Positions 1 through 486 of a DNA stretch of 486 nt are shown here, one piece after another; positions within the stretch are counted from its first letter, which is position 1; each line of letters begins with the position of its first letter. A model generated the notes under the pieces. That model searched no databases and was not told the origin of the DNA. It saw only the letters and a program-made list of their open reading frames with translations. Source of the stretch: Escherichia coli (GTDB lineage Bacteria > Pseudomonadota > Gammaproteobacteria > Enterobacterales > Enterobacteriaceae); the NCBI RefSeq assembly GCF_003334405.1, contig NZ_QOWM01000064.1; one strand, 5' to 3'. The position numbers and the translations under genes were made by a program.

Positions 1-486
1 GAAGCTGCGCAGCGTTTCCCGGTGCAGGCGGTCGCGGGTGTACTCCACCAGCGGTGTGTCGCCGAGTTTCATGCCTGACAGCCAGCCGCTGCCGTAGGTC
101 AGCCATTCCACGGCGGGCAGGCTGTCCGGTATACAGCGGTTCGCCAGTCCCTGTGCGTTGTACGCATGTCTGGTCTCATGCTGCCAGAGCAGTGCTTCCG
201 TCTGCGGATGATGCACCGTCAGGTGTTCACTGGCGAGGCGGCCTTTACTGTCATAACCATAGTGCACCGTCACCCGGTGCCCTTCGCTGATATGGCTGAT
301 GTCTGTCAGCCAGCCGCGTTCGTCATACTGCCACCGCTCTGCGGTTTCGCCATTCACGGTGCGGTGCGTGAGGCGGTCTGCTTCGTCATAGTGCCAGTGG
401 GTGACCAGCCCCTCATCCTCGCTGCGGATAAGTTTGCCGGTCAGGTCGTGGTGATAACGCTGTGTGCGGCCGTCAAAGCCGGTTTC
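1..486 (-). CDS. Rhs-family YD-repeat protein, internal fragment of the conserved core (partial at both ends)
   Basis: Minus-strand frame with codons ending at + position 486 is open across the whole window (162 codons, no stop; translated by hand). The product has periodic YD-type motifs (RYHHDLTGKLI, WHYDEADRLT, WQYDERGWLT, HYGYDSKGRLAS, VEYTRDRL) spaced about 21-24 residues apart. GC is about 62% (301/486 by hand count). The paralog (rhsA/B/C/D-like) cannot be assigned from 486 bp, so no symbol is given. Confidence 0.88.
25..48 (-). repeat. YD-like repeat unit, degenerate (protein-level): VEYTRDRL
   Basis: Minus-strand codons gtg gag tac acc cgc gac cgc ctg. Tyr and Asp are separated by two residues, followed by RL, and the unit is in phase with the repeat periodicity. 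Confidence 0.45.
45..52 (-). other. Chi octamer (5'-GCTGGTGG-3') on the minus strand
   Basis: Plus strand 45..52 reads CCACCAGC, the exact reverse complement of GCTGGTGG. The match is exact; whether it functions as a RecBCD hotspot depends on the host, which is unknown. Confidence 0.5.
235..264 (-). repeat. YD repeat unit, canonical (protein-level): HYGYDSKGRL, matching YxYDxxGRL
   Basis: Minus-strand codons cac tat ggt tat gac agt aaa ggc cgc ctc. The plus-strand GTCATA at 250..255 is the reverse complement of TAT GAC (Tyr-Asp). Confidence 0.8.
304..333 (-). repeat. YD repeat unit (protein-level): WQYDERGWLT
   Basis: Minus-strand codons tgg cag tat gac gaa cgc ggc tgg ctg aca. Plus-strand GTCATA at 322..327 encodes the YD. 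Confidence 0.7.
367..396 (-). repeat. YD repeat unit, diverged (protein-level): WHYDEADRLT
   Basis: Minus-strand codons tgg cac tat gac gaa gca gac cgc ctc acg. Plus-strand GTCATA at 385..390 encodes the YD. Asp replaces the consensus Gly before RL. Confidence 0.65.
427..459 (-). repeat. YD-like repeat unit, degenerate (protein-level): RYHHDLTGKLI
   Basis: Minus-strand codons cgt tat cac cac gac ctg acc ggc aaa ctt atc. Matches a Y-x-x-D-x-x-G-x-L-I pattern, in phase with the ~22-residue periodicity of the other units. Confidence 0.5.

Follow-up and report, generated by a model that had tools for sequence, protein, structure and literature searches.

An ordinary internal piece of the Rhs core in a 486-nucleotide window from Escherichia coli

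Rhs proteins and their described relatives

Rhs (rearrangement hot spot) elements have been known in Escherichia coli K-12 since the 1980s. Their 3.7-kb core, which is present in multiple copies, is a substrate of RecA-dependent unequal crossovers, and the Rhs name originates from this property. The cage-plus-toxin mechanism of Rhs proteins is structurally established. Judging from characterised homologues, YD repeats would form a beta-barrel cage around the C-terminal toxin, and aspartyl autoproteolysis at the DPxGL motif, together with an N-terminal site, would release the toxin (PMC8636562). Once freed, the toxin is expected to act in the target cell and thereby to poison neighbouring bacteria (PMC8636562, PMC3150448). 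By analogy with the same homologues, the ORF located directly downstream probably encodes a cognate immunity protein that neutralises the tip (PMC3150448). Orphan tip/immunity cassettes may serve as a reservoir for tip replacement (PMC3150448).

[quoted passage not shown] The solved effectors are equipped with a PAAR or prePAAR domain, an EagR chaperone and a partner VgrG as clear adaptors to the T6SS, whose genes lie next to theirs. The RhsA/B/C clade of E. coli is unlike them in that it has no adjacent vgrG and its PAAR match is sub-threshold. The PxxxxDPxGL/aspartyl-protease plug of the solved effectors is present in K-12 RhsC too. Full-length K-12 RhsC matches Pseudomonas aeruginosa Tse5 (8cp6) at 1e-125, and also matches 7q97, 8qja, Tse15 and 7pq5. 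The peptide encoded by the window (the whole stretch of DNA analysed here, 486 nucleotides in length) aligns to residues 577-731 of Tse5 with E = 1.2e-20, that is, to a homologous YD cage. The residues of the window are predicted to form part of the cage wall and to have a structural role, being neither catalytic nor specificity-determining; the window covers the invariant cage wall only.

Several other systems resemble Rhs in organization or in fold. CdiA/CdiI likewise combines a large conserved delivery region, a boundary motif (VENN, as compared with PxxxxDPxGL in Rhs) and a variable tip, and is accompanied by a cognate immunity gene and by downstream orphan tip/immunity cassettes (PMC3150448). 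Unlike Rhs, CdiA is built of filamentous haemagglutinin repeats, depends on two-partner secretion and has no sequence similarity to the window. The YD-repeat beta-barrel itself is shared with Tc-toxin TcB/TcC and with teneurin, and TcC autoproteolytically releases its enclosed tip (PMC8636562). TcB/TcC and teneurin are distant relatives of the window, whose peptide matches none of them at E <= 1e-3.

Coding frame and family assignment of the window

The preliminary description of this DNA proposed a stop-free minus-strand frame of 162 codons, YD and other tyrosine-containing motifs distributed along it, and a period of about 22 residues. Translation of minus-strand frame 1 (window 1-486) indeed gives 162 codons with 0 stops. 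Minus-strand frames 2 and 3 each contain several stops, and the longest ORF of the plus strand is 78 aa. All motifs were found at the residues where they had been placed: Y11-H-H-D14, Y33-D34, Y54-D55, Y78-D79 (plus Y76), Y109-N, Y131-G and Y149-T-R-D152. Spacings between these seven units are 22, 21, 24, 31, 22 and 18 residues, with a mean of 23, close to the period originally given and in line with the tandem YDxxGRL(I/T)-type repeats of Rhs core proteins, whose period is about 21-22 residues.

Since 452 of 5,000 dinucleotide-preserving shuffles (9%) of this window of 62% G+C also contain a fully open frame, the open frame by itself is weak evidence and is not significant. It is the profile matches and homology, not the open frame, that carry significance for the window. 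G+C content at codon positions 1, 2 and 3 of minus-strand frame 1 is 0.67, 0.45 and 0.74, respectively, as expected for coding sequence. At the DNA level, a search for tandem periodicity in the window found just short direct repeats, each 15-21 nt long and present twice, and one pair of direct repeats located 63 nt apart mirrors YD codons. The repeat is thus seen at the protein level, not at the DNA level.

A profile search against RHS- and YD-repeat families, suggested at the outset as a check, gave matches with three models. The NCBIfam model RHS_core (NF041261) matches residues 1-162 of the window peptide with its positions 675-836 of 1261 (E = 3.6e-102, 343 bits; the model has a whole-protein cut-off of 2000 bits, which a fragment of 162 aa is too short to reach). 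Full-length K-12 RhsC scores 2683.5 bits against the same cut-off of 2000. TIGR01643 (YD_repeat_2x) scores 22.4 bits on the window peptide, above its 15.8-bit cut-off, and Pfam RHS_repeat (PF05593) matches the peptide twice, with E = 2.8e-5 and 1.3e-3. In the region of the degenerate tyrosine units the repeat register is kept, and the alignment with the Tse5 shell extends through residue 160. Features of the window and of the related K-12 locus are listed in Table 1.

Table 1. Features of the 486-nt window and of the K-12 rhsC locus (L001)
Feature	Position	Strand	Basis
Internal coding segment of rhs core ORF, RhsA/B/C clade, rhsC type; open at both ends	1..486	-	Stop-free frame, RHS_core match, K-12 rhsC identity, Tse5 alignment
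Degenerate YD unit Y11-H-H-D14	445..456	-	Motif position
Pfam RHS_repeat unit, residues 14-48; Y33-D34 at 385-390	343..447	-	PF05593 i-E = 2.8e-5; TIGR01643 residues 13-52
Pfam RHS_repeat unit, residues 54-88; Y54-D55 at 322-327, Y78-D79 at 250-255	223..327	-	PF05593 i-E = 1.3e-3
Three degenerate Tyr units: Y109-N at 157-162, Y131-G at 91-96, Y149-T-R-D152 at 31-42	31..162	-	Motif positions
5-nt patch GCTTC (plus strand), TCATT in K-12 rhsC	194..198	-	Sole three differences from K-12 rhsC
Orphan core, tip and ybfC, then ISAs1 pseudogenes	K-12 locus L001 5414-6934 and 2217-4622		Standard Rhs element layout

In the K-12 rhsC gene (b0700; WP_000015200.1), which has 1397 codons, the counterpart of the window is codons 667-828, and the window therefore lies in the middle of the core. 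It is identical with K-12 RhsC at 160 of 162 residues and with the gene at 483 of 486 nucleotides. The window and K-12 RhsC are in the same register in the core, and a G+C content of 62% is typical of the core. Taken with the RHS_core positions, the 99.4% identity to this part of rhsC bears out the initial reading of the window as a slice from inside an Rhs core. We are almost certain that the window lies midway in the conserved core ORF of an Rhs element of E. coli that belongs to the RhsA/B/C clade and has a backbone of the rhsC type. It is just as safe to say that the protein is a polymorphic toxin of about 1,400 residues, of whose shell the window encodes about seven YD-repeat units. No evidence contradicting the assignment to the Rhs core was encountered.

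YD repeats are common to Rhs proteins, Tc-toxin TcB/TcC, WapA-type wall-associated proteins and teneurin-like proteins, and the window might in principle belong to one of these other families. Full-length RhsC does match YenC2 and teneurin-like chains, but weakly and only over the C-terminal plug, and Pfam TEN_YD-shell reaches no better than E = 0.08 on the C-terminal half of RhsC. A PDB search with the window peptide retrieved bacterial Rhs chains only, with no TcC or teneurin match at E <= 1e-3. With nucleotide identity of 99.4% to E. coli rhsC across the whole window and an RHS_core equivalog match that is in register (E = 3.6e-102), another YD-repeat family is refuted for practical purposes, and we leave it a barely perceptible probability. 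Hardly any more credit can be given to the idea that the relevant feature of the window lies on the plus strand or is non-coding, be it the 78-aa ORF, a small RNA, a promoter or a terminator. The ORF does exist (54-290 on the plus strand, with a GTG start) and a few imperfect inverted repeats are present in the window. Against this, no PADLOC family matches the ORF, which runs antisense to a coding frame with strong support; most likely, the ORF is a by-product of the G+C-rich complementary strand, which is poor in stops. The inverted repeats, 72-82% complementary with arms of 17-19 nt, are at chance level. Rfam gave no match at E <= 1 in the window, and no promoter-like or terminator-like sites were found in it.

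Copies of the core in E. coli genomes and the patch at 194-198

Of 5,426 complete E. coli genomes, 3,881 gave megablast matches to the window; these amount to 11,208 places, at a median of three per genome. All places except one (11,207 of 11,208) are chromosomal. They are annotated as rhsC, rhsA, rhsB or "RHS element core protein", and most annotated copies are full-length. The best matches (99.4%, 483/486) are found in rhsC of K-12-type strains. Since most E. coli genomes carry the core in about three copies, there is nothing new in the window, which agrees with the earlier remark that these 486 bp hold nothing novel: they represent an ordinary rhsC-like core, of which the median genome has three copies. 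The window is an already known, ordinary internal piece of the Rhs core. As a dispersed repeat with this copy number, the 3.7-kb core would provide a substrate for the rearrangements that gave the elements their name.

When the 162-aa peptide was used as query, the retrieved 90%-cluster representatives, at most 96% identical to it, were nearly all incomplete Rhs proteins from tiny contigs (350-840 bp). This suggests that short-read assemblies of E. coli are routinely broken up at the multi-copy rhs core, and the window of 486 bases may have originated in a context of this kind too. Besides disrupting assemblies built from short reads, the core can give rise to chromosomal rearrangements.

An exact copy of the window was not found by megablast in the 5,426 complete E. 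coli genomes, the minimum being three mismatches. In the comparison with K-12 rhsC these are substitutions at positions 194, 196 and 198, which affect residues 97-98: Asn-Glu in K-12 RhsC is replaced by Glu-Ala in the window. The GCTTC patch also occurs in K-12 rhsA and rhsB, and in rhsA, rhsB and rhsC of O26, O111 and O103 strains. Because 7-28 further positions separate these GCTTC-bearing genes from the window, the window is best described as a backbone of the rhsC type with a common GCTTC patch. No complete E. coli genome among the 5,426 contains this combination of rhsC backbone and GCTTC with fewer than three mismatches. Likewise, a 71-nt exact pattern spanning the patch had no match in species-representative genomes, and a 126-nt pattern from the window had none in JGI metagenomes.

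The combination represents either an unsampled allele or a short-tract exchange between paralogs, and either would be unremarkable for this family. A more far-reaching interpretation is that the window comes from an rhsC-type allele absent from the 5,426 genomes, possibly bears, in a 5-nt patch copied from rhsA/rhsB-type sequence, the footprint of short-tract gene conversion between rhs paralogs, and is possibly joined, 1.3 kb to the left, to an undescribed tip/immunity pair. We regard it as rather unlikely.

Organization of related loci: tips, downstream genes and N-terminus

In K-12, the rhsC gene reads leftward from the window, and the gene order is rhsC, ybfB, an orphan RHS core fragment, ybfC and ISAs1 remnants. 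The rhsC start codon lies rightward of the window at a distance of 1,998 nt, and the stop codon 1,710 nt beyond window position 1. Rhs_assc_core (TIGR03696) covers residues 1170-1247 of K-12 RhsC, and the boundary motif PISNIDPLGL occupies residues 1238-1247, so that the core ends 1,257 nt beyond window position 1. The motif is followed by an AT-rich tip of 150 aa. Core, tip and ybfB have G+C contents of 0.613, 0.413 and 0.312, respectively. The E. coli genome as a whole has a G+C content of about 51%. With 0.619 over its entire length, the window shares the G+C-rich character of the core (about 60% or more).

The ybfB gene (108 aa) overlaps the 3' end of rhsC, and YbfB is the presumed immunity protein. 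The RhsC tip and YbfB (L001 6965-7743) matched no family of NCBIfam, Pfam or PADLOC, and the activity of this pair appears to be uncharacterised in these libraries. To the left of ybfB, the orphan rhs core fragment covers RHS_core positions 908-1261 and has its own distinct tip, after which ybfC is located. Three ISAs1-family (H-repeat) transposase pseudogenes lie past ybfC.

The rhsA and rhsB loci follow the same plan as rhsC, with yibA (HEAT repeat) and yhhH (PF15631) as the respective downstream genes. The last 300 residues of RhsC (from two strains), RhsA, RhsB and the K-12 orphan were aligned. Their C-termini are near-identical up to DPxGL (DSMGL in the orphan) and unrelated past this motif. 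The small gene after each tip differs as well, being ybfB, yibA, yhhH or ybfC. This layout of core, boundary, variable tip and small gene is the classical Rhs architecture. Because the core is nearly unchanged across rhsA, rhsB and rhsC, whose tips differ, the window is uninformative as to which tip is attached to it.

The preliminary description placed the variable tip and the immunity gene to the left of the window and advised extending the contig several kb past position 1. The direction holds at every related locus, where the gene runs leftward to PxxxxDPxGL, a tip of low G+C and a small gene. The distance is of the right scale too: in K-12, counting from position 1, the boundary is reached after about 1.26 kb and the stop after about 1.71 kb, and an extension of several kb therefore fits. 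The window is accordingly useful as an annotation flag: a polymorphic tip and its immunity gene are to be expected in the parent sequence 1.3-2 kb further left.

A separate question is whether the rhs gene from which the window comes is intact. It might be a frameshifted, IS-interrupted or truncated copy, a relic that serves as a recombination substrate only. Such copies do occur: truncated cores and remnants of ISAs1 abound at Rhs loci, and this segment is often represented in databases by incomplete proteins from contigs of 350-840 bp. In strain E2865 the annotation gives rhsB as frameshifted (locus L004 7090-11312), though over the window region the gene is near-identical to intact copies. 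The example of E2865 implies that the intactness of an rhs gene is not judgeable from a slice of its core. Yet the 486 bases are in frame and intact, with no stop arising from the three substitutions that set them apart from K-12 rhsC. Moreover, the orphan core of the K-12 rhsC locus starts at profile position 908, downstream of the positions 675-836 covered by the window, and annotated copies at the megablast matches are mostly full-length. Altogether, origin from a defective copy appears improbable.

For the opposite end of the gene, a look to the right of the window for an N-terminus linked to PAAR or VgrG had been suggested, but the relatives do not clearly bear out such a linkage. No vgrG or other T6SS gene is present within 9 kb of rhsA, rhsB and rhsC at six related loci, and Pfam PAAR_motif has i-E = 0.23 on K-12 RhsC, a vestigial, sub-threshold match of 18 residues (3-20). 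DUF6531 is significant in the same protein (residues 46-123, E = 1.1e-17). The more general statement that Rhs proteins are often linked to T6SS stands for the family at large and is not demonstrated for the RhsA/B/C clade. In an in-silico survey of EHEC EDL933, rhsA-D are located outside vgrG islands, and the authors call it unclear whether RhsA/B/C are exported by a VgrG at all, and by which one (PMC7216683). The long rhs genes of EDL933 are reported to carry a PAAR domain (PMC7216683).

Genes flanking the related loci are ybfA-kdp at rhsC, yibF-selAB at rhsA and nikR at rhsB. The sequence encoding the N-terminus of K-12 RhsC (L001 11325-11484) includes one "PAAR" tetrapeptide.

Follow-up and report, generated by a model that had tools for sequence, protein, structure and literature searches.

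A Chi octamer in an rhs core gene of Escherichia coli is very probably an ordinary by-product of Leu-Val codons

An Rhs core fragment with one Chi octamer on its sense strand

The 486-base stretch of E. coli DNA analyzed here (referred to as the window) lies within a single reading frame (Table 1). Frame 0 of the minus strand is open across all 486 bases and has a YD-repeat translation (ETGFDGRTQRYHHDLTGKL...PLVEYTRDRLHRETLRSF), which was matched twice by the Pfam family RHS_repeat (PF05593; E = 2.8e-5 and 1.3e-3). The window corresponds to nt 1999-2484 of K-12 rhsC, with 99.4% identity; identity to the other K-12 genes is 94.2% for rhsA and rhsB, 81% for rhsE, and 79% for rhsD. Of 5,426 complete E. 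coli genomes, 3,881 contain homologues of the window, 11,208 in all (median, 3 per genome), and RefSeq names the homologous stretches rhsA, rhsB, rhsC, or "RHS element core protein." A preliminary description of this DNA had assigned the ORF to Rhs, and the assignment holds on the evidence of the Pfam repeats, the RefSeq rhsC annotation, and the near identity to K-12 rhsC.

The GC content of the window is 62%, compared to 50-52% in the regions flanking the K-12 rhs genes. In K-12 rhsC, the sequence PISNIDPLGL at aa 1238 (outside the window) fits the PxxxxDPxGL motif of the core end, and identity between rhsC and rhsA stops at nt 3744. With the core-end motif judged on this K-12 homologue, the window ORF has the sequence characteristics expected of an Rhs/YD-repeat polymorphic toxin core. 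Two plus-strand ORFs, at positions 54-290 (78 aa) and 299-391 (30 aa), were set aside as artefacts on the antisense strand of a GC-rich gene, the minus-strand frame being fully open and matching RhsC. An Rfam scan (E <= 1) found no overlapping RNA in the window.

Table 1. Features of the window and state of the homologous codons in related rhs genes
Feature	Position	Strand	Sequence or state	Basis
Rhs (YD-repeat) core ORF fragment	1..486	minus	RhsC residues 667-828, open at both ends	Frame, Pfam, identity
Codons spelling Chi	43..54	minus	CCG CTG GTG GAG (Pro-Leu-Val-Glu)	Translation, codon-phase check
Exact Chi octamer	45..52	minus	5'-GCTGGTGG-3'; K-12 rhsC gene nt 2433-2440	Exact match; BLAST to K-12 rhsC
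GAAGC patch	194..198	minus	Sense codons GAA GCA (Glu-Ala); AAT GAA (Asn-Glu) in K-12 rhsC	Column-by-column comparison
Homologous codons, rhsD			GCTGGTCG; silent Val change, peptide PLVEYTRD kept; Chi lost	
Homologous codons, rhsE			GCTGCTGG; Val to Leu; Chi lost	
Homologous codons, E. albertii			CCA CTG GTT; synonymous Val change, peptide kept; Chi lost	
Homologous codons, rhsD-like contigs			CTG GTC; Chi lost	
Homologous codons, Citrobacter youngae			CCG CTG GTG G; Chi present; 74% identity	

An exact-match search of the whole window returned a single copy of the E. coli-type Chi sequence GCTGGTGG, on the minus strand at positions 45-52, where the plus strand reads CCACCAGC. The strand that carries Chi is the sense strand of the Rhs core ORF. 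Both the octamer and its strand had been described correctly from the letters alone, as the sequence match and the open frame confirm. We refer to this site as Chi-2433, after its position in K-12 rhsC.

One such octamer is unexceptional in a stretch of this length. When the window was shuffled, at least one Chi match appeared in 8 of 200 trials, and at the actual density in E. coli (1008 Chi in 4.64 Mb), 9.9% of 486-base windows would contain one. We conclude that a single Chi in a 486-base window is not above chance for E. coli; the evidence favors the cautious half of the preliminary description, which allowed that chance may equally account for one octamer in a GC-rich gene.

The octamer begins at the third position of a codon, in the frame xxG-CTG-GTG-Gxx. 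Host codon usage was computed over 135 kb of coding sequence, comprising 95 long ORFs in the flanks of the K-12 rhs loci; under this usage, the probability that Pro-Leu-Val-Glu is spelled with Chi is 0.11. The same codon phase was seen for 20 of the 21 sense-strand Chi in those ordinary host ORFs. According to published genome-wide counts, 99% of the 1008 Chi lie in ORFs, and of these 79% are on the coding strand and 68% are in the CTG-GTG frame; the authors of those counts considered Chi frequency to be accounted for by codon usage. We attribute the presence of Chi in the Rhs core to Pro-Leu-Val-Glu being written in the commonest codons of the host. By comparison with the canonical chromosomal Chi of E. 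coli (1008 in MG1655), the rhs site has the same octamer, lies likewise in an ORF on the coding strand and in the CTG-GTG frame, and shows no substantive difference. Its one peculiarity is that it is present in 2 to 4 paralogous copies per genome, of which those in rhsA and rhsB lie in the opposite replichore and have the minority orientation.

Two patches in the window have a mosaic appearance. The only three mismatches between the window and K-12 rhsC fall in positions 194-198, where the window has the rhsA/rhsB state and the flanking markers are of the rhsC type. The 86-mer around this patch had no exact match among complete E. coli genomes, the best being 98.8% identical, and over the whole window none of these genomes exceeded 99.4% identity. 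The patch may be either a short gene conversion or an ancestral allele. Separately, 18 of the 28 differences between the rhsC type and rhsA/rhsB are concentrated within ~63 bases (window positions ~208-270, sense nt 217-279 of the window, rhsC nt 2215-2277), and in many of the differing columns the distant rhsD has the rhsA/rhsB base. This pattern suggests that the rhsC-type patch is a mosaic segment that was locally imported or derived.

Chi density and conservation in rhs cores

The preliminary description proposed that a Chi site within a multicopy core could promote recombination between rhs paralogs. On one such reading, the core Chi are kept by selection and channel RecBCD-processed breaks into RecA-mediated exchange between paralogs, giving rise to hotspot behavior. 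We examined both strands of five 50-kb regions, each surrounding one K-12 rhs locus. As selection would have it, rhsA, rhsB, and rhsC each have two co-oriented Chi (nt 633 and nt 2433), which share a codon phase; both lie on the sense strand, and the antisense strand has no Chi. The second site lies outside the window, 1.8 kb upstream in the core (K-12 rhsC nt 633), and is spelled GGG CTG GTG GAC (Gly-Leu-Val-Asp). Against such selection, K-12 rhsD (4.28 kb) and rhsE (2.05 kb) have no Chi.

The flanks contain 54 Chi in 231 kb (0.234/kb), compared to 0.48/kb in the rhsA/B/C cores, and the Poisson probability of at least two Chi in 4.19 kb at the flank density is 0.26. Because the three genes are 97-99% identical, their sites constitute one evolutionary observation rather than three. 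Four mutually divergent full-length cores, a set that also includes those of E. albertii (4.2 kb; no Chi) and Citrobacter youngae (one Chi), together have 3 Chi, with 3.9 expected at the flank density. The cross-species cores came from a scan with a codon-degenerate TPLVEYTRD pattern, a small sample of only 7 loci, one of which (L013) was discarded as a chance match and four of which were short contigs assigned to unrelated taxa.

A nominal excess was seen under a different null. Synonymous resampling that preserves the protein predicts 0.25 sense Chi per core with host codon usage (P = 0.02) and ~0.56-0.6 with the usage of the gene itself (P = 0.09). Ordinary host ORFs also exceed this null, by 2.0-fold on the sense strand and 6.9-fold on the antisense strand, and since ordinary genes exceed it likewise, the rhs excess vanishes. 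Hence, Chi density in rhs cores is no different from that in the flanks and the genome, and we did not find the elevation above background that Chi-promoted exchange would lead one to look for.

Conservation of the octamer is extensive within the rhsA/B/C lineage. Among the 11,208 E. coli copies, at least 7,978 (at least 71%) contain an exact 28- to 30-mer, and both Chi are found in all 7 full-length E. coli cores (down to 92.6% identity in the window) and in one rhsA/B-like contig. Presence in every rhsA/B/C-type core sampled would suit selection, and the question is how much retention is expected without it. When the seven cores were aligned, no variation was seen at 82% of the 591 four-fold sites or in 54% of all octamers of the same phase. 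Chi conservation thus equals that of other four-fold sites; the probability that all six third-codon positions within the two octamers would be unchanged is ~0.31. Judged on this alignment, retention of both Chi in the lineage is what drift would predict. Elsewhere the nt 2433 site has been lost silently, in rhsD and E. albertii, with the encoded peptide kept (Table 1). Synonymous-site conservation beyond the neutral level was therefore not observed, and the idea that the octamer is specially kept in rhs is not borne out.

Enterobacterial rhs core sequence was also found on short contigs filed under Frankia tisae and under metagenome-assembled genomes of Collinsella, Akkermansia muciniphila, and Oscillospiraceae. 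Relative to the window, two of these contigs are 97% (L009) and 94% (L012) identical, and the other two (L010 and L011) are rhsD-like, with ~76-78% identity. The occurrence of rhs contigs under unrelated taxa most likely reflects E. coli contamination or mis-binning.

Orientation of rhs Chi relative to gene and replication

In K-12, the plus strand carries all five rhs genes, and oriC is at 3,925,744-3,925,975. The flanks of rhsC, rhsD, and rhsE have a positive GC skew on the plus strand, and those of rhsA and rhsB have a negative one; from these signs, we assigned rhsC to the clockwise replichore and both rhsA and rhsB to the counterclockwise replichore. Among rhsA, rhsB, and rhsC, only rhsC has Chi co-oriented with the leading strand, and the sites of rhsA and rhsB are anti-oriented. 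In the 50-kb region around rhsA, the only plus-strand Chi are the two within rhsA itself, and there are five on the minus strand.

Chi is read by RecBCD from its 3' side only. Thus, the rhsC Chi face RecBCD arriving from a collapsed fork, and those of rhsA and rhsB face away. We conclude that Chi orientation follows the gene and not replication. A consistent productive orientation across rhs copies was not found: for fork-derived ends, the rhsA and rhsB sites have the unproductive orientation. This argues against selection for exchange, since rhsA and rhsB are the classic recombining pair.

In addition, rhsA and rhsB are transcribed head-on to replication. Both rhs regions have a positive skew, opposite in sign to the skew of the flanks; this pattern fits DNA that is foreign or was relocated recently.

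Selection for Chi in a hotspot role has been proposed for the Chi clusters near the ends of phage P1 and its relatives (bioRxiv 10.1101/2021.07.08.451572). The octamer is the same and likewise acts on RecBCD. In contrast to the P1 clusters, Chi density in the rhs core is at background, and both rhs sites are in the coding frame. The rhs Chi thus lack all three marks of a selected cluster, namely, elevated density, synonymous conservation, and consistent orientation.

RecBCD, paralog exchange, and the role of Chi-2433

The host side of the earlier interpretation stands. The window is nearly identical to K-12 rhsC, its homologues are widespread in E. coli, and K-12 carries recB, recC, and recD, in agreement with a host within Escherichia or Shigella that has an E. 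coli-type RecBCD. The history of the locus is also borne out: Rhs elements were named for a recA-dependent unequal crossover between rhsA and rhsB that was selected via glyS duplication (Lin, Capage and Hill 1984, as summarized in PMC2935791). The window lies within the 3.7-kb core that supplies the homology for this exchange, full-length paralogs being 97% identical up to nt 3744. Long, near-identical direct repeats suffice to explain the rearrangement, and no role of Chi and no link between Chi or RecBCD and Rhs was found in the literature searched.

The octamer probably arose in a single event in an rhsA/B/C-type core lineage and would have spread, together with the nt 633 site, by descent and gene conversion. 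RecBCD entering at a double-strand end 3' of the gene would degrade the DNA back to nt 2433, and at Chi-2433 RecA would be loaded on the sense strand 5' of the site. The RecA-loaded DNA, nt 1-2433, is common only to full-length cores; its usual partner would be the sister chromosome, and only rarely a paralog. Chi-2433 is probably active like any other Chi, as established RecBCD-Chi biology, from which both activity and direction are taken, would predict. In K-12 rhsC, it is the first co-oriented Chi to be met from an 11.8-kb downstream interval that includes the tip, the orphan, and the ISAs1 region. At rhsB, a further co-oriented Chi lies just downstream, in yhhH. Published maps of RecA loading indicate that chromosomal Chi are used in vivo; reads from the multicopy Rhs sequences were discarded in those maps.

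Chi-2433 is very probably an ordinary E. coli Chi that results from Leu-Val coding, and not an adaptation for rhs rearrangement, because it shows neither enrichment nor preferential conservation and its orientation is not consistent among copies. Three observations run counter to this reading: two sense Chi exceed the expectation from the protein and host codons (P = 0.02), both Chi are present in 8 of 8 rhsA/B/C-type cores inspected, and C. youngae, at 74% identity, has Chi at the same codons. None survives correction for the genome-wide excess of Chi, for the relatedness of the copies, or for the chance of at least 11% per Pro-Leu-Val-Glu.

Selection for paralog exchange can appeal to the first two of these observations, including the nominal excess over the resampling null (P = 0.02-0.09), and also to the recA dependence of the rhsA x rhsB exchange and to the 97% identity between paralogs of the region 5' of nt 2433, on which RecA would be loaded. 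Set against background density, the absence of Chi from the rhsD/E subfamily and E. albertii cores, silent loss of the nt 2433 site, neutral conservation, the wrong-facing sites of rhsA and rhsB, and the silence of the literature searched, such selection is improbable. A related proposal is that the fixed Chi pair nonetheless measurably raises ectopic core x core exchange: RecBCD coming in from the variable and IS-rich 3' side would be converted by Chi into an enzyme that loads RecA, within 2.4 kb of core that is 97% identical, adding to duplications, inversions, and homogenization of paralogs. We regard this effect as similarly improbable.

It is very improbable that the octamer is instead a purely coding by-product that is functionally silent, rarely or never the Chi to which RecBCD responds. 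The anti-orientation of the rhsA and rhsB sites with respect to replication and the prior encounter with the yhhH Chi at rhsB would be expected if the octamer were silent. According to established RecBCD biology, however, activity is determined by nothing but the octamer and the side from which RecBCD approaches; the rhsC site has the correct orientation and is the first Chi met over ~12 kb, and the RecA-loading maps point to use of chromosomal Chi in vivo.

Another possibility is that Chi aids toxin diversification, with a break in the tip or orphan region being resected to the core Chi and followed by displacement of the C-terminal tip through core x orphan recombination. The C-terminal displacement model of Jackson et al. 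(2009; PMC2935791) likewise involves homologous recombination within the core of this family; it invokes RecA and not RecBCD or Chi. Exchanges in that model use the 3' core segment shared with orphans, and all K-12 orphan fragments carry only core sequence from nt 2695 or later, up to nt 3744, which is 3' of Chi-2433. Although the core Chi are oriented toward RecBCD that comes in from the variable 3' end, the rhsC site is the first met from the tip/orphan/ISAs1 interval, and recombination between core fragments is the published route to tip displacement, Chi-2433 cannot feed tip swapping, because every orphan fragment lies on the degraded 3' side and lacks the 5' side where RecA loads; rhsD/E-type loci, moreover, have orphans yet no Chi, and a role for Chi-2433 in tip swapping is ruled out and the broader proposal barely credible.

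With Chi-2433 read as an ordinary, coding-derived Chi, the earlier interpretation stands for the octamer, its strand, the Rhs identity of the ORF, the host, and the history of Rhs as a rearrangement hotspot. What does not stand is a special role for the core Chi in promoting recombination between paralogs, as density and conservation are at background and orientation follows the gene. Chi-driven rearrangement of rhs, if true, would have given a mechanistic explanation for a name that is 40 years old and a way to approach the shuffling of polymorphic-toxin loci. The useful outcome is a negative one: the site is a codon-derived Chi at background density, of a kind that occurs about once per 4.6 kb in E. 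coli. Chi in GC-rich, CTG/GTG-rich enterobacterial genes is unremarkable unless its density, synonymous conservation, or orientation departs from background.

Follow-up and report, generated by a model that had tools for sequence, protein, structure and literature searches.

A 486-nt stretch of Escherichia coli DNA, which we refer to as the window, raises two questions: what does it encode, and what does its G+C content, well above that of the host, tell us about its origin? The first-pass annotation had answered both together, describing a GC content near 62% as consistent with a horizontally acquired Rhs core. An exact count gave 153 G, 148 C, 117 T and 68 A, or 301 G+C among the 486 nucleotides (61.93%), the same figure that the annotation had obtained by hand (301/486, about 62%). 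Per 100-nt window, the GC content lies between 57 and 67% across the stretch, with no internal drop or step.

The identification of the window as part of an Rhs core relies on homology, not on composition. Frame 0 of the minus strand is the sole frame without stop codons, the other minus-strand frames holding 7 and 8 stops and plus-strand frame 0 holding one. The 162-residue translation contains the YD-type motifs RYHHDLTGKL, HWHYDEADRL, RWQYDERGWL and VHYGYDSKGRL, and it matches the NCBIfam model NF041261 RHS_core ("RHS element core protein") over positions 675 to 836 of 1261 (E = 3.6e-102, 343 bits); this match applies to the covered region only, the whole-protein cut-off of 2000 bits being beyond the reach of a 162-residue fragment. 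The fragment also scores 22.4 bits against TIGR01643 YD_repeat_2x, whose cut-off is 15.8, and two repeat units were located with Pfam PF05593 RHS_repeat (Table 1). The repeat period of 21 codons can be seen in the DNA as well: a 15-nt direct repeat, TTCGTCATA(C/G)TGCCA, which is the antisense of W-x-Y-D-E, occurs at 319-333 and 382-396, with a spacing of 63 nt. The tandem YD (RHS) repeats expected of an Rhs core protein are thus found with PF05593, with TIGR01643 and in the 21-codon spacing of the DNA.

Table 1. Features of the 486-nt window (positions are counted from the first letter of the window)
Feature	Position	Strand	Description
Clade I rhs core ORF, internal fragment, rhsC-type allele	1..486	minus	162 aa, stop-free, runs off both ends; equals K-12 RhsC residues 667-828
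YD (RHS) repeat unit including HWHYDEADRL	343..447	minus	Residues 14-48; Pfam PF05593 RHS_repeat, i-E = 2.8e-5
Second YD (RHS) repeat unit, RWQYDERGWL ... VHYGYDSKGRL	223..327	minus	Residues 54-88; PF05593, i-E = 0.0013
Two codons holding all differences from K-12 rhsC	193..198	minus	GAAGCA (Glu-Ala, gene sense) versus AATGAA (Asn-Glu) in K-12

The window aligns with nt 1999-2484 of K-12 rhsC (codons 667 to 828 of 1397) with 3 mismatches. The product of this gene, RhsC (WP_000015200.1), belongs to clade I of Jackson et al. (2009); it is identical to the window at 483 of 486 nucleotides and 160 of 162 residues, and is alike in frame and GC content. Taken together, it is almost certain that the window is the antisense of an internal part of a clade I rhs gene, that this gene belongs to E. 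coli or to an organism very closely related to it, for instance Shigella, that the window has its closest counterpart in rhsC, and that 61.9% G+C is normal for such cores.

Sequences of this kind are abundant in the species. Of 5426 complete E. coli genomes, 3881 contain megablast matches to the window; these amount to 11,208 places, with up to 5 per genome and a median of 3. The best identity was 99.4%, and none of the 5426 genomes contained a 100% identical copy. The matched features were annotated as rhsC or RHS element core protein, and near-identical cores accordingly lie in multiple copies at several chromosomal loci. Of the 11,208 places, all are chromosomal but one, which lies on a plasmid. 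We also observed that rhsB of E. coli E2865 (4101-8323 of its locus sequence) is annotated as frameshifted; a near-identical core is therefore no guarantee of an intact gene.

The differences from K-12 rhsC are confined to window positions 194, 196 and 198, the window being identical to this gene elsewhere, and they change two adjacent residues, Asn-Glu in K-12 RhsC and Glu-Ala in the window. We aligned the alleles of K-12 rhsA, rhsB and rhsC, E2863 rhsC, E2865 rhsB and E. albertii. The GAAGCA allele of the window proved to be common to K-12 rhsA and rhsB, E2863 rhsC and E2865 rhsB, with E. albertii one base off. A conversion patch imported into the window at 194-198 had been considered, and the alignment reversed this interpretation: the window carries the common allele, and that of K-12 rhsC is the odd one out. 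The sequences suggest that AATGAA arose in the K-12 rhsC lineage through a very short conversion or a multi-nucleotide change. A 40-mer across the variant codons was not found in the GTDB species representatives, nor was a 124-mer (window positions 159-282) found in metagenome contigs. With no exact copy in the complete E. coli genomes either, the window would represent an E. coli-type allele of a strain that these collections do not include, probably Shigella or an E. coli known as a draft genome.

K-12 RhsA and RhsB belong to the same core family and show 94.5% nucleotide identity over the window; their tips and downstream genes differ. Their 31 differences over the window are clustered at gene-sense columns ~217-280. 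A block of about 20 differences at window positions ~207-270 separates rhsA, rhsB, E. albertii and a copy from an Oscillospiraceae metagenome-assembled genome (MAG) from the rhsC-type copies and the window, and the cores of K-12 rhsA, rhsB and rhsC are 96.7-98.9% identical in pairwise comparisons. This block-wise mosaic among rhs copies may reflect exchange between copies, of which such a pattern is typical.

Other features were not evident in the window. The window gave no match to Rfam at E <= 1, sites resembling promoters or terminators were likewise absent, and the ORFs of both its strands gave no defence-system match with PADLOC. Features on the plus strand were considered and rejected: a 78-aa ORF at 54-290 and two other short ORFs are without a PADLOC match and run opposite to a gene with strong support. 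The 78-aa ORF begins with GTG, is antisense to the rhs frame and has no family match. That plus-strand frame 0 is nearly open, with one stop in 486 nt, is expected opposite a GC-rich gene.

Where does the window lie within the architecture of an rhs gene? In Enterobacteriaceae the motif PxxxxDPxGL marks the start of the variable C-terminal toxin (PMC3150448), and we divided the four intact rhs genes of K-12 accordingly, into a core up to and including this motif and a tip after it. The cores of rhsA, rhsB, rhsC and rhsD have 61.6, 61.7, 61.3 and 63.3% GC, respectively, versus 40.3, 36.8, 41.6 and 36.7% in the tips and 33.7, 33.3, 31.2 and 30.6% in the downstream genes yibA, yhhH, ybfB and ybbC. 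GC3 is 71.5-75.4% in the cores and 18-31% in the tips. In 150-nt bins, rhsC stays at 55-69% GC to nt 3600 and then falls to 45%, 47% and 43%. Its junction motif, PISNIDPLGL, corresponds to residues 1238-1247 and ends at nt 3741, so that the counterpart of the window ends 1257 nt (419 codons, about 1.26 kb) 5' of the end of the motif. As the gene runs from right to left in the window, the junction lies to the left of window position 1. The K-12 rhsC flanks are at 52.4% GC (pxpB to ybgA), 50.2% (ybfA) and 56.3% (kdp operon).

These data agree with the first-pass annotation in two respects. The assignment of the window to the conserved core and not to the variable tip is borne out by the RHS_core match, the Pfam RHS_repeat units and the 99.4% identity to K-12 rhsC nt 1999-2484. 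The general picture that it drew, of GC-rich cores with AT-rich tips and immunity genes, corresponds to the GC-rich core, AT-rich tip and AT-rich downstream gene found at K-12 rhsA to rhsD, the tip contrast being one measured in these orthologous loci. The contrast between core and tip is also present in Serratia marcescens, at 67.7% versus 46.4% GC (PMC2935791), and has been known since the 1990s; PMC2935791 cites Wang et al. 1998 for it.

The region downstream of K-12 rhsC (locus sequence 5217-9934) contains an orphan rhs core fragment with 55% GC and the small AT-rich ybfC with 36.7%, and beyond ybfC there are three ISAs1-family transposase pseudogenes with 38.8% GC. The orphan core fragment, ybfC and the ISAs1-family pseudogenes look like displaced-tip and H-repeat debris.

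The solved structures closest to the fragment are those of Rhs effectors of type VI secretion systems (T6SS): Pseudomonas aeruginosa Tse5 (8cp6; E = 1.2e-20, chain residues 577-731), Acinetobacter baumannii Tse15 (8uy4), Salmonella bongori Rhs (8qja) and Pseudomonas protegens RhsA (7q97). The YD-repeat shells of these four proteins align over nearly the whole fragment, with E values from 1e-20 to 3e-7. The proteins are distant in sequence and have other N-terminal domains and other toxins. The search of solved structures gave none for a clade I Rhs protein of E. coli. In these Rhs effectors, the YD repeats form a closed shell of beta sheet, the cocoon, with the C-terminal toxin in its interior, where an aspartyl autoprotease, also C-terminal, releases it by cleavage; a PAAR domain attaches the protein to the VgrG spike (PMC8765631). 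The TcB/TcC components of Tc toxins and the metazoan teneurins are described as having the same YD/RHS-repeat cocoon fold (PMC8765631). Unlike T6SS Rhs proteins, Tc toxins deliver via the TcA injector, and teneurins are eukaryotic cell-surface scaffolds.

By analogy with these proteins, the YD repeats of the window would form a mid-section of the wall of a beta-sheet cocoon around a C-terminal toxin. Release of the toxin would be brought about by an aspartyl autoprotease at PxxxxDPxGL, a motif that is found in the K-12 orthologue some 1.26 kb closer to the 3' end. The whole protein may ride the type VI secretion spike via an N-terminal PAAR-like domain, and a small AT-rich downstream gene would protect the producer. 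The window covers core sequence alone; the N-terminal PAAR-like region, the junction motif, the tip and the immunity gene all lie outside it. K-12, the bearer of the nearest copy, is not known to have a T6SS. Strain W is the only one with a T6SS among the four safe E. coli strains (PMC3032704).

How unusual is 62% GC in E. coli? As background we took six K-12 regions outside the rhs loci, 300 kb in all, with 51.7% GC. Windows of 486 nt in this background have a mean of 51.7% and a standard deviation of 4.65, placing the studied window at z = 2.2. Its GC content is reached by 73 of the 5946 background windows (1.2%), and all 73 are in the phn operon (NC_000913.3 ~4,314,600-4,321,000), whose best 3.7-kb stretch, at 62.1% GC, rivals an rhs core. 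The other five regions contain no 486-nt window at or above 61.9%, and over 3.7 kb they peak at 54.8-57.1%. A GC content of 62% is thus shared with a native locus, the phn operon, and does not serve to diagnose an Rhs core; when measured over less than 500 nt, it does not by itself justify calling an Rhs core, or a gene of foreign origin, in E. coli. The unusual feature is the excess sustained over the whole core of ~3.7 kb, not the value of a single window: the rhsC core sustains 61.3%, versus 51.7 +/- 2.9% in background windows of 3.7 kb.

A contrast between the window and its host does exist, as the first-pass annotation had stated in setting about 62% against roughly 50-52%. The K-12 genome has 50.78% GC (PMC3032704, Table 1), our 300-kb sample 51.7% and the rhsC flanks 50-56%. 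The annotation had added that a host genome of about 62% GC would remove the contrast; this is not the case, the sequence being an E. coli allele and K-12 having 50.78% GC. Near-identical fragments in assemblies labelled Streptomyces griseoloalbus and Frankia tisae might be taken to indicate an origin of the window in a genome with an average of about 62%. These are contigs of only 544 and 433 nt, one of them at a coverage of 0.8, and their 95-96% amino acid identity to the E. coli protein suggests contamination; moreover, the 3 bases at which the window differs from K-12 rhsC match other E. coli copies. We regard such a source as extremely improbable. E. coli-like rhs fragments were seen on small contigs of four assemblies in all, S. 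griseoloalbus (544 nt), F. tisae (433 nt), an Oscillospiraceae MAG (2726 nt) and a Lentisphaerae MAG (3462 nt), with 94-96% amino acid identity, or 79% for the Lentisphaerae MAG. The fragments in assemblies of unrelated phyla most likely represent contamination or mis-binning, not real presence.

We next consider whether the excess belongs to the protein or to the DNA. In the coding frame (minus-strand frame 0), GC1, GC2 and GC3 of the window are 66.7, 45.1 and 74.1%; the corresponding values for host ORFs of at least 300 aa are 61.3, 41.0 and 57.0%, with 53.1% overall. That GC1 and GC2 exceed the means of the host ORFs is what would be expected if the high GC content were a mere by-product of the amino acids of YD repeats, with their abundance of Gly, Arg and Ala. 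However, the same 162-residue protein written in host codon usage would have 55.2% GC and a GC3 of 56.2%, versus the 61.9% and 74.1% observed. Of the excess of ~9 points over host ORFs, ~2 are thus accounted for by amino acid content and ~7, about three quarters, by synonymous choice. This recoding rules out amino acid composition as a sufficient cause and makes the by-product explanation very improbable. As the excess is found mainly at synonymous sites, it is a property of the DNA and not of the amino acid content. The codons favored in the window are CGG, GGC/GGG, GTG, GAC and AGC, and T-ending codons are avoided. The tip shows the opposite bias, with 41.6% GC observed versus 50.3% expected with host codon usage.

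The excess is also found in other enterobacterial genera. In a scan of one genome per species, close relatives were found in E. albertii, Citrobacter amalonaticus, C. youngae, Buttiauxella brennerae, Lelliottia and Superficieibacter. Their cores have 58-65% GC, with upstream flanks at 52-57% and tips at 36-44%. In the orthologues with 70-86% amino acid identity (E. albertii, Citrobacter and Buttiauxella), 26-44% of the four-fold sites differ from the window, corresponding to Jukes-Cantor distances of 0.31-0.65. The GC content at four-fold sites is nevertheless 73-82% in these orthologues, compared with 86-88% in the window. The fact that diverged orthologues keep the excess indicates that it is old and persistent, and not the mark of a fresh import. 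The host flanks of the relatives span just 52-57% GC, a range that both a fixed value of ~62% and a constant offset above the host would fit.

What, then, has produced the excess? According to the classical explanation, also adopted in the first-pass annotation, it is what is left of a horizontal acquisition from a GC-richer donor, still ameliorating toward E. coli. The mostly synonymous nature of the excess (GC3 of 74% versus 56% expected), its abrupt end at the junction, beyond which the tip is biased the other way, and the patchy presence of the sequence (3881 of 5426 genomes) are all in favor of this explanation. The direction of change would also fit slow amelioration: among polarised substitutions in the E. 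coli rhsA, rhsB and rhsC cores, 84 were GC-to-AT and 48 AT-to-GC, implying an equilibrium of ~49% GC, close to the host. These counts take as ancestral the state on which rhsD and E. albertii agree, a parsimony criterion that is biased in GC-rich sequence, and they are confined to rhs cores. However, a surplus of GC-to-AT changes would equally follow from mutation, which in bacteria is generally biased toward AT, and from this parsimony bias. The 73-82% GC at four-fold sites of the diverged orthologues further means that any import was old or repeated. In addition, the rhs family is ancient in Enterobacteriaceae, and its clade I is older than E. coli and has expanded in this species, with occasional lateral transfer (Jackson et al., PMC2935791). 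We consider leftover acquisition a possible explanation and adopt it tentatively.

An alternative is that the excess is intrinsic and actively maintained, by GC-biased gene conversion among copies or by selection on codons or mRNA, an explanation that is silent on foreign origin. Its persistence in diverged orthologues across several genera would be accounted for in this way. The Serratia genome has about 59% GC, a value that the S. marcescens core given above would exceed. The mosaic structure of the copies, with blocks shared by rhsA, rhsB and E. albertii without rhsC and the 5-nt patch at window positions 194-198, fits exchange between paralogues, for which a median of 3 copies per genome is available. 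On the other hand, the polarised changes within E. coli amount to a net loss of GC, and the sampled hosts cover a narrow range (52-57% GC) over which an offset and a fixed value are not separable. We consider active maintenance rather unlikely, though a serious alternative. Its more specific form, in which GC-biased gene conversion among near-identical copies, and not a foreign origin preserved as a fossil, keeps up the GC content of Rhs cores, seems improbable.

With regard to the composition, the most likely origin, put forward with reserve, would be a GC-richer lineage whose entry into, or rise within, Enterobacteriaceae preceded the existence of E. coli. The original description of the window stands as far as the Rhs core and the GC value are concerned. 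Acquisition does not follow from GC content alone, as diverged orthologues keep the excess and the family is ancient (PMC2935791); "horizontally acquired" is a plausible but unproven gloss.

Our results place the window in an E. coli rhs gene of textbook type, and the conclusions drawn from it are all established knowledge and in themselves matter little. They do suggest that the statement that GC-rich means recently imported needs more cautious wording, because synonymous choice accounts for about three quarters of the excess and diverged orthologues still show it. Should the improbable case of biased conversion among copies turn out to be true, the classical argument for rhs elements, that they are GC-rich and therefore imported, would be wrong.

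Follow-up and report, generated by a model that had tools for sequence, protein, structure and literature searches.

The results presented here show that the longer of the short direct repeats in a rhsC-type gene, whose product forms a YD-repeat shell, are the real end points of rare in-frame deletions in natural strains. We consider it probable (roughly 0.78) that these repeats arise as a by-product of coding for the YD motif, and that they in turn give rise to rare in-frame deletions of the slippage type. The stretch of Escherichia coli DNA that we analyzed, referred to here as the window, has a length of 486 nt, and its minus strand is a single open frame of 162 codons. This frame encodes residues 667-828 of a rhsC-type (clade I) Rhs core protein:

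1-486, minus strand: rhsC-type Rhs core segment, about seven degenerate YD-repeat units of the beta-cocoon shell

The assignment is supported by several profile matches. The NCBIfam model NF041261 (RHS_core) matched the window with an E-value of 3.6e-102 and 343 bits over model positions 675-836 of 1261; its cutoff of 2000 bits refers to the whole protein and is out of reach for a 162-aa fragment. The YD_repeat_2x model also matched, as did the YD repeat model TIGR01643 (22.4 bits; cutoff, 15.8) and, twice, the Pfam model PF05593 (RHS_repeat; residues 14-48, 2.8e-5, and 54-88, 1.3e-3). In-frame YD dipeptides occur three times in the window and 19 times in the gene. At the nucleotide level, the window is 99.4% identical to the annotated rhsC of a K-12 derivative. 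A full Rhs architecture comprises a PAAR-like N-terminus, a core that closes with a DPxGL motif, a variable toxin tip and an immunity gene downstream, all of them beyond the 486 nt studied here. At that K-12 locus the encoded protein begins with MSGKPAARQGD, the sequence NIDPLGLE precedes the variable tip, and ybfB is the next gene downstream. Residues 48-931 of K-12 RhsC align to Tse5 of Pseudomonas aeruginosa (8cp6; E 1e-125), the closest solved relative by sequence. The window does not differ in kind from K-12 rhsC and the other clade I Rhs cores, which belong to the YD-repeat beta-cocoon T6SS effectors. Matches to it are present in 3,881 of 5,426 complete E. coli genomes, which together contain about 11,000 clade I core copies, and none of these genomes contains a 100% match. 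A 3-nt patch at plus-strand positions 194, 196 and 198 is typical of other rhs paralogs.

The earlier note had claimed that the hexamer GTCATA occurs three times and an 11-mer twice in this DNA, and that these repeats are the footprint of the YD architecture. Both counts are exact: on the plus strand, GTCATA is found at 250-255, 322-327 and 385-390, and the 11-mer CAGCCAGCCGC at 79-89 and 307-317. In dinucleotide-preserving shuffles 0.10 copies of GTCATA were expected, three copies being reached in none of 200 shuffles, and for CAGCCAGCCGC, a maximal 11-mer whose flanking bases differ, the expectation was 0.00. The three hexamers correspond to in-frame TAT GAC (Tyr-Asp) codons of HYDEADR, QYDERGW and GYDSKGR, and the 11-mer corresponds to xGC GGC TGG CTG of RGWLT and SGWLS. 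The copies are spaced by 63, 72 and 228 nt, each a multiple of 3. Furthermore, the hexamers at 322-327 and 385-390 extend to a 9-mer, TTCGTCATA, which occupies 319-327 and 382-390. Together with the RHS_core, YD_repeat_2x and RHS_repeat matches, the observation that, of the eight exact repeats of at least 8 nt in the window, seven are in frame and coincide with recurring motif residues (GWL, TVH, YDE, HR, HY, WLT and DRL) bears out the claim of a YD footprint.

The repeats in the window are far above the random-DNA expectation, but only marginally above what the protein and its codon usage impose. When the protein was held fixed and the codons were redrawn from the gene's own usage, the probability that all three YD sites share one hexamer was 0.07, that both xGWL sites are identical over 11 nt was 0.033, and that the window contains any repeat of 11 nt or more was 0.086. 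Since these values lie between 0.03 and 0.09, the DNA repeats are roughly those expected from the protein repeat plus codon bias. Gene-wide, we counted 362 repeats of at least 8 nt versus 220 +/- 16 expected. Selection as the cause of this excess was rejected, because it includes out-of-frame pairs (136 versus about 82); we attribute it to codon-context and composition effects, which a null model of independent codons ignores. Neighboring YD units do not share their codon choice significantly, as recent duplication or local conversion would have it: seven of 18 adjacent pairs were identical (permutation P = 0.10). Neither is the gene a tandem-repeat locus, as Tandem Repeats Finder reported nothing in the window and two trivial 19-nt matches in the 4.2-kb gene. 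A protein self-BLAST of RhsC gave no off-diagonal match at an E-value of 1e-3 or better, the divergence of the units being too great for a simple dot-plot of the protein.

These results also bear on whether the microhomologies are maintained by selection, because in-frame loss of units would tune the shell size or switch the toxin off in a contingency-like manner. We regard this as highly improbable. Apart from the lack of an excess over codon usage and the compositional nature of the gene-wide excess, there is neither a tandem array nor a sign of reversibility, as no duplications were found. Some properties of the deletion alleles described below do fit this scenario: canonical hybrid repeat units are rebuilt at the junctions, two short alleles are common, and several alleles keep their frame together with the toxin tip and the immunity gene (LR-17-1, strain 789 and the 1196-aa proteins). 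The clearest case, however, that of Shigella dysenteriae, concerns IS1-truncated, decaying genes, and the allele of strain R1 has an internal stop.

The most striking deletion is bounded by the two copies of the 11-mer:

307-317, minus strand: 11-mer copy A, coding GCGGCTGGCTG, R-GWL-T of WQYDERGWLT; 5' end point of the 228-nt deletion
79-89, minus strand: 11-mer copy B, S-GWL-S of LTYGSGWLSG; 3' end point of the 228-nt deletion

Copy B is allele-specific, most paralogs having GYL (GGTTACCTG) at this site. A clean 228-nt deletion that retains one copy of the 11-mer is present in S. dysenteriae type 1, where the junction reads TATGACGAAC, followed by GCGGCTGGCTG and TCAGGC. It is carried by Sd197 and three other complete S. 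dysenteriae genomes, in each of them at three loci (kdp/ybfA, yibF/selA and priA/rpmE). The three copies are 99.9-100% identical to each other and 97% identical to K-12 rhsC. The allele was absent from the 5,426 complete E. coli genomes, which were screened by junction. The presence of the same deletion in three nearly identical loci implies homogenization between the rhs cores.

It could be argued that the deletions themselves result from RecA-dependent unequal crossing-over between misaligned YD units, either inside one gene or among sister or paralogous rhs copies, which would be the classical "rearrangement hot spot" behavior at the level of the repeat unit. Homologous exchange is known to act on Rhs cores, and recombination-driven turnover has been described (Jackson et al. 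2009, PMC2935791). In addition, the deletion common to the three S. dysenteriae loci reflects exchange between copies, and imperfect similarity extends beyond the exact repeats (e.g. 31 nt at 81% and 19 nt at 89%). However, RecA-mediated exchange in E. coli needs about 25-50 bp of uninterrupted identity, as found in MEPS studies, and the exact repeats of 5-12 nt at the deletions fall far below this. Exact repeats reach at most 11 nt in the window and 14 nt gene-wide, and the best imperfect one is the 31-nt match at 81%. Moreover, the units have diverged so far that Tandem Repeats Finder detects no array, no reciprocal duplication was seen in the screened genomes, and the spread between loci is accounted for by exchange of full-length cores. 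Altogether, we consider crossing-over at these repeats very unlikely. The earlier note had proposed that the microhomologies could support slippage or unequal exchange within or between rhs copies. This is upheld, within limits, by the clean deletions at the 11-mer (228 nt) and at the 322/385 repeat pair (63 nt). No exchange between rhs copies at these microhomologies was observed, and recombination along the extended homology of the cores accounts better for the spread from copy to copy.

The other deletions with end points in the window are bounded by the following features:

382-390, minus strand: 9-mer copy 1, coding TATGACGAA, YDE of WHYDEADRLT, includes hexamer 385-390; 5' end point of the 63-nt deletions
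319-327, minus strand: 9-mer copy 2, YDE of WQYDERGWLT, includes hexamer 322-327; 3' end point of the 63-nt deletions
250-255, minus strand: third GTCATA, YD of HYGYDSKGRL; hexamer only, a copy used by no natural junction
263-272, minus strand: 10-mer TGACGGTGCA copy 1, TVH of RVTVHY; 5' end point of the 51-nt deletion
212-221, minus strand: 10-mer TGACGGTGCA copy 2, TVH of LTVHH; 3' end point of the 51-nt deletion
305-312, minus strand: 8-mer TGGCTGAC copy 1, WLT of GWLTD; 5' end point of the 207-nt deletion
98-105, minus strand: 8-mer TGGCTGAC copy 2, WLT of EWLTY; 3' end point of the 207-nt deletion
236-241, minus strand: CCGCCT copy 1, G-RL; 5' end point of the 210-nt deletion in Escherichia sp. 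E4742
26-31, minus strand: CCGCCT copy 2, D-RL; 3' end point of the 210-nt deletion
274-278, minus strand: ACCGG; 5' end point of the 603-nt (201-aa) deletion, with its 3' end beyond the window
14-19, minus strand: GGAAAC, ET of RETLRSF; 3' end point of the 468-nt deletion

The rhsC gene of E. coli LR-17-1, a complete genome, has a clean 63-nt deletion at TATGACGAA, corresponding to 21 aa, i.e. one repeat unit. A second, independent 63-nt allele, which first came to light as a 21-aa gap in a protein alignment, is present on a draft contig of 553 nt. Its junction is a mosaic, with a G from copy 2 and GC from copy 1, which speaks against a single simple slip as its origin. Complete genomes lack this exact allele: the best 40 matches all fell into two pieces, spanning 616 nt (553 + 63). 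Thus, looking for indels at the repeat positions, as the earlier note had suggested, did reveal repeat-length deletions, namely the 228-nt deletion of S. dysenteriae and the two 63-nt alleles. A hexamer alone is too short to play a role, the pair in actual use being the 9-mer, and the junction screen of the 5,426 complete genomes was negative for the 72-nt and 135-nt products involving the hexamer at 250-255.

Of the remaining deletions, the 51-nt one at TGACGGTGCA is found at the priA-rpmE rhs locus of E. coli strain 789, and the 207-nt one at TGGCTGAC in rhsC of E. coli strain R1. The 603-nt allele encodes 1196-aa proteins in nine complete E. coli genomes and is recent, because its background is 99.9% identical to K-12 rhsC. 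The 468-nt deletion takes out almost exactly the window, its 5' repeat copy consisting of positions 482-486 plus one base beyond. The 603-, 468- and 210-nt deletions are located at repeats of 5-6 nt. At the junctions of the 228-, 63-, 51-, 207-, 603-, 468- and 210-nt deletions one repeat copy is kept, the flanks are the correct ones, and the length lost equals the repeat spacing. Besides these, short alleles lacking 120 nt (40 aa; at least 83 genomes, with intact frames) and 87 nt (37 genomes) were inferred from junction matches and protein alignments only, and each may reflect either a deletion or an old insertion. Candidate "mini-cocoons" with intact frames are thus provided by alleles lacking 21 aa (LR-17-1), 17 aa (strain 789), 201 aa (nine genomes) and 40 aa (at least 83 genomes).

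Do the repeats mark the end points of the deletions more often than other positions do? Firstly, in the 5,426 complete genomes we found matches for three of nine repeat-bounded deletion junctions, versus none of 36 control junctions, which were matched in deletion size but had shifted end points and no more than 2 nt of microhomology (Fisher P about 0.006). The screen relied on an exact 28-nt word across designed junctions only, so that the frequencies are lower bounds and out-of-frame or imprecise events are missed. Secondly, the 25 deletion junctions identified gene-wide have a mean microhomology of 6.2 nt versus 2.83 +/- 0.26 nt at random in-frame positions, a mean that was matched in none of 2000 resamplings. 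Thirdly, five of the six best in-frame off-diagonal matches in a self-BLAST of rhsC with an offset of at most 700 nt coincide with natural deletion alleles (offsets of 507, 228, 63, 540 and 180), versus none of nine matches that had larger offsets or were out of frame. Within the window, use of the repeats follows their length: the 11-, 10- and 9-mers are all used, as opposed to one of five 8-mers and neither of two pure hexamer pairs. The events in the window are rare, being found in single genomes among about 11,000 core copies. A full-length query was needed to reveal the other alleles, as the 162-aa fragment gave only short partial proteins.

These data leave hardly any room for the view that the repeats are inert by-products without a mutational role, and that the deletion alleles represent ancient indels or errors of sequencing or assembly. 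It is true that the repeats are no commoner than the protein and its codon usage predict, that three of the deletions in the window are singletons, and that the draft 63-nt allele stems from a 553-nt contig and has no counterpart in complete genomes; in principle, an allele known from just one assembly could be an assembly error. On the other hand, at least four S. dysenteriae genomes that were finished independently contain the 228-nt allele, each of them at three loci, the 603-nt allele is present in nine complete genomes and is recent, and every junction was called clean, in frame and exactly on the repeat. The control junctions and the resamplings mentioned above argue in the same direction.

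Slippage or unequal exchange should also yield reciprocal duplications, though less often. Duplication junctions at the nine repeat pairs were not found in the 5,426 complete genomes, which is a weak negative result, because an exact 28-nt word was needed and such duplications would be unstable. Three matches to K-12 laboratory strains in this screen proved to be a normal rhs fragment followed by TATA, the spacer used, and not duplications. The occurrence of deletions only, and never of duplications, would agree with microhomology-mediated (alternative) end joining, in which a double-strand break in the core is resected and the ends anneal at a short repeat and are ligated, leaving the same one-copy junction. 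The microhomologies of 5-12 nt at the junctions are within the range reported for alternative end joining in E. coli, and the large deletions of 468-930 nt at just 5-7 nt of homology would also be compatible with it. We nevertheless consider this pathway unlikely. In E. coli, end joining has a very low efficiency. The repeats used tend to be the closest and longest ones, and the pair spaced by 63 nt has been used twice independently, both of which slippage at the replication fork fits at least as well.

We therefore favor replication slippage at motif-coding repeats, and infer that it, rather than end joining, is the enzymology involved. In the YD-repeat shell, a peptide motif of approximately xYxYDxxGRL/T recurs every 17-25 codons. 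This recurrence, combined with the few preferred G+C-rich codons, generates short DNA repeats that are exact and share one reading phase. They are a by-product of coding and not a designed element. During replication, or possibly during break repair, a nascent strand ending in one copy may re-pair with a nearby downstream copy; this would delete the interval and leave a single repeat copy. The product is in frame because both copies share their motif position and frame, and the deletion fuses two units into one canonical hybrid unit, e.g. WRYDER+GWLSG. Such alleles arise rarely and at the longest and closest repeats by preference, and they are mostly singletons or located in decaying genes. 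In S. dysenteriae, one deletion allele would then have reached all three rhs cores through exchange over about 3.7 kb of core homology, probably by conversion.

Altogether, this looks like ordinary slippage-type mutation without a new mechanism. The lacI deletions of Albertini et al. from 1982 are said to be the classical spontaneous deletions between short direct repeats, and slipped-strand mispairing was reportedly addressed in the work on repeat instability by Lovett and colleagues. As in slipped-strand deletions, one copy is kept in rhs, the length lost equals the spacing, longer and closer repeats are preferred, and microhomology is enriched. Unlike in the classical cases, the rhs repeats are imposed by a periodic protein motif, so that the deletions are automatically in frame and in structural register, with loss of whole units; furthermore, the mechanism is deduced here from natural alleles. 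The gene family is also that of the classical Rhs "rearrangement hot spot", with which the core homogenization in S. dysenteriae is in line. Classical Rhs exchange and C-terminal displacement, however, involve kilobases of homology or the boundary between core and tip, whereas the events described here are intragenic, take place at 5-12-nt repeats and remove shell repeats. Neither slippage nor core indels are mentioned by Jackson et al. (2009; PMC2935791). Searches of the literature on YD repeats, slippage, in-frame deletion and direct repeats yielded no open-access description of such deletions for rhs cores. Whole structural units are lost through misaligned repeated coding DNA in solenoid and other repeat proteins and in phase-variable contingency loci. 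The loss of units in rhs resembles the evolution of repeat number in solenoids; in contrast to contingency loci, rhs has no tandem DNA array, and the junction screen gave no evidence of gain events or reversibility.

Both the gene and the mechanism are textbook cases, and no concept is changed by our results. They do have consequences for annotation, as Rhs proteins of 1087-1376 residues that look intact in databases of E. coli and Shigella often do not form separate subfamilies, but are full-length cores with an internal deletion bounded by repeats. The deletion in S. dysenteriae provides a clean marker of homogenization among rhs cores. The natural shell truncations amount to 17, 21, 40, 69, 70, 76, 130, 156 and 201 residues, with a canonical YD unit rebuilt at each junction, and this series can be used to gauge how well the Rhs cocoon tolerates the loss of units. 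Motif-derived deletions that preserve the register might even be a general route by which YD cocoons lose units, with some of the shortened shells still folding, encapsulating and delivering their toxin, although we regard this as rather doubtful. If true, these alleles would be natural, ready-made "mini-cocoon" variants with which the amount of shell required could be explored.

Read on its minus strand, the window forms a single open frame whose 162 codons run from ETGFDGRTQRYHHD to RDRLHRETLRSF; it corresponds to codons 667-828 of the 1397-codon rhsC gene of a K-12 derivative and is 99.4% identical to that annotated gene. This was also the best identity found among complete E. coli genomes, none of which contains a 100% match to the window. 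Of 5,426 complete E. coli genomes, 3,881 contain related sequence (median copy number three), which is always annotated as 'RHS element core protein' or rhsA/B/C. The translation matches the NCBIfam model RHS_core (E 3.6e-102, model positions 675-836 of 1261), scores above the cutoff of the YD-repeat model TIGR01643 and contains two matches to Pfam RHS_repeat. Among solved structures, the full protein is closest by sequence to the Rhs cocoon protein Tse5 (8cp6), aligned over residues 48-931. This places the window within the beta-cocoon shell.

The window departs from K-12 rhsC at just three positions, 194, 196 and 198 (plus strand), all within 5 nt, and these changes turn N-E into E-A. The same state is found in other paralogs and alleles (the draft contig L003 and L019, another rhs allele or paralog), and the cluster looks like a small gene-conversion patch. 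Directly downstream of the window, at about RhsC residues 829-835, RhsD/E-type paralogs have 5-7 additional residues (SFGSMAGSNAAYKLT versus SFGR-YELT), a subfamily-level indel that none of the examined repeats bounds.

The earlier note had read short exact repeats in the window as the nucleotide footprint of the YD motif, and as possible substrates for slippage or unequal exchange. The repeats concerned are all exact:

Exact repeats in the window (plus-strand coordinates; the coding strand is minus)
79-89 and 307-317: 11-mer CAGCCAGCCGC (copies B and A), coding strand xGC GGC TGG CTG, from SGWLS and RGWLT; none expected
250-255, 322-327 and 385-390: hexamer GTCATA, coding strand in-frame TAT GAC, one per YD dipeptide; 0.10 copies expected, three reached in 0 of 200 shuffles
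319-327 and 382-390: 9-mer TATGACGAA, containing two of the hexamers

The window contains eight maximal exact repeats of at least 8 nt, seven of which are in frame and fall on recurring motif residues. The repeats exceed the shuffled-DNA expectation; the relevant null, in which the protein is held fixed and codons are redrawn from rhsC's own usage, gives P = 0.07 that the three YD dipeptides have one hexamer in common, P = 0.033 for 11-nt identity of the two xGWL sites, and P = 0.086 for a longest window repeat of at least 11 nt. The excess over this null is thus only marginal, and the 19 YD dipeptides of the whole gene use all four codon combinations (TATGAC 7, TACGAT 5, TACGAC 4, TATGAT 3). 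Therefore, the window repeats are a product of the periodic motif and codon bias; the footprint reading was borne out, and nothing points to selective upkeep of the repeats as such. Over the whole K-12 rhsC gene (2003-6196 of its locus), exact repeats of at least 8 nt number 362, versus 220 +/- 16 when codons are drawn independently for the fixed protein, and those of at least 10 nt number 41 versus 20 +/- 4. Out-of-frame pairs are also in excess (136 versus about 82), and the gene-wide excess probably reflects codon-context or composition bias. Adjacent YD dipeptides in codons 489-994 form same-codon runs (TATGAT x2, TACGAT x3, TATGAC x4, TACGAC x2); such sharing, with 7 of 18 adjacent pairs identical, is not significant (permutation P = 0.10).

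Repeat-length indels at these positions do occur among paralogs and strains, including ones of 228 and 63 nt. The outcome that the earlier note had named as refuting its proposal, a lack of such indels, is not what the alignments show. A search with full-length RhsC retrieved many proteins of 1087-1376 residues, which alignment showed to be full cores, each with one internal in-frame gap. Eight S. dysenteriae clusters (Sd197, 1617, WRSd3 and others) lack residues 724-799 (76 aa, 228 nt), which is precisely the stretch separating the two GWL sites. At the DNA junction, ...TATGACGAAC GCGGCTGGCTG TCAGGCATG..., a single 11-mer is retained, with its left flank from copy A and its right flank from copy B. 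The second 11-mer site is allele-specific, being GYL (GGTTACCTG) in most paralogs and GWL-type in the deleted S. dysenteriae allele. At least four finished S. dysenteriae genomes carry that allele, at three loci per genome (adjoining kdp/ybfA, yibF/selA and priA/rpmE), and identity among the three copies is 99.9-100% across 3.2 kb, versus 97% with K-12 rhsC. IS1 interrupts all three S. dysenteriae type 1 rhs cores (L005-L012), either in the 3' part of the core or directly behind it; the gene ends at 6264 or 6642 and the toxin tips are lost, and thus the deletion lies in genes already decaying. We infer that the allele goes back to a single deletion, after which the cores were homogenised, in a lineage where these genes are decaying.

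The 63-nt case came from fragments aligned to the 162-aa query, in which one E. coli protein lacks exactly WHYDEADRLTHRTVNGETAER (21 aa). Predicted deletion and duplication junctions for nine in-frame window repeat pairs were screened against the 5,426 complete E. coli genomes, with flanks so short that normal sequence could not give the exact 28-nt word required by megablast. Three deletion junctions were matched, in one genome each, and each was verified by alignment:

Deletion junctions found in complete E. coli genomes
63 nt, at the 9-mer TATGACGAA: rhsC of E. coli LR-17-1; reading frame intact, immunity gene present
51 nt, at the 10-mer TGACGGTGCA: E. coli strain 789; frame intact
207 nt, at the 8-mer TGGCTGAC: E. 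coli strain R1; gene also with an internal stop

In these genomes no match was obtained for any duplication junction, for the 228-nt junction, or for the 72- or 135-nt products that have the hexamer at 250-255 as an end point. None of 36 control junctions, with the same deletion lengths, end points moved by 18-33 nt and microhomology of at most 2 nt, was matched (3/9 versus 0/36, Fisher P about 0.006). Repeat use in the window tracks length: the 11-, 10- and 9-mers were all used, the 8-mers in one of five cases, and the pure hexamer pairs in neither of two.

A second 63-nt allele, at about 100-125 of L003 (JAVAKV010000288.1), is reported in two samples and absent from complete genomes. Its patchwork junction, TGGCA-G-TATGACGAA-GC-CGGC, has bases from both repeat copies, as if a heteroduplex across an imperfect 17-nt repeat had been patch-repaired. 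Three other screen matches (H74-H76; E. coli Origami2-DE3, XL1-Blue and TOP10) have 26 nt of window-region sequence (coding GACCGCCTCACGCACCGCACCGTGAA) followed by TATA, where the annotation switches from RHS element protein to a phage packaging gene ('DNA-packaging protein'); this points to an rhs fragment cut off at the edge of a prophage or an insertion.

The same pattern extends across the gene. For 25 core deletions in 120 retrieved proteins, the mean exact junction repeat, scored in K-12 rhsC as proxy parent, is 6.2 nt, versus 2.83 +/- 0.26 nt at random in-frame positions with the same lengths, and the observed mean was reached in 0 of 2000 resamplings. The window holds one or both end points of ten distinct deletions, and the 51-, 207- and 63-nt ones come on top. 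The rhsC 12-mer CGGCAGGCTGAC, whose copies are 180 nt apart, bounds a 60-aa deletion, and every junction checked in DNA proved clean (603 nt at ACCGG, 468 nt at GGAAAC, 210 nt at CCGCCT). In a DNA self-BLAST of rhsC, the 15 best off-diagonal matches include six that are in frame and offset by at most 700 nt; natural deletion alleles coincide with five of these six (offsets 507, 228, 63, 540 and 180) and with none of the remaining nine, which are more distant or out of frame.

Prevalence of deletion alleles in complete E. coli genomes (lower bounds)
120 nt: at least 83
87 nt: at least 37
603 nt: at least 9
540 nt: at least 2-4
390, 324 and 510 nt: at least 1 each

In E. coli WL297 (L002, rhsA/yibF locus, about 3990-4010), an rhs gene annotated 'missing N-terminus' has an apparent internal deletion of ~2 kb, from near codon 70 to the RLTGERQ region, homologous to window positions of about 230-240, with its junction on CTGACCG; this appears to be a further, putative repeat-bounded deletion. 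Seven over-long proteins of Shigella sonnei or E. coli (P0119, P0158, P0179, P0183, P0208, P0215 and P0234; 1579-1990 aa, 'rhs core protein with extension') apparently contain several hundred core residues twice at the protein level, e.g. q1-1019 then q59-1020. Internal duplication, fusion of neighbouring cores or faulty assembly could each account for these proteins, which are the sole candidates for gain events.

Judged from sequence, the junctions have the textbook anatomy of short-direct-repeat deletions: a single copy stays behind, the length lost matches the repeat spacing, and use is biased towards longer repeats and towards closer ones. Replication slippage is the favoured route; microhomology-mediated end joining, for which the predicted junctions are the same, might also have produced them. 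Unequal crossing-over by RecA is improbable at these sites: exact repeats of 5-12 nt fall short of the RecA requirement, as does the best imperfect self-match (31 nt at 81%), no tandem array was found in the window or the gene, and the 5,426 complete E. coli genomes yielded no duplication product. The rhs microhomologies share both the position in the periodic motif and the codon phase, so that each deletion stays in frame and rebuilds a canonical hybrid YD unit (e.g. WRYDER-GWLSG and THWHYDE-RGWLT at the junctions), and the shell loses whole units only. Decaying genes (IS1-truncated copies, internal stop) supply the clearest cases, but in several alleles the frame is still open and the immunity gene is present.

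The gene is a known rhs core, and the finding is a further instance of a known event type: the mechanism is of the same type as classical short-direct-repeat deletion, the particular feature in rhs being that the repeats derive from a periodic motif and are in codon phase. The modes of rhs change described so far are exchange between long cores and C-terminal displacement, and the main comparative rhs paper mentions neither slippage nor core indels (PMC2935791). In the open-access full-text literature, we found no paper tying rhs or YD repeats to slippage or to repeat-bounded in-frame deletions. The repeat observation is confirmed and its interpretation supported, and the finding is real and biologically ordinary. 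It is of use for the correct annotation of 'short' Rhs proteins and, at a modest level of interest, it provides a natural series of shell truncations that is open to testing.

Follow-up and report, generated by a model that had tools for sequence, protein, structure and literature searches.

[quoted passage not shown] Tse5 and Escherichia coli RhsC have the same layout, in which an N-terminal piece of ~47 amino acids is followed by a plug that begins with PVNP(L/M)LG, a shell of YD repeats, an aspartyl-protease plug, and a toxin of ~150 amino acids (PMC10684867). The N-terminal fragment of Tse5 is described as a 5-kDa PAAR-like domain, and its shell chain starts at the Lys47-Pro48 cleavage site (PMC10684867). 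Tse5 is secreted with VgrG1c/VgrG4 (PMC10684867), whereas the E. coli RhsA/B/C clade, whose genes are located outside vgrG islands, has no known VgrG partner (PMC7216683). A published summary of Ma et al. 2017 describes "neighborless" Rhs proteins (Rhs-Nb) as a distinct family related to T6SS2-Rhs and, citing the same work, credits Rhs-CT5 (Z5014; the RhsA locus in PMC7216683), on experimental grounds, with mediating interbacterial antagonism (PMC6730261). A T6SS is absent from E. coli K-12 and B strains (PMC6730261).

The nearest full-length relative of the window, by which we mean the entire 486-nucleotide stretch, is K-12 RhsC (rhsC, b0700, WP_000015200.1, 1397 amino acids). Checks of terminal domains and of gene neighbors, as proposed in a sequence-only reading of the window, were run on this protein and its relatives, not on the window's own gene. 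The family model NF041261 matched residues 1-1247 of RhsC with 2683 bits against a cut-off of 2000, DUF6531 matched residues 46-123 and was followed by many RHS repeats, PF03527 was placed near 1143-1179, and TIGR03696 (Rhs-associated core) covered residues 1170-1247. The conserved motif expected to end the core was found as PISNIDPLGL at residues 1238-1247, and the 150-residue C-terminal tail that follows it contains nine cysteines. Neither this tail nor the tail of the orphan core fragment downstream of rhsC (see below) matched any Pfam family. At the other end, RhsC begins with MSGKPAARQGDMTQYGGSIVQGSAGVRIG..., where the Pfam PAAR_motif model aligned to residues 3-20 below significance (E=0.23); a single PAAR-like repeat is weakly indicated in this N-terminus by resemblance to two short solved chains, SalCis10 (E=0.018) and PDB 4jiv_D (E=0.31). 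In alignment with Tse5, PVNPLLGAKVLP at RhsC residue 48 is paired with the start of the shell chain.

K-12 RhsA, RhsB, and RhsD follow the plan of RhsC and differ in their tails. RhsA and RhsB belong to the same clade as RhsC, are identical to it over the N-terminal 50 residues, and carry the core-ending motif at the same position, 1238, as PVTNTDPLGL with a tail of 130 amino acids in RhsA and as PISDIDPLGL with a tail of 164 amino acids in RhsB; these tails, and the chromosomal sites of the two genes, are unlike those of rhsC. RhsD, of the RhsD/E clade, has the family model and architecture of RhsC and almost exactly the same N-terminal 50 residues, but its core-ending motif is PLQQIDPMGL at position 1249.

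In six-frame translation, minus frame 0 was the sole frame of the window open over all 486 bases (162 amino acids), and the other five frames contained stops. This 162-codon frame is open at both ends and has no internal start or stop. A listing of open reading frames gave only short antisense or out-of-frame ORFs for the window, because the true Rhs ORF extends past both of its ends. We found no support for plus-strand ORFs (for example, positions 54-290, 78 amino acids, GTG start), which run antisense to the Rhs frame. The encoded peptide reads ETGFDGRTQRYHHDLTGKL...WHYDEADRL...WQYDERGWL...YGYDSKGRL..., and then HAYNAQGL, LTYGSGWL, and EYTRDRLHRE. It contains four clear and three degenerate YD motifs, or about seven YD-type repeats, with a period of ~21 residues (Table 1). 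The degenerate units are included in the match to the RHS_core profile and in the alignment to Tse5. A 15-nucleotide direct repeat, with its two copies 63 nucleotides (21 amino acids) apart at 319-333 and 382-396, arises because the WQYDE/WHYDE periodicity of the YD motifs is encoded there. The GC content of the window is 57-67%. An Rfam search of the window returned nothing at gathering thresholds and no inverted repeats were found in it; a non-coding reading was rejected on these grounds and on the explanation of the direct repeat by YD periodicity. That the Rhs gene lies on the minus strand is a point absent from the earlier reading.

Table 1. Features of the 486-nucleotide window, with positions numbered along the strand as presented.
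Feature	Position	Strand	Basis
Internal rhsC-type Rhs core ORF fragment, both ends open	1..486	-	Sole open frame, NF041261, rhsC identity
YD motif 1, YHHDLTGKL	430..456	-	Peptide residues 11-19; motif scan; inside Pfam RHS_repeat match 14-48
YD motif 2, WHYDEADRL	370..396	-	Peptide residues 31-39; motif scan; direct-repeat copy 382-396
YD motif 3, WQYDERGWL	307..333	-	Peptide residues 52-60; motif scan; direct-repeat copy 319-333
YD motif 4, YGYDSKGRL	235..261	-	Peptide residues 76-84; motif scan; Pfam RHS_repeat 54-88
Three degenerate YD-like units, HAYNAQGL, LTYGSGWL, EYTRDRLHRE	1..219	-	Residues 90-162; read from translation
GAA GCA (Glu-Ala) where K-12 rhsC has AAT GAA (Asn-Glu)	193..198	-	Base comparison

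Multiple comparisons bear on the family to which this peptide belongs. First, the curated NCBIfam equivalog model NF041261 ("RHS element core protein") matched all 162 residues (E=3.6e-102), collinearly with profile positions 675-836 of 1261; its score of 343 bits stands beside a whole-protein cut-off of 2000 bits that is beyond the reach of any 162-residue fragment. TIGR01643 (YD repeat; E=1.2e-4) and Pfam RHS_repeat (residues 14-48, E=2.8e-5; residues 54-88, E=1.3e-3) also matched. These matches go far beyond chance and, together with the frame open across all 486 bases, confirm the earlier proposal that the window codes for YD/Rhs repeats, which fill it entirely. Second, a megablast search of 5,426 complete E. 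coli genomes placed the window at 11,208 sites, distributed over 3,881 of these genomes (median, three sites each). Among these 11,208 rows, the best 30 and a sample of 40 were all annotated as rhsA/rhsB/rhsC, as RHS element core, or as RHS repeat-associated core domain-containing protein. The top match was K-12 rhsC (99.4% DNA identity), with the window corresponding to codons 667-828 and identical at 483/486 bases and 160/162 residues (98.8% protein identity). Third, identity to K-12 RhsA and RhsB was 93.8% for protein and 94.2% for DNA, and identity to K-12 RhsD was only 79.4% and 78.8%, respectively, so that by DNA the window is nearer to rhsA/B/C than to rhsD. The 28 bases at which K-12 rhsA/rhsB differ from the window are concentrated at minus-strand positions 217-279, and in a table of variable sites YD motif 4 falls where rhsA/B and rhsC alleles diverge most from each other.

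Judged by sequence similarity, the window is classic enterobacterial Rhs core of the RhsA/B/C clade and of rhsC type, and the guess of a classic enterobacterial core in the sequence-only reading was correct in light of NF041261 and the identity to rhsC. We consider it very probable that the window comes from the interior of a full-length rhsC-type gene from the RhsA/B/C clade of E. coli (or Shigella) and that it encodes part of the YD shell wall. The gene itself is presumably intact, with terminal domains and neighbors like those of its relatives. The same reading correctly put the distinguishing terminal domains outside the window, which covers little more than 160 codons of a gene of ~1400. 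Its claim that the window does not suffice to settle the family is valid for inspection without databases but not for database comparison, as the 99.4% DNA identity to rhsC and the Tse5 match at 1.2e-20 attest. Nor are the four families that it listed true alternatives: they overlap, as the Rhs elements of enterobacteria are themselves PAAR-like toxins of the T6SS type, with the RhsA/B/C clade as the "neighborless" branch not adjacent to vgrG (PMC7216683, PMC6730261). A mid-shell Rhs fragment contains enough clade-specific sequence for assignment without its terminal domains, and a suitable annotation for the window is [quoted passage not shown]. The gene family, the clade, and essentially the gene itself are already known; the window belongs to one of the longest-studied repeat gene families of E. 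coli and has little wider import.

Comparison with solved structures gave a consistent ranking. The Tse5 match, which spans shell-chain residues 577-731 and shows the partial identity of a distant homologue, was followed for the window alone by a T6SS Rhs-Vgr protein (1.1e-14), Tse15 (5.6e-14), and Pseudomonas protegens RhsA (3e-7). Full-length RhsC matched Tse5 (1e-125), then P. protegens RhsA (6e-82), and then other T6SS Rhs proteins, including Tse15 and Salmonella Rhs. The order of the groups, with T6SS Rhs proteins ahead of teneurin-like chains and these ahead of Tc C subunits, was alike for window and full-length protein. These matches show sequence kinship with Rhs proteins that have been shown by experiment to be secreted by a T6SS.

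Tc C subunits, like Rhs proteins, have an Rhs/YD shell and a C-terminal aspartyl-protease plug, and YenC2, TccC2, and the teneurins share with RhsC both the principle of the YD shell and a plug at the C-terminus. The Tc C subunits have other partners (TcA/TcB) and the teneurins are eukaryotic, such neighbors are absent at the loci that we inspected, and none of the three shows significant similarity to the window. Origin of the window in an insecticidal toxin-complex C subunit of the TcC/YenC type would be in keeping with the matches of full-length RhsC to YenC2 (1e-6) and TccC2 (9e-5), but those matches fall on the C-terminal plug only and are far weaker than the match to Tse5. Moreover, the window itself matched no Tc C subunit even at E<=10 in a search of all solved structures, and tcA/tcB are not annotated at the related loci inspected. 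Window sequence and neighborhood rule out membership in this group, and we assign it practically no probability. The same negligible chance attaches to a teneurin-like or wall-associated (WapA-type) YD protein. Such a protein would have the YD-shell fold in common with the window, the Pfam TEN_YD-shell model gave a faint match on RhsC (E=0.08), and teneurin-like chains matched full-length RhsC at 1e-22, again on the C-terminal plug. The window, however, matched teneurin-like chains only at E=0.14-0.16, which is not significant, and its DNA identity to E. coli rhsC excludes this origin; sequence and neighborhood both rule it out.

We inspected the surroundings of rhsC (K-12, RM9131), rhsA (K-12, O157:H7 Z852, WCHEC025157), K-12 rhsB, and K-12 rhsD, with flanks of ~5-10 kb. 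In K-12 and RM9131, rhsC is preceded by kdpFABC and ybfA and followed by ybgA and phrB. In all three strains, rhsA lies between yibF/selAB upstream and yibA/yibG and yibH downstream, K-12 rhsB neighbors the nik operon and yhhH-yhhJ, and K-12 rhsD neighbors ybbP and ybbC. Directly downstream of K-12 rhsC is ybfB, whose very hydrophobic product has 108 amino acids and whose reading frame overlaps the rhsC stop codon by 1 nucleotide; then come an orphan core fragment (profile positions 908-1261), ybfC overlapping the end of this fragment, and ISAs1 remnants. The order downstream of RM9131 rhsC is the same, with ybfB overlapping the stop codon by 1 nucleotide and the orphan fragment, ybfC, and ISAs1 remnants after it. 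YbfB and YbfC have no match in Pfam or NCBIfam. By their positions, the RhsC tail is a putative toxin and YbfB and YbfC are putative immunity proteins.

A search for vgrG/hcp or tcA/tcB homologs had been suggested for the neighborhood, and it came back empty: the annotation of the inspected rhsA, rhsB, rhsC, and rhsD loci shows no vgrG, hcp, eagR, tcA, or tcB in flanks reaching ~5-10 kb beyond the gene ends. The vgrG-free flanks agree with the location of the clade reported previously (PMC7216683). RhsA/B/C is a branch of the T6SS-type enterobacterial Rhs toxins that is unlinked to vgrG. These neighborhoods bear on whether the window could instead derive from a vgrG/eagR-linked PAAR-Rhs effector, of the RhsD/E/G-type clades or of a T6SS island, rather than from the neighborless RhsA/B/C group. 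Overall architecture and YD repeats are alike in the two groups, and the near-identity of the RhsD and RhsC N-termini fits such an origin. We nevertheless regard it as highly improbable, as identity to rhsD is just 79% for DNA and protein against 99.4% for DNA to rhsC, and all sampled loci with at least 90% identity to the window are at rhsA/rhsB/rhsC sites with no vgrG annotated nearby. Membership in the RhsD clade was ruled out by sequence and neighborhood.

The only base differences between the window and K-12 rhsC are three clustered substitutions at plus-strand coordinates 194, 196, and 198, which fall in two adjacent codons (RhsC residues 763-764; Table 1). The state of the window at this patch also occurs in K-12 rhsA, K-12 rhsB, RM9131 rhsC, and two genes at the rhsA locus. 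Where rhsC and K-12 rhsA/B are distinguished, at 25 sites in all, the window has the rhsC state throughout. The patch, the one oddity of the window, also sets it apart from the best match in each of the complete genomes searched. The exact 486-base sequence was absent from the 5,426 complete E. coli genomes, where the closest sequences had three mismatches, and an exact 100-nucleotide substring spanning the patch had no hits in one genome per GTDB species and none in JGI metagenomes. A K-12 RhsC protein with N763E/E764A is not on record. Searching a protein database with the 162 residues returned only partial Rhs fragments of at most 278 amino acids, many of them on contigs of 300-840 bp, and none of these fragments was identical across the whole window. 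Plasmid and phage collections contained only 93-95% matches, which sit in records that are either megabase-sized or 2-15 kb long; we take these records to be chromosomal or collapsed-repeat pieces and rejected a plasmid or phage origin.

The simplest reading of these results is that the window probably represents an unsampled rhsC allele, perhaps from Shigella or a draft E. coli genome, with the common state of the patch, in which case the K-12-type allele would carry a derived micro-patch. The main alternative to such an allele is a short contig of a draft assembly in which repeats have collapsed; Rhs cores typically break up into contigs of 300-800 bp. More broadly, the window might come from no intact gene at all, being either a repeat contig, collapsed or chimeric, in which a short-read assembly has mixed rhs paralogues, or the remnant of a pseudogene. 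The window is only 486 bases long, the database fragments resembling it are short and often on small contigs, its exact sequence is missing from every collection searched, and its three clustered bases have the rhsA/rhsB state, as a consensus of paralogues could yield. One published genome is documented to contain misassembled rhsA and rhsC (PMC7216683). Against this explanation, the frame is open throughout; outside the patch, the window has the rhsC allele at all 25 sites distinguishing rhsC from rhsA/B, unlike what a mixed consensus would show; the natural rhsC allele of RM9131 has the same patch state as the window; and the orphan fragments known so far are confined to profile positions 908-1261, downstream of the segment at 675-836 that the window occupies. 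We judge a collapsed contig or remnant to be unlikely, though with some appreciable chance, and prefer an unsampled allele of an rhsC-type gene.

Solved Rhs effectors, foremost Tse5, are homologous to the whole protein and suggest how it should work. By analogy, the beta-hairpin YD repeats encoded in the window would form part of the wall of a hollow shell around the protein's own C-terminal toxin. The short N-terminal PAAR-like segment would dock on a VgrG spike, the DUF6531 plug would close one end of the shell, and the aspartyl-protease plug ending in PxxxxDPxGL would close the other end and release the toxin within by cleavage. The loaded shell would then be fired into a neighboring cell by a type VI secretion system, and the small gene directly downstream would protect the producer. 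Orphan fragments may permit toxins to be swapped by recombination in the conserved core.

In this scheme, T6SS delivery and immunity conferred by ybfB-like genes are proposals modeled on the solved effectors. For the RhsA/B/C clade, the T6SS route is not established in K-12/B-type hosts because those strains have no T6SS. In K-12-like hosts the clade might not depend on a type VI system, acting as an intracellular toxin-antitoxin-like module or through another export route, but we think this quite unlikely. A module of the former kind has been described in a report on Salmonella Rhs (PMC7043789). Three observations are compatible with T6SS-free action: the lack of a nearby vgrG, the weakness of the PAAR signal, and the retention of the clade at three chromosomal sites in most E. 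coli.

The window differs from K-12 rhsC at only three alternating bases (GAAGC in the window versus AATGA in K-12), and the two affected codons specify Glu-Ala in the window and Asn-Glu in K-12 rhsC. Both rhsA and rhsB have Glu-Ala at this position, as does the natural rhsC allele of strain RM9131. A K-12-type rhsC sequence carrying this patch state was absent from all complete E. coli genomes searched. The patch is either an unsampled allele or a micro gene conversion, or else a product of assembly consensus.

In the protein database, all 103 matches listed for the window segment were fragments of 278 amino acids or fewer, many of them from contigs of 300-840 bp, and thus the Rhs core routinely breaks short-read assemblies. 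Across the whole window, 94-95% identity to the E. coli Rhs core was also found in four small records from plasmid and phage collections (H89, H92, H95, and H96), which appear to be contaminant contigs or collapsed repeats and not genuine replicons. The E. coli core occurs as well in several megabase-sized records labelled as plasmids.

Features and database records considered in the analysis (L001, K-12 rhsC locus record)
Feature	Location or size	Strand	Remarks
Patch versus K-12 rhsC	window 193-198, minus-strand codons 97-98	-	sequence comparison
Antisense ORF	window 54-290	+	ORF listing; antisense to Rhs frame, 78 aa, GTG start
Direct repeat, 15 nt	window 319-333 and 382-396	codes on -	copies 93% identical
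RhsC C-terminal tail and ybfB	L001:10744-11522		K-12
Orphan core fragment	L001:11553-13073		K-12, downstream of ybfB
H89, NZ_CP069827.1	2,340 bp		labelled Klebsiella 'plasmid'
H92, NZ_CP069926.1	5,191 bp		labelled plasmid or phage
H95, OR844789.1	about 3 kb		labelled 'Escherichia phage'
H96, OR845342.1	about 3 kb		labelled 'Escherichia phage'

At the K-12 locus, the 150-residue RhsC tail contains nine cysteines and had no match in Pfam, and the rhsC stop codon overlaps ybfB by 1 nt. YbfB (108 residues) is very hydrophobic and probably a multi-pass membrane protein; the pair could fit a putative envelope-acting toxin with a putative membrane immunity protein. The orphan fragment, annotated in its record as a pseudogene lacking an N-terminus, has a degenerate core-ending motif (PVQYIDSMGL versus PxxxxDPxGL).

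No support was found for the antisense ORF as a gene, and we interpret it as a side effect of the high GC content of the coding strand. The direct-repeat copies, offset by 63 nt, translate on the minus strand as WQYDE (first copy) and WHYDE (second); this repeat is the 21-residue YD period seen in DNA and no separate element.
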